The position numbers and the translations under genes were made by a program. Positions 1-64,000 of a stretch of 64,000 nt of DNA are shown one piece after another. The stretch is from Nitrosopumilaceae archaeon. Lineage in GTDB: Archaea > Thermoproteota > Nitrososphaeria > Nitrososphaerales > Nitrosopumilaceae. How positions within the stretch are numbered: position 1 is the first letter of the stretch; every line of letters starts with the position of its first letter. Under the pieces are notes generated by a model, which was given only the letters and a program-made list of their open reading frames with translations, had not been told where the DNA came from and made no database searches. The stretch lies in NCBI GenBank assembly GCA_965207375.1, contig CBDBMG010000002.1, forward strand, positions 1 through 64,000. Direction: 5' to 3'.

Positions 1-141
1 GCCTAATTTCCCCCAAGTGTTTCTCGTAAAGTCTACACAGTTTGCACCTTCCACTATATGGTATGCTTACATTAACATTAAGCAAAATTTCTATTATATA
101 CTGTGTATAACTAGCCATATAATAATATTGGTATGTTATAG

Positions 142-222
142 TGATCATGATGAGTATGATGATGATGATGATGATGACATTACCATCGACTTGACAGCAC
201 AATCTCCTAACAACAGTTTTGG
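142..222 (+). CDS. Probable isolated host exon, acidic (poly-Asp) peptide
   Basis: TATAG acceptor ends at 141 and GTAAGC donor starts at 223; 81 nt, open frame DHDEYDDDDDDDITIDLTAQSPNNSFG. Confidence 0.5.
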
Positions 223-301
223 GTAAGCATAGATATTTGTGAAAAACTCAGTTCCATAGGCACCCACATGTACATACAGTAGCTACAGTATCATGCCAAT
301 G

Positions 302-780
302 TTATAAGGTCCTTCCTCCATCAAAAAATATTTTAGGCACCCGTCATTTTTTTTTCTTTGTTTGTTTCTTTGTTTCATTTTCATCGCACACTTTTTCGTG
401 GGGTTGCGGGAGTTTTGCGTGGGCTTGCGGGAGTTTTGTGTGAATCCCCGGAAGTTTTTTCAAACTCTCTTTTTGTACATTCACTTGTTTGTCTACTAAC
501 TCACTCATTTCTTCATGGATTTCAGCCAAATTTGTATCAGCATTTCTCCAATGTATGCTCTACCTGTCATACTACTTTCAGCCTGAAGTAAACACTTGAA
601 TGTATTTGAGAAAGGTTATTACACTGCAGGTTGAAAGTTGCCATAAGTTGAACCCCCTTGAAATGATTTGCATAAACTTTCAGATATACAATCTATATTG
701 ATGTACCACTCTGTAGTAAAAGTTAAAAAAATATTGTAGGCGTAAGTTTATCAAAATTAAGCTTCAAAGTTAAATTTACA
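302..780 (+). mobile_element. Internal fragment of a family-A-related element (diverged subfamily)
   Basis: Aligns by eye with ~44900-45310 and with the reverse complement of ~27540-27976 (tttcattttcatcgcacactttt...aactcactcatttc.catggatttca.ccaaatttgtatca). Confidence 0.8.
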
Positions 781-1043
781 ATACTGTGATCTGTACCCCG
801 CACAGACAGTATGTTGTTGCTATATTCATTCCCTAAGGCATGTCTGTCTGTTAACATTATTTACTATTGTAAATGATATTTTTTATATACCTCTGTGGGT
901 GTGATAATTTCAGAATAGGTACATTAAGTATCGAAACATAACCACTCAAGTTATAAATATACGTATACAACTGTGTGAGTGATAATGTTAAACCACAATA
1001 TGGGGGTTGTGTCCAAGAAGGGGATATAGTTAAGTAAATTATA

Positions 1044-2413
1044 TACCGTATAGCGGGTTTTTAATGCGGACACAAACAGTTGCGAAATAAAATTTGAACG
1101 ATGTTTAATCTTGCGAACTATTTGGAATATCAAATTCCTCGCATGAATAAAGCGAAGAATAAAGCTTTCCTTTAAATCTTCGTAATATGCTCATATTATA
1201 CTGAATTACAAAATATCCGTGAATAAACATTCTTTTTGACCTACGCTTCCCTGTGCGATCGACGCTCGTGTGCCACGCCCACTTCAAAACACAAAGAGTT
1301 TGGGTTGCTACGGTACAGCTCGATTTAAACTTTAAGAACGCACGCGTGTGCAACTGCACGCGCACTGCACGAGCATAGAAATATTCGCTACATGCTCACG
1401 AGCGCACTGGGAGATTAATGACGTATAAACCGCCCGTGAGAGTAACAACACTCGTTACGAGTTATGCACTCGAGATGCGTGTATCTCGGCGTGCATTTAG
1501 CTCGTAACGTGAATGATCCTGTTACTCGACTAGGGATATCAATAAAACAATATAAAGCCGTACCGTATGGACGTACGTACTTTGTAACTGGCTGAAACTT
1601 AAACTGCATCAATAAGGACACTTCGCATGCCCTCCTACATCTGTCCGCATCATGTGCATCGGTGGTTCTAATTAATGGCGCAGTAACACGTGTCAGTTGA
1701 AGTTGTTGTCCCTCAGTCTATGAGCCTTTTACGAACAGAAGAAATGGAATATCCACAAGAGAATGAAGTTATTGCATGCAATCCATCATGAATGGACCAT
1801 CTTTAAACCGTGCACGTAAGTTTGACGAACATGCATGTTAGGATTGTCGTCTCGTGCGCCTGCACACTGAACAGAGTTACTGGTGGCGATCGAAATTCCT
1901 TAGTGAATGTGTGTGGATTGTAACGTGCGTCTATGCACGTACGTACGTGAGCATGTTAGGCGACGTCATACGTGCGTGTATGGCTCGCAAAATTCTCGTG
2001 CAGTTGTCTACAGACACGCACGAATTTGAAAAATACTCGAGAGGAGCTACGAAATACACGCGTGTCATCCGCACGCGTGCTTCAAGTTTAAATCGAGCTG
2101 TACCGTACCATAGTAAAAGGCTTAAAATATCTTCAAAACAGATAAGTGATGCATGGAAATCGCAATTTTTGGCCTTTAATCTGTATATGATTGCTGTATA
2201 GACACGCCCATTTTATCGATCAGTCACGTCGTGCATAAAAGTATGGCTATGCCAGACTAGATGTATACGCAGTTGCAGTAAAGAAGTAGGTACTCCAGTA
2301 TATTGCTAGCTTTTTACATGCACACGAGTTAAATACAACGTAATTAAAAACCTTACGAATTTTAATGTTGCTAATTAAACCAATCGCAAGATTAAAATCC
2401 TCACATAAAAAAC
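1044..2413. mobile_element. TACCGTATAG-type (pogo/Tc1-mariner-like) MITE, right end truncated, hosting a nested MITE
   Basis: Left end taccgtatagcgggttttta; internal inverted match tttaatcttgcga / tcgcaagattaaa near 2385-2395. Confidence 0.5.
1311..2105. mobile_element. MITE with ~22-bp TIRs and TA TSD
   Basis: TA|cggtacagctcgatttaaactt ... aagtttaaatcgagctgtaccg|TA; a related left end starts near 9088. Confidence 0.85.
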
Positions 2414-2419
2414 CAACGG

Positions 2420-3772
2420 GGCCATTTTTACGCACGTGATTTTCTTATAAATAAATGGCGCACGCAATATTTACTACACTCCCCTGTTGGACACCCATGG
2501 GAGGCCAACAGTCCTACATACATACGTGCAATTAAAACTACAACAACCAATTACAAGTGTCTTTAAGTGTTCCTACATCGCTGTTCTCCTACTACAGCGA
2601 CTTCTCGATGTGGCCTCCTTTGATTAACGTCTACCTCAGTGATATGTCCATGTCCGGATACCGGGTGGTCGTCCTGTCCAGCTGATGAGTTATTCGGTCG
2701 TTCCTGGGACTGCTCCTGTCTCACTTCGATTGGAACAGAAGCTTGACACTTCTCCTCAAAAGCTTTGTATTTCCACTGGGCTCTGAAACTTGGACATTGG
2801 CTGCTCGAACATGACCATCAGCACTAGTGAGTAAATTGTCTACAATCGCCAGTTTCCAGAACAACCGCTTGCTTGTGTCACTCTTGACAACAACTACATC
2901 ACCCACCTTTATCAAGGGCTGGCCACCTCTCTTGGTCTTTCAAACTGTGGGCCTCTCTGAGATTGAGAAGCCTAGTCTCTCCGCCACAGCTTGGTAAACT
3001 GATTCAATAGGTGCCTATGGTGCTTCAATCTTCGAGTTAGTGACTGGTGGGTGCTCACAATTTCAAAGTGTTTATCATTGGATAGAGCGGTTAGCCTTCT
3101 GCCATTAATTAGATGCGAAGGGGACAAACTACCAGTAACTCCATCTTGGTCACTCGCAAGATAAGTCATGGATGGAGAGTTGATGATGCCTTCGATTTCC
3201 ACAAGGAGGGTACTGAGTTGATCATGGGTCAGATTACTTCTCCCAATGCTCTTCTTAAGACTCCTTTTGACACTTCTTACAAGTCGCTCATAAAACCCTC
3301 CCCACCAGGGAGCTCTCTCTACAATAAACTCCATGTCACCCCTTTGGAGCCTAAATAATTGTTCACTTCCCTTGACCTGGCAATCTTCAAGAATTCTTTA
3401 GATGAAGTATAGAACGTTTTGGCATTGTTCGAAATCACGGTAACAGGCAAACCTCTTCGACCGACGAACCGTCGGAATGCAAGCAAAAACGAGTTCACAG
3501 ACAAATCAGGAGTCAATTCCAAGTGAACTGCTCTGGTGGAGCAGCATGTAAATAAACAGATGTAGGCTTTCTCAGATGCACCACAGTTCTTGGCATATAA
3601 CGGCCCTGCGAAGTTGACTCCTGTGTGACTGAAGGGTGGATCTTCAGATGTGCGATAATCAGGCAAGTCAGGGGAACAGTTGAGGCATATGGCGGACCTT
3701 CAAGTTTGTTGCATATGATGCATGAATTAATCACCTTCTTAACGGCTTGTCTGCCTTTAAGTATCCAATACC
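2420..3772 (-). mobile_element. BEL/Pao LTR retrotransposon 3' remnant: frameshifted integrase, C-terminal region, PPT, start of 3' LTR
   Basis: Motifs YWILKGRQAVKK-CIIC, PFSHTGVNFAGP, LFTCCSTRAVHLE, APWWGGFYERLVRSVK, VGDVVVVK..WKLA; PPT AGGGGAG followed by TGTAGT at 2478. Confidence 0.9.
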
Positions 3773-3979
3773 TCCCTCCTCAATTTACCAAATAACAATC
3801 CCAATACCCTACAGAACATTGGTGTGTAGCTGCCATGTGCGGCTACCAATTCTGATTATTAACATTGTAGGGTAACAAAGAGGGCCAGCTGTACCTGAAG
3901 AAAACAAATAATAAGTACACAGAAAGTAACCCTCATACAGAGCAAAATGGAACTTATGTATATGAACTACTTAATCAGA

Positions 3980-4971
3980 GGCCTAACTGCTCAGTAACCA
4001 GAAGACACTGTTCTAGTGGATCTTCAATGTAGCCATCCTTCGCTGTTTCTGAACGCCAACGGCCATGTTTCTTAAATAATCTGTCTGGGAGGCCACTCCC
4101 TGCAGCAGCTGTGCCCCCCCGCTCTCAAGCTGTGCACTCCAAAAACAGCAGACGAATAGCCCAGCTCATCCAACTTGCTCTTTAATAGTTCTCTCAGCCG
4201 GGTGTATGTCAAGCGCCCTGCATTGCGAAGCTTCTCCACTTTGGAACCAATGATGGGACGGAAAAGAAACAGCTGACTACTGAGGTCTATGTGACCTCTT
4301 TTTAGGTATTGCTCCAGCATGGCAACTGGACAAGTATCCGAACCTGTCCTAGCAATAAGCACCTCGTTGCCTTGCCTCAGCTGGTCTGTCTTACTCTTGG
4401 GGATCTTAATAGTTACGCATCTAGGACTTAGCTGTAGGTCACAACATCTGATATTGGCCAGCTCATCATACCTGAGAAAACCAGCAAAAGCAAGTAAACA
4501 TACAGTTGCTAGCCGAATGTTGGCTAAGCTGTTATTTTCTTAGTGTCCTGAACAATGGCCTGGAGCATCTCTATGGTAAAAGGTGCTTTCTTCTGAACAG
4601 GTTTTGCACACATTCTTTTCAAGCCTTCCAAAGTAACCCGGACCAATGGGTCAGCAGTTGGGGAAGATACACACCTGCCATAGAGTGCACCCATGACAAA
4701 CAATTTACTGCTTCCTATACAGCAGCCTTTAAATATTTAGATTCCCCCAAATGTTGCAAATACAATGCAGCATGGCAGGCATCAGCTGGAAGTACTAAGA
4801 CCTTATGACCGATAGCCCACTGCTTCCACCTCTTGAAACCTCCTAGGTATTTCTTTGTGGTGCTGGTGGCTTTGCATTGCAGAATAGTCGAAGGGAGAGC
4901 GGAGGCTAATCTCTTAACGTCTTCATCTTCCAAGTCCTTCATCTGTGCCCAACTGCCAATGGATAGCACTT
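3980..4971 (-). pseudogene. Tyrosine recombinase of the DIRS-like element (frameshifted)
   Basis: STTKKY, AGFLRYDEL, KSKTDQ, HSLRAGG, KHGRWRSETAKDGY: the R-K-HxxR-H-Y catalytic set. Confidence 0.9.
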
Positions 4972-5080
4972 CTAGAGGAGGGGGAAAAACAACCATAAAA
5001 AACCCAAAAAGCTATAACTCACTCACGGACTTGACTCTAGATTGGTATGAGAACCAACACACCCGCCAATATCACAAAAA

Positions 5081-5483
5081 ACCTAGCACTCCGGCTGGTA
5101 AAAGAACCCAGGACTATGGCTGGTAAAACCTCAGCAGTCCGGCTGGTAACACCCCAGCATTCTGGCTGGTAGATAACCCCAGCACTCCGGCTGGTAGCAC
5201 CCGCAGCGCTCCGGCTGGATAAAACACCCCAGCACCCCGGCTGGTAAGACCCTAGCACTCTGGCTGGTAAAACTCCAGCACTCCGGCTGTTAAAAACCTC
5301 AGCACTCCGGCTGGTAAAACCCCATCACTCTGTCTGGTAAAACCCCAGCACTCCGGCTGGTAAAACCCCAGCACTCCAGCTGGAAAATCAACCCCCAGTG
5401 CTCCGGCTGGCAAAAATCCTAGAACTCTGGCTGGTAAAACCTTGGAAATCTGGCTGGTCAAACCCCAATACTCTAACTGGATA
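5081..5483. repeat. Tandem array of ~17 x 22-27 bp units, consensus CCCCAGCACTCCGGCTGGTAAAA
   Basis: Directly visible; each unit carries a CCAGC-N6-GCTGG inverted repeat. Confidence 0.95.
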
Positions 5484-5662
5484 TCATCTGGGCCTTTTAG
5501 CTGGTGCAAACCAAGCATTCTTAGCAACATTAACCCAGCTGAAACTGGGTATACGTATACACATGAACACACAAGTTATATTATACGTACCACCATACCT
5601 ATATACACATATGCATATATACCCACCTACACTTATATGTATAATGGATTTGAGGGTTTTTA

Positions 5663-7560
5663 CTAACTGGGGGTAAACCTATTGGCGACTAATCTTACTG
5701 CCAGAAGATCTGTGTTGGGGGTCCCCTTAAATATACTACCGCCTGACAGTCCAGTCACTACCAGGTGGGGAGACTGGTGCAGAGTTCTTTCCTCTGTGAT
5801 AAATGGGGCCCGAGTATAACCATCAGGGAAAAGCATTGGCCAAAAAGGTGCTGATGGGCATTTGGGCATTACAAGGGTTGCACTTGCACCAGTTTTTAGA
5901 GTATGCCTAATCACTCTTGGTATCAGGTATGGGGGTGGGCAAAGCCAGTTGTTCTCCCCTGACCAGTCACAAGTAAAAGCATCCACTGCTTCTGAGCCTG
6001 GGTTCCAAAAACGGGAATTGAACCTTGGTAGCTGGGTATTAACGTAGTTAGCAAACCTGTCAATAGTATGTGGGCCCCATAAGCGGTCAAGCTGCTGAAA
6101 TACAGTTGGGTGGATACTCCAGTCATCCCTGTCCAGCATGCGGCTCAACAGGTCAGCTTGCTGGTTCTGTTCCCGAGGGATCCATTCCGGTTCTATTCTT
6201 ACTTGCCACCTTACAGCCAAGGAATAAATCTCTAGGGCTTCTTTCTGTAGCTTGGGGTTCCTGCTACCTGTCTCAATAATTCTGATAACATTTTGGTTGT
6301 CTGAGAACCACCTGACTCTTTCAGATTGCAACAGGTGGGCCAGGGATCCAATATCATGCGGACTGCATGCAACCCCCTCCATGTGGAGCTCTGGGCTACC
6401 TCTTCCTTTGAAAATAACCCATGTGCAATGTGACAACCGTGTTCTACTGTAAAGCCCCCATATCCAGTGGCACTTGCATCAGCATACACAACACGGATGG
6501 CCGAGGGACTGTGCCATAAACCCTGTCCATTAACTTTGTCAATGTTGTCCAACCAAAACTGGATGTCTTGTCTGGCCTCTGGGGTAACATGCAAGGACTG
6601 GCACCAGTAATGTCGACTGTTTAGAACAGCATACATGCTTCTTGTCATAAGACGTGCAATGGGGCCTACTGCCAGGGACATAGAAATTAATTTCCCAATA
6701 ACACTTGCTAACTCCCTAGCCTTTAAGGTGGGTCTATCTAGTACTTGTTCTAACTGAGATTTCAACCTTTGAACCTTTTCTGTTGGCATGTAAATCTGCC
6801 CCTTTTCCAAATCGAGGTTGAAACCAAGCCAAGTAACCTGTTGGACGGGGACCCAATTACATTTGTCAGTGTGCTCTACCAGCCCCGCATCTATAAGGTC
6901 CTGCCTAACTTTATGGCTGGCCTGCACAGCAGCCTCCCTGCCAGACACAGCAATGATACCATCGTCTAAATAAAGTATAGCCCGAAGGCCTTGGCCTCGC
7001 CAGTATTTTACCAGTGGGCGAAGTAGTTTAGTAAAAGCATAGCAAGCTGTGGCTAGCCCAAATGGCAAAACTGTGAACATGTAGAACTGCTTTGTACCCC
7101 CCTGATCCCAACAAAACCCCAAAAACTGTCTGTGTGGCTCAAATATGTCAATATGGTGGTAACCAGACTTAAGGTCAAATGAAAACATATAGTCCCCTTT
7201 TTGAAACAGGAGCATGGCTATACGCATATCCTCATACTTAAACAAATATCCATTCAGGTAATGTAGATTTATCACCAGTCGTTGTTTACCCGTACTGTTT
7301 GAAACCACTGATAACGGGCTACAAATATGTGGTTGTCTTGGCCACACAACGGTTTTGTACAAGCTCTGATATAGCTTGTGTCACAAACTCCCTATTGGTG
7401 TTTGCTGAAGCTTGGTTGGGCCAGATGTATGGCTTGGGTAATGAACATAAAGGGAGCTTGTAACCTTCTCTAATGCAGCTAATAATCCATGGGGCTGGTT
7501 GTAGCCTATGTTCCCAAAAACGTAAGCAAGCCTGAAGCCTACCCTGAACGTCTGTCACCT
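5663..7560 (-). pseudogene. DIRS RT-RNase H plus C-terminal DNA adenine-methyltransferase-like domain (frameshifted)
   Basis: DLKSGYHH, LPFGL, YLDD, YADAS, SDNQ; then IDRFA...DAF..DW...NWLCPP. Confidence 0.9.
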
Positions 7561-7859
7561 GCCCATGTTCTATCTCCCAAAACCTAGATAGGGCAAGGTC
7601 GTGATTGCCCTCACATTCACCCTCCTAAGATTCAGCAACTCCTGCATCAATACCTTCTATAGCAGGCTTGTTTGTGTCGGGAGATTCACTTTGATCACTA
7701 GCCATGACCTGACAGGTTTCTCTTTCAACACTTTTAGTTTTAGGGCTGTTAACTACTTTTACTTTGGCCGCCTCAGACTGGTAAACAACCTTGTCACTTT
7801 GAGGACCAGTGGGGGCCAGTACATCACTATTAACTATTCTATGACTACTATCAAAAGGA

Positions 7860-8592
7860 TACGACTTGCTGAGACAAGGTGTCCCACTTCACAACAGTGA
7901 AAACATGGCCCTACTGGGCATGTAGATGCTGGCTGAGGTTGATACAGTGGTCTAGGTAACAGATAATGGGCGGATTGACTCGGCCCATGTGTTTGTGTTC
8001 CACCTGCAACAGGCAGCTATCTCTTGGCACGCTGGGAGGTGGCAGTAGCAGCAGCATTGCGCTTCCTCTTAGACACCCATTGCTCTGCTGTCTTCTCAGC
8101 TTTCTCAATTCTTCTGGCGTCATCCTCATTGGTAGCGACATCATTTCCGATATATGCAGCCACCGTCTCCCAGCTGTGCTCAGACTGGTCAGCTATACGA
8201 ATTTGTTTCTGGCATTCCGCCAAAGCATTCGTACCTTCCTCTAATTCCTTCCTCGCCTTCTCAAGAGTGGCCTTGTCCTTGTCTGTCGACGGGCGTAATT
8301 TGCTAAGCTGGCTAGCGGCTGCCGACATGTGGTCCGAGACTTCCGAATTAAATCGATGCTGTTCCTCATGACCCTTCCGACGAAACTCGTAGGGCTTATC
8401 CCTCTTTAAGCATTTCAAGGCTTGTTCTGTGGCGTCCTCCTGCAACTCTTGAGAAGCCGCCACATCTGCTTCTAATTTCTTTAGTTTTCCGTCCAGTTCT
8501 ATGTGGCTGGAGTCGTGTGCTTTCTGCAGCGCGGAGACAGATTTAATAAGCTCATCAAGCTTTTGATCCGCGGTCATAGATCGTCTAGACAT
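7860..8592 (-). pseudogene. DIRS ORF1 (gag-like coiled coil with degenerate zinc knuckle)
   Basis: ORF 8017..8658 (KQIRIADQSEHSWETVAAY); GPCFHCCEVGHL near 7870-7910. Confidence 0.75.
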
Positions 8593-10494
8593 CGTAAATA
8601 AGACGTAAAGGTAGCCTACACTAACATAAGCACATGCAGCGTAGAAGTGAGCATGCAATCACACTTCTGCAATATATATACCACTTACCAACCTCACGTG
8701 CAGGCACGTGAGGGAACATTTCCGGACGGAGGATATTTTCTGCCTAATTCACTACGTTCAACCGGCAGAAAATACACATCCTAAGAGTTTCGCATTTTTT
8801 GCGCTTTAGCTTCTGTAACTGGCTACAAAGGATATATCGTTTGTAGACAAAGCTTACTGAGTAGTATATCACATAAGTAGCGAAAAGTGCTAGTAGCCAA
8901 AGTGATGACGGAGGTGATGATGTTCCAAAGACCCGAGGCGAGTACATTAAATATAGTGCATGCAAAGGTGTACGGAATATATATTCACATAACCATAGCT
9001 GCATGTAGTTATATCTTTCCTTAAAGATCTAACAAAAGTGATATATATTGTATAATATCACAAACCTGCATGAACATCCTATATATACGGTACCGCTCAG
9101 TTTAAACTTGACACTTGCACGCGTGTGTCACTGTAGTCGCTCGCAGATTTTGCCAGGGAACTCGCGAGTTACGCGCGAGTGCACAACAAATCGATCCTCG
9201 TGACGAGTCATATGCACGTGAAGTGCACTCGAGAGAAGGTTACCCTGCTCGCGAGCTGTATCACGTTACGTGTGCTTGTTAGTGCCTCGCGAGTTATGCA
9301 CGCGTGTAGTTTGTCTCTTGTCGTGATTCTAGCAATACTCAGCATTATCATCTAACATACCAGCTGTGAAACTACAGATAACCATCCTGGAGTAGATTTC
9401 ACCGTCGACGAATCAAGCGCGCGAGCGCTTATAGTTGTAATACGGGTGCCTAACACGTGTTTATAATAAGCTTCTTATATTTTAGGGCGCCAATAACACG
9501 TGCTAGTGATTTAGTAGTTTTTGTAGCTTGTTGCAGTCTTTGGGAAGCAAAGGAAAGGCCTACAGTAGATTGGAAAAGAGGTAATACTGTAACTATACTT
9601 CATTGCTGTTGGTTAAAGTCTTCCTGCTCGGTTCCACACAATTAAATTATATCACTGAATGTCTTAAAACGTTTGATAGATCTCTAGCACTGAATATATG
9701 ATAGAGCTAGGCCTTTCCACTTTATTAATTTCACCCCATGCATTAGCCACGCGAGTGCATCTGTTTGCGTGCGATAGGCCTCTGGCGTGCCTCGTGGCGT
9801 AGCTCGTGCATGTCGTGTCGAGTGTATGCTCGCACGACAAGGATCCTGTTTACGCATCGATTTCCTGTAAAAAGAAAGGCTGCTGTTTCATCGCTTCGCA
9901 TCAGTTGAGTTCTTTACCATAGGTTATATCTTTTTAGATATTTAGATAGAGGAAAGAAGTGGCTTTCGGGTCATATATAGTATTAATCTACTCGCGCTAA
10001 CAGAAGGTTTGCTGTTAGCCTTATATTTAAAGCATGCGCAAGTTTCTATAAATGCAAAATAAATTCGCGGTTTAAGGGATAGGGATTAAATCTTGTAGAG
10101 GTGCTAGAGAAAATGTTTCATTTGTGCATGTATGTATGTAGCTACCCAGCTGCAATTCTATACTTGAGCAGACACATGCAGTATACAATGCTGCATGGGT
10201 GGTGAATGATAGCTATATTGCTAGCTACTTGTTTCCTTACTTTTTATGTCGATCCCTACTTCCCTTTTTAAATTCAAATTTTTTAAAACTTGTTTATTTA
10301 CTTTTTATGGTATACTGTAGTATACTAGCTAGGTAGGTATTATTAACATTTTATAATTGTTAATCTACTGCTATTGTAATAGTATTTTAATAACGTCACG
10401 TGAGCAAAGACCCATCACTAAGGAACACATAGCAACGCATATAAATTAAATTCTTCGGCTTTATGCTACAGTACTTTAGCCTTTTAATAGTATA

Positions 10495-11005
10495 TAGAAT
10501 AATAAAAAATTGAAAATTTAAATGGTGAGTAGGGATCGAAGGATCCACTAGTACAGTACTACAAAAAAAGGAATAAGATTCTGGCACGAATGAACACTGA
10601 AGATTCTGGCAAGAGATAGTTTATAAAAATTTAATCCCTACTTTTGGCAAATGTACTATAATGACTAATATGAGCCAAAAGTAGGGATTAAACTTTTATA
10701 AATTATCTCTTGCCAGAATCTTCAGTGTTCATTTGTGCCAGAATCTTATTCCTTGTTTCCTTACTTTTTGTAGTACTGTACTAGTGGATCCCTTCGATCC
10801 CTACTCACCATTTAAATTTTCAATTTTTTATTATTCTAGTTTGTAAGCTTTTTATAGGGCATTATAATAATCATTCAGGTGCCTATATAGCAGCTACACA
10901 AAATTATACAGGCGCTAACATAATTATGGCTTCTTTACAGGCGCTTGTTAACAACCTGCTTGTGTGGCAAAGCAGCTATGCAAGCAAATTACATCCTTTA
11001 AAAAC
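10495..11005 (-). mobile_element. Family B palindrome-terminated element, copy 1 (palindrome 10495-10838, body cut by MULE)
   Basis: Near-identical to 53513-54396; 25-nt loop at 10649-10673. Confidence 0.9.
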
Positions 11006-14000
11006 GGGTGTATGGAAAACCCGGAATCCCAGAACAGCCCGGATCAGCCGGAACCAACTTATTTTCGCGAATTGACCCACGTGATCTATCGTTGGTGGCT
11101 TGGTGCATTTATTCGGTATATAATCAGATAGGTGACGTATCTAATGTAATGTACGAGTGAAGATCGAGAGGACTTCGATTGATAAGCACTACCCCGAGGT
11201 CCGAGGAAGTCTGGTAAACGAGACGAGTATTTGCCGGTTTGATATCAATATGACTCGAAGTGGTTTGGCAAACATTCATGATCACCAGTTAGGATCCGAA
11301 GTAATGTGGACAAGAAGGGCTTACCAGTTTGCACGACCTTCAGTTGCTGTTGTGTACTATTTAGAATATATTAAGTTATTATCACGTGCTTAACTTGCAT
11401 TACATTCTTACAACCACAGCTATGGCTAAAACATTTTTAATTAAATGATCATATATTATATATAATTGCCATCTTATGTAGAAGTCATGACACCTAATAA
11501 TCATTAATCAATCATAAATGAACGTGATCTGGCACTACATCATCAATCCAAGGCTGGCGAAGATGAACCCTTTGCGAACATCTGTCAAATGTTCACGTAC
11601 TTCATCAGGAATCATCAGTTCATGGGGCAAGAACCTTGGTTCAGCTGTACGAATGCAGTGAATGCTGATGTGGTAATGTGAATTACTAGGGGTTGATGGA
11701 GTTTTTGATTCGCCCCCTTGTTCCCTGTATGGCCTGCATTCTTTCCGTGCAACTACTAAATCATAGGGTGGTTCCGTACTAGTAGAATGAAAAGGTATTC
11801 GACATGACTGACAAATTTGAATACGAGTAGTCAGTATTTTAATGTAAAAGGGTATGGAGAAATCACATGGGATGGTGGTGGATTCCATGAGCTTTGTAAA
11901 AAACTGGATGATGGCCATGGACTTGGCAATGGAATTTGAGGAGGAGGTACAACACCATACATCATGTTTGGCTGCATAGATCCATATGTGGGCATGTACG
12001 TGATAGGTAGATGATGGAGATGGGGATATCCAAGTATCCTTCACAGATTCTATAGTGGCGGCTGGCATAAAACATGATCCACCATCCATATGCTGCTCTT
12101 GGATGGAACAATGTGTACTTCTGTTATCCAAACTAAGCCGGTCAACAACTGTTTTATTAGTCGTCATTTGCTTTCGCTTTCGATTATTCTTTGGAGCGCC
12201 ACCCTTCTCACCAGCACCTTTAGGAATCCCATGTAATGCCAACTTACTATAATTTGGAGCACATTTCTGCCTTATCAGCCATTGAGTAAATTCCTTCAGT
12301 TTTCCATTTATCTCTGCACTTGCAATAGTATGTGCACAAAGTTTGTATGTGCTGAACATAGGGCACTTTGAGTCACATTTAAACTGTCCACTGAACTTGG
12401 CTGGTGTACTCACTAAATGCGGGCAATTACTACTGGTCGATGCTACCATACGATCATAACTTAAGTTTGCCCCTCCTGGTACTGCAGCTATTAGTGTAGT
12501 GTCTACTACAAGTGATGAGGCTTTTTGCCAAATTGCTTTAAGTGTATCTTTGTGAATTTTACAGCCTGACTCTAGAAGAACATCATAAGAAACTGACAGC
12601 TCACTCGAACTTGAGGACTCATTGAATTCTTCGCTACCTTTGTCAGCAGGGTGACCAGCCACACACTAGCCACGGATGGGTGACCATCACTCTTTGCTAG
12701 GAATACAGAAAGATTACACAAGCATTCTTTTACTTCTTTTAATGCCCTTTTACTTTTTGCCTCACTGTCAAATTTCACTGAATTCAATAAGCGCCAGTCC
12801 CCGCGATGACTGAAGGCTCTTTCAATATTCTTTTCATATATCAAAACTAATTCTTGAGCATGATCAACAAAATCAGTGAGTGATTGGGATTTTCTGTCAA
12901 CCTTCAATTTTAAGACATTATTGACACTCACTAGCATTCGTGTAGAATTTTTCAGGTGGGTTCCCCAATAGTGCTTCTTTTCTGACACTTTGAATCATAT
13001 GATTTCGCACAATTGAACTTTTTTCAGAAACAAACCAATTATAGAACTCAGGCTCGTGACTGTCATTTTGTGACAGAGCTACTCGTTTACCAGATACTTC
13101 AAAACAATTCCAACGTTCTTCTAAAGCTGTCAGTTTAGATGCAAAATCACATGGATCAGTAGCATCTGTTAGGCCTAACTGGGTCTGCTCAGAATTGGTA
13201 GTGCCAAAGATATCAGCCAAAATTTCCTCACAAATGGCAGTTTCCAAACTGATGGACTTCAACTTGGACTCAACATTATCACGGAAGTGTTAAAACAACG
13301 CAAATGTAATGCGTTTGGAAAAGCATTTTCAAATGCATTAACTAGGGCCTGCTCCCCATCTGTTCCAAAAGCTTTAAAGGTAGTAGTAATATCTGGAGCT
13401 GGTAAGCAAAGTAGCTATAAGCTTCAGTGTTCATTCTCTGATGAATCAGAGTTGGGCCAAGAAAAACTGGTGGCTTTCCAGTACGCTTTGATGTAAAAGC
13501 TTTGTGTAAAAACACTACGGGTGTTACAAAAAATGCTCCCAAATTAAATGTTGGGTCAACACTAAGAACACTAAAATTCTCTGGGTCAGTACAGCACAAC
13601 TGTACCTGCTTTAGCTGTAAATCTGTGGCTAGTACACATAGTGACTGTGGAGCTGCTTGTACTGCTCGAACAAATTGAACTGCGCCTGCTTCAGTACATT
13701 TACAACGCTCCATCATCACTGCAAGATCATCTGTGTGGTTTGAGCCAAAAAGTTTCTTGCGTATATCTGAAACCTGTCTTTTACTGCGAGGCAATTTTCC
13801 AATACCAGTATGATCCCCCTTTACCATTTCTGAATCGACCAATTCAAAAGCACTAGAAGGCTTGCTCCCTTTAGCCACCTCCTTTATTCTCTGTATAGTG
13901 CTTGGTTGTGTCCGTTTATATGGAGTAGATGTAGAATTCTTTGAATTTTTATGTGGTACATTATTAATTGTATGCTCTTCTCCTTTGAACTTGTATTGCA

Positions 14001-14952
14001 AAAAAGCAACTTGGATATTGACAACTCCCTGTTGAGGTTGTATACCTGCAATAGTAACAATAAGAATCAATCCATGACCACACACACACATGCGCACACA
14101 AAATTTAGCTAACCAGTCAAAGTTGCAATCATGCGTTTAAAATCAGGAGACACCTGAAGGTCATGGTAGACCCTGATTAAAAGGTACAAATAACCTTGCG
14201 GTAGATCATCCAGGTTGGGACACTGCTCTTGCTTGTGAAAAACGACTGTTTTAGAGTCATCTACAACAACATAGTTTTTTCGAACACCTTTGTGCTTCCA
14301 AACACCGCAGTCGTCTGCTCTCAAGTCAGAGACATCATTGACACATTTAAGATTCACCAAAAAGCTCTAATTGTGATATACAGCAATGGGTTGGACTGTG
14401 CATACCTTTGTACAGACAGGATTAAAAAGAAGTGCCACCAGTTCCTCTACTGTGTACTCTCGCTGTCCTTCTTCATAAATTGGTAGTCGAACATCACCAC
14501 TGTGATACATTATAATAGTACTAAAAGAAAAGAAATAAATTATGAATACCTCAACCATTGGTATATAGGCGAACACGATCCCGCCTTACAGCTATGCATA
14601 AACGCACAGCAGATTTAGTATGCTTACTCGGTATCGTTTTCAGCCCCCAAAGCTACTGACACCTTCTCTTCCAATTTAATACACTTGGCCTTTGGTAGAG
14701 GCGACACGCATCCACTTCTATCTGAATCACTGCCGCTGTTTAATACGATCTCCCTCTCGCATTCACTTCCATCTGAGTCACTGTCGCTGCTTAAAACGAT
14801 TATATCACCACCACTTACAGCGCCACCACCACGTGGCTCCGACGCCATTTTGAAACTTAAGCAATAATTATGTGCACGTGAGTTAATTCGCGAAAATAAG
14901 TTGGTTCCGGCTGATCCGGGCTGTTCCGGGATTCCGGGTTTTCCATACACCC
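11006..14952 (-). mobile_element. Mutator-like (MULE) DNA transposon with ~68-bp TIRs and an intron-containing, frameshifted transposase
   Basis: TIRs GGGTGTATGGAAAACCCGGAATCCC... and its complement; VLSVDPTFNLG, AFPNALHLRCFxH, SWIM finger CDSKC...CAH; GTAAGC donor near 14625. Confidence 0.85.
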
Positions 14953-15450
14953 AGAGTCAACCCATAATCAGAGAGTAAGAAGAGTTCCATTTGTCACTTA
15001 AAAGGTTGGCAAGACGACGATACATCACTGTAGCAGCCTTCTCCATTCCTCCCAAGGAGGAGAACACAAGAGGAGTAAAACTGCCTCTTTCCACTTCCCG
15101 CACACGCTCCTCGTAAGCACGATGTTTTTCTCCTTCATGCTTGCGGAAAGTTGCAGCTAAACTGGTGGATTGATTGCTCTCAGCAAAGGCATTAAAAACA
15201 CAGACATCAAAAAAGGAACGGTGATGGCGACAACCCCAGAAACCAGCTGCTCTAATGTCAACTCTGGCATCATACTCGTGCACTGCTGTCTTGTAACGAA
15301 GAATCTCATCAGTCAAGGGCTGGAGGTGTGGTTCAGTCTGAACATCGTGACAGACCTCTGATAACAGTTTCGCAGTTAGATCACGAACATTGTTATGGCG
15401 GATGATGGGAAAAGCACCGTGTGGACAGCTTAAAGCATGGGTAACTGAAA
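14953..15450 (-). mobile_element. CRE-like non-LTR retrotransposon fragment (zinc-knuckle end plus restriction-like endonuclease)
   Basis: HALSC..RHNNVRD..E P..RVDIRAAGFW..FFDV..EKHRAY..FTPLVFS. Confidence 0.8.
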
Positions 15451-16449
15451 CAGCTCCATACAGTATCTGCAAAAGCATTTGTAAGTTACGAAAGGCATAT
15501 TGATGCTTTACTGGCTTTCGGCTGCAAACTCCTGGCTTTCAGCTGGCCAATGTGAAGTAATTGATATCTTGCATTCTAGTTGAATGACCCTGAGATGCTA
15601 ATTAAACCTTTTCTTCAGTAAAAACACTTGGAATTGCCTGTAGCTTCTAATGCACATCAGTGGAACTAATGTACCACCAAATTCAACTTAAACTGGCTGA
15701 GTTGGTAACCTTTGCTGAGCAAACATATTGTAACTGTTATTCTTTCGCTGTATAGCAGTGAACATGGCACAAGACTAGGTGTGTCATCAGAATTTAAATT
15801 CACTGGGCAGGTCTTGACCGGGATATATATTTCGTCAGTAGACTATAAGGAAAGCCATACATTACGCATATAGTGTAGTTTATACGTTACTTACTTTGTA
15901 AGAGTCTATGTAAGAGCATAAAACGAACCTGTTTCCATTCTTTTCAAGGAATTACCATGGTAATCGACTTTTTGCGTCATCGTTGCTAAGCATCCATTAC
16001 CGTGCGCGCGCATCTTCTAATTACTGCACAGTATTAATAATTTAGTTCTTTATCGTGACCATGCACTATATACTACACGGTCGCCTAATAAGCAGTACTA
16101 CATTATCTCGACGGTAACTAGTGTAAGGCTATAGCGTGACTATGAGACGCTCGATGTCTCCAAACGACTCCTCGTGTTTATTGCTATGTTTTCAGTACTC
16201 TAAGCCACAGGACTAACTGATATGTTCTGTGGAATAGTTTCACTAACCTCCTGTATCACTGCACAACCCTAGATAATTATTGTGACATTAATATATATTC
16301 TAAGGCATTTATTACATTGGTATGACATGCATACTCAATCACCCAAATAAAGTATGTTATGCATACGAAAATATTTCATACCACCGATTTTGACTGGTAT
16401 GACATGATTTGGTATGAAATATACATACTGCAATAGTATGAAATCCACA

Positions 16450-16960
16450 CTACTGTTTTAATAGTGTAGAAATCACTTTTTCTAGTTGTGCAATTACTCC
16501 TCTATCTGTTGTTCCATTTGCGGCTTTTATCAAGTTTTCTTCTCGCTCATTTATCTGTAAACTGCCATTAAACACATCCAGAAAGATTTGCTCTTGTAAA
16601 GGAGCTAATGGATTTCTTGTTACATACCTTTTGCTTCCAAACATTCCCATATCGTAAGCCAAGAATATCTTCCATTTCCCTCTAACTGCATTCAGTACTT
16701 TACTAAGATTTTTACTACACTCCAGTAAGTATCTGCTTTGGTCAGCAAAACTTCCGTTTAGAGGACTATAGTGCATAACATGATGTGTTCTGAAGACAAT
16801 TCCCACATATTTGTGATCTCCAATGAATTGCTGAACATATGCCTTATATGCAGTCATTACCCTCTTGCTGGGTGGAAAAATGATTTTCAGTAGTGGTTCA
16901 ACAAATAAAGTTTAATTGACCAAAGGACCAATGTGAAATTGCTTCCTCAGGCCCTGTCAA
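16450..16960 (-). pseudogene. C-terminal fragment of an O-fucosyltransferase-like (GT-B) protein
   Basis: YVGIVFR...C...IFLAYDMGMFGS...DRGVIAQLEK pattern recalled from O-FucT-like proteins; truncated. Confidence 0.45.
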
Positions 16961-18240
16961 TGATGAATGAATGACAAACCAGAGAGAAAATTGATGAACA
17001 AGACAAAAACAAATTATATTATATTTGATATGGGGGAAACAGTGTTGACAGCCCACTTGTTGTTGCAGTGCTGGGCTGGGCTCATCTCAGCACAGTTTAA
17101 TCAGATTCATATTGCATCCTATTACGAGCTGTCCAAAGCTATACCCAAGTTACGTAGGTGAGTAGTGTAAACAGGGCCCTTTTCCTTAACTATAGTTGTA
17201 ATTTATGATTACATCTACGGTTTAGTTAGTAGTGTGAACAAGAGCTGAGTTAACTTTGACAACTCGGGTTGCTATCAATTCTATTGTGAGTAACCTGAGA
17301 TAATATGAAATAGGTTAAGCTTATAGTCACCATGTTTGCATTTTATAAGACAAAGATAAGCTACATAAAGGTCTAAGCATTCACTATAGATAAAAGTAGT
17401 AGGCTATAGCTTCACCTTTTTCTTTACTAGCCGTGTGTACTTCAAGATTTACTGTAAAGCAGCTTATAAAGCAGTGAAATAGCAACAAAAGTAAAGCTTG
17501 ATTTAATGAAGAGTGTCTAAAACGAAAGCTAGGGATTGAATGATACTCAATACTATCGTTGAAAGGTAATGCTCAACTAGACAATACTGGTATCATTAGT
17601 ACCTAGTGCTAAACAATAATATTGGAGCTCACAATATATTAACCTGCACCGTTAAAATTTTTGTCTTTCATTTATCTAGTTTACTCATGCAGCCTAAACA
17701 ATGTTTGTTTAGTTTATCTGTATTTTAAACCTTTATATTCCAGTACTTTAGTGATAAAAGTATTTTTGAGCTGAAATTCTTACTGAAACACTATTGGCCA
17801 GTCTTGTTTTGTAAGCTTCACAACCCGCACAGCATGCCCACTTTTAAAACTGAAGCGCTGCGTCTTGTTAGTATTGTACAACTGGTTAACCCTTTAACTT
17901 GCAAAATATTAATAAAACTTTTACCTGGAAAGCGCACCATTATTTGTGACCGAGCCTGCGAAAACCAGTCTTATCTGCACGTAAAATTTGACCTAATTTT
18001 GAGCATTTCAAATTTAATAACTCTTTCTGGTATTCCTTTTTCTAGAAAAATTGATCGACTTTTCCTAAGACCTCCCCCTTTATTATAACAACCTCAAAGA
18101 AATCGTGGAACTTTTTGCTGAATTTTCTGGATACTGACAGAGGGTCTTCTGCACATAGTTTACCAATTGGGTACCCATCAGGAATATCATTGACCTTGTG
18201 CAGATATGAAGTAATATTTGGAGAGTCATATTCTGCACAA

Positions 18241-19490
<1,250 letters not shown>

Positions 19491-20199
19491 ATTTTGTAGA
19501 GGATAATTTGTATATGTATCCCAGTTGCCTTTTAACTTTGCATTTCCGTACTCTCCTGTTAGCACACAATCTTTGTCTCATGGCTATACGACGGAAACGG
19601 CCATCGTATTGATTCTCACGCTTTCGCCTGTATTTCCGTAAGTGTACCACTTTTGCTAGACGTGTCCTCGTTTTTTGCCGGCGCCGGGTGCTGGTTTTGC
19701 CTCAGTATTTATAATTAGACTTGTATTTAGTATTTATAAATAATTTGTTAGGATTTCAAAATGAAAACATTTCATAATTATTACAAAAATATTCTTTTAA
19801 AAATTTGTACAAGTTACAAAGCTGGAGTCAAAGTCTTCACTATCATCACAGTTTAATGAACCATGCTGGCTAGAACTTGTCAAGCGTTTATTTCACAAAG
19901 TCTCCACGACAGGACCTAGATAATATCCCATTGTATCGATACTAGTAGGTGACACTGGCTGAACTGGGCTGAAAATTGGCTTTTTTGATGAGTAATGAAG
20001 CCGGTATTTTAATTGCGCGTTTGGTAAACTTCGAGCAAGATAGGCTTCCCACACGAATTAAAAGTGGTTTTCACTAATTGCTTATACTTATATTCATCAC
20101 TGATACTGACCATGAAGTGAACGGAGCATCATGGTGGATTAATAAGCCAAAACAGTCATCACGCCACCAAAAATAATATTCAATATTAAGCGCATTACC

Positions 20200-20910
20200 C
20201 GTAACCTTAAGAAACCAGTATTGCTTTGTGCCCCTAACAGATTGATCATAATTGAAAGATTTGCTTCCATTTGTTTATTTGAGGAATCGACTCCTTTGAG
20301 GAAATCTTTAACAGACATGCCATGCTTTCCAGTCATTTTTAAAACATTGTATATTCCACTGGAAAGCTCCCTCAGCTCTTTTTGCCAGAGGTAGTAAAAC
20401 ACAAATTCAGGATTCTTACGGAAGCGTGAATCCTTATTTAGCAAGCGTGACTTGACATACTTGCAAAAATTTAGTTTGACTTCCCTGGGATGAATTCACC
20501 ATATCTCCCAGTAGGAAATAGACATGGGAAACACATCACATCAAGATATTTCAATCTGTTATCTAATGCTGGCTCTTCAATTTTTAGCATTTTGTAGTGC
20601 TCTAGATCTGACCCTGAAGGCAAGCTTTCATCCATACGACGAATTGTGTAGGCTTCAAGCTCTGCAATGTCAGTTTTAGTGGCCTTTCTAATAAGAATGC
20701 TGCCGGTGCTGCTAACAACCTCTATAGCTTTTTTAACAGCATGATCAACACAGTTTTCAATATTTTTATAAGGCCAATTGGTTTCTTTCAACTTTTTAAC
20801 AGCTGTTTTGATGTCATTAACATCAACCACCAAAGTCTGCCAAACCACTTTGTCTTTTGTCAGTCGACCATCAAGCAGAATATATAATTCAGGATCTGGT
20901 AGCACTTGAA
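20200..20910 (-). mobile_element. Helitron/Helentron RepHel N-terminal fragment
   Basis: AVKKLKETNWPYKNI, CFPCLFPTGRYGE, YVKSRLLNKDSRFRKNPEFVFY, and VRGTKQYW after a frameshift; HUH and helicase parts absent. Confidence 0.8.
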
Positions 20911-22419
20911 GGTCTTCTTTCGGTACATGGAGATCAATGTGAGTAGCTCACTAAATATATTATTGTGCCATAAACTATATAGCTAGTTAGCTATGTCAAT
21001 GTTTGCTGGCATGCACAGGCTCCGAAATTTAGGTAGCACATAGTAGTGACCACACCCCCTTCGTATAGGCGCTGATTGATTTACAGATTAAATATAGATA
21101 CCACATGCAATTTTTTTGCAAATTCAAGCAATTTTAATTACCAATTTATAATTATGCATGCGCAGGCTGGCAATTTTCAGCTATAGCCATAATGTGACTT
21201 GGTGAGTTTTCCCATGTTGAGTCAAATTAAGCTGCAGGCTCCACTCTTCTAGCAAGGATTCCACTTTTGCCATGTCTAACTCTTGCCCCATTGTGTAGCT
21301 TGATCTCAACGGTTGTAATGTGGTGAGCTGCTACACCCGCTAAATTCATTCCTCTCTCATTCTAATTTCCTTTCATTTTATCATCTACAGGGTTGCAGTT
21401 TCTTACCCATTAACTAATCCTATGCAACTTATTGTTATGAAAAACTGATTCTAAATAGAGCATATGTGTTATATTCCTAAATAGTTACAAATACGTCATA
21501 ATTTACAAAAGCGTCATAATTACTTAGAAATTTTAATTGTAGTGTTGCATGTTGCACATGTAATACAAGTAGCTATAGCGTCAGCGTAACGTTTATAGTA
21601 TATTATTTTCTGAGCTAAACATGCATAATAAAACTAGCTGTATATACAGACCTATATACTACTCCGTCTTTGTAAAATGCTTCTTTGGTGTTAAAAACTT
21701 GAAAGAACTCTTCATTGCCAGTCTTATCCTATCAATGTCTAGTGGAAGTTTCTTTTTCCCGGTAAGCTGCATTTTCATCAGTTGCTAGGATTTGCTAGTG
21801 TTTTGGTTTTGGTGTCCACATGATATTTAGTAAGATAAAATTGCATGATTACATTAAATACTTGAAAATAATTTATTTGTGCAGTTATTCACTATATAAT
21901 ACATTTTAAGTGTTTTGGTTGTTTCATCCTCTGGCTTGGTTTTAGATACGTGCTCCATGCCTTACAGGTATACAGCTGTAGTATTGTCTCGTTCACAGGA
22001 TGATAACTCAGGGACCTTCATCAGCACAAGATGTCATTACAATGGCAGGCGATTGTTTTGGCTATAATTTTAATGCAATCTTTACTGTTGGAGTGGCTTG
22101 TGGTGTAAAAAGAATAGTATGTTGGATGTTTTAGTTTCACAAAATGTGACATTGTACACAGGTCCAAGACATGGCACCGATAAACGGGGAAAACCAGAAA
22201 TAATAAGCAGAGATATAACTAATTTGCTAACATCTAAATTTTTTCTCCAGCATTTTGCTAATCCACCTGAGTGGCCAACTCAAAGTAGTAAAATAGCCGC
22301 AAGATTAACAAAGAGCTTTTCTATTTTAATCAATTTTTCGTCTTGCCAGTGATGTCTAAACTTACTTTTACCATATAGCAGGTTATTTTTGTGGTGCTTT
22401 AATTTTTGCGATGAAAGAG

Positions 22420-22755
22420 TTTAAATCTTGGTGACAAAGTTATTGTAGAGCAGGGAGAAGAACTCACAGATAAACATATAAATATGGCACAACATTTAAT
22501 TAAGGTGCAGTTTCCACTGATAGGAGGTCTCCAATCAACCCTTTTGCAGCAGAAGTTATCAAACATAAGTAAAGGTAGTTGCACCACAAATACTATCCAA
22601 GCTATCCGCTGCAAAAATAAAATACATTGGATTACTGCCACGACAAAATTTTGTGAGCCTGGTGTGGTCAATATATACGACACTTTGTATTCAGCTTTAG
22701 TTGCTGAAACACGTACAATAGTAAAACAGTTGTCTCCCAAATCTGCATCTCCCAA
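22420..22755 (+). pseudogene. Ulp1/C48-like protease fragment, probably TE-borne
   Basis: TDKHINMAQHLIK.QFP..GLQST...IHWIT...VNIYDTLY; the catalytic Cys region is missing. Confidence 0.55.
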
Positions 22756-24185
22756 TTCCATCATTTACGCTATTTCCCTGTGGATGAGACAGATCTATGA
22801 TAAGGCGCCATTTATTCGGCTGATGATTCTTAGGTATTACCCCAAACCTGCTAGTGTGCACCTCAAGGCATTGAGAGAGTGGATAAGGACCTGATATTCT
22901 GCCTAGTGAGAGTTCATTCTGAATATACTCATCCACCACTTCTGGATGTAGAATCGCACTGTGAAGGTTTGTTCTGGCTGACTTTAGGTTAGCACCACTG
23001 TTGCTGAAACCTATTTTAAAGCCGTTAGATATACCAGCCAGGAAGAATCGAGCTAAATCTTGGTTTGGGTAGTCGATGAGATGTCTGTGCCAGGTATCTA
23101 TGTTGAGTGAGATGGATATCTGCCCGGCTAATGGTGGTATCTTGAGGGTTGATGACAATGTAGGGGGTATGTGGCTAATCCAGTTGGGTAACCAGCTCTC
23201 ATACGAAGGGGTGCACATGGTTTCATCAGAATACACTGTCGCGTGCAATATACCTGAGTTATAACACATTCTGTCATAATAACGTGATGTAAAAAAATGG
23301 TATACACACAAATACAGGGTATAGCTATGAGTCTAGAACACATGCACATACGAAATTGTGTGATATAAAAGCCTAACTGTGAGTAATCAATTGCCTAATT
23401 AGGCCAGTGTTGAGAGTCCTAAAATATGTATCTGCAAGCTCAGCGGCCATGGTTGACAGTAGGCATCAACGGTTTCGGTTGTGTAGGGGTGGTTTGGGAT
23501 TGATGGGAAGGTAATTGGCGATGACTATAACGGTGAGGACAGAATATGGCTTTATGACTGATATCACTGGCTTCAGGATTTGGTGCACAGATGTAACAAA
23601 CATGATCGAAACGACAATTGGGATATGAGCATGTCTAAGATCTTTGTTCGTTCCATTGATAGCAAATAAGCCTGCGGTAGTGTTGCTGGCGACTATATCC
23701 TTGGCGGCGGTAAAGGTACTGGCTTGGTGGTAAAGGTTGATTGTCGCGGGTAACTGATGCTAACTCGCAGTCTTTAGAAGTATGAGAGAGACTGAAACAA
23801 AATTTGCAGCGATTAGCTCTAGCTTGACCAGAGAAAGCTAATAGCCACAGTGTAGTGTCAATATTGGACCAACTACGTTGTGGTTGAGAGGTGGTGTCTT
23901 GGTGAAAACGTCTGTCATATGCCATCCAGCAATCATTCTTATATTCACTGCTAGCCTCCAGGATTAAAACTTGGTAGCCCATTAAATCAGGAACACGTGG
24001 CTGCTTTCTGGCAATCACAGAGACATACACTGCAAAGCTTTGCAGCCATTCCATGATGTTTGTAATACGACCATGTTTTTGTGTAGATTTTGCTGCATCA
24101 TCTAGCCCTAGACGACTGGGAAGCAGGTCTCCCATTTCAACAAAGGCACCAGATTCAATTTTTTCCACTAAATTAGGAGGAATTG
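22756..24185 (-). mobile_element. Ngaro/DIRS-like YR retroelement fragment (gag plus RT N-terminus)
   Basis: KIESGAFVEMGDLL..WLQSF..WMAYDRRF, Cys/His fingers; GFKIG, ELSLGRISGP, FGVIPK, KWRLIIDLSHP..SVNDGI. Confidence 0.8.
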
Positions 24186-25651
24186 GTCAAGCTATAGTCA
24201 AATGAATAGTCAAATGGAGATGACAATATGGATTTTTCTGTACTTGATGACAAATTCAAGTCTACTAACTCAATCATCTATACACGTCATACCTATATGT
24301 ATAATTAAACATATAAGTATGTACATCGGGACTTTGCTACCTTCTATAGCTATAGCTACACTATATAGCTGTTATCAGTTCATCCAGCCATAAGAGAAGC
24401 AATATGCATATGCCATATATATGTACATACCCACTTTGTCTTTAGCTATGATACATCTAGGTAAACTTGTAGGAGGTATCTAGGTAACCCTCACATTTTA
24501 GGCAATGATGTTTGTCAATTCTCGATCTAGTATAAAGGTGTTTTCCAGTGTGTAATAGCAACAATAGTGTACATGTGTTGAGTTGTAATGATTAAAGAGA
24601 AATTGCAAATGTTTATTGATATTCTCCACTACGTATATTACTGTAATAGAAAATAATAACTTGTGCACGAGTATTCCCTAGATGCTAGTTGATAGACTCA
24701 CATGAGCACTCATACATGCAGCATAGCATTAAATTTATCTTCTCGTAAACATTTGTATTGTGAATATTTAACTTGTATTCTTATCAAAATGATACTTGAT
24801 AATCACCGTACAGCTACTGATAGCAGTGTGTAAGTACACATTTTAGTTGTTGAACCTTCAAGGCAATAGTCTATTAATTCCAAGCATCTACTATCAATTT
24901 GATTAAATAATTTCAAATATCAAAAGAAGTATGATGTTTAAAATGTGTCAAAAAGTACTTGCACATTTGGTCACATAACTAAGTATGGTAATTGAGTTTT
25001 GGCAAATCCATGGCTACTTATTGATTTGGTGGGAAAAGTTTGCTTTAGCAAATCTTTAACAGAAGAAGTTTGGAGAATTAACTTAAGCCGAGTAATATTA
25101 ACAATATGCTAAAGTTAGTGATTTTTATGATTGCGGGTTTAGCTAATACTAAATTTAGCGATTACACATTGATATTTTCTAATAGTGCAGCCACCAATCA
25201 TTAGTGACTGCTTTATTAGGTAGTATTGATCAATGTTTATAATTGGCGCAGTGAATTTTAGCGATATAGAAGCTACTCATTTAATTATTGTATCGTTATA
25301 ATAACTCGGTTTAAGGTAGCACTGATTCACACTTACCATTTAAAGTATAGTAAAAATTGAATTTATAATGTAGCCACATAATACAATGGTACAGTGGGAT
25401 ACTCTGTAAATTAAGGATTAAATACTTATTAACAGCAAATTTATGAAGTTGTGCTAACAAGATAAATATGAAGCCACATAAAGATGGTTCCAAAATAACT
25501 TGGTTCCACTGTGTCCAGTGGTGTAGCTAGGGCATTATAGGTGGTTAAAGACCTAGCAAGTAACTACAGGATTGTCTGTTACAATTCATTCTTCCAACCA
25601 AGTTATCTGCTATTAGGTGTATGTTACAGTTTCCTCATCTGATCATGATAT

Positions 25652-25889
25652 GTGACCCGGTCTGACAAAACCAGTCTTATGGCCATAAAATTTTTGAGTC
25701 TTTCAAGTTTAATAACTCCTTCTGAACACAATATTTTAGCACAAACTTCACCATGTAGCTAGCAAAAATCCTAAGCAATTCAATAAAACTTATAGAATTT
25801 AAATAGTGCCTACAGAACAAGAGATAGATACCATTATACGCATGGGTGTATTTTCGGGCAATAAGACTGGTTTTGTCAGACCGGGTCAC
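25652..25889. mobile_element. Sola1-like MITE (GTGACC termini, 4-bp ATAT TSD)
   Basis: ATAT|gtgacccggtctgacaaaaccagtcttat ... ataagactggttttgtcagaccgggtcac|ATAT; related ends at 17945, 47891, 49365 and 53202. Confidence 0.8.
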
Positions 25890-26703
25890 ATATACACAAT
25901 CATGTTACAATTTGCCACGTAGCTGAAAAGTTGTAACCGATGATTTTTATACCAGATGGAAAATTGTAACATGATTTACATAATCAGCAGTGATTGGCCA
26001 TTGGGTACTGGAAATGTTTACTGGATCTGTGCCATACCAGTACCCACCTTAGCTACGCCATTGATTGTGATATTACCAATTAAAATTTTATACATTCTTT
26101 AAAGTTCATGTGGCAAAAAATTTGAATATACCAGAGGTGAAACAAGTTGGGAGATCCCAGCATAAATTCTATCAAGTTAGCTACTTTTATCTCCCACTTG
26201 TATCACCAATGGAACGTGATAAATTCAATCATTATGTATGAGAATTGAATTGATAGTAAAGTGTCACTACTGGCTACTTGAAATTGAATGATTTAATTAT
26301 CATAATGAATTATATATTAATGAAATGCTGGTTGGTAAATTGTTACTCAAGGCCATACAATATGTATGACTGATGCAATTCATACACATAGTTATGAACA
26401 CAAGATAGCTAATTTACTAACAAACCTATTCCATTAAAGAGTCGTTGTTGATACTTTTAGTAAATATTTCATTGTTTGATTATTGCTCTGGTCTAAGTAA
26501 CAATTTTCTGCCATCATCTCACTGAATAGTATTTACAATATTAATGTTAAAATAAAGTTTATTACAACACATACCCACACTGTTGTTGCTATTTACATAA
26601 TCATTAGTAAACATATTATTCAGCTATTACATTTCATTCCCATAATGTATTCCCTTTTTACAAGTTAGTTGATTGATTATGCATGCATGTACGTATATAT
26701 TAA

Positions 26704-28355
26704 CTAAACAAAAACAGCCTGGCTGTAAAAAAAGTGCGAGGCCAATCAGAAGCCACAAATATAAGCGACCAAAAACTCTGATATCAAGTAAGGCCAAGAA
26801 ATTGAACATTTTATTAAGAATCTTTTTACTTGAATGACATACAATAGTTTACAGGGCATTTTCACAACTATGATTGGCTTTGTCACTTGGCCACCTTATA
26901 AAAGATGATAGTGCAAAAAGGTGGCCAAGTGACAAAGCCAATCATAGTTGTGAAAATGCCCTGTAAACTATTGTATGTCATTCAAGTAAAAAGATTCTTA
27001 ATAAAATGTTCAATTTCTTGGCCTTACTTGATATCAGAGTTTTTGGTCGCTTATATTTGTGGCTTCTGATTGGCCTCGCACTTTTTTTACAGCCAGGCTG
27101 TTTTTGTTTAGCATATCACTGCTTTTTGTAAATATTCAAAAACAGATTATATACTATAAACAAGTCCTGACAAGAAACCTTATATAAAGTAGCTATGCAG
27201 AGTAATAAAATTTTAAAGGGGAGAGGAGGAAGTTAATATTTTGGGTATTTCCCTTGTATTCCCCCAAATAACTAATGAACATTATAAAGTATGTGTAATT
27301 ATAATATAATTGTTAGCTATGTAGGTGGAGAACAGTTGAGAACTTCAATGAAGGCTACATCATTGCCATCCTCTACTGTTGATTGATCTACAGGAGAAGA
27401 CAATTAATATTATAGTGCAAAATATTGTGTATGCTAATAGTGACAGTGGTCTCCTATTTATAATGTGTGGCCACTGTTCACCTCTTGTTGTTTGGTATAA
27501 TTATCATGGCACATTAACATGAATGAAATCGTTAAAGGCTAATTTTGATAAACTGAAGTGTCATAATTTCTTTAAACTTATCCTGAAGATTCATATATCA
27601 ATATAGCTTGTGTATCTGAAATTTCATTCAAATGATTTAGAGGGGGTCCGAGTTATGGAAACTATCAACATACAGTGTAAAAGTATCTCTCAAATACATT
27701 GAGGTATTTGCTTTATGCTGAAAGTTGTTTGTCTGGTAGAGCATACATAGGAGAAGTGTTGATACAAATTTGGTTGAAATCCATGCAGAAATGAGTGAGT
27801 TATTAGACAAACAAGTGTATGAACTAAATGAGTGTTTAAATATAAATTCCGGGATTCACGCCAGGGGTCACGCAAGCCCACGAAAAGTGTGCGATGAAAA
27901 TGAAAGAAAGAAAGTAGAAAGAAAAAGAAAACGACGGCCGCGTAAATTTTTTTTTACTGGAAGGAGGACTTTATAAGGCTGTATCAGAAGACTGGCTGGT
28001 TCGATTTCGATGAAATTTGGGTTACTGATTCTACATTAAATGAAGGTACTAATTCTCTAATTAACGAGCGAAAAGGGGCGGGGCAGATGGTTCGTCGTGC
28101 GTTGTCGCAAAACGAGCACATAAAACTCGCAATGGCTGATACTCAGGAATGGAGGCAGCTATTTACTTCATTGTTGGTATATTGATTCTATATAGTAAGA
28201 ACGTACTAGGTCCGTAATAACTAAGCGGTAGCTTTTATGGCGGCTTAGTTACAGCGTCTGCGAATTTTTGAGCGGTACTACCTGTAAATAACTCACTCAT
28301 TCGTCGCGTACGGCTGCTTCTTCTTGGCCTCGCGACTCACTATCGTGAGTCTTGA
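26704..28355 (-). mobile_element. Family A palindrome-terminated element, copy 1
   Basis: 194-bp arms (26704-26897 / 26918-27111) with no mismatch seen, 20-nt loop; reverse complement of 44544-46147. Confidence 0.92.
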
Positions 28356-28399
28356 TAATATTATTAAACTTAATTAAAAGAGCAAAATTAAAGAATCAC

Positions 28400-30026
28400 A
28401 CAATCAAAGTTACTATAATTAGTATACATGTACATAACAAAATGTAGTTACAAGCTAGTTACTGAATCAACACAGTCAAGTATTCCTGTTTCCCTAAATC
28501 CATTGATGATTATATCTGGATTATTTCTTAGATACTCACAGAGTTTGACTAGCCACTTAGCACCATGTGGCTTCATTACTGATAAGTGAAGGTCAACTGC
28601 TTTCTTCTCAGTTTTCCCATTAAGCTGAGAGCAAACAATGCTGGCATACCATTTCTGAAAACTGTTTCGCAAGAATTCCTTAGCCGTTTTATTAACGCTT
28701 ACATCCAAAGGCTGTAATCGGTCTGTACACAGTGCGGAGGGATCAACACAACACTACTATTATTAGCATCCAACAATTTCAATAGCTTTTCCGTACACTG
28801 TCCTTTAAAATTATCGTATAGCAACAAAGCTGGATAGTCAGAAGAAAGCTTCAGCTTTTCTTTCATTTGAGAGAGGTATGGAAAAATAATGCGTAGAATA
28901 TACTCTTCCATTGTGCCCTCATTGGACCAATGATTGGCAGAATAGATTATACTCCAATCTGAAGCAAACTTAAACTTAGGTAAGCACCTGGTGGTCTTCC
29001 CCTGATAAATTATTTGTGACGGAAGGAAGTTGCCAGCCATGGAACAAGCAAACACAGCAGTTATTTGGCGTTTGTCATCTTTTCCATCAATTTCAACACG
29101 TTTACTACCTTCCTCTGCCATGGTCCAAGACGACACTGGAACATAATTAAGCCCAGTCTGGTCCCAGTTGATGATTAACTCGGGTGGCACTTCGTCCATT
29201 CCAACAATACCTTTTATGTCTAGGTGAAATAGCTTCTTTATTTCAGCAAAGTCTTCAACATTTACCTTTGCTTTTGTATTCCCTTTTCTTTTTACTAGAC
29301 CCATTCTCTTAAAAACATACTTTGCCCAGTCCTTTGTGAGAGTAATCCCACCTCCATTGCTAGTTAGAAGATTTGCGTCTTTATTTAATAAGATTCCCTC
29401 TCTAACGGCAATCGCAATGCGAGTGTGTGTTTATAACACAGCCATGTTTTCTCAAATCAGTCAAATACTGTTGAACCTGCTTATCAAGTTAGTCACCAAT
29501 AAGCAATGGTCGGCCTGTTTTACTTCCATGTATTTCATTAACAGCTTAACTAGATCCTTTCGGTCCCTGGGCTTTCAAACTGGATTGATACAGATTCTTT
29601 AATCTTTGGACGGTGGTCTCCTTCAAAGGTAAATCTGGAAATTTCTTCTGGTAATATCGAATTGCTGCCGTTGTACCACACTCCGCTGCGCGCTTTCCTA
29701 TTTGATACTTCTGAGCAGGTGTAAGTGTCAAATAAGGCCCTGGAGTACTACTCGTTTGTTTTTCGAACACATCCGTCACCTTAGCATTTGCTGACGATAC
29801 AGCCGAGAATGGCATATTTTCACTCAACGGTCCATCGGGATCGGGTAAGTCTGGTGTCTGTTTGATAGGGTGAAAGTACTTCAAGATATTCATCGCGATG
29901 GTAGCATGTGTTTACACAATATTTTTACAGATAATCGCACGTTTGTAAAATTTTCAAAGATTATTTGGCAGGGTAAAACTTTTGGCAAATCACTACAAAT
30001 TTGCCAAAATTTTGCACTATACGGTA
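28400..30026 (-). mobile_element. pogo-like DDE transposon (frameshifted), one TIR retained
   Basis: N-terminal HTH (QKYQIGKRAAECGTTAAIRYY), IINWDQTG, LLYDNF, LQPLD-like motif; terminus ...cactatacggTA at 30026. Confidence 0.85.
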
Positions 30027-30037
30027 ATTAAAACTTC

Positions 30038-30302
30038 AAAATTTAAAAAGTGAGTAGGGATCAATCATCTTTCACTGCTACAAAAAGTAAGGAAACAACG
30101 AATAAGATTTTGGCACAAGAGAACACTAAAGTTTAATCCCTACTTTTGGCTTGATCATAGCTAGGTACTAATCTACTGAAATTGTGAGCCAAAAGTAGGG
30201 ATTAAACTTTAGTGTTCTCTTGTGCCAAAATCTTATTCCTTGTTTCCTTACTTTTTGTAGCAGTGAAAGATGATTGATCCCTACTCACTTTTGAATTTTT
30301 TT
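30038..30302. repeat. Divergent family B' palindrome (shorter arms, 35-nt loop 30152-30186)
   Basis: gtgagtagggatc...tttaatccctacttttggct / agccaaaagtagggattaaa...gatccctactcac. Confidence 0.85.
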
Positions 30303-30337
30303 ACATTAAATACTTATAAACATTTTTTATAAAACAT

Positions 30338-30733
30338 TAGTGCTGGGACGAATGTATATTTTCCACATTCGAAGGTTCTATTATTGAAACGAACGAATGT
30401 TCGAATAGTTTGTTTCACTTAATTCGTTTCTTATAAGAACATTTGTTCAGTTTAATAACAGAAAATAGGTTAGAAACTTAAAACTTAACTTATATGGTGA
30501 CACTTTCACTACATAATAAATAAGAAATGTACAGAGATAGTGTCACAACACAAGTTGAAATGTAATTTTCAAACCTCTTCTGAATTTTTGAATCTACAAA
30601 TTAAAAGTAATTACTTAGAACTTATATTTTTACTGTAATTGCCATAGTTATGAAGATTTGGTAAAACAAAACATTTGTTGAAAGTTACTTAACGAACGAA
30701 TGTTCGAATGTTCTACCATTCGTCCCAGCACTA
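30338..30733. mobile_element. hAT MITE
   Basis: TIR tagtgctgggacgaatg / cattcgtcccagcacta; perfect 8-bp TSD TAAAACAT. Confidence 0.92.
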
Positions 30734-31625
30734 TAAAACATACATTCTTACTTGCACACTCAGACCTCACAAACATTAAACAGTAAAACCTAACCTACAC
30801 TCAATCTCACAAAATTAACCTACACTCAATCTCACATATATAATAAACTAACCTAACCTACGCTCAATCTCCCACAATCATTCTCCCATTAACAAGTCTT
30901 TTGAAATGGTCCTATCAAAATCAAAATACACTCCTCAGTTGTACCGCCCCTTCCCCCTGGTGTAGTGACAAAAAATTGTCCGCAACTTAATCGGTGCTGA
31001 ACACACTCACAGGCCCACTGATCTAGACTGCTCAGTGCTCTTTCTATTTTGAGTAACTCATTCTGCCTTAATTCTGCATATTTTCCAGGAACTTTGTTCC
31101 TGGAATGATTTTCCACACGGGGGTCAACACAACACTATATCATCCAACCATCTGATTAAGTTTCTCCTTGATCCAGCAGCATCTGTGCCTAGCGACACAT
31201 ACACAATAATAAAGTAGTTCGTTTGTTAGATGTTTTTCAAGTATTAGCTAGCTGCATGTTTATAAATACATTGAATCCAATGGAAAATGTATATTTTCAG
31301 TAAACCAAAGGCACCCCACGAAAGTCATACAAGAAAGAAGCTATTTGATATAAATTAGAAAGAGGGTGTCTTTCAAGACAATAAACACAATTTTTTGATT
31401 ACTATATACCCAGTATCAAGAGCATAATAATGGCATAACATAATAATGGTGTGTATTATGCACTCTTGGTAGTATGCATATATTCTTATACCTGCGTGGA
31501 TGTGGGGAACGTCGTGATTGGGTGGCCCTACTGTGGCCACTGCTGGCAATCTTAAACATCTATCAATCATGTCATTGCTAGTAAAGAGCACTGCAATAGA
31601 AGGGTCAGGCTCTTGCTTGAGTGAA

Positions 31626-32038
31626 TCTTCAATTGTCTAACAAAATAACGAGGATAACAATACAACTAGAATCCCAGAAACAAACCTTATTGTCAGCCAT
31701 AATGTCAACAAACTCGCAAACTCGACTCAACAAACTCGGCTATCAGTAGGCAGCAGATTGAAAAGAATGTCCAAACCTTAGGATAAATAGAACTGCATAC
31801 TATCCGTTTTATCTAGTAGATTTTCAGATTACCGATAATCACCAAATTGCATAAACAGATAGTATGCAGAGAACCAAAATTTCTATATTTGTTTGCTGTC
31901 TGCTGCCTACTGACGGAATAAATCCTGTCTACTGCCTACTGATCGTTAACGGAGTACTCCATTACAATAATCAATAAGGTTTGTTTCTGGGATTCTAGTT
32001 GTATTATTATCCTCGTTATTTTGTTAGACAATTGAAGA
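31626..32038. repeat. Foldback with ~67-bp terminal inverted repeats
   Basis: tcttcaattgtctaacaaaataacgagg... / ...cctcgttattttgttagacaattgaaga, plus internal cagtaggcag / ctgcctactg IRs. Confidence 0.85.
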
Positions 32039-32299
32039 CCTAGAACCAGACCTAGAACTAGAAACAAGACCTAGAATCAAACTCGACCATTAGCAGCCTG
32101 TTTTGTCGATTATTCATTACAATATTTTTTGGCAAACTTAAACAAAAGAGTGGATTATTAACTCATCAAATGTAACTAGCTCTGTGTGTGTGTGTGCGTG
32201 CGTGCGCGCATACGTGCGTGTGTGGTGGTGTGATTGGTACCATTGTTAAGAATTTTACCATCAAAATAATCAGTTTTACTGGTGTTGTGAAGGGTGCGT

Positions 32300-35200
32300 T
32301 TTTGTGTAGTGGAGCCAGGAGGGGTCTCTTTCATGTAGCAGCACTATATCAGGTGTACAAAATGTGGCGCCTGGAAGATATACTGCTAGTGAGCCATCAT
32401 CAAAAGACAGATTATCTTAATTATAAACTATAACAGTATATGGCTTCAGGTGCAGTGACCATCAAAAGATAAATTATCCAATTAAAAATGACCACACACT
32501 TGAGCAATACCTTCATGCCAACAGTAACAGAAACCATTTAGGAGTACATTCCATGACAAACGATATGTTAACTATAGCTATTATAACTGAAGAATAAATG
32601 TGTACATAATAAAATTTCCAGTAGATAAATTCTATTGATCAATTTAGTCAAGTTGATTCGGAGGTTTTGGTTACTTCACCAAAGTTGGTCAAAACACAAT
32701 TAGATGCTTCTCAACTATCAACAGAGTTGGTTATTCAACCCTCAAACAAAAGCTCCTCAGACAAAACCTCAAACAAAACATTTGTTGTTGTTTTGAAATA
32801 TACAGTTCAAGTAATGCGGGTCACAAAGTGGATAGATGTGCAGGTTCAGGAACAATCAACTGTAATTCATCATAGAGCTGATGTTGCACTTTGTTCCACT
32901 GATACAGAAATTCCTGAACAGTGTAGTGAGCCTAGTATTCCACAGCATCCTCGCACCAGATAAATTTGCAACAGAGCAACTACTTACCAATGATTGTTCC
33001 AGATAGAAATATGATTGGTAATAAACAGTGTGACTTTGCAGATGGAGTTTGCAGTTGTCAAGAATTGAGTAAAGTGCCACTAATGAATAGGGGAACACAG
33101 CCACAAGTGTTCAGAAAAGGAACTGTAGTTGGTCACTTAGAACCAATTAATATTGTGAGCCGTGATGATCCAATTTGGAAGGATTTTTGGGGAGAGTTAC
33201 CTGATTGCAGTGTTGAAGATGTGGTTAGAATGAGAATCGATTGGATCAGTTGCAACAGCAAATTAAAATAAGTGATCATTGTTCAGAGGCTGAAAAACAC
33301 CAATTACTAAACTGCTTACTTGAAAGAAATGAAGTATTTGCACTTCAGATGAAGAATTGGGAGAAACGGATGTAGTTGAACATACAATCAACACATCTGC
33401 CAGTAAAAGAACCACCAAGAAGATTGCCTTATGCATTAAGGAAACAATTAGAAGAAGAATTGGATAAGCTTCTCAAAATTAATTGTATCGAGCCTACTAA
33501 CAGTCCTTATGCATCTCCATAGTGTTAGTGAGGAAACCAGATGGAAATCTGTGACTTTGTGTGGATTATCGCAGCATTAACAAAGATACTATTTTAGATA
33601 GATATCCTTTGCCACGCGTGGATGAATTGCTAGATGCAATTGGAAATCAAAAGGCAATGTATTTCACAACATTAGACCTAATGAGAGGGTATCATCAAGT
33701 CAAAATGGCTGAAGAGTCTAAAGAAAAAACAGCATTAGTGTGTCATCGTGGTTTATACCAGTATTGTAGAATGCCTTTTGGATTAACCAATGCGCCAGCC
33801 ACTTTTCAAAGGTTAATGGATAAGTTATTCAATGGTTGGAATTTTGTGTTCATATATCTAGATGATATTCTAATTGCTTCCAGAAGTTTTTCAGAACACA
33901 TTACTCATATTATGCAAGTACTCCAAAGACTGCAAGAAGCTGGATTAAAAGTAAAGCCATCAAAATGTACATTGGACAAATAAATTACCTGGGATTTAGT
34001 ATTTTAGCAAAGGGAGTATGTCCTACATTCAAGAATGTCTTAGCTGTTAAGGAATTTCCTTGCCCTACCTCTGTGAAAGAAGACAAAAGATTTTTGGGCT
34101 TAGCAAAACTAGACACTTACAAAACATGGGAATCATTTGTAGACCACTAACAGCACTCACCAGAAAGGACAAACAGACTGGTCAGCCAGTAAAATTTGAA
34201 TGGAGTACCCTGTGTGAGGAATCATTCCAAAAGATTAAAGAGATGTTGATCTCTTCACCTGTGCTAGTCCCTCCTGACCTGGATAAAGAGTTTTTTCTGT
34301 GGGTTGATGCAGGTGAAGATAGATTTGGAACAATAATGGAGCAAAATGGTGAGGATGGCTTGAGACATCCTGTGGCTTATGCAAATAGAGCAACAAATGA
34401 AGCAGAGAAGAAATATCCTCCTACTAAGTTGGAGATGGCAGCAATTGTATTTGCTTTATTAAATCATTTTGAAGTATACTTGATAGGACATAAAATAACA
34501 GTATACACTGATCATCAAGCACTTGTTTCAGGATACATGTCATATATATGAAAGGCCAATCAAAGGGATTATTATCAAGATGGTATTTGAAGATTTCTCA
34601 GTACCTTACCTTTGAACATAAACCTGGTAAATCTAACGAAGCAGCTGATGCATTATCACGAGCACCAGTACCAATGGAAACAGCACCTGATGACATAGGC
34701 ATGGTACTCAACTTATACTGAAGAAACATTACTGCAAAGTATTCGGACTCAACAGAGAAATAATCAATATTACAAAATAATCTGGAGAAGAAAATATTGC
34801 CTACAGATACCAAAGAAGCATAACATATTGCTGCTATAGCAAAGAAAGGATACTTTGTACTAGATGAAATATTGTATTATGAGAGTAGTGATGTACCAGG
34901 TAGACGACGTTTAGTGGTTCCTGAGCAACCAAGGTTGTATCTGAAAATCATGATGCTCTATTTTCAGGACATTTTTCAGCTAAAAAGATGTTACAAAAGT
35001 TAAAACAATATTTTTATTGGCCAGGAATGAGCTCAATGATATTTAAGAAGTGCGAGTCGTGTCTTGTTTGTGCAACAACACAAGGTCAAGAAAGAAGACA
35101 AAAGCTGGAGCTACACAGTGTACCAGTTGGAGAACCTTTTGCTTGTATAGGCATGGATTTTAAAGAGATGGATAAAAGTTTTGATAAGAATCGATTTGCT

Positions 35201-35870
35201 TTGGTATTTCAGGATTACCTATCAAAATGGCCGGAGGTCTATCCTGTAGCCGATCAAACTGCATCAACAGTTGCTAAATGTTTAGCAGATCTTATTTATA
35301 GGCATGGAGTACCATCATGACCGTTCCCCAGAATTTTTAAGTTGAAAGATTTACACTAGTAACCTGTGATTCATAGTGAAACACTTAATTGTGGGCTTGG
35401 GATTTGAAATTTCTGATACTCGACATATGCAGGACACATCAAATGTTCTTGAGCATAAAATTACAAATAATGCCGTAAAGCATTAATTAAATTAATAGTG
35501 CCAATAACATGACATTTCCTATTAATTGAAAATTTTCTATAGATTTCCTGCAGCTTTTTAAGGCAGGAAATTTGACTTTTCCAATGATATAGGTACATAA
35601 GATGTGCCCTGTACTTTAGGATTCATTCAGTTCTAGGTGAACTGTTCTACAATAAAGGAAAGGTGCATAAGAATTCCATATGTCTGATGCAGGCCAGGCA
35701 AAGGAAATTTGATGGCTGCATGTCCTGCATATTTCCTTACCTCGCAGACTATAGGAAATGTCTATATTTTTCCAGTGTTAATAGAACACTAAAAACTATG
35801 TTGTCAAAACTAGTAGTAAACAAAGGACGTGATTGGGACCAAGTGTTAGGACCATTTTTATTTGCGTATC
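32300..35870 (+). mobile_element. Degenerate Gypsy/Ty3 element (RT, RNase H, integrase; interrupted at ~35320-35775)
   Basis: Putative PBS TGGCGCC near 32366; DYRSIN, LDLMRGYHQ, MPFGLTNAPATFQ, YLDD, VDAG, YTDH, HHCC, integrase core, NRTLKTML..DWD. Confidence 0.88.
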
Positions 35871-36704
35871 CTTTAGCTACCCATCATTCAATACACAATG
35901 TAAGCATGATTGTTTCACAGATTTCTGCCACATGTGGTATAAATCTTGTCTGTAAACACACAGTACAGTACTATATATAATATGAATTTAGGGAAAATTG
36001 GGGTAACTGCATGCATGGGGCTGGGTTCAAGTGTCAACAGCAAGAATAGATACAGCACATTCATGGACACATTTAACAATATTAACACTTGACACAAGTA
36101 TAACTCTACATCGGTTGCCTATCGCAACAAGAGACAGCATGGCTCTACCAATAAACATACTATCATGTCAGCATATATTAGACATGAATGGCTTCTAATG
36201 GGACACACAATAGCTACGTATATGACTAAATTTTGAAAAACCTACCATCTGCACACAAGTGAAATAATTAGAATATCCAACTTAGCCGCCATATAACTCA
36301 GACCTACAAGCAAACCTTTAAGGGTGAGTGGGTTCAAGTATTTGAATGTTCTTCCTATGAAATTCACACCAATCCAATACAGTGCAGGTTTCAATTACAC
36401 AAGAGCTTCTGCTATGCACATATCATAATGAGTCAAACTGGATGCAAGCCCACCTCATCAATGAGCAACAACTATTAACTGCTGTTAACTGTAAATTATT
36501 AATTGTTAAATATTAAATGTAAATATAAATTGTTAATTGCACACAGTAATCAACAAAATTAATAATCTGTACTAATTCTTGACTGTAATCTGTAAATTAA
36601 CTTAGCTTAGCTAACAGGTCGCAAATCTTCTGTTTGTATAACTTTGGTGGCCCCGGTGATTTTATTGTGTGAGATCTATAGAGATGCTTCCTGTAGGTGG
36701 AAGT

Positions 36705-36965
36705 ACCTTCTTTAATATGTATATTGCAGCCCTGCAGCAACAGTTGAATAAGGTATGCAACAACTAAACTTCTACATATTTACCTGTATGGGGCAATATA
36801 GTGGCAATTCCCACTGCATCATTCTTTTGGCTATTATTTCATTGGATGGAACCTGTTATATTATATCAACAGTAGCTCCAAAATTAGCCTAATATTTACC
36901 ACTGCAGCTGCCTGATGCAGACCCAATATTTTTGCTTTTCCTCTCCGTTGCGAAAGTATTAAACT
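36705..36965 (-). CDS. Cluster of possible small exons of an unidentified gene
   Basis: AG..GT-bounded open segments (LILSQRRGKAKILGLHQAAAV; VPSNEIIAKRMMQWELPLYCPIQ); no recognised family. Confidence 0.3.
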
Positions 36966-37811
36966 ATAATAATAATAATAATAGTTTACATAACTAAATA
37001 ATATACCACCTGAATGTGATATGAAATGAAATGTACAGGCAACATTTCTTGTTTAGCTACACAATTAGCTACACAATTATATGCAATTAGTAAAAATCTC
37101 ATTGCCAGCACTTACATTGGGTGGGGTAGGTAGTCCCTGAAAGATAATTAAATGAAATAAACTGTCTGTGATTACAGTTACAGAGATGCATGCACATATT
37201 AATTTGAGTGTGCATGTGTATATAGTAACTAGTTAAGTTTATTAGAAATCAATGACACTGTGAGAGATATTTGCATATAATGATATAAATTTTTTTGATA
37301 TCATAGCTACAATAGAAGCCTTCTAAAGTCCATATATTACTGCCAGCAGCATGGGAAGCAATAATGTAGTACACAGTGTACACTTAGTTGACTAGATTGA
37401 TCAATGCAGTAGCTACGTACTCCAATGTAGTTACTCAGTCACAATTAAGTGGTATTTAGCTGATCTGGCCCTTTTAATTTCCTCAGTATATGTATGTTCA
37501 CCTCCAATAATATTCCATGAGCAGACAAAATTTACAGGTATAGCTAAGTTTTGTTGCAAGACCAAGACTTTTATTTTGGATTGTGCACTCAAGGGTCAGC
37601 TATACCTGACAGTAGCTAGTAAGTATAGCTATAGTCTGGCATTGCCACACATGTATGTGCTCACTGAGACACTCCCTGTAAAATATTTAATTGATGGAAT
37701 CTTGCAATGTAGCTAGCTAGCAAGTATCTAAATCTAGTTTTAAGTTAAAATTAAAGTATTACTATAGCTAGTTATTTTCACTTAGCCAAACATTTTGCTG
37801 TATAATAACCA

Positions 37812-39010
37812 CTAGCAAGTGTACCTGCTCTGTCGTGCAGGGTATAGGCTGCATAGCTAAATGCATAGTGTTCCCTAAGCTTGTCAACGCTTAACTACGT
37901 AGCTTAAGTCTCCTACCTAGACTACTATATGCCTACCTAGTTTCCTATGCTTTAGTTTTCTAACAGTTCTATGTCACCTAGTCTCCTACGTTACCTAGTC
38001 TCCTATACCTACCTACAGATTCCTAGTCTCTTATGCCTACCTATAAACTCCTATGCATGCATACCTAGTTTCCTAGTTCCCTATACGTTCTACCTATAGA
38101 CTCCTAGTCTCGCTCCTGGTTCCCTATTATAGTTTCCTATGCCATCCTATAGTGTTCTATGTCACTTAGTCTTCTATGCTTACCTATAGACTCTTATAAA
38201 ACTTCATTGTTTAGATTTAACACCTTGTATAGTAGGCTGTACCATAATTAGCAGCCATAAAACCTTGTCTGCATGCCCAGGGGTTTCATTGTTTATTTAA
38301 TGCCTAGTAGGCTGTAACAGCAGCTTTTATTATAGTCTACTGAATAGCCAATGCAGCCATGTATATAGACTTCTATATAATGCTAGTGCTGTTATAGACG
38401 GTCTAGTCTATACCTAAGTAATTGTGTATTCCTGCATGCCACTGTTGAAGTAGCCAGCTGGATTTCTACAATTTCGATCGATGGAAATGCCCACTTATCT
38501 GCTGCAACCGTGGCTTTACCCGTGTTCCAAGTAAGTGTTTTCCTGCATGGTTATTTACATCTGTAGGCAATATGCATTGCTGCATGGCTCTGAATACCAG
38601 TAAATAAATGTTATTACGTGGCGGTCACACATACCTGTAGAAAAACAGCCATAACTCTGTGACCAGATTGGGTACTGACCCCAAGTTTGGATCATTTTGC
38701 TCTTTATTGAATGGTGATTCGTTTGAGCTATGGCATGTTTCCGTGGCTGATGTTTAAGCGAGTCTACACAGATTTTAAAACTTTACATGACCAAAAATGA
38801 TGGCAAAAAGAGCAACACCAGCGTGTCTGAAGTACTCGTGTGCTCAGCAGAGGGGTCTCAGAAACTTTTTAAAACATGCATTCACATGCCAGATACCACA
38901 GCTCTACATAAACCAAGTCCCATGTCGATCCACTGAGCTATTGACATGATGGTCAGACAGACTGACGGACAGACAGACGTCATTTCAGCTTTATATATAT
39001 ATATAGTAGA
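37812..39010 (-). mobile_element. Canonical-type non-autonomous Helitron
   Basis: 5' TCTACTATAT..AAAGCTGAAA plus GTCY repeats at 39010; 3' hairpin cctgc-N8-gcagg then CTAG|T at 37812; a similar 5' end lies near 42751 (+). Confidence 0.65.
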
Positions 39011-40073
39011 AGATAAGTTAATGAAATCTGAAATTTAATAACCTTACAGTAAGCATGATAACACCTTAAGATTTTGTAACTATATAAAACTATATAAGTC
39101 ATTCTTCGAATTACACAAAATGCAAACATAAAATTTAGATATAGCTATTACCTCATTATGCAGATAGCTTCCATCAGTACCTGTTTGGCTACATAAGAAA
39201 GCAAATAACTATTTTTATTAATATATTTACTTACACGTAGCTATGTATATACATTATATAGCATCACAATATATATTTACATTTTGCTTGCATGTACATG
39301 AACAAGATCCTTACCCTTGTGATTCATTTAGATCTTGGTCCTATAAATTGTTGCACATAAAGGCACATAGCTACATACATACACATTCCTACACCAATTT
39401 GTACATATATAGCTACGTAGCTACGGCTACTAGCTATATTGGTGCAGACTTTCAAGGAGTTTCAATTTCTAGTTTATATAGCAATCCACCCTGTAGCTAT
39501 CTACAAGATTAAAGATACATAGCTAGCTATACGTAGCTATTACATGATGCTTCTGTTGCATTATAAAATGATTTTGAGTTGATCATGTATGCCTCACTGC
39601 CAAATATTATTTATCTTTTTAATTGCTATGAGGAGACAGTATTTAGGGGTAAAAGCTTTGTTGCAAGTAGCAAGTTATTATTACCATGCTTGACAGTAGC
39701 CAATCAGCATATAGTCTGGCACTTTATATGTGCTTACAGGGGCACTCCTTCTAAAATATTTATGTAATGTAATATTGCCTATGTAACAAATATCTAAGTG
39801 TAGTTTTTAGTGTAAAGGTATCACAACAACCCATGGATTCTGAAATTCTGGCTGGTTAGTTTGTTTCTCATTGTCAAACATTTTGTTGCACCAAAAATAA
39901 ATATGTGATTAGCTCTGGGAAAACTCTCCACGTTTCACACAGCTTCACTTTTGCCGATTAAATGTAGATGGATCATTGTCTACCGATACGAAAATTTCTA
40001 CAATGTTACATAGAGTGGTAAAGGAGTTATGTGATTTAGTTCCAGTGTGACAAGAAGTACAGCAGTTACTAAC

Positions 40074-42579
<2,506 letters not shown>

Positions 42580-43015
42580 CTGAATATAATATGTACTTAG
42601 CAATAATGCTTCCACCAGAAGTACCCTTACTTGCACAGTAAACACATACACATAGCTATGTTTATTTTATGTATTTATTCAATTTTAGTCACAAAGACAG
42701 GGGTCATACAAAAGGCAACCCAAACATGCGTACATACCAACATCTAGATCTACTATATAAAGCTGAAAAGCCATCTGTCTGTCTGTATGTTTGCAGTTTT
42801 GCTGTGCAGGAGATAACTCAGTAATATCTCCATCAATTGATATCAGACTACATGCCTCAATGTGATAGCAATGTCTATGAGTTTATTTCTAAGACCTGCA
42901 TGTAGTTCAAGCCCAGCTGATTAATCCTAGTGCTAAAGTAGGCCATTTGCAATCATTTTTATATTAAAATCAGTGTAGATTTGCTTCAACATTAGCCTTG
43001 GTAATATGCTATCAT

Positions 43016-43475
43016 CAGAGTTGGGGGTAACTAGTTACTTTGTAACTAAGTTATGTAATATATTACTTTTAAAGTAACTAAGTAACTTAACGAGTTACAT
43101 TTCTCAAAAGTAATATGTAACTAGTAATAATATTAATTTACTTTTGCAAAGTTTCATAATAAGTTATATTACTTTCCGTATTTTTCTGTGAAAGTCCGTT
43201 TACTGATAGTAATTTCAATAAAACTCCTTTAAAATTGTGTTAGCAATCATGAATAGTGTTACACAGACATATTTTAACTACTTAATATCAGAGAATTGGT
43301 TGCTAAACATGATTTTTACTACAAAACAAGTGAATTTTAATGTAAAAAGTAACTAGTAATATATTACTAGTTACTTATCTGAGAGAGTAATATGTAACTG
43401 TAACAAGTTACTTTTCCTGAAAGTAAATAGTAACTTGTAACTAGTTACTTTTTAAAAGTAACGACCCCAACTCTG
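43016..43475. mobile_element. hAT MITE rich in GTAAC/GTTAC motifs
   Basis: TIR cagagttgggg / ccccaactctg; TSD gctatcat / gctatcac. Confidence 0.88.
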
Positions 43476-43971
43476 GCTATCACTCAAACAAATCAGCACT
43501 TAGTGAGCAATAAAATAGCAGAATATTTTCCAGACTTATAGCTAATTATTTTTATGCACACATGCAACACTCAATTGGGCTCATGTGTAACTTTTATTAA
43601 AAGGAACCATTAGCTACCCAGCCCAAGCATATTTGCTGCAGTTGTAAATAGCTGCTGAGGCACTTATACTTTGAAGTGTCTAAAGCCTGCAATAACAGCA
43701 GAGCCATACATACAGGATAGCTAACCTGCCTAAACTCTATGACTCATGGAAGATAAGTGCATGGGTATATCCTTTGTAATTGCCTTCTTCAGCATGGGCT
43801 GAGTGGCTATAAAGGAGCTAGAAGAGCAGCAACAGGCTAAGAGATAAACAGGTAGCTATACAAATTCAAGTGTTGTCAAACCAATAGATTAAGTTGTTAG
43901 CTGGTATGACCTACTACAAGGCATTAGGTGTTAAACATGAGTAAATAAGTGCATGGTGACTGTACTATAGT

Positions 43972-44272
43972 ATGCTAAGCAAAAAAATTTAAAAATGAGT
44001 GAGACCAATCAGAAGCAGCAATGTAAATGGTGGTTATGTGTGACCAAAACTTTGAGGCCAATTGGCATCGAGCTACTTGAATGATACAACAGTTTATTGC
44101 TAGCTATAGGGTATTTTCACCACTGTGATCATGATTGACTTTGAAATAATGCATGGAGGTGCAAAAAAGGTAGCCAAGTGACTGCAAGCCAATCATAGTG
44201 GTGAAAATATACTGTAGCTAGCAATAAACTATTGTCATTCAAGTACGTAATTTTTGGTCACACGTAACCACC
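43972..44272. repeat. Old degenerate family-A-like palindrome
   Basis: gaccaatcagaagc, tacttgaatga / tcattcaagta, gtgcaaaaaggtagccaagtgac, ggtggttatgtgtgacc / ggtcacacgtaaccacc. Confidence 0.65.
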
Positions 44273-44543
44273 ATGATATAAAAGCTATAATCTATAATCA
44301 AGCTATGTAAAGCATGTTTTTTCGTATCGTGTAACTAGTGGATATCAGGCCCCCAATCCCACACCCATTTCTACCCCTTGGTGGGTGGCTATAATAGCAA
44401 CTGTACAGTTATCTATACACTCACATACTTAGGGCACTCCTCACATACTATAGCTATAGCTATGCAATACACTGATGCTTGGGGATTATAAGCCTCATGT
44501 ACTTATTTCTATAGTTATCCTTGTTCCGTAACACGTTTTATTA

Positions 44544-46147
44544 TCAAGACTCACGATAGTGAGTCGCGAGGCCAAGAAGAAGCACCCGTACGCGACGAAT
44601 GAGTGAGTTATTTACACGTAGCACCGCTCTGAAATTTGAAAACGCTGTAACTAAGCCGCCACGACAGCTATCGCCTAGTTATTCAGGACTCAGAACGTTC
44701 TAACCATATAGAATTAGTAACCCGACAATGGAGGAAATCGGCGCCACCAATCCTAAGTACCAGCCATTGCGAGTTTTATGGCACCCGTTCGTGCGCCCAC
44801 GCTCGAAAAACCATCCCCTTGGCACCTACTTACTCGTTTACTAAACAAATAGTACCTTCAATGTATGAAGAATCGTTGACCTGAAGTCGTTTGATATTAA
44901 ACTCCTTCCTGTAATCAAAAATATTTTAGGCGCCCGTCGTTTTTTTTTCTTTCTTCTTCTTTCTTTCATTTTCATCGCACACTTTTTGTGCGCTTGCGCG
45001 TGAATTCCGGAATTTCTATTTAAAACACTCACACTTATTTGTCTAATAACTCACTCATTTCTGCATGGATTTCAACCAAATTTGTATCAACACTTCTCCT
45101 ATGTATGCTCTACCAGAAAAACAACTTTCAGCATAAAGCAAATACCTAACTATATTTGAGAGATACTTTTACACTGCATGTTGATAGTTTCCATAACTCG
45201 GACCCCCTCTAAATCATTTGAATAAAATTTCAGATACACAAACTATATTGATACATGAATCTTCAGGATAAGTTTAAAGAAATTGTGACACTTCAGTTTG
45301 TCAAAATTAGCCTTTAATGATCATTCATGCTTATGTGCCATGCAAGATAATTATACCAAACAACACGAGGTGAACAGTGGCCACACATTATAAATAGGAG
45401 ACCACTGTCCTGTTAGCATGCACAAAATTTATTTATAGCATTATAATATATCTTCTCCTGTAGATCAATCAACAGTACAGGACATGATGGCAATGATGTA
45501 GCCTTCATTGAGGTTCTTCACTGTTCTCCACCTATATACATAGCTAACAATTATAGTAATACGTACTTTATATGTTCATTAGCTACTTGAGGGAAATACA
45601 AGCCAAGGAAACACCTAAAGTATTAACTTCCAGCTCCTCTACCCTTTAAATTTTTATTACTCTGCATACTTCATATAAGGTTTCTTGTCAGAACTTGTTT
45701 ATAATTGTAATCCATTTACAAAAAGCAGTGATATGCTAAACAAAAACAGTCTGGCTGTAAAAAAGTGCGAGGCCAATCAGAAGCCACAATGGCTATAAGC
45801 GACCAAAATCTCTGATATCAAGTAAGGCCAAGAAGTTGAACATTTTATTAAGAATCCTTTTACTTGAATGACATACAATAGTTTACAGGGCATTTTCACA
45901 ACTATGATTGGCTTTGTCACTTGGCCACCTTTTTGTACTATCATCTTTTATAAGGTGGCCAAGTGACAAAGCCAATCATAGTTGTGAAAATGCCCTGTAA
46001 ACTATTGTATGTCATTCAAGTAAAAGGATTCTTAATAAAATGTTCAACTTCTTGGCCTTACTTGATATCAGAGATTTTGGTCGCTTATAGCCATTGTGGC
46101 TTCTGATTGGCCTCGCACTTTTTTACAGCCAGGCTGTTTTTGTTTAG
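44544..46147 (+). mobile_element. Family A palindrome-terminated element, copy 2
   Basis: 5' TC, hairpin GACTCAC-gata-GTGAGTC, GCGAGGCCAA; 196-bp arms 45736-45931 / 45952-46147; ends GTTTAG. Confidence 0.92.
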
Positions 46148-47559
46148 CATTTGTAATATACGTATATACTGGGTGAATGTATGACACGTATAGCAAGGCA
46201 CCTAAATATTGTATGAAATGAAGTGTTAGCCTATGAATGTTGACTTGCGTGATTATTAATGCAATATTGGATGATTGAATCCCATCTAACAATCACTAAA
46301 CCTTGAACTAAACACATGTGCAATAGTTAGCAAAACAATAACATACTTTTACGCCCTGACTTGTGGTGTTTATTGTAGGTGCCCGTCTGCTTCAGCTTAT
46401 ATATTTAATATGGTAGTAGCCCTTAGCTAAGGAAATACAGCTGGGGATTCTCATTTCACATCCAATAAAGGTCTTTGTGCTGGATCAACACTGAGTTATC
46501 TCGAGTGCTTGCAATCGATTGTCGCACATACTGAATTTCATAGTTTACAGAGTTTAGAGCTGTCGTACACTAAATATACAAGCAAGCCTTGGATTCACCA
46601 AAGTTTTTTCACAAATATATCAAAAACACTATTTTGCCACAATTTTTACTGTTAAAGTTTTTTGCTGTACTGTAGTTTAAATGTTTTTATAGGCCGTATA
46701 ATATTTAAGCAAGCCCTGTTTGTTTGCTTGCGTGTGGTTAAAAACCGGTTTACTGGCTTATGTCGGTTTTAGACCCAAAGTGTCTAGGCCAGTCTACTGG
46801 TCTATGCGGGTATAAGGGTTAAGAGAATAGTGCCTTTGGAGGGCACTGCGATTGGGTTGCCATGACCTGGAACTGCTCCCATTGCTAACTAGATTCCTTG
46901 TAGTATGGTGTGTCTATGTTGAGTGGCTAGTAGTGTTACTAATGCTCCAATTAATATTTAATGATGTAATTGTTAACCTACACAGTAGTTGTATATGATG
47001 TACAGTGAGAATAAGATATAAATTAAAACCCACAATCAATTCTATTATGTGTGACTATATAAGAACTGAGTAAACCTTTACTAAGTGTATGATGATAAGT
47101 GTACTATGTTGATGTTTGAAATGTCTTAAAAATTTTGCAAGGCCTATAGCTGTTGCTATAAGGGCCTCATGTAATCACAAAACAGTGTGTACATCATTGG
47201 CACATGTGGTAGAGCTTAGCGATACTGCCATTTCATTATCACCATTGATACTCTGTCAAACGTTTACAATATGTATATTTCACGATATTTTATGAGCTCT
47301 CAGGTTTGATGTATTCCTATCATTTTCTTCAAAGTTTATAACACACCTTTTGGCTTTTGATCTGTTTCAATGTATTTATAATAATTAGCTGGAGAAGCTG
47401 AAATACTTTTCAAAATTCAATTTTGAACCTGCTACGTAATGGCAATAACTCTACAGCATCATCAACAATTTTGACTACAGTCATTACAATGGTGATACTG
47501 AAATGACAATATCACTAACTTGTGCAATGATATACACACTATTTTGTGATTCCATTAGG

Positions 47560-47722
47560 ACGTACGTATGTATGTACGTATATATGTATATGTATGTATG
47601 TTTGTACGTATGTATGTATATGTGTACATACATACGTACATACGTATGTACGTATGTATGCACGCACGCATGAACGTATGTATGTATATATGTACGTGTT
47701 ACTCCATATACGTACGTACGTA
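47560..47722. repeat. (TATG/TACG)n microsatellite
   Basis: Directly visible. Confidence 0.95.
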
Positions 47723-50700
47723 GGTGATACAATCAGAGACACTAGAGCAACATAAGATACTGGAATAGTTGAACAGCAAGTGTTCAGTATTTCTAGAGGA
47801 CAACTCCAGCATACCAGCCAAGTTGAAGCAATCCTGGAGGTATATACGTATATATGTGGCTTAGTGTTATATATCATGATATAACAAATTGTGACCCGGG
47901 ATGAGAAAATAGGGCTTGTGTGCATACAAAATTTGACCATATTTTTAAAATTCAAGCTTAAATCACTTTATAAGTAATCATAGGAGTGTAATAAAATTTA
48001 TACAATTTGGTGAAATTGCCAAATCCCCACTTTTTCCCTTACGTACGTATGTCACGGTTACCTGATATAACGTAAGTCATCAATATTATCAGTTATCGGC
48101 ACATGAAACCAATTATCGATGGAGCAAAAATGGTGGATATTCAGGCAAACACGTTTGTTTGTGTGAAATCTTCTGAAACTTGCCAATAAGGAAAAGTTAT
48201 AGCTAAGTTTGTTATCAATTTAAAAACGAGTTATAAAAGAAATGGGTTGGTTGTTTCGTTGGTTTCTTTTGCCTGCCTGAAAAAACTTGCCAATACAAAA
48301 TAGCTATATCGATGAATAAGTTTGCTAACCAATATGAAAATGTGTTCTAAAAAGAAACGGGCTCAAAAGTTGGTTGTTTTCTTGGTTTCTGTCACCATCC
48401 TGTGATGACCGCATATGTATTGCTATCCTTTGTTCGAAAGTGGATCAAAAACAGTTCCGTGAACAATCGCTTTATGCAGGAAAGATATAAAACTAATATG
48501 TATGTAAGTACAAAAATAACAGTAAGGTTGATTTTTCTTACAACGATAATTGATGTACTGCTGGCTATGACAACTGATAATTAGCCTATGCGGAAACAAT
48601 AACTGATGCAAGCTACAATAATTGATTTCACACAAAATATTTAGGTTGCGTTTATTACATTATCGATTTGTTTTGTGGGAATTATACGTCATTGCATTAT
48701 TTTACGTATATATTCTACTTGTATCGAGGCTACTGTGTGTTCTATAAAGTGTTTTAATGGCTGAAAAATCGTATAGTTTTTTCTGCGAATTAATCGGTAA
48801 CTAACACTATGTTAATGCTTGAATACTACGTACATAACAATTGGTCTAATATGTGTACATTTCTACTACAAAAATGTCAGGACATAGCTACGTATGTATC
48901 TATGCATATAATTTAATTATGCTAGTATAAAGAGTATACATATACGTATACGTATGACCAGGCCCGATAAAATCAGTCTTATCTACACAAAATACACCTA
49001 TTTATATCTATCTCTCTGTGTATGCTGTACCTTTTACTCAATTCCTTAGGAAATTTTATGTACCGAATATGCGATACATTTGGAAGTGATTTTAATTTGG
49101 CAGCTTGGCAAATTTGGCTTTAATCACCAAATTTTGTGTCCGCCAACACTGATTGTAGTCAAGTAATTCCTTTTATGTCAGTTTTATTAATCCTATTCGC
49201 CAAACTAAATGCCCACCAATTTGCATTACATTCCAATTCACTAAACTTAATGTTCGCCAAATGTACCGCATATACGGTATATGATGAAATTCGTGTTAAA
49301 GCATTATTTGAAAACTGAAATTACGTAGGTCAATTTTTACGTGTAGTATTCTCAAGCCCGGTCACACATTTCAGTGACTTTCTATATAATTATAAATTAT
49401 GTTATGGGTCATTAATATTCTATAGGAAATCATTGTATATTTAGTTATGAGGGGAAGCCATGCTAATGTGATTATCAATAAACTCAATCCCACAATGCAA
49501 TCATTTACATGTCAGTATAAATACTGTAGCAGTAGCTCATCTGTCTCTATTATTCAGCAAGTCCTGTATTCAGCAAGTCCTGTGTTAGGCAATGTGAGGG
49601 CTTTAGTCCATACCAAAACTTACCAATAATTTTTGAAGGCACTCCTATTATTGAATAGCACGGTGCCATGCCGAGTATATCTAAAGTGACGTATAATTTG
49701 CACAGCTATGTACTGACTTGCATATACGCAGGTTTAAAAGCAGTTTTACCTATTTGATAAATGTTGGATATGTTTGATTGTGGGTTTGAATTTTTAAATG
49801 CTGTTCTAAATCCAGTAATCTGTTCAGTTCCCTAACAAAATGCTATTAATGGACAATGCAAGTACTAAAATCCATACCAATACTTGAAGTACTGGATGCC
49901 TAAGGCATTGAGTACTTGTTGAATTTCTATTCCTATTATCACACGAATTTTGACTTGCAGAAGCTATTATCATACAGCCAAAAATAAAGGTTTAAGCATC
50001 AAACATATTCATATTCCCAATATTCATCAAGTCTTTGTTTAAACAGTGAAAGAGTGGATACCGAGATCACTGCTACAGGTAGAGAGTTCTACATAATATT
50101 ATTGACAATTCTCTGAGTATGTAAAGAAATTTGATTTTAGATGACTTTTCCATAACTTTATGTGATGGCCTCTCGTGTTTTGGACTGTACTTAACATAAA
50201 GAACTTGGTTCAATCAATGTCAAAGTACCCATTTAGCATTTTATATACCTCAATAAGATTACCGCATTGCCGTCAACAAAATAAGGAATAAATTCCAAGT
50301 TCTCTTAATCTCGGAGTATTAAAGATGACACTAAATGTAATACTGTATGTTATATTGATTTTCAATAGAGATGTACTCTGCAGTTGTTGATATTTGTAAC
50401 TACGTGTGTACGTATTTCAAATAAAGATAATGTGAAAACATTCCAACACCACATTAAAATTTTTCAAAGCCAGGTTGCAAGTATTTGGAATGTACGTACG
50501 TACGTACCTACGTATCAAATGAAACTCACTGGTGTCAACCATGCCTATGATTCAACAACCTTTCCGGAATGTAACATGTTGAACTCCTCCAAAAATGTAG
50601 TTCCCTAGCAATACCTTTAAGATACGTATGTACCTACTCAACTAAATTGTCCAAAGATTTTGTACCAACTGTTGTTACGTTTGATTGGTAAAAGTACACT

Positions 50701-51151
50701 GCTTTGGAGGTCCAGAGAAAATTATAAAATTTTGCAATTGATCTTTCATTATGTCAGACCATACATAAAATTGATCTGACATTTATGGTCACTCTTACAG
50801 TCCACCAAACATATACAACTCAATCCTTTAGGCTCCCTCCTTATTATTTGATCTGACGATCTGTCAGACTGTACCTCATTATTGTCTGACAAATATGCTA
50901 CGTACTTGGCCTAGGAATGTTGACAGGCTATTATAATTGTCTTTGAGGTCTTAAAATCAGACATATGTAGTTCAGCATAGGCAGCAGAAGTAGGATGGCC
51001 AGGGTCATGGTCCCTCTTAAATTTTAAGGCTCTCCATAGAAATTCAATTTTTGCAATAGAAAGAGTTTAGCAAAGTGGCCTCCGCATCTTTTAGTAGCTT
51101 CCTCCACCACTGCTTAGGTATTAAAATGCTACTAGGCATACGTACATATAC

Positions 51152-51979
51152 TAGAGATGCAACAACATATCGATATATCGCCATATCGTGATACATTAGG
51201 CAGTGATACTGTATCGATACATATTTAGGTCGTATCAATATATCGAATATCGTGATATATCAATGTATCGACAACAAAACCGTATACTTGTATACACAGT
51301 GCTGTAGGGCAACTTATTATCGAGCTTTAGACAAAAGTTTCGTGGATTAATTTTCAAGGATGAGCAAACCTGGCAAGATGCGATATATCAGTCGTTCGAC
51401 ACGTGCTGAGGCAAAGCACGAATCGCAAGGGTCTCGTGACCATCGCAAGTATGTAATTACGTAATGCATAGCAGCATAGATTATAAAAGGGGCACGAACC
51501 TTCGCTATCCTTTATAACCTTCTGAACTTCTTTATTGCTGAAACTATTCCACTGGTAGAAATTACCCCAGATAAACTACCGCTTGGCGATGGCAAGGGAG
51601 TTTTAACGTCACTTTCCAGCACAACTGCCGGTCGACACGTATGTTATTGTATGGGCTCCCCAGCTATAGCTACCTATAATTAGCTAGGGTTAAAAATTTC
51701 AAGGATAATATTTTCGAGGTTCTGTAAAAATCCTCGAAATCCTTGAAAATTTTTATCCTCGAAAATAAGTCGCCCTACGGTATTTTATGACGATGCTGTA
51801 GTTTGTATATTGTGGTTGCCAGTTTTACAGCTCTGCAACTATTTTAGTGCTTACAATTTTGGAGAAAAGTTCTAAAAATCAGCTAATTCACACTTAACCA
51901 TATCCAACAATATATCGCTGTATCGTGATACAAAAGTGGCAATATATCGATATCCAAATTGTGTATCGTTATACCTCTA
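51152..51979. mobile_element. hAT MITE containing a nested pogo-type MITE (~51300-51782)
   Basis: tagag... / ...cctcta ends, TSD acatatac / acatatcc; inner c.gtagggc.acttatt / aataagtcgccctacggta. Confidence 0.7.
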
Positions 51980-53512
51980 ACATATCCGTAACTGCTAGGA
52001 GAGACTGGAATAGTAACTTTTACTGGCGGTTAATGTATATCTGCGCTTGTTTATTTGCAGCTGAAAATGAAACAACTTTTGAGATGTTTGTAAACAAACT
52101 TGTTGAGAGCTGCAAGTATATTACATTAACAAAGCATTAATGATACATACTTGACATTATAGATACAAATGTAATAATGCCTACAATGAATGAATGGATC
52201 GTTTTCTTGATCTTCTAATTAGCATTTAAATGCTACATATATATACTGGCATGTATTAGCAATGATTGTGGGATTCAGTTTTCAGGGTGTCAAAGGTGAA
52301 TTACAAAGGTTTGCATGAAAGTGCATATTTTCCATAATTTTATTTTGGTGTTTTAATTTAAACCCACAATCAATTGTAATAACAGTTAGTAAAAAAGACA
52401 TGACTACTTATGAATGTTTTGGGATATGATGTTTCCACTGATTTGTTGATCAGAGTAAGGAATTTTTGGAAGAATCAAACAAAACCATGTTGGATTCTGT
52501 TCTGCAACTGGTAATATCTGATGGTAGCTAAGTTTTGAGAGCTTTAAAATTTGCGAGGTTTTGTTTATGCTGTTGACAGATTAAACTTGTGTGTCAATAT
52601 ATAACTCCATACATGTCCTATTAGTGCATCAACCAATGTCAATGTATACTCTTTGTCTAACCTTCAAAGCTTCAACAAGTGTTTCTTACTACACAAATTT
52701 ACTTACTGTGTTTTTGTCACAGATTTAATGTTAAATACATTACAAAAGTTACCTACAAAATACTTTCTTCTCTGTGAGGTACTCATGTAATAACAGCCGA
52801 CAACTATAAATCCTTTTGGCTGCTCACTTAAGAGGTAAGGGATGCACAAATTACCAGCATACTCCATTATGTAGTTTATATAAACATTTTGAATATTACA
52901 TTTAACAGTCAAAGGTTGGTACCTTCGAATGTTTGTTTATGCACTACATAATATTATGTCGATATACATAGTTTTAAATACGTAAAATCACGAAATTGGT
53001 TACCCTGCATGTTAAAACTGAATCCCACAATCAAATGTTATAAGTGCCAATATATTAGGCTGAAGGGCAGTTGAGAGCAGATTGTGTTCTATGTTACAAT
53101 TTAATGGTCAAATCTTCGTTTCCCTGAAAGGAATAGAAATTTTTGGAAGAGGTTTTTTGGGGGGACTCAAAAAACCACACAAAATAACACAAAAGATATT
53201 TGTGACCGATTTTGGAAAACAGTTACAAATCACACATGAAATCCAGTGTATTTCTGCATGTATTTAATGATATTTCTACTTATGTGTATGTTATTTTTTA
53301 CATTCTTTCAGTAATTTGAGCATTGAATTCCTTGTAGTGCTATGAAATATTATTGGTGTAGCGTTTAGGGGATTATTAATAGCAAAGAATGGCAACTGAA
53401 CACAGCGTATAACCACACTCTATTTATAGTACAGTGGGAAAACCTATAGCTAGGATGTTTACAGAGGTGACAGTAAGCTTGTTTACAAAAACAAGTGTGT
53501 TTACCTATTACA

Positions 53513-55291
53513 CTAGAATGATAAAAAATTTAAAATTTAAATGGTGAGTAGGGATCGAAGGGATCCACTAGTACAGTGCTACAAAAAGTAAGGAAACAAG
53601 AAATAAGATTCTGGCACAAATGAACACTGAAGATTCTGGTAAGAGATAATTTATAAAAGTTTAATCCCTACTTTTGGCTCATATTAGAGCTGTGCAATAC
53701 TATCGATACTACCCGGTATCGTGATATCAAGCAGTATCGATCTACTTCAAGCTTTGGTATCGTAGGTATCGATTATGCAACATATAACCAGACAGGTGAT
53801 GATTTTGGGTCACATTTTCAACTGATTTGGATCAAACTTGTTGGATAAGATCTCTATTAATGTGATAAAATTTGCAACTTCATATACTAAGTGTGAAAAG
53901 ACCAAATTTTATATGCACATTAGCCTGGTTATCTCATGTAGGCCATATCATGTGAAATGTCAATACCTAAAGTATATCGTGATACCCTGACTATGGTATC
54001 GTGATACGCAAACTTGAGGTGGTATCGCACAGCTCTAGCTCATATTAGTCATTATAGTACATTTGCCAAAAGTAGGGATTAAACTTTTATAAATTATCTC
54101 TTACCAGAATCTTCAGTGTTCATTTGTGCCAGAATCTTATTTCTTGTTTCCTTACTTTTTGTAGCACTGTACTAGTGGATCCCTTCGATCCCTACTCACC
54201 ATTTAAATTTTAAATTTTTTATTATTCTAGTTTGTAACCTTTTTATAGGGTATTATAATAATCATTCAGATGCCTACATAGCAGCTACACAAAATTATAC
54301 AGGCGCTTACATAATTATGGCTTCTTTACAGGCGCTTGTTAACAACTTGCTTGTGTAGCAAAGCAGCTGTGCAAGCAAATTACGTCCTTTAAAAACAGCG
54401 AATATATTTGTCCAGCTGCTTGTCGATGTTCAGCTTATAATCAGGAACATCGATAAGTGGCTGGCGCGTAAATTAGTCTGGCGCGTCAATTGGTCTGGCG
54501 TGCGAGACAAAGACTGGTGTGCGTTTCAGTTGAATTAGTTTAGTTATAATTTATGGAGTCGTATAAAGTATAATCGTTTTGGAATAGTTGTTAGTTATCA
54601 AGTAATGTAACAGTGGATGTGGCGTAAGTTGATGCTGTGTGTTTTTGTGTAATGGGATAGCAACTACGTGTGTATGCGCATGCGCAACATTTAAGTATTG
54701 TAGCCTAGAATGCTTCTAAGCCATAACACAATATTCCCTCTGAAAACATCGAAGACATATGCAACATTCCATGCATGAAGCGATTTGTAACTATAAAACG
54801 GCAGGTGCACACTATTGTACCTGTTTACACCTTGTATGGAATGTTGTGGTCAAGCTGAAATTGTTTACGCATTCCAATCGATAGAGAAGAAAGTAAAGAA
54901 AGGAAGTATAAAAGAATCACCATGGCGCAGTGGATAAATCGTCTTCGGAACAACAGTTTCGTAAATGGGAAGGGATAACCTTTGCTGTGCTGAATTTCTG
55001 GAGCCATACACCTAGCGAAACCCGGTCTTACGGCAGGCAGGCCGGCAGGCTGGCAGGCCGGCAGACGAAATCCAGGTGATTTTCGAATTTTTTAAAATTC
55101 ACTATAGATCGAAATAATCGACATTTCACTTTGTTAAACAAATGTAAAGCATTATTATAGCTGTGCCAGTGCGTTTAAGTTGGTTTTTTCGGCTAAAGTA
55201 TATTGTAAGGTGGGTTTTTAGACGTGTGAAAATTCCGCATTCCATACATTCCTTATCGATCCCTATTATTAAGTACTACCGTACTTAATGA
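53513..55291 (-). mobile_element. Family B palindrome-terminated element, complete copy inside the 3' LTR
   Basis: Empty site given by the other LTR (ttaca|atatc), no TSD; on the minus strand T|TC...CTAG|T; 166-bp arms 53513-53678 / 54065-54230. Confidence 0.95.
53685..54037. mobile_element. hAT MITE inserted in the palindrome loop
   Basis: TIR tagagctgtgc.atac / gtatcgcacagctcta; perfect TSD GCTCATAT; related ends near 62669 and 63273. Confidence 0.93.
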
Positions 55292-55422
55292 ATATCACCA
55301 TAAAACGAAGTGCTAATAAAAGTGTAAATTATAACTAATTCCATACACAATAACAATGTGTGTTACAGGATTCTATTTACTTAGCTATAGTGTATGCATT
55401 ATGTCACATCTCCCTCCTGAGC

Positions 55423-56460
55423 TCAATCATATGTCAATCTGTTTGGTGGTCTAATGTCAGCACCAGTTTGGGTTCTAGTCATGATTCTGTTTCTTTCAGG
55501 TTCAGCACTTGTGGTCGAAGTAGAATAGTCATCTGTTCGGCTCAGTCTTTGGTTGAGATGTTGTCTGTTCCTGCGTACTAGTCCGGAAGGTGTAGTCACA
55601 AGGTAAGATCGGGGAGTACCAACATTGGATACAACTCTTCCAGGGGTTTGGTTATTACCAGTTGTCACCCACACTAGTGAATCATCAGGTAATGTATCAA
55701 CTGGTTTCACACGATGTCGACGGTCATAGTCCTTTTTCTGCTTCTCTTTAAACTTGTTTTCTTTTTGTTGAAAATCAGGAAGGAAGTGCCATTGCGGAGT
55801 GAAATGATTGGCTGTTTGAGGAATGTCTGTCTTGACTTTTCTACCCATTGAAAGCTCTGAAGGGCTGAAGTTACACCATGGAAGTGGTGTGGATCGATAG
55901 CTAAGCAATGCTAAATAAGGATCATTTGTTTGCCTTAATAATGCCTTTATGATTTTCACTGTCCTTTCAACCAAACCATTGCTCTGTGGGTAGTGAGGGC
56001 TGCTTGTAATATGATTGAAACCGTAAGTATTAGCAAACTCTTTCATATCACTAGAATCAAACTGTGGTCCATTGTCACTCATCAGCACAGAAGGAATACC
56101 ATGGCGAGAGAAAATGGATTTAAGACTGGAAATTACTGACTTGGAAGTGGTAGAAGTGAGTTGTATTACTTCTGGGTATCTCGAGAAGTAATCCACAACT
56201 AATAGGTAGGTCGACCCATTAAGTTGGAACAAATCAGCTGCAACTCTTTCCCAAGGATGATTCGGCAAAGGTGTAGTCAGTAGGGGTTCCCTGGGGTTGG
56301 GAGCTAGCTTCACGCATTCTGGACATTTTTGCACAAAAGCTTCTATATCTTTTGAAATTCCTGGCTACCAAACGGAGGAAGTTGCTCTGAGACGGCATCG
56401 CACTATGCCCTGGTGACCAGTGTGTATCTTCTGTAACGTTACTGCTTGTAGCTGCTTTGG
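55423..56460 (-). CDS. Gypsy integrase, separated from gag-pol by a stop and frameshift
   Basis: HTGHQG..C..C, ADLF, VVDYFSRY, SDNGPQF, PQSNGLVER. Confidence 0.9.
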
Positions 56461-56688
56461 AACTACTATTCTTCCCCCATAAAGGAGTAGCTCGTCATGA
56501 AATTGCCTCTGACACTCCAGTAGGGCATTAATTCAGGATCATTGCAGATTTTTGGCCATTCTGATTTGCAGTGAGAGATAACTCGGGAGCAAACTGAGTC
56601 TGTTGCTTGAGCCTTTTGGTACACTTGAAGTCGCTGGCAAGTGAGAAGTAATAGTAGCAATAAATATTTCTGTTTCAGATTGCTTCTC

Positions 56689-59232
56689 TCATGTTTGAGG
56701 ATCAGTATTGTTGTCCCTCAGTGGAGCTCTAGATAATGTGTCTGCAGTATAGAGAAGTTTCCCAGGAACATGTTGAATTGAGTAGCTGAATCTCATCAGT
56801 CTCAGACGAAATCTCAATACTCTTGGTGGGAGATTGTCTAGCTGTTTACACCCTAATAGTGGAACTAGTGGTTTGTGGTCAGTCTCAATACTGATATGTT
56901 TTCCCAGAATGTAGGTAGAGAATTTCTCACAAGCCCAAGTGATAGCAAGAGCTTCTTTCTCGATTTGAGTATATCTAGTCTCTGTCTCTGACATTGCTCG
57001 GGAAGCATAAGCCACTGGTCGCCATTCCTGGTTTTTCTGAAAAAGCACAGCACCCAAACCATGAGAGGAGGCATCAGCAGAAATTTTAGTGTCTGCCTGT
57101 GGGTCATACAAGGCCAAAACTGTGTGTGCTGTTAGTTCAGCTTTCACCTTAACAAATGCTTCCTCTTGAGCTGGTCCCCAGTTCCAGGCTCGTTTGGTGC
57201 TGAGCAACTCTCTCATTGCCTTAGACAGATCAGCAATTCGTGGAGAGAATTTCCCCAACTGATTGACCATCCCCATGAAACGTCTCAGTTCAGTTGTAGA
57301 CTTTGGTGAAGCCATTTTGCTAATTGCGGCTGTCTTCTGGGGATCAGGAGAGATGCCTTTCCCATCAATAGTGTGACCTAGGAAAGTTAATGAGGTTTTG
57401 TTAAACTCACATTTGTCTTTGTTAAGGGTAACACCAGCTGCTTGAATTTTCTCCAAGGCTGCAGTCAATCTGGTATCATGTTCCTTCTGGTCTTTCCCAA
57501 AGATCAGGATATCGTCCATCAAACATAGAACCCCTGCTAGACCATCAAGGATTGTGCTCATTCTTTTCTGAAAATGTTCAGGAGCACTTGAAATAACAAA
57601 TGGGAGCTTATTAAAGTAGTAGCGCCCAAAGGGTGTAATAAATGTGGTTAACTCACAGGAATCCTTAGACAGTGGTATCTGCCAGAATCCACTGTTGGCA
57701 TCTAGCTTGCTCATCACAGTGGCTCCAGTTAGTTGTGCTAATGTCTCGTCTACACCAGGTAATGGATGTGTCTCTCTGAGAACACTTTCATTAAGAGGTT
57801 TCAAGTCGACACAAATACGAACATCACCAGACTTTTTGGGAACCACCACCATTCTAGCACACCAGCGGGTTGGCTTGTCGACTTTGGATATCACTCCAAG
57901 CTTCTCCATGCGTATCAACTCCTGCTTAACTTTTACACGGAGTGGTATTGGAACATTTCTCGCAGTATAGAGAGCATAAGGCTTAGCATCTGATTTCAAC
58001 TGGATCTGGTAGTCTCCTTTAAGAGTGCCCAGGCCTTGAAATAGTCTAGGAAAGCTCTTTTGAACATTCCCTGGCTGTATGCTGTCTACCTTAGTGAGGA
58101 GCTGTAGGGCTATGATTGCTGGTAGCCCCAGTAGATTGTTTTTCAGGCCCTCTACGATATAGATAGGCTGCTTGCAGGATCTCCCTTCATAGGTGAGTTG
58201 AACAACCGCTTGACCCAGCACATTTAGTGGTTGATTGTTTGGTCCGCACAAAATTTTGCATGATTTCTCCAGCTTAGTGTTTTTGAGAATATTGTAGGTT
58301 TTGGTAGATATTGCAGTAGCCTCGGCTCCAGTATCAAGCTTGAATAACATCTCCTGGCTATTTATTTTAATTGGAGCTGTCCATGAAGTGCCTTTTATCT
58401 CATGGATGGTGTCAAGGAAGCTGCTGTTTTCCAGCTGCTCTTCTGAGACTGTAGCAACTGCTTTGCTGCGGCATACTAAACTGTAGTGACCCTTTTTATT
58501 GCATTTGTGGCAGATCACCTGTCTGGCGGGACAGCTTTGTTTCAGGTGAGGTCCTTTTCCACAGTATGAGCATTTTTGACCCTGCGGAGGTCGTGGAGTG
58601 GTACCTTGCGATTGTCGGCTGCGGGAATTTCCGGGTCTCTTAGCTGGCTTCCGTGAACTAAAGGTTTGAACAAGAATTACCCCCTCTGGTTTACTCAAGA
58701 TAGCCTGTTGTCCACGTACTGCTTCTTGTTGACGAACCATTCGTTTTACATTCTCAAGAATCAAATTTGGGTCCATCTGCAGCTTTGTAGAGAGTGAAGA
58801 ATCTCGAATTCCGACGACAATTCGGTCTCGAATCAACTGTTCCTTGAGCTCACCAAATTCGCAGTCTGCTGCTAGACTGTATAAGGAAGTAATGAACTGT
58901 TCAGCAGTTTCTGTTTCCCCTTGGGAGCGTTGATTGAACCGAGCTCTTTCAAAAATCACATTTTTCCTGACTTTGAAAAATTCATTGAATTTCTGTAAGA
59001 CATCTGCAAACTTTTTCTGGCTTTCTACAGTAATGTTTGTTGAGGTTAGCACGTCATCGGCTTCTTCTCCAAGGCAGTAGAGCAGAGTGCTTACTTGGCG
59101 CTCGTAATCTTCTTTAGCCAGCCCTGAGGCAATTCGGTATTGCTTGAAACGTCTCTTCCACTTTGGCCACTCGTCGGGCGAGTTGAAAGGGAACGGAGCA
59201 GGAGTCTGCAGTACCGATGCTAGATATGCCAT
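56689..59232 (-). CDS. Gypsy gag-protease-RT-RNase H
   Basis: CCHC knuckles, LDTGA, LDANSGFWQ, LMDD, ADAS, ETDHKPL; likely ATG at 59232. Confidence 0.93.
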   Translation of the reverse strand: MAYLASVLQTPAPFPFNSPDEWPKWKRRFKQYRIASGLAKEDYERQVSTLLYCLGEEADDVLTSTNITVESQKKFADVLQKFNEFFKVRKNVIFERARFNQRSQGETETAEQFITSLYSLAADCEFGELKEQLIRDRIVVGIRDSSLSTKLQMDPNLILENVKRMVRQQEAVRGQQAILSKPEGVILVQTFSSRKPAKRPGNSRSRQSQGTTPRPPQGQKCSYCGKGPHLKQSCPARQVICHKCNKKGHYSLVCRSKAVATVSEEQLENSSFLDTIHEIKGTSWTAPIKINSQEMLFKLDTGAEATAISTKTYNILKNTKLEKSCKILCGPNNQPLNVLGQAVVQLTYEGRSCKQPIYIVEGLKNNLLGLPAIIALQLLTKVDSIQPGNVQKSFPRLFQGLGTLKGDYQIQLKSDAKPYALYTARNVPIPLRVKVKQELIRMEKLGVISKVDKPTRWCARMVVVPKKSGDVRICVDLKPLNESVLRETHPLPGVDETLAQLTGATVMSKLDANSGFWQIPLSKDSCELTTFITPFGRYYFNKLPFVISSAPEHFQKRMSTILDGLAGVLCLMDDILIFGKDQKEHDTRLTAALEKIQAAGVTLNKDKCEFNKTSLTFLGHTIDGKGISPDPQKTAAISKMASPKSTTELRRFMGMVNQLGKFSPRIADLSKAMRELLSTKRAWNWGPAQEEAFVKVKAELTAHTVLALYDPQADTKISADASSHGLGAVLFQKNQEWRPVAYASRAMSETETRYTQIEKEALAITWACEKFSTYILGKHISIETDHKPLVPLLGCKQLDNLPPRVLRFRLRLMRFSYSIQHVPGKLLYTADTLSRAPLRDNNTDPQT

Positions 59233-59784
59233 ATACCACTTCTGACACCATGTAGCGTTTAGGGGATTATTAATAGCAAAGAACAGCAACTGAACACAGG
59301 GTATAACCACACTCTATTTATAGTACAGTGGGAAAACCTATGGCTAGGATGTTTACAAAGGTGACAGTAAGCTTGTTTACAAAAACAAGTGTGTTTACCT
59401 ATTACAATATCACCATAAAACAAAGTGCTAATAAAAGTGTAAATTATAACTAATTCCATACACAATAACAATGTGTGTTACAGGATTCTATTTACTTAGC
59501 TATAGTGTATGCATTATGTCACAATTGGGAATGCAATATTTTTCATGTTGCAGTGATAAATATACTGAAATAAAAATGTGTGATTTGGAACTGTTTTCCA
59601 AAATCCGGTCACATTTAAATAAATCATAAAATAAATAAATCATATATCAGAGCTGTAGCAAGCTGAAATGAAGTGGTATGACCAGGAGGAGAGTGATGAT
59701 GTGTGACCAAAGTGCAGAAAATTCGAATTTCATGAATATAATTTTTGTGAACTAACATTTTGACAAGAAGAGAAGTAAAAGGCT

Positions 59785-60002
59785 TTCAACCAGTAAGCTT
59801 TAATTTCCTTTACATTTGTTTGGAAGAAACAACATACAGTTGTACGGCAAAGTTTTCAATTGTTATGGTTTCATCATTGGAAATGAATAGGTTATGATGC
59901 TACAATAGATGCAGCCTTTTGCTTCTCCTGTTGCAAAGCTTCGCCGTACAACTGTTGTTTCTTTCAAACGAATGTAAAGGAAATTAAAGCTTACTGGTTG
60001 AA
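59785..60002. repeat. Foldback/MITE with ~70-bp inverted arms
   Basis: ttcaaccagtaagctttaatttcctttacatt / aatgtaaaggaaattaaagcttactggttgaa. Confidence 0.85.
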
Positions 60003-60087
60003 GAGGATGACCAGGCAAATCTCGAATATCAGAAGATGAAGTTAACTATGTCTACGTATATCTAGTAAAACTACAAGGTTGATATAA

Positions 60088-60293
60088 TACCATATAGTGT
60101 AATTTTTTGGCAGTGGGAAACTTTGACAAATTGTTGCCAATTTGTCGCAATTTTACTCATCAGTAAAGTGTTCCTGTGTGCTGTTTACAAGGGAAACCTT
60201 GCAAGCTGCTTTACAACTTTATTAACCAATGATTTGAGACTTATAAAACCAGTTTGTCTAATTTTTTAGAACCAAAAATTACGTTATATGGTA
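60088..60293. mobile_element. pogo-type MITE
   Basis: taccatatagtgtaattttt / aaaaattacgttatatggta. Confidence 0.65.
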
Positions 60294-61575
60294 GCTAGCT
60301 GTTGGAGGAATGATTCTAGTGAATTGTGTGCAGTATATTAATCAAAATATTGAGGTTATAGCTTATAAAACTTAAATCTCAGGTTTTCTTGCTAAAACTG
60401 AAACCCACAATTAATAATTTTAGGTGAATGTATAAATACAGTATTTTAAGTGCTGCACTTGTGTTCACTTTTTCGATCAATTTATTTTATTTCTACAAAA
60501 CTTTTTGGAAGGGCTACTGTTACACGGTATGCCCTCACTCTTTACTAGAACTGTATGTGTGTAGGTAATGTTAATCCTTGGATAAGCATGGAGCTACAGC
60601 TGGTTGAAACTAGCTTTGTATTGTTTTTTGTAACGTTCCTTAAATGTGTAGCTTCCTCATGACATTATTGTGTATATTTATATTACAGTGGAAGGAGTTA
60701 ATGTGGACACTTGAAAACAAGGACACCCGCATAATCCACACACTTAGTTGAGGTCCCAAAGTAGCCCTTTAGTACATTAGCTGACCTGGAAAATCAGGAC
60801 ACCTTGATAATCAGGACTTGGTTTTGTCCCAAGATATCTATATTACATACACAGGTTCCAATAAGAATTTAATTTATGTATATAGCATCGATTTGTTCCT
60901 ATAGATGGTAAAGCATCAACTTGTTCCTAAAGCATCACACGTCACATTATACTTATCTAAATCCCTCAATGGTCTTCGCTATAATGCAATATCAGTAAAT
61001 TGTTGTGATCTTCAGTTCATAGTCACAGATCATTGTAAACCATAAAACCCAACCCAGTCAAGGAGCTACTGTCAGTGTTTGATATTTTCAGCTTGAGAGA
61101 CATATCTACTAAGTTGTATTGATTGTTGTCACATGTACAAGTAACCATGGTTACAATACCAACCAAACTAGTAGTTATTTTCATTGAAAGAGATCATTAT
61201 TCTCACTGTTCTAGTGTGTAAGGTGTAGATAGCTACGTACAACAGAGTGGATATCTCTAATGGTAAAATCAAATACTAGCTGTATACTTCACTGGCTTGG
61301 TTTATGTTGTTACAATGCTATGGGCCAGGTTTAAAATAACACCTAATATGTACTAAGGTATTGAGAACGAGTGTATCATCAATAAATAATACAAGTTACG
61401 TTTTAGACCTTTTCAGGGCTTCCAAAAATTTTATTTCTCTAGTAGTTTGTAGTGGAGAGGTCATGAACTTGTCAATGTTTTGGCTGCTCTTTTATACATC
61501 TACATGTGAAATCTGATTGTGGGTTTTAGTATATTAATTGTATTTACAGAAGTTTTATTATTTCTTGCAACAACA

Positions 61576-61725
61576 AGGGCAAAATCTGTAAAGTGTAGAC
61601 CATCATAAAGCTTCTTAATTAGCAACAAATATGTTAATATTTCTTAGAAGCTTGTTTACCAAAAATGCATTCTTATGGCTAATTAAGAAGCCTTATGACG
61701 CTCTATGCTTCACAATTTTGCCCTT
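61576..61725. mobile_element. Small degenerate foldback MITE
   Basis: aagggcaaaa..gcttcttaattagc / gctaattaagaagc..ttttgccctt. Confidence 0.55.
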
Positions 61726-62115
61726 AAGGAGTAATAATATCTGTATACAACATTCACTAGACACTATATAGCTATCATTAAATTTAAACCATTGACATCG
61801 AAAATTATTCAGTAACTTTCAAGTAGTACTAAAAGTGTTTTTAACCCATTGCATATACATAACTACTATAACAGGCACAATATATATGTAGCTACATAGC
61901 TATGTATGTACATATGCATATAAGGTCAACTACTTCTTAAAGTATTTAATTATTTGTCCATGTGCTTATTTAGAACTCTAGGCAGTAGTTAACTTACATA
62001 ACTTTCATCTTAAGTATGTACCAATTTTTAGATAGTTTAATTATCACCTTGTTCTGATTTGTAAATACAATTTTAGATACGTATGTACATATAATGTATG
62101 TATTTCTGTCTTTAG

Positions 62116-62460
62116 GAGCTGCATCATTTGTTCATGTCAAAGGCTGATCTTAAACACAGTCTTCTCCAGCAGATCGACTCATTTGTTGCCTCCACTGCCA
62201 CCACTATTGCAACATACATCAACCCCGCTAATACTCAATCGAAAATTGTAGCAGATTTGTGCTGTAAAAAGAACGAGATACAAGAGGGTTGGTTAGTGGT
62301 AGTCGAACAGTTGACAATATTATGTGATGAAAGAACGTTAAGCACTCAAGTGATACGCCAGTGTGAGAAAGAGACCGGAATGATCATAGAAGGTGCTGAC
62401 TCACTTTCATCCGTTGGGGTTGATCTTACCGATGTGAAAAAGAAACACACAGCATGTCAA
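62116..62460 (+). CDS. Host exon, helical, spectrin-repeat-like
   Basis: Pyrimidine tract tttctgtctttag acceptor, GTATGT donor, 345-nt phase-0 open frame; ends SVGVDLTDVKKKH. Confidence 0.6.
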
Positions 62461-63629
62461 GTATGTTATTTACGTATTTACTGTTTTATTATTACAAAGT
62501 GCATATAAATTATATACTGCAATTTATATCTATGTTTTCTTTCATTCCATGTGCTGTAGCTACGTAAGTGTTTGTGATTACCTGCTGTTTTTACTTAGTG
62601 TATTGCTTTTAATGATATAGTGGCTACATGCAGTGTACGTACTTTCTTTTATTATTTGACCTTATTACTAGGGCTGTGCAATAATGGAAAAACCTATATC
62701 TCCATAATGCTGATAATATATTACAAAATTATCTCGATAACGATAGTTATCACGATAAAATTATGATAGGGTATTATGCATATATTTTAGATTTTTGTAT
62801 ATGATATTGATACATAATTACATACACTAGAATTCATTACAATCGATTGTGGGTTTCTATTAAGAGAACAAAACTACCAAGACTTAATTTTCAATATCCT
62901 CATTATACCTTCTACGGAATCATGATGATAGCAAAGTTTTGGTCTCTTTATGCTCACCACATTTAGCTACATTGTAAAGTATCGCACTCTGCAAAGGAGG
63001 ATCAATAGTTTTGGCTTCCACAAAGCGACAATCGCATCATGGCTAAGCACGACTACCTACTGGCCAATCCGAAGGCAAGGGAGTGCAAACTTGCAGCAAG
63101 GTATGTTGAGTGTACTCACAAGGCGAGTGCAAGATTCACGCGAGTTTCTTGCAAGTAAAACGTTTGTACCCGTTACCTTGTAGCTAAGGTGTACTGCAGT
63201 TATAATACAATCAGTATACAATCAGTAGGACTATGTACGTACATATGTACTACACACATACGTAGTAATAAGTAGGGCTGTGTGATAAGTTAGATAAATC
63301 GATTATCGAGATAGTAAGTTCAAATTACCGGATACTATTGTATACGTACTACACAAAACACACAAATACATTTGTACACAGGAATTTCAGAATTGCTAGG
63401 AGATTATTATTATTATTATTTAGCTAATACTTATACGTATGTACATGTAATTACTTTGATTATTTTGTTATTGTTATTGATATTGTTGTTTACATACTAA
63501 GATTAAGCGCAATCTTTGTTTGTCCAAATGTTCGCACTACTCTATGGAACATAACATGTTGGCATACTTTGTTATATTGTTGGCATACTTTGTTAAATAG
63601 CTAATTATGATTTATACAAGGATTAATAC

Positions 63630-64000
63630 ACTGTCCTGTTAACATGCACAAAAATTTTATTTATATTGTCTTCTCCTGTAGATCAATCAACAGTACTAGT
63701 AGAGGATGGCAATGATGTAGCCTACATTGAAGTTCACAACTGTTCTCCACCTATATAGCTAACAATTATAGTAATAACACATACTTTATATGCTCATTAG
63801 CTACTTGGGGGAAATACAAGGGAAACACCCAAAGTATTAACTTGCACCTCTCCCCTATAAAATTTTATTACTCTGCATACTTTATTTAAGGTTTCTTGTC
63901 AGGACTTGTTTATAATTGTAATCTGTTTACAAAAAGCAGTGATATGCTAAACAAAAACAGCCTGGCTGTAAAAAATTGCGAGGTTAATCAGAAGCCACAA
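63630..64000 (+). mobile_element. Family A copy 3 (5'-truncated; palindrome runs off the window end)
   Basis: Matches ~45403-45789, including gatatgctaaacaaaaacagcctggctg. Confidence 0.9.

Follow-up and report, generated by a model that had tools for sequence, protein, structure and literature searches.

How does the loop of a long palindrome come to read in opposite directions in two copies of the same mobile element? The question is raised by a stretch of 64,000 nucleotides, here called the window, which corresponds to positions 1-64000 of C3, one of the four contigs (C1 to C4) of a genome record filed as archaeal. Two copies of a repeat lie in the window (Table 1), and both have a palindrome on the left and a body on the right, with 94.6% identity between the bodies over 167 nt. 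As the first-pass annotation of this DNA had claimed, the loop sequences of the two copies are exact reverse complements of each other when a MITE inserted in copy 2 and one 8-bp duplication are subtracted, the spacer that is left in this copy being TCATATTAGTCATTATAGTACATTT. When up to two mismatches were allowed, the copy 1 loop had a single further match in the window, which is the exact, minus-strand match in copy 2, and two loop matches per window were obtained in none of 100 shuffles. We call the two forms of the loop flip and flop.

All copies of the repeat that we found in this record lie in C2-C4 (GC 37%), and none lies in the 2.16-Mb contig C1. Since C2-C4 contain Helitron RepHel genes, MITEs and (TA)n microsatellites, we consider that these contigs, and with them the window, are eukaryotic DNA, probably that of a host, which has been binned with the archaeon.

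Anatomy and class of the element

The element starts at its 5΄ end with a near-perfect palindrome of about 345 nt, the arms of which are 155–165 nt long, share 97–100% identity with each other and enclose a loop of 13–25 nt. Its ends are 5΄-CTAGAAT...TTAATGA-3΄. In family B, to which both window copies belong, the intact element measures 1,385 bp (C2:121967-120583), and in the related family A it measures about 1,075 bp. The body had at first been taken to be about 170 bp long, and this has to be abandoned: copy 1 is truncated at its 3΄ side, the other copies run on past its break with AGCGAATAT..., and the full element reaches position 55291 in copy 2. Seven of the eight family B copies extend for about 1 kb into a conserved 410-bp tail, which is common to about 50 further elements. 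In copy 1 the two arms are complementary at 95% over a segment of 85 nt and at 100% over two more, of 48 and 27 nt, and its palindrome, taken as single-stranded DNA of 345 nt, is predicted to fold into one hairpin with an energy of -161.4 kcal/mol (z = -36.9).

At the other extreme, the element finishes with ...TCGATCCCTAC-TA-TTAAGTAC-TACC-GTACTTAA-TGA, and this arrangement of a hairpin followed by TGA terminates nearly all of the 49 tail ends listed. Of 35 motif matches, 31 have TACC as the 3΄ hairpin loop and none has GGTA, the flipped form. In addition, an inverted match of 11–12 nt connects a site in the distal arm, 35 nt inward of the 5΄ end, with the sequence just ahead of the 3΄ hairpin. 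Family B pairs AGTAGGGATCGA with TCGATCCCTACT and family A pairs AGTAGGGATTG with CAATCCCTACT, so that the repeats of the two families co-vary, changing in step. No coding function is apparent in copy 2, whose largest ORF has only 60 aa, and an Rfam search of this copy for structured RNAs gave no match.

Table 1. Coordinates of the two window copies, of the empty sites and of the head-to-head pairs. Positions without a contig name refer to the window; a slash within a sequence or position marks the insertion point.
Feature	Position	Strand	Remarks
Copy 1 distal (5΄-terminal) arm	10494/5-10648 (start at 10494 or 10495)	+	11 nt of the other arm missing
Left repeat GTAGGGATCGA in copy 1 distal arm	10529-10539	+	
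Copy 1 loop AAATGTACTATAATGACTAATATGA	10649-10673	+	25 nt; flip isomer, AAATG...ATGA with the body to the right
Copy 1 proximal arm	10674-10839	+	CTAG at the body-side end
TCGATCCCTAC in copy 1 proximal arm	10795-10805	+	
Copy 1 body fragment	10840-11005	+	element 3΄-truncated at ~11005
Copy 2 distal arm	53513-53678	+	C of CTAG at 53513 is the first base of the element
hAT-like MITE in copy 2 loop	53685-54037	.	353 bp
Copy 2 loop	54040-54064	+	25 nt; flop isomer
Copy 2 proximal arm	54065-54230	+	
Copy 2 body and 3΄ end	54231-55291	+	whole copy 2, 53513-55291
Right repeat TCGATCCCTA of copy 2	55256-55265	+	
Copy 2 3΄ hairpin TTAAGTAC-TACC-GTACTTAA	55269-55288	+	
Copy 2 terminal TGA	55289-55291	+	
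Empty site of copy 2 (..cctattaca/atatcacc..)	59406-59407	+	paralogous
Second empty site	C2:28652/28651		matches copy C2:232430-231312
Head-to-head family A pair 1	C3:437011-438104 and 438125 onward		
Head-to-head family A pair 2	C3:646617-647664 and 647732 onward		

Insertion is precise and occurs without target duplication at the two paralogous empty sites that we could compare, and at both of them the outer base of the palindrome coincides with the 5΄ boundary of the element. The empty site of copy 2 is a paralogue of its flanks, about 270 bp long and devoid of the element, which is located 4 kb downstream (59251-59523). A Tc1/mariner-like MITE with TA target duplication was also considered as the identity of the repeat, and it is ruled out by both empty sites. 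A precedes the element in 27 of 28 copies and T follows it in 24 of 25; copy 2 itself lies between A and A.

By the definitions given in PMC11417382 and PMC5148889, these sequence features place the element among the non-autonomous Helitron-like transposons. The element combines repeats and a 3΄ stem-loop of the HLE2 type with an A-T insertion of the HLE1 type. As in HLE2 (Helitron2/Helentron, with the HINE/DINE-1 type derivatives), there is no target duplication, the ends are asymmetric, a short inverted repeat is present near both ends and a stem-loop follows the right repeat at the extreme 3΄ end. HLE2 elements are recognized by terminal inverted repeats of 12–16 nt and a following stem-loop, to which the 11–12-nt matches described here, the left one subterminal, correspond; furthermore, a RepHel gene with DUF6570, the HLE2 marker domain (PMC11417382), is present in the same contigs. 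The element departs from HLE2 in that its 5΄ hairpin is of about 345 nt and not of a few tens, its left repeat is placed 35 nt inside, it inserts between A and T, as HLE1 does, and not between T and T, and its ends are 5΄-CTAG and ATGA-3΄. With the canonical Helitrons (HLE1, as defined in PMC11417382) it shares the duplication-free A-T insertion and a short hairpin near the 3΄ end, but it does not have the 5΄-TC and 3΄-CTRR ends, and it carries terminal inverted repeats and the giant 5΄ palindrome. Hairpins on both termini have been reported in some Helitron2 elements (PMC5148889). The family is thus Helitron-like, with a giant 5΄-terminal palindrome and mixed HLE1/HLE2 features. Our literature search, which left aside the supplementary figures of the Helitron papers, found no report of loop isomers in Helitron terminal hairpins, and a review deals with the Helitron and rolling-hairpin models apart from each other.

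The insert in the loop of copy 2 had been described as a hAT MITE. The insert is indeed present, with the terminal inverted repeats TAGAGCTGTGC.../...GCACAGCTCTA and the 8-bp target duplication GCTCATAT at 53677-53684 and 54038-54045; the two features that suggest the hAT label are this duplication and the TAGAG...CTCTA ends, and we therefore call it hAT-like. The MITE landed exactly within the hairpin loop, and one further copy of it exists (C4:534332-534667, 96%). About 200 bp upstream of copy 1, and in opposite orientation to it, there is a piece of another related family, derived from its 5΄ end (..GAAGTAGGGATCGACATAAAAAG.., 10249-10292).

Loop orientation and arm symmetry across copies

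Our catalogue comprises 44 palindromes from the 2.1 Mb of eukaryotic contigs C2-C4, each of them oriented by the side on which its body lies. Four could not be given a body side, although one of these was later placed from its body match, and three carry other loops (family C). In family B, with a 25-nt loop, five copies are flip and three are flop (n = 8), or 4:3 when independent loci are counted, C3:216661 and C4:35640 being one locus in a duplicated region. Family A, which has loops of 13–20 nt (AAACCT..GAAGTGA) and arms about 81% like those of family B, divides into 16 flip and 16 flop copies (n = 32), or 16:15 over 31 independent loci. Among the nine youngest family A copies, with at most two arm-to-arm mismatches, the proportion is 5:4. 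The ratio of roughly 1:1 that had been put forward for young copies is thus what we find, in the youngest as well as overall (16:16 and 5:3), although a 1:1 ratio does not separate flipping during transposition from flipping in resident or source copies.

Orientation does not follow the length of the loop: the variants with 13, 15, 16 and 20 nt were all found in both orientations, and loop length, taken as a lineage marker, showed no association with orientation (permutation p = 0.35). Closely related copies can be of opposite type. In family B, the body of copy 1 (flip) is 98.8% identical to that of C2:343486 (flop), and in the family A tree near-identical copies can differ in orientation. 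This maximum likelihood tree was built on 32 rows from proximal arm, body and tail, and orientation needs 11 changes on it, against a mean of 11.0 in shuffled data, in which 320 of 500 replicates required no more than this. Resolution of the tree is poor, with 18 of 29 inner branches open and five rows with long end branches, and those rows for which no 3΄ end had been mapped were truncated at a set length and may include unrelated DNA. The few well-supported branches alone require at least five orientation changes. A family B clade of three loci is entirely flip, and an arm site, TTATT[C/T]CTTG, follows the orientation in all eight copies of this family. At two places a pair of family A elements meets head to head, the 5΄ palindromes being separated by nothing but (TA)n (Table 1), and in each pair one partner is flip and the other flop.

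Among public contigs, the family B loop with its stems had no match in genome_contigs or in metagenome_contigs, and the inner-stem pattern had none in metagenome_contigs. The inner-stem pattern is found at six loci, or 12 if two mismatches are allowed, in four other MAG records. We looked at these 12 loci: four had no assignable side, one had an unrelated loop, and the seven that could be oriented gave six flip-like and one flop-like loops. Because their flanks are not orthologous to this genome, these loci add counts only.

The two arms were aligned for every copy. Leaving out columns of ambiguous alignment in A/T runs, no arm asymmetry is common to three or more copies in one direction, save at the loop-adjacent base, which flips together with the loop. 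In family A, mismatches between the arms affect 130 of the 4,615 positions compared. Differences diagnostic of subfamilies, among them a 7-nt indel and the divergence of about 19% between families A and B, occur in both arms of a copy. New copies thus start with symmetric arms that drift apart later, and, to judge from these alignments, the changes that arose in the active lineage must have passed by copying between arms. Since the arms are symmetric, inversion of the whole palindrome and inversion of its inner part would look alike, and the loop alone is informative. Copies with truncated distal arms were considered as traces of fold-back synthesis and were discarded as such, since C2:63274 and C3:261206 both keep the remainder of the arm upstream, behind an insertion.

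Possible routes to an inverted loop

We infer, with moderate confidence, that the loop flips by strand switching between the two identical arms, which is the most likely mechanism. Identical arms would permit the loop to be copied backwards. During synthesis through the palindrome, the growing strand would jump to the complementary strand within one arm and return within the other, and the outcome of this double switch would be a loop replaced by its exact reverse complement with nothing else altered. Inversion of the loop has happened many times in the history of the family, and, if the transposase meets the same hairpin in either isomer and moves both with equal efficiency, the copies would come to be near 1:1. 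The switch may take place in source copies within the chromosome, or in the additional synthesis that accompanies rolling-circle transposition, when the single strand would have to fold into this hairpin. As a lone single strand has no complementary template, a flip at the time of transposition would need a double-stranded or hairpin-primed stage.

There is precedent for such an event. Template switching has been described as a source of short inversions flanked by inverted repeats and as a means of repair of the stems (PMC5453318, PMC8794818), and microinversions associated with hairpins are reported to be recurrent (PMC3123225). Template switching would therefore account for the exact inversion of the loop, for its recurrence and for the symmetry of the arms without any special enzyme, and the breakpoint of a switch inside the arms would be invisible because the arms are symmetric. 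As in the minute inversions of plastids and in the four-point template-switch model, the spacer between inverted repeats is here exactly reverse-complemented, and the hairpin-bounded inversions described in PMC3123225, PMC5453318 and PMC8794818 are likewise recurrent and homoplastic, with symmetric stems. Hairpin-loop inversion is itself a known mutation type, which is found here at equilibrium frequency. In contrast to those small inversions, however, the stems of 155–165 bp are here part of an active mobile element, so that the flips may be tied to its replication, and the equilibrium ratio is seen even in very young copies.

In the initial interpretation of the locus, the isomers pointed to HUH proteins, and transposition was held to pass perhaps through a self-priming hairpin intermediate, with inversion between the arms after insertion as the alternative. 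The link with HUH proteins has gained from the absence of target duplication, the A/T insertion, the 3΄ hairpin, the RepHel genes in the same contigs and a palindrome that starts at the 5΄ boundary; a self-priming hairpin intermediate is possible. In a parvovirus-like hairpin transfer, an HUH Rep protein would nick the base of the 5΄ palindrome and the folded-back hairpin would be copied, and each transposition would then redraw flip or flop at about 50:50 and restore perfectly symmetric arms. We regard this as a tentative alternative, rather improbable as the data stand. Equally tentative is a form of it in which the giant 5΄ palindrome is a resolvable hairpin, where Rep would nick either of two symmetric A/CTAG junctions at its base, the palindrome would be made anew by fold-back synthesis in every transposition, with flip or flop drawn at random and the arms kept perfect, and a rolling-hairpin-like step would be placed within rolling-circle transposition. 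The first nucleotide of the element is also that of the palindrome; a mirror image of the A/CTAG junction is consequently present at the inner boundary, on the lower strand, and this geometry speaks for a link with transposition. A purely incidental palindrome would not be predicted to start exactly at the inferred cleavage site.

Several observations agree with hairpin transfer. The element is Helitron-like, and its 5΄ boundary is the outer base of the palindrome at both empty sites; A precedes CTAG in 27 of 28 genomic junctions, and does so on the body side too, on the lower strand. The isomers are near 1:1, 5:4 in the youngest copies and unclustered on the family A tree, the arms are symmetric at birth and share the subfamily variants, the 7-nt indel among them, and duplicates that stayed in place are concordant in eight of eight cases (see below). 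In AAV2, moreover, rolling-hairpin replication randomises the orientation of the terminal hairpin (PMC11575299). The element resembles this parvovirus in the HUH-type initiator family, in a terminal palindrome with the cleavage site at its base and in isomers near 1:1 (PMC11575299). AAV, however, has a linear single-stranded genome, whereas the element is a chromosomal transposon copy, its palindrome is present only at one end, the 5΄ one, and only its loop is informative.

Other observations speak against hairpin transfer. The movement of Helitrons is thought to use rolling-circle or circular single-strand intermediates (PMC5714925, PMC5148889), and the products of AAV2 rolling-circle copying keep one hairpin orientation (PMC11575299), so that a plain rolling-circle transposon is not expected to flip. 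The hairpin is located at the 5΄ end, from which it is unable to prime synthesis. Neither linear molecules with hairpin ends nor head-to-head dimers were seen in the contigs, those of the public runs being short. Orientation in family B is partly inherited, as seen in the three-locus clade that is all flip and in the arm site that tracks it in eight of eight copies, and the four other MAG records give 6:1 and not 1:1. Finally, none of the RepHel loci in the contigs could be linked to this Helitron-like family as its autonomous partner.

Does the loop flip in copies that stay where they are? A region of 57 kb is present twice in the contigs (C3:198507-255794 and C4:1-54047, 99.7–99.9% identical), as two haplotypes or as a very recent duplication, and several other segments are duplicated at 95–99.6%. 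As an in-place control, a generic search was carried out for paralogous palindromes with both flanks matched, and doubtful pairs were re-scored. The orientation of the spacer was kept in all eight resolved pairs (flank identity about 95–100%), only two of which belong to this Helitron-like family (C3:216721/C4:35804 and C2:33872/C2:237971); in addition to these eight, two pairs were unresolved and three items were artefacts, produced by head-to-head elements or transposon-internal flanks. Flipping in resting copies is thus not very fast. The corresponding likelihood ratio, about 2–5 for transposition-linked flipping, is rough, treats unrelated palindromes as comparable and is not decisive. The 5:4 proportion in the youngest family A copies and the existence of near-identical but discordant copies fit better with flipping at or near transposition than with slow flipping in place.

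The same control bears on reciprocal homologous recombination between the arms of resident chromosomal copies, which can be likened to what occurs in plastid inverted repeats or in the 2-micron plasmid, and which would be slow and reach equilibrium in old source lineages. The length of the arms (155–165 bp) and their identity (97–100%) would suit this process, for which the equilibrium expectation is also 1:1, and an inversion of 2 kb in the 57-kb region indicates that in-place inversions occur, or are assembled, in these contigs. However, the inverted segment (2,037 bp, C3:209886-211922, inverted between the two copies of the region) has blunt breakpoints without long flanking inverted repeats and is not an example of the process, resting copies do not show an excess of arm homogenisation, and the eight in-place duplicates are unchanged. 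A spacer of 13–25 nt should, in addition, make synapsis of the duplex arms sterically hard, and we consider arm recombination unlikely.

We also weighed whether the isomers were generated during assembly, since reads or k-mers shorter than the arm would orient the loop at random and give 1:1. Random, unclustered orientation, as observed, would indeed be the result, and public contigs from short reads do break within the repeat. As regards this locus in other individuals, most of the stretch is contained in six of nine public runs; the contigs of four public runs are short and break inside the repeat, and none joins the palindrome to its flanks, while the word depth in public runs is 10^4 to 10^6 over positions 9500-11010, as in a high-copy repeat, with unique cover from 11047. 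Against such an artefact, the repeat-rich contigs are 0.43–0.93 Mb long and the archaeal chromosome is one piece of 2.16 Mb, which suggests long reads that would span the 345 bp; moreover, the eight duplicated palindromes agree in orientation, and in family B orientation tracks a sequence variant in eight of eight copies. An assembly origin is accordingly very improbable.

Strand switching between the arms is therefore the reading that we prefer. Helitron-like copying is known from very few experimental systems, and a 5΄ hairpin of 345 nt that starts from the cleavage site and occurs as equal isomers in very young copies offers a natural read-out of how strands are handled in transposition. 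If orientation is reset with each jump, a step of hairpin resolution would be common to parvoviruses and the rolling-circle transposons of eukaryotes. If it is not, the family would provide a clean example in which loop inversions at long palindromes of the nucleus can be counted and their rate estimated.

RepHel genes and probable host DNA in the records

Matches to Helitron_like_N occur at four places in C2-C4. A RepHel reading frame at C3:311471-319221 contains DUF6570, Helitron_like_N, PIF1 and a C-terminal ubiquitin hydrolase (UCH) domain, and is interrupted by in-frame stops; a second copy of it, of 5.9 kb and with 96% identity, is found at C2:183520-189340. Around the RepHel loci, no adjoining family A or family B termini could be linked to those genes.

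Related Helitron-like palindromes are also present in MAG records of Anaplasmataceae, Poribacteria, Acidobacteriota and Binatia. They cluster in one part of each record, which is near the record end in three of the four, as for instance at 1.31–1.37 Mb of a 1.38-Mb 'chromosome' and at 2.26–2.50 Mb of a 2.57-Mb contig. This clustering suggests that host DNA has been joined to the bacterial assemblies, in which case the 'archaeal' genome record and four other MAG records would all carry host (eukaryotic) DNA. In C3, a family B-like 3΄ tail fragment (326514-326863) is preceded immediately upstream by a tandem array with a period of 26 bp (C3:325996-326506).

What the first reader, a model, noticed from the sequence alone, without database searches (positions are those of the whole stretch)
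53513..55291. Two unrelated element families share one architecture: TC, hairpin, subterminal IR, giant terminal palindrome, TAG
Seen, family B (read on minus; ends fixed by the intact sister LTR): T|TC, hairpin ATTAAGTAC-ggta-GTACTTAAT, TAGGGATCGA, ~1 kb non-coding body, 166-bp-arm palindrome with TCGATCCCTA 36 bp from the end, CTAG|T, no TSD. Seen, family A (44544-46147, 26704-28355): TC, hairpin GACTCAC-gata-GTGAGTC, GCGAGGCCAA, body, ~195-bp-arm palindrome with TTGGCCTCGC 31 bp from the end, TTAG. The two families show no evident sequence similarity. Known: TC..CTRR ends without TSD typify Helitrons, and subTIR plus stem-loop typifies Helentron/DINE-1 elements, but their hairpins are short. 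Inference: a distinct class of non-autonomous rolling-circle (HUH) elements whose terminus is a 340-410 bp foldback.
Basis: partly seen in the sequence, partly recalled or inferred. Interest (0 to 1): 0.9.

Follow-up and report, generated by a model that had tools for sequence, protein, structure and literature searches.

The report
Helitron-like transposons with giant terminal palindromes
These repeats are gene-less copies of rolling-circle (Helitron-like) jumping elements, apparently from an animal host whose DNA was mixed into an archaeal genome record, and they are unusual because their last 290-420 bases form one long, almost perfect hairpin that evolution has kept.

Summary
Families A and B are high-copy, non-coding elements: 223 and 307 BLAST pieces in contigs C2-C4, none in C1. 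Each has a 5' TC, a 7-9 bp 5' hairpin, a 9-11 nt subterminal inverted repeat (subTIR), and a 3' palindrome that runs to the last base. Three details need correcting. The window's B palindrome is split by a nested 353-bp hAT-like MITE. Family A ends in TTTAGCA, not TTAG. Most copies sit in A^T, and the window's T^T site is an exception.

They are Helitron-like. Insertion is precise and leaves no TSD (three filled/empty comparisons). A relative, element C, has the same architecture and a family-A-like 3' end. It encodes a Rep with HUH and two-tyrosine motifs, a Pif1 helicase and a UCH protease. Its DUF6570 domain marks the HLE2 (Helitron2/Helentron) group. TC, 5' hairpin, subTIR and a short 3' hairpin are already the published Helitron2 pattern, so this is not a new class.

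What seems new is the 290-420 bp flush palindrome. At least five families have it (A, B, C, D, E). Differences between subfamilies are mostly mirrored in both arms. The arms hold 2-3 copies each of the subTIR core motif. A^T/CTAG ends combined with an HLE2 enzyme recall proto-Helentron. The palindrome's role is inferred.

The parts
53513..55291 (-). Family B1 non-autonomous element, 1779 bp including a nested MITE, inserted in an LTR
   Evidence: The empty sister site is at 59251-59523.
55268..55289 (-). B 5' hairpin ATTAAGTAC-GGTA-GTACTTAAT, directly after the terminal TC (55290-55291)
   Evidence: As DNA it folds at -6.2 kcal/mol, z = -3.9, 0 of 200 shuffles as good.
55256..55265 (-). B left subTIR TAGGGATCGA; its core TAGGGAT starts at element nt 27
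53549..53558 (-). B right subTIR TCGATCCCTA, 36 nt before the terminal CTAG
53512..53678 (.). B palindrome, outer arm. It carries the 3' terminus ...CTAG at 53513; 53512 is the flanking T.
   Evidence: 167 nt, 99% complementary to 54065-54231
54065..54231 (.). B palindrome, inner arm (an inverted copy of the 3' end)
53685..54037 (.). Nested hAT-like MITE in the palindrome loop. TIR TAGAGCTGTGCAATAC; 8-bp TSD GCTCATAT at 53677-53684 and 54038-54045. Not part of the B element.
   Evidence: (I6). A second copy lies at C4:534332-534667 (96%).
44544..46149 (+). Family A non-autonomous element, 1606 bp
44548..44565 (+). A 5' hairpin GACTCAC-GATA-GTGAGTC
   Evidence: It folds at -8.1 kcal/mol, z = -2.1, 9 of 200 shuffles as good.
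44566..44575 (+). A left subTIR GCGAGGCCAA; its core GGCCAA starts at nt 27
45733..46150 (.). A palindrome: arms 45733-45931 and 45952-46150, 20-nt loop. It runs flush to the 3' terminus and takes in the flanking T at 46150.
46107..46116 (+). A right subTIR TTGGCCTCGC
46125..46137 (+). Short 3' hairpin ACAGCC-A-GGCTGT, 12 nt before the terminus, lying inside the big palindrome
   Evidence: It is kept through paired changes in subfamilies (ACACC-CAA-GGTGT) and in element C (ACACCC-A-GGGTGT).
26704..28355 (-). Second family A copy. Palindrome 26704-27111, 5' end at 28355. This copy ends ...GTTTAG, without CA.
63629..64000 (+). Third A copy, 5'-truncated. It runs off the window; its palindrome is C3:63947-64365.
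10495..11005 (-). 5'-truncated B1 copy with its palindrome (10495-10840)
30038..30300 (.). Palindrome of a third B-like subfamily (core TAGGGATCAATC)
59251..59523 (+). Sister LTR: the empty site for the B insertion

Best explanation
Families A and B, and at least D and E elsewhere in the same contigs, are non-autonomous Helitron-like rolling-circle transposons of the HLE2 (Helitron2/Helentron) lineage. The host is eukaryotic, probably a sponge.

Inferred mechanism. A RepHel enzyme like the one element C encodes (HUH/two-tyrosine Rep, Pif1 helicase, UCH protease) would nick before the 5' TC. It would recognise the left end by the 5' hairpin and the subTIR core at nt 27. It would then peel off the top strand and cut again at the 3' terminus, and the element would reinsert between A and T without a duplication.

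The special feature is the right end. The last 140-200 bp, which hold the right subTIR, a short canonical 3' hairpin and the terminus, are repeated upstream in inverted orientation. The single strand therefore ends in a hairpin with a 140-200 bp stem that is flush with the cut site. I read this palindrome as a cis-acting right-end module. It holds 2-3 copies per arm of the motif the enzyme probably binds, keeps them double-stranded in the single-stranded intermediate, and marks or strengthens termination.

Shown: element identity, ends, target, the RepHel relative, and conservation of the palindrome. Inferred: every mechanistic step and the palindrome's role.
For: 1. Precise insertion without TSD.
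- The window's B copy against its sister LTR.
- An A copy (C2:61644-63274) inside a B arm: CTTTTATAAA|...|TTATCTCTTACC, where the intact B reads cttttataaattatctcttacc.
- The 3' end of element C inside a B2 copy: GTGATA|TAATTAG.

2. Ends and target.
- TC begins 36 of 36 A and 42 of 45 B 5' ends.
- A precedes the TC in 34 of 36 and 41 of 45.
- T follows the terminus in 31 of 32 outer B ends.
- A's terminus reads ...TTTAG+CAT in 36 of 48 outer ends.

3. A RepHel relative with the same architecture.
- C3:312056-321386 encodes DUF6570 + Helitron_like_N (E = 1.8e-17), PIF1 (E = 2e-26) and UCH.
- The translation shows HFH and YCTKY.
- The element ends in a 361-bp palindrome with a 2-nt loop.
- Its last ~45 nt resemble family A's.
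- The second copy (C2:183267-191421) has the matching left end A|TCAAGACACAC-GGTA-GTGTGTC-AGCGGCCAAGA.

4. The end structures covary.
- 5' stems: GACTCAC, GACACAC, ATTAAGTAC and ATGAACCAC, each with its complement.
- subTIR pairs: TAGGGATCGA/TCGATCCCTA in B1, TAGGGATTG/CAATCCCTA in B2, TAGGGATCC/GGATCCCTA in D.

5. The palindrome is inherited and conserved.
- C2-C4 hold 125 self-complementary stretches of 120 bp or more; C1 holds none. About 44 are B-type, 37 A-type, 6 D and 5 E, and 2 loci are C.
- Of 28 complete A palindromes, 27 adjoin a body.
- Between subfamily consensuses, differences mirrored in both arms outnumber one-sided ones: 6 to 1, 16 to 9 and 13 to 5.
- Between copies the arms are 97.9% identical and the body 94.3%.

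6. Motif placement. GGCCAA (A, C) or TAGGGAT (B, D) occurs at nt 27 (31 in C), 4-6 times in the palindrome, and 0-1 times in the body.

7. DUF6570 is named as the HLE2 marker in PMC11417382 section 24.
Against: - Neither RepHel copy in the 2.1 Mb available is intact. The C3 copy has a 2-bp deletion at the Rep/helicase junction relative to C2 and no recognisable left end within 12 kb upstream. No other half of the interrupted B2 lies within 42 kb. The C2 copy lacks Rep.
- Element C is not the direct partner of A or B. Its subTIR differs, so the partners of A and B are unidentified.
- The A copies are young: private substitutions are 0.55% in the body. Near-perfect arms within a copy (99.2%) therefore need no special maintenance. 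Only the comparisons between subfamilies argue for constraint, and those rest on few independent lineages.
- A flush hairpin cannot fold until the helicase has passed it, so a simple roadblock role is doubtful.
- The target (A^T) and the ends (CTAG) differ from the T^T rule for HLE2.
- No transposition intermediate was seen.
Confidence: 0.7

Rival explanations
1. Composite. An ordinary Helitron-like element has an independent foldback or MITE element repeatedly inserted at, or fused to, its 3' end.
For: The palindrome alone looks like a MITE with long TIRs. One solo A palindrome exists at C3:371360-371770. A true MITE did insert into a palindrome loop in the window.
Against: - Of 28 complete A palindromes, 27 have the family body on exactly one side.
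- No TSD flanks any of them, and the outer flank starts after the same terminal base.
- The outer arm contains the element's own right subTIR, short hairpin and terminus. It is the element's end, not a passenger.
- The same layout recurs in five families with unrelated arm sequences.
Confidence: 0.04
2. Neutral by-product. The inverted duplication of the right end arose once or a few times, by template switching or tail-to-tail nesting in a master copy, and hitch-hikes without function.
For: Copies are young, so within-copy symmetry needs no selection. Tail-to-tail pairs of B2 elements do occur, for example C3:437011-439017. No function has been demonstrated.
Against: - The palindrome is present in at least five families in two sequence groups (GGCCAA type and TAGGGAT type) whose arms cannot be aligned with each other.
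- Differences between subfamilies are mostly mirrored.
- The arms are more conserved than the bodies.
- A divergent A-like copy in another assembly is about 79% identical to A1 by BLAST (88% over aligned columns), yet its arms still pair at 95%.
- Long perfect palindromes are normally unstable, so persistence suggests that active lineages regenerate them or are selected to keep them.
Confidence: 0.15
3. The palindrome is a complementary-strand origin or self-primer. In the excised single strand the long hairpin recruits host priming, as the single-strand origins of rolling-circle plasmids do. Or, if the intermediate is linear, its flush 3' end primes second-strand synthesis, as a parvovirus end does.
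For: The palindrome ends exactly at the terminal nucleotide in A, B, C, D and E. Canonical Helitron hairpins stop 10-12 nt short of the end (PMC5148889 passages). The repeated motifs in the stem recall Rep-binding elements in parvovirus terminal repeats (recalled knowledge, no call).
Against: There is no direct evidence. Published Helitron intermediates are circles with joined ends (PMC5148889 passages), which have no free 3' end. No whole-element inverted dimers of the expected kind were seen: the tail-to-tail pairs found are 84-92% alike and separated by TA repeats, which fits independent insertions.
Confidence: 0.1
4. Not Helitron-like at all: Penelope-like, Crypton-like or an unknown class with inverted terminal structures.
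For: No intact autonomous partner of A or B was found in the 2.1 Mb available.
Against: - The elements have TC...CTAG ends in A^T sites and no TSD.
- The RepHel-encoding element C has the same left-end layout and a family-A-like right end.
- The terminal pattern matches published Helitron2 features.
Confidence: 0.02

Closest known systems
Helitron2 / HLE2 elements (Bao and Jurka 2013, PMC3627910; FoHeli1/2 of Fusarium, PMC5148889)
   Same: Both have a T/TC start, a 5' hairpin, asymmetric terminal inverted repeats of 8-15 nt kept by compensatory changes, a 3' hairpin downstream of the right repeat, and no TSD. The RepHel carries DUF6570.
   Different: - The 3' structure here is a 290-420 bp palindrome flush with the terminus, not a short stem.
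- The 5' hairpin lies upstream of the left repeat and does not include it.
- The target is A^T, not T^T or TTTT^T.
- The ends are CTAG in B, D and E.
proto-Helentron of Phytophthora and 'HLE2-reverse' (FoHeli3-5) (PMC4067079; PMC11417382 section 24)
   Same: An HLE2-type enzyme is combined with Helitron1-like ends (3' CTAG) and insertion between A and T. [quoted passage not shown]
   Different: - The start is 5' TC, not TT.
- The host is an animal (probably a sponge), not an oomycete or fungus.
- The passenger domain is UCH or OTU rather than SET or TIR.
- No giant 3' palindrome is mentioned in the text I read. The supplementary figures S17-S19, which show those termini, were not available.
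HINE / DINE-1 elements, the non-autonomous Helentrons (Thomas et al. 2014, PMC4067079; Cg_HINE of oyster, PMC7492417)
   Same: Both are short non-coding derivatives at high copy number, with subTIRs, a 5' inverted repeat, a microsatellite in the 5' part and a 3' palindrome. The microsatellites here are the GCCT/GCCG-type run in B (D1) and a TTTC-rich run in A.
   Different: HINE 3' palindromes have stems of 5-10 bp, HINEs insert in TT, and their partners carry an endonuclease domain. No endonuclease domain was found here.
Canonical Helitrons (Helitron1 / HLE1)
   Same: 5' TC, 3' CTAG (B, D, E), insertion between A and T, no TSD, and a short hairpin 12-20 nt from the 3' end.
   Different: HLE1 has no 5' hairpin, no terminal inverted repeats and no DUF6570. 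All three are present here.
Terminal palindromes of parvoviruses and single-strand origins of rolling-circle plasmids (functional analogy only, recalled)
   Same: Both are long hairpins in a single-stranded replicon handled by an HUH nuclease-helicase. Both have repeated binding motifs in the stem and a nick site at its foot.
   Different: There is no homology and no evidence of self-priming here. This is a lead, not a test.

Membership tests
Helitron-like elements (rolling-circle transposons) | An autonomous member encodes RepHel: an HUH two-tyrosine Rep plus a Pif1-like helicase | tested here: met
   Element C: Helitron_like_N E = 1.8e-17, PIF1 E = 2.1e-26. HFH and YCTKY are visible in the translation (the motif names are recalled). 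The copies at hand are damaged.
Helitron-like elements (rolling-circle transposons) | Precise insertion without target-site duplication | tested here: met
   Three filled/empty comparisons (with 1, 81). Each boundary is ambiguous by one base, because the flank and the element share a letter.
Helitron-like elements (rolling-circle transposons) | Non-autonomous copies share their termini with an autonomous partner | tested here: inconclusive
   A and C share the end layout and roughly three quarters of the terminal 40-45 nt (my count by eye). Their subTIRs differ, so C is a relative, not the partner. No partner for B, D or E lies in the 2.1 Mb.
HLE2 (Helitron2/Helentron group) | Short asymmetric or subterminal inverted repeats with a 3' hairpin after the right repeat | tested here: met
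   The repeats are 9-11 nt and covary between families. Short 3' hairpins are present.
HLE2 (Helitron2/Helentron group) | DUF6570 in the transposase (marker proposed by the HELIANO paper) | tested here: met
   PF20209 E = 2e-14 in ORF1. It is also listed for 42 of the 44 homologues found. The marker claim was read in PMC11417382 section 24.
HLE2 (Helitron2/Helentron group) | Insertion between T and T | tested here: not met
   A precedes the element in 34 of 36 A copies and 41 of 45 B copies. The window's B copy is one of 4 T^T cases.
Helentron sensu stricto | Endonuclease domain fused to RepHel | tested here: not met
   Pfam found no endonuclease domain in any of the 7 ORFs scanned. UCH or OTU proteases were found instead.
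Canonical Helitron (HLE1) | 5' TC, 3' CTRR, A^T target | tested here: met
   Met for B, D and E (TC...CTAG). A and C end in ...AGCA and ...GAGA, so CTRR is not met for them.
Canonical Helitron (HLE1) | No 5' hairpin and no terminal inverted repeats | tested here: not met
   Both are present in every family.
proto-Helentron / HLE2-reverse | 5' stem-loop upstream of the left inverted repeat, an HLE2 enzyme, and an A^T target with 3' CTAG | tested here: met
   The proto-Helentron 5' TT is not met (TC here). Phylogenetic placement was not tested, because no reference sequences were at hand.
MITE / foldback elements | TIR-bounded unit flanked by a target-site duplication, moving on its own | tested here: not met
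   No TSD, and 27 of 28 complete A palindromes are attached to a body.

The most novel reading that the evidence does not exclude
The flush 140-200 bp terminal hairpin could be a working replication structure rather than a terminator. In the excised single strand it would keep an array of Rep-binding motifs double-stranded beside the cut site. It would also serve as the origin, or even the self-primer, for second-strand synthesis. That would be a parvovirus-like or plasmid-sso-like step in a eukaryotic Helitron-type transposon. If so, it would explain how the single-stranded intermediate of these elements becomes double-stranded, a step that to my knowledge (recalled; I searched no paper on it) has no known cis signal in Helitrons.
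Probability: 0.12. Interest if true: 0.85.

Novelty: new variant of a known kind. Interest (0 to 1): 0.55.

Why it matters
How Helitron-type enzymes recognise the right end and stop is understood only for one reconstructed bat element with a 19-bp hairpin (recalled). Here a whole lineage has expanded that signal some twentyfold and packed it with copies of its subTIR motif. It has kept it symmetrical through divergence while reaching very high copy number. That gives a natural series of variants for testing what the right-end structure does.

The lineage also combines an HLE2 enzyme with Helitron1-like ends and target in an animal host. The HELIANO authors report that combination (proto-Helentron) only from Phytophthora and did not find it in 404 other species (read in PMC11417382 section 24). 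It therefore bears on how the two Helitron groups are related.

There is a practical point too. End-finding programs that expect stems of a few base pairs and TIRs of 11-18 nt would probably mis-annotate these elements.

Tried and rejected
- Left end of the C3 RepHel copy. I found no hairpin-plus-GGCCAA signature in C3:300000-313000 and no upstream half of the interrupted B2 element in C3:270000-313000. I treat this copy as 5'-truncated or rearranged.
- RepHel/OTU locus at C4:378836-385674. The palindrome just downstream (376400-376686) belongs to a separate 1.55-kb family D copy, not to that RepHel. It is not evidence for a second autonomous element with a palindrome.
- Arm-to-arm gene conversion. 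Private one-arm changes run at 0.23% per site and private body changes at 0.55% (Fisher p = 0.024). The copies are too young for this to show conversion, so I do not claim it.
- Relatives in metagenome contigs. Seven loci encode a relative of ORF1. In the 5 of 7 that I scanned, no inverted repeat of 40 nt or more was found. The contigs are short and lack element ends, so this says nothing either way.
- Another assembly's record (L015-L018). It holds A-like copies, one with arms of 174 nt at 95%. It has no Helitron_like_N match. It is probably the same or a related host and so is not independent.
- Solved structures. phmmer of ORF1 gave no match at E <= 0.001.
- Public runs X5-X8, available as contigs only. 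Contigs stop at the A boundary (44553/44565). No contig joins across an empty site. Summed depth over A is 1e5-1e6 against 20-57 on the unique flanks. By the tool's own warning that is not a copy number, so I take it only as 'very abundant'.
- Earlier scan notes on 'Helitron palindrome', and a lookup by sequence, gave nothing related.
- Literature. Searches for Helentron + non-autonomous + palindrome, Helitron + 'long palindrome', Helitron + long/large/extended hairpin terms and Helitron + sponge turned up no description of a giant right-end palindrome. The library lacks most subscription journals and Repbase, and supplements were closed.
Full report
WHERE THE WINDOW LIES

The window is the first 64 kb of contig C3 of a four-contig assembly. 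An earlier scan note calls that assembly a sponge-associated archaeon. Both repeat families give hundreds of BLAST pieces in C2, C3 and C4: 307 for B and 223 for A. Neither gives any in the 2.16-Mb contig C1.

C2-C4 (2.14 Mb) also hold LTR elements, hAT-like MITEs and Helitron transposase genes. They are therefore eukaryotic DNA, probably the host's, binned with the archaeon. The closest named homologue of the transposase is from the demosponge Dysidea avara, at 61% identity over 68% of the query.

THE OBSERVATION

The A palindromes have arms of 199 nt (99%) and 194 nt (100%), each with a 20-nt loop. As single-stranded DNA the first one folds at -248 kcal/mol, against -42.6 for shuffles (z = -46).

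The B arms are 167 nt and 99% complementary, but in this copy they lie 386 nt apart. The spacer is a 353-bp MITE with TIRs TAGAGCTGTGCAATAC and an 8-bp duplication GCTCATAT, nested in a loop that is about 25 nt in intact B1 copies.

The sister LTR at 59251-59523 matches the joined flanks of B across the junction at 97.8%. The empty site reads TTACA|ATATCACC, so B went in precisely and without duplication.

ENDS AND TARGET

All 36 family A left ends start with TC, and 34 of them are preceded by A. Of 45 family B left ends, 42 start with TC and 41 are preceded by A.

At the outer right ends, A reads ...GTTTAG in 41 of 48 cases, followed by CAT in 36 of 48. B reads ...TCTAG followed by T in 27 of 32, with T at +1 in 31 of 32. 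That split of inner from outer ends used a simple pattern and misfiles a few.

An A copy inside a B arm fixes the A boundaries. The flanks CTTTTATAAA and TTATCTCTTACC are contiguous in an intact B. So A is TC...GTTTAGCA inserted between A and T, with one base of ambiguity. One locus shows a right terminus abutting a left terminus, GTTTAGCA|TCAAGACTCAC.

The window's T|TC...CTAG|T is thus correct for that copy but atypical.

A RepHel RELATIVE WITH THE SAME ARCHITECTURE

Searching the assembly for the Helitron Rep domain gave four matches. At C3:312056-319217, three consecutive open frames encode:
- DUF6570 plus Helitron_like_N (1214 aa);
- a PIF1 helicase (632 aa);
- a UCH protease (546 aa).

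The first frame shows an HFH motif and a YCTKY motif in its translation. These are the HUH and two-tyrosine signatures as I recall them.

About 1.8 kb downstream the element ends in a 361-bp palindrome with a 2-nt loop. Its last bases, TTGGCCGCTCC-TTTTTTACACCCAGGGTGTTTTTGATTGAGA, parallel family A's TTGGCCTCGCAC-TTTTTTACAGCCAGGCTGTTTTTGTTTAGCA.

A second copy (C2:183267-189340, 96% identical) ends at the same base and then diverges. Two kilobases further upstream it carries a left end, A|TCAAGACACAC-GGTA-GTGTGTC-AGCGGCCAAGA. That is the family A layout, with a subTIR complementary to its own right end.

The C2 copy is a deletion derivative that joins at residue 1117 of the Rep frame. The C3 copy has a 2-bp deletion at the Rep/helicase junction relative to C2 and no recognisable left end. 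Its right end sits in an A^T site of a B2 element. So the link to RepHel is shown, but no intact autonomous copy, and no direct partner of A or B, is in the 2.1 Mb at hand.

MORE FAMILIES, ONE PLAN

A census found 125 self-complementary stretches of 120 bp or more in C2-C4 and none in C1. They cluster as follows:
- a B group of 58 entries, of which about 12 are microsatellite artefacts and 2 are tail-to-tail element pairs;
- an A group of 37;
- family D with 6;
- family E with 5;
- element C with 2 loci.

D is a 1.55-kb non-coding element. It reads TC-ATGAACCAC-GGTA-GTGGTTCAT-AA-TAGGGATCC ... GGATCCCTATTCTCC...TTTACTAG|T. E ends ...GCTAG|T.

The 5' stems differ between families but always pair. 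The subTIR pairs covary: B1 CGA/TCG, B2 TTG/CAA, D TCC/GGA.

The short hairpin 12-20 nt before the terminus is also kept through paired changes:
- A: ACAGCC/GGCTGT;
- an A subfamily: ACACC/GGTGT;
- C: ACACCC/GGGTGT.

The core motif starts at nt 27 in A, B1, B2 and D, and at nt 31 in C. It recurs 4-6 times in the palindrome. It is absent from the bodies of A, B and D, and occurs once in the 7.7-kb body of C. The left ends of A and D agree at 8 of their first 11 bases. The 'two unrelated families' are therefore distant members of one lineage.

IS THE PALINDROME PART OF THE ELEMENT, AND IS IT CONSTRAINED?

Of the 37 A-type palindromes, 28 have both termini. Of those, 27 have the family body on exactly one side. 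One is solo, has no TSD, and abuts a 25-nt fragment of an A left end. Complete A palindromes measure 392-422 bp. The palindromes are therefore not independent MITEs.

Among 17 well-aligned A copies:
- private substitutions are 0.55% in the body (64 of 11,565 sites) and 0.23% in the arms (15 of 6,644);
- the arms of one copy pair at 99.2% on average;
- between copies the arms are 97.9% identical and the bodies 94.3%.

The copies are young, so within-copy symmetry alone proves nothing.

Between subfamily consensuses, differences mirrored in both arms outnumber one-sided ones:
- main A against a second A subfamily: 6 to 1;
- main A against a copy in another assembly: 16 to 9, plus 2 non-complementary;
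- B2 against B1: 13 to 5.

The copy in the other assembly is 77-79% identical to A1's palindrome by BLAST and 88% over aligned columns. Its own arms still pair at 95% over 174 nt. Symmetry is thus kept while the sequence drifts, either by selection or because one arm is regenerated from the other.

WHAT IT IS

The ends follow the published Helitron2/HLE2 pattern: short asymmetric terminal inverted repeats, a 5' hairpin, a 3' hairpin after the right repeat, and compensatory changes (passages of PMC3627910; PMC5148889). DUF6570, present in ORF1 and listed for 42 of its 44 homologues, is the HLE2 marker proposed in PMC11417382 (section 24 read in full).

Three things depart from canonical HLE2:
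- the target is A^T, and B, D and E end in CTAG, as in Helitron1;
- the 5' hairpin lies upstream of the left repeat;
- there is no endonuclease domain.

The same three points describe proto-Helentron and 'HLE2-reverse' as characterised in PMC4067079 (passages) and PMC11417382. The latter states that proto-Helentron-like elements were found only in Phytophthora among the genomes surveyed.

A and B also have the HINE/DINE-1 hallmarks of a 5' microsatellite and high copy number. I therefore file them as non-autonomous members of an HLE2 lineage with proto-Helentron-like ends, not as a new class.

HOW IT PROBABLY WORKS

By analogy with studied Helitrons (established knowledge, partly read), Rep nicks at A|TC, and the helicase peels the top strand 5' to 3'. 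A second cut follows at the right terminus, and the strand is reinserted at A^T, probably through a circle.

What is peculiar is that the whole right-end module is present twice, in inverted order, and runs flush to the last base. The module comprises the subTIR, the short hairpin and the terminus. The released strand must therefore end in a 140-200 bp duplex stem studded with the subTIR core motif.

The best-supported reading is that this stem is a cis-acting right-end module: a platform of binding sites held in duplex form next to the cut site, reinforcing end recognition. This is inference. A plain roadblock role is unlikely, because the stem cannot form until the helicase has passed it. 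A bolder possibility is a role in second-strand synthesis. A neutral hitch-hiking duplication is not excluded, but it fits poorly with five families and mirrored substitutions.

NOVELTY AND LIMITS

I found no description of a right-end palindrome of this size in four full-text searches or in the papers read. Repbase, most subscription journals and all supplementary files were out of reach, so 'not described' is provisional.

All sequence evidence comes from 2.1 Mb of one host, plus one probably related assembly. Public runs, available as contigs only, show that the family is very abundant and that assemblies break at its boundary. They gave no empty allele.

Noticed in passing
G000 contigs C2, C3 (window = C3:1-64000) and C4: About 2.14 Mb of the 4.3-Mb 'prokaryotic' assembly is eukaryotic repeat-rich DNA, with Helitron-like elements, LTR elements and hAT-like MITEs. 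None of these repeats occurs in the 2.16-Mb contig C1. The genome table nevertheless lists completeness 99.95 and contamination 0.06.
   Followed up: partly
L015-L018 (records of two other MAG assemblies): Exact matches to the family A left end occur in two other records labelled as bacterial MAGs, three of them in one 5.7-Mb 'chromosome' at 36-40% GC. Host DNA seems to have entered those assemblies too.
   Followed up: partly
window 53685-54037: A 353-bp hAT-like MITE (TIR TAGAGCTGTGCAATAC, 8-bp TSD GCTCATAT) is inserted in the loop of the B palindrome. One other copy lies at C4:534332-534667.
   Followed up: yes
window 53357-59523: An LTR pair (53357-53512 plus 55292-55408, against 59251-59523; 97.8% identical) bounds a roughly 6-kb LTR element that predates the B insertion. 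Its interior was not examined.
   Followed up: partly
window 20235-20932 (minus) and 18241-19041 (minus): There is a decayed RepHel fragment (36-42% identical to ORF1 residues 430-676 by tblastn). About 1.2 kb from it lies an open frame with RecQ zinc-binding and RQC domains. This may be a degraded Helitron-like element with a captured or accessory helicase piece.
   Followed up: no
C3:371357-371777: A solo family A palindrome directly abuts the first 25 nt of an A left end (GTTTAGCA|TCAAGACTCAC...), followed by unrelated sequence. This is the junction expected from a circle or a tandem copy. It was seen once.
   Followed up: partly
C3:437011-439017 and C3:647323-648076: Pairs of B2 elements lie tail to tail (92% and 84% alike) across a short TA repeat. 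Many A and B copies have (TA)n flanks, which suggests that TA microsatellites are insertion hot spots.
   Followed up: no
Proteins P0014 and P0038-P0041: RepHel relatives with DUF6570 and a UCH domain occur in parasitoid wasps (Nasonia, Eretmocerus) at 31-42% identity. The protease-carrying architecture is shared between sponge-type and insect elements.
   Followed up: no
C4:378836-385674 (L006): A second, unrelated RepHel locus has an OTU protease frame and an upstream 884-aa frame matching DUF5568. It contains internal tandem repeats of about 93 bp (384497-385202). No ends were identified.
   Followed up: partly
All palindromes of A, B, C and D: The base just inside the inner arm is A, complementary to the T that flanks the terminus. 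The palindrome therefore extends one base beyond the element, into the A^T target pattern. This may hint that the inner arm was copied from an inserted copy, or it may be chance.
   Followed up: no
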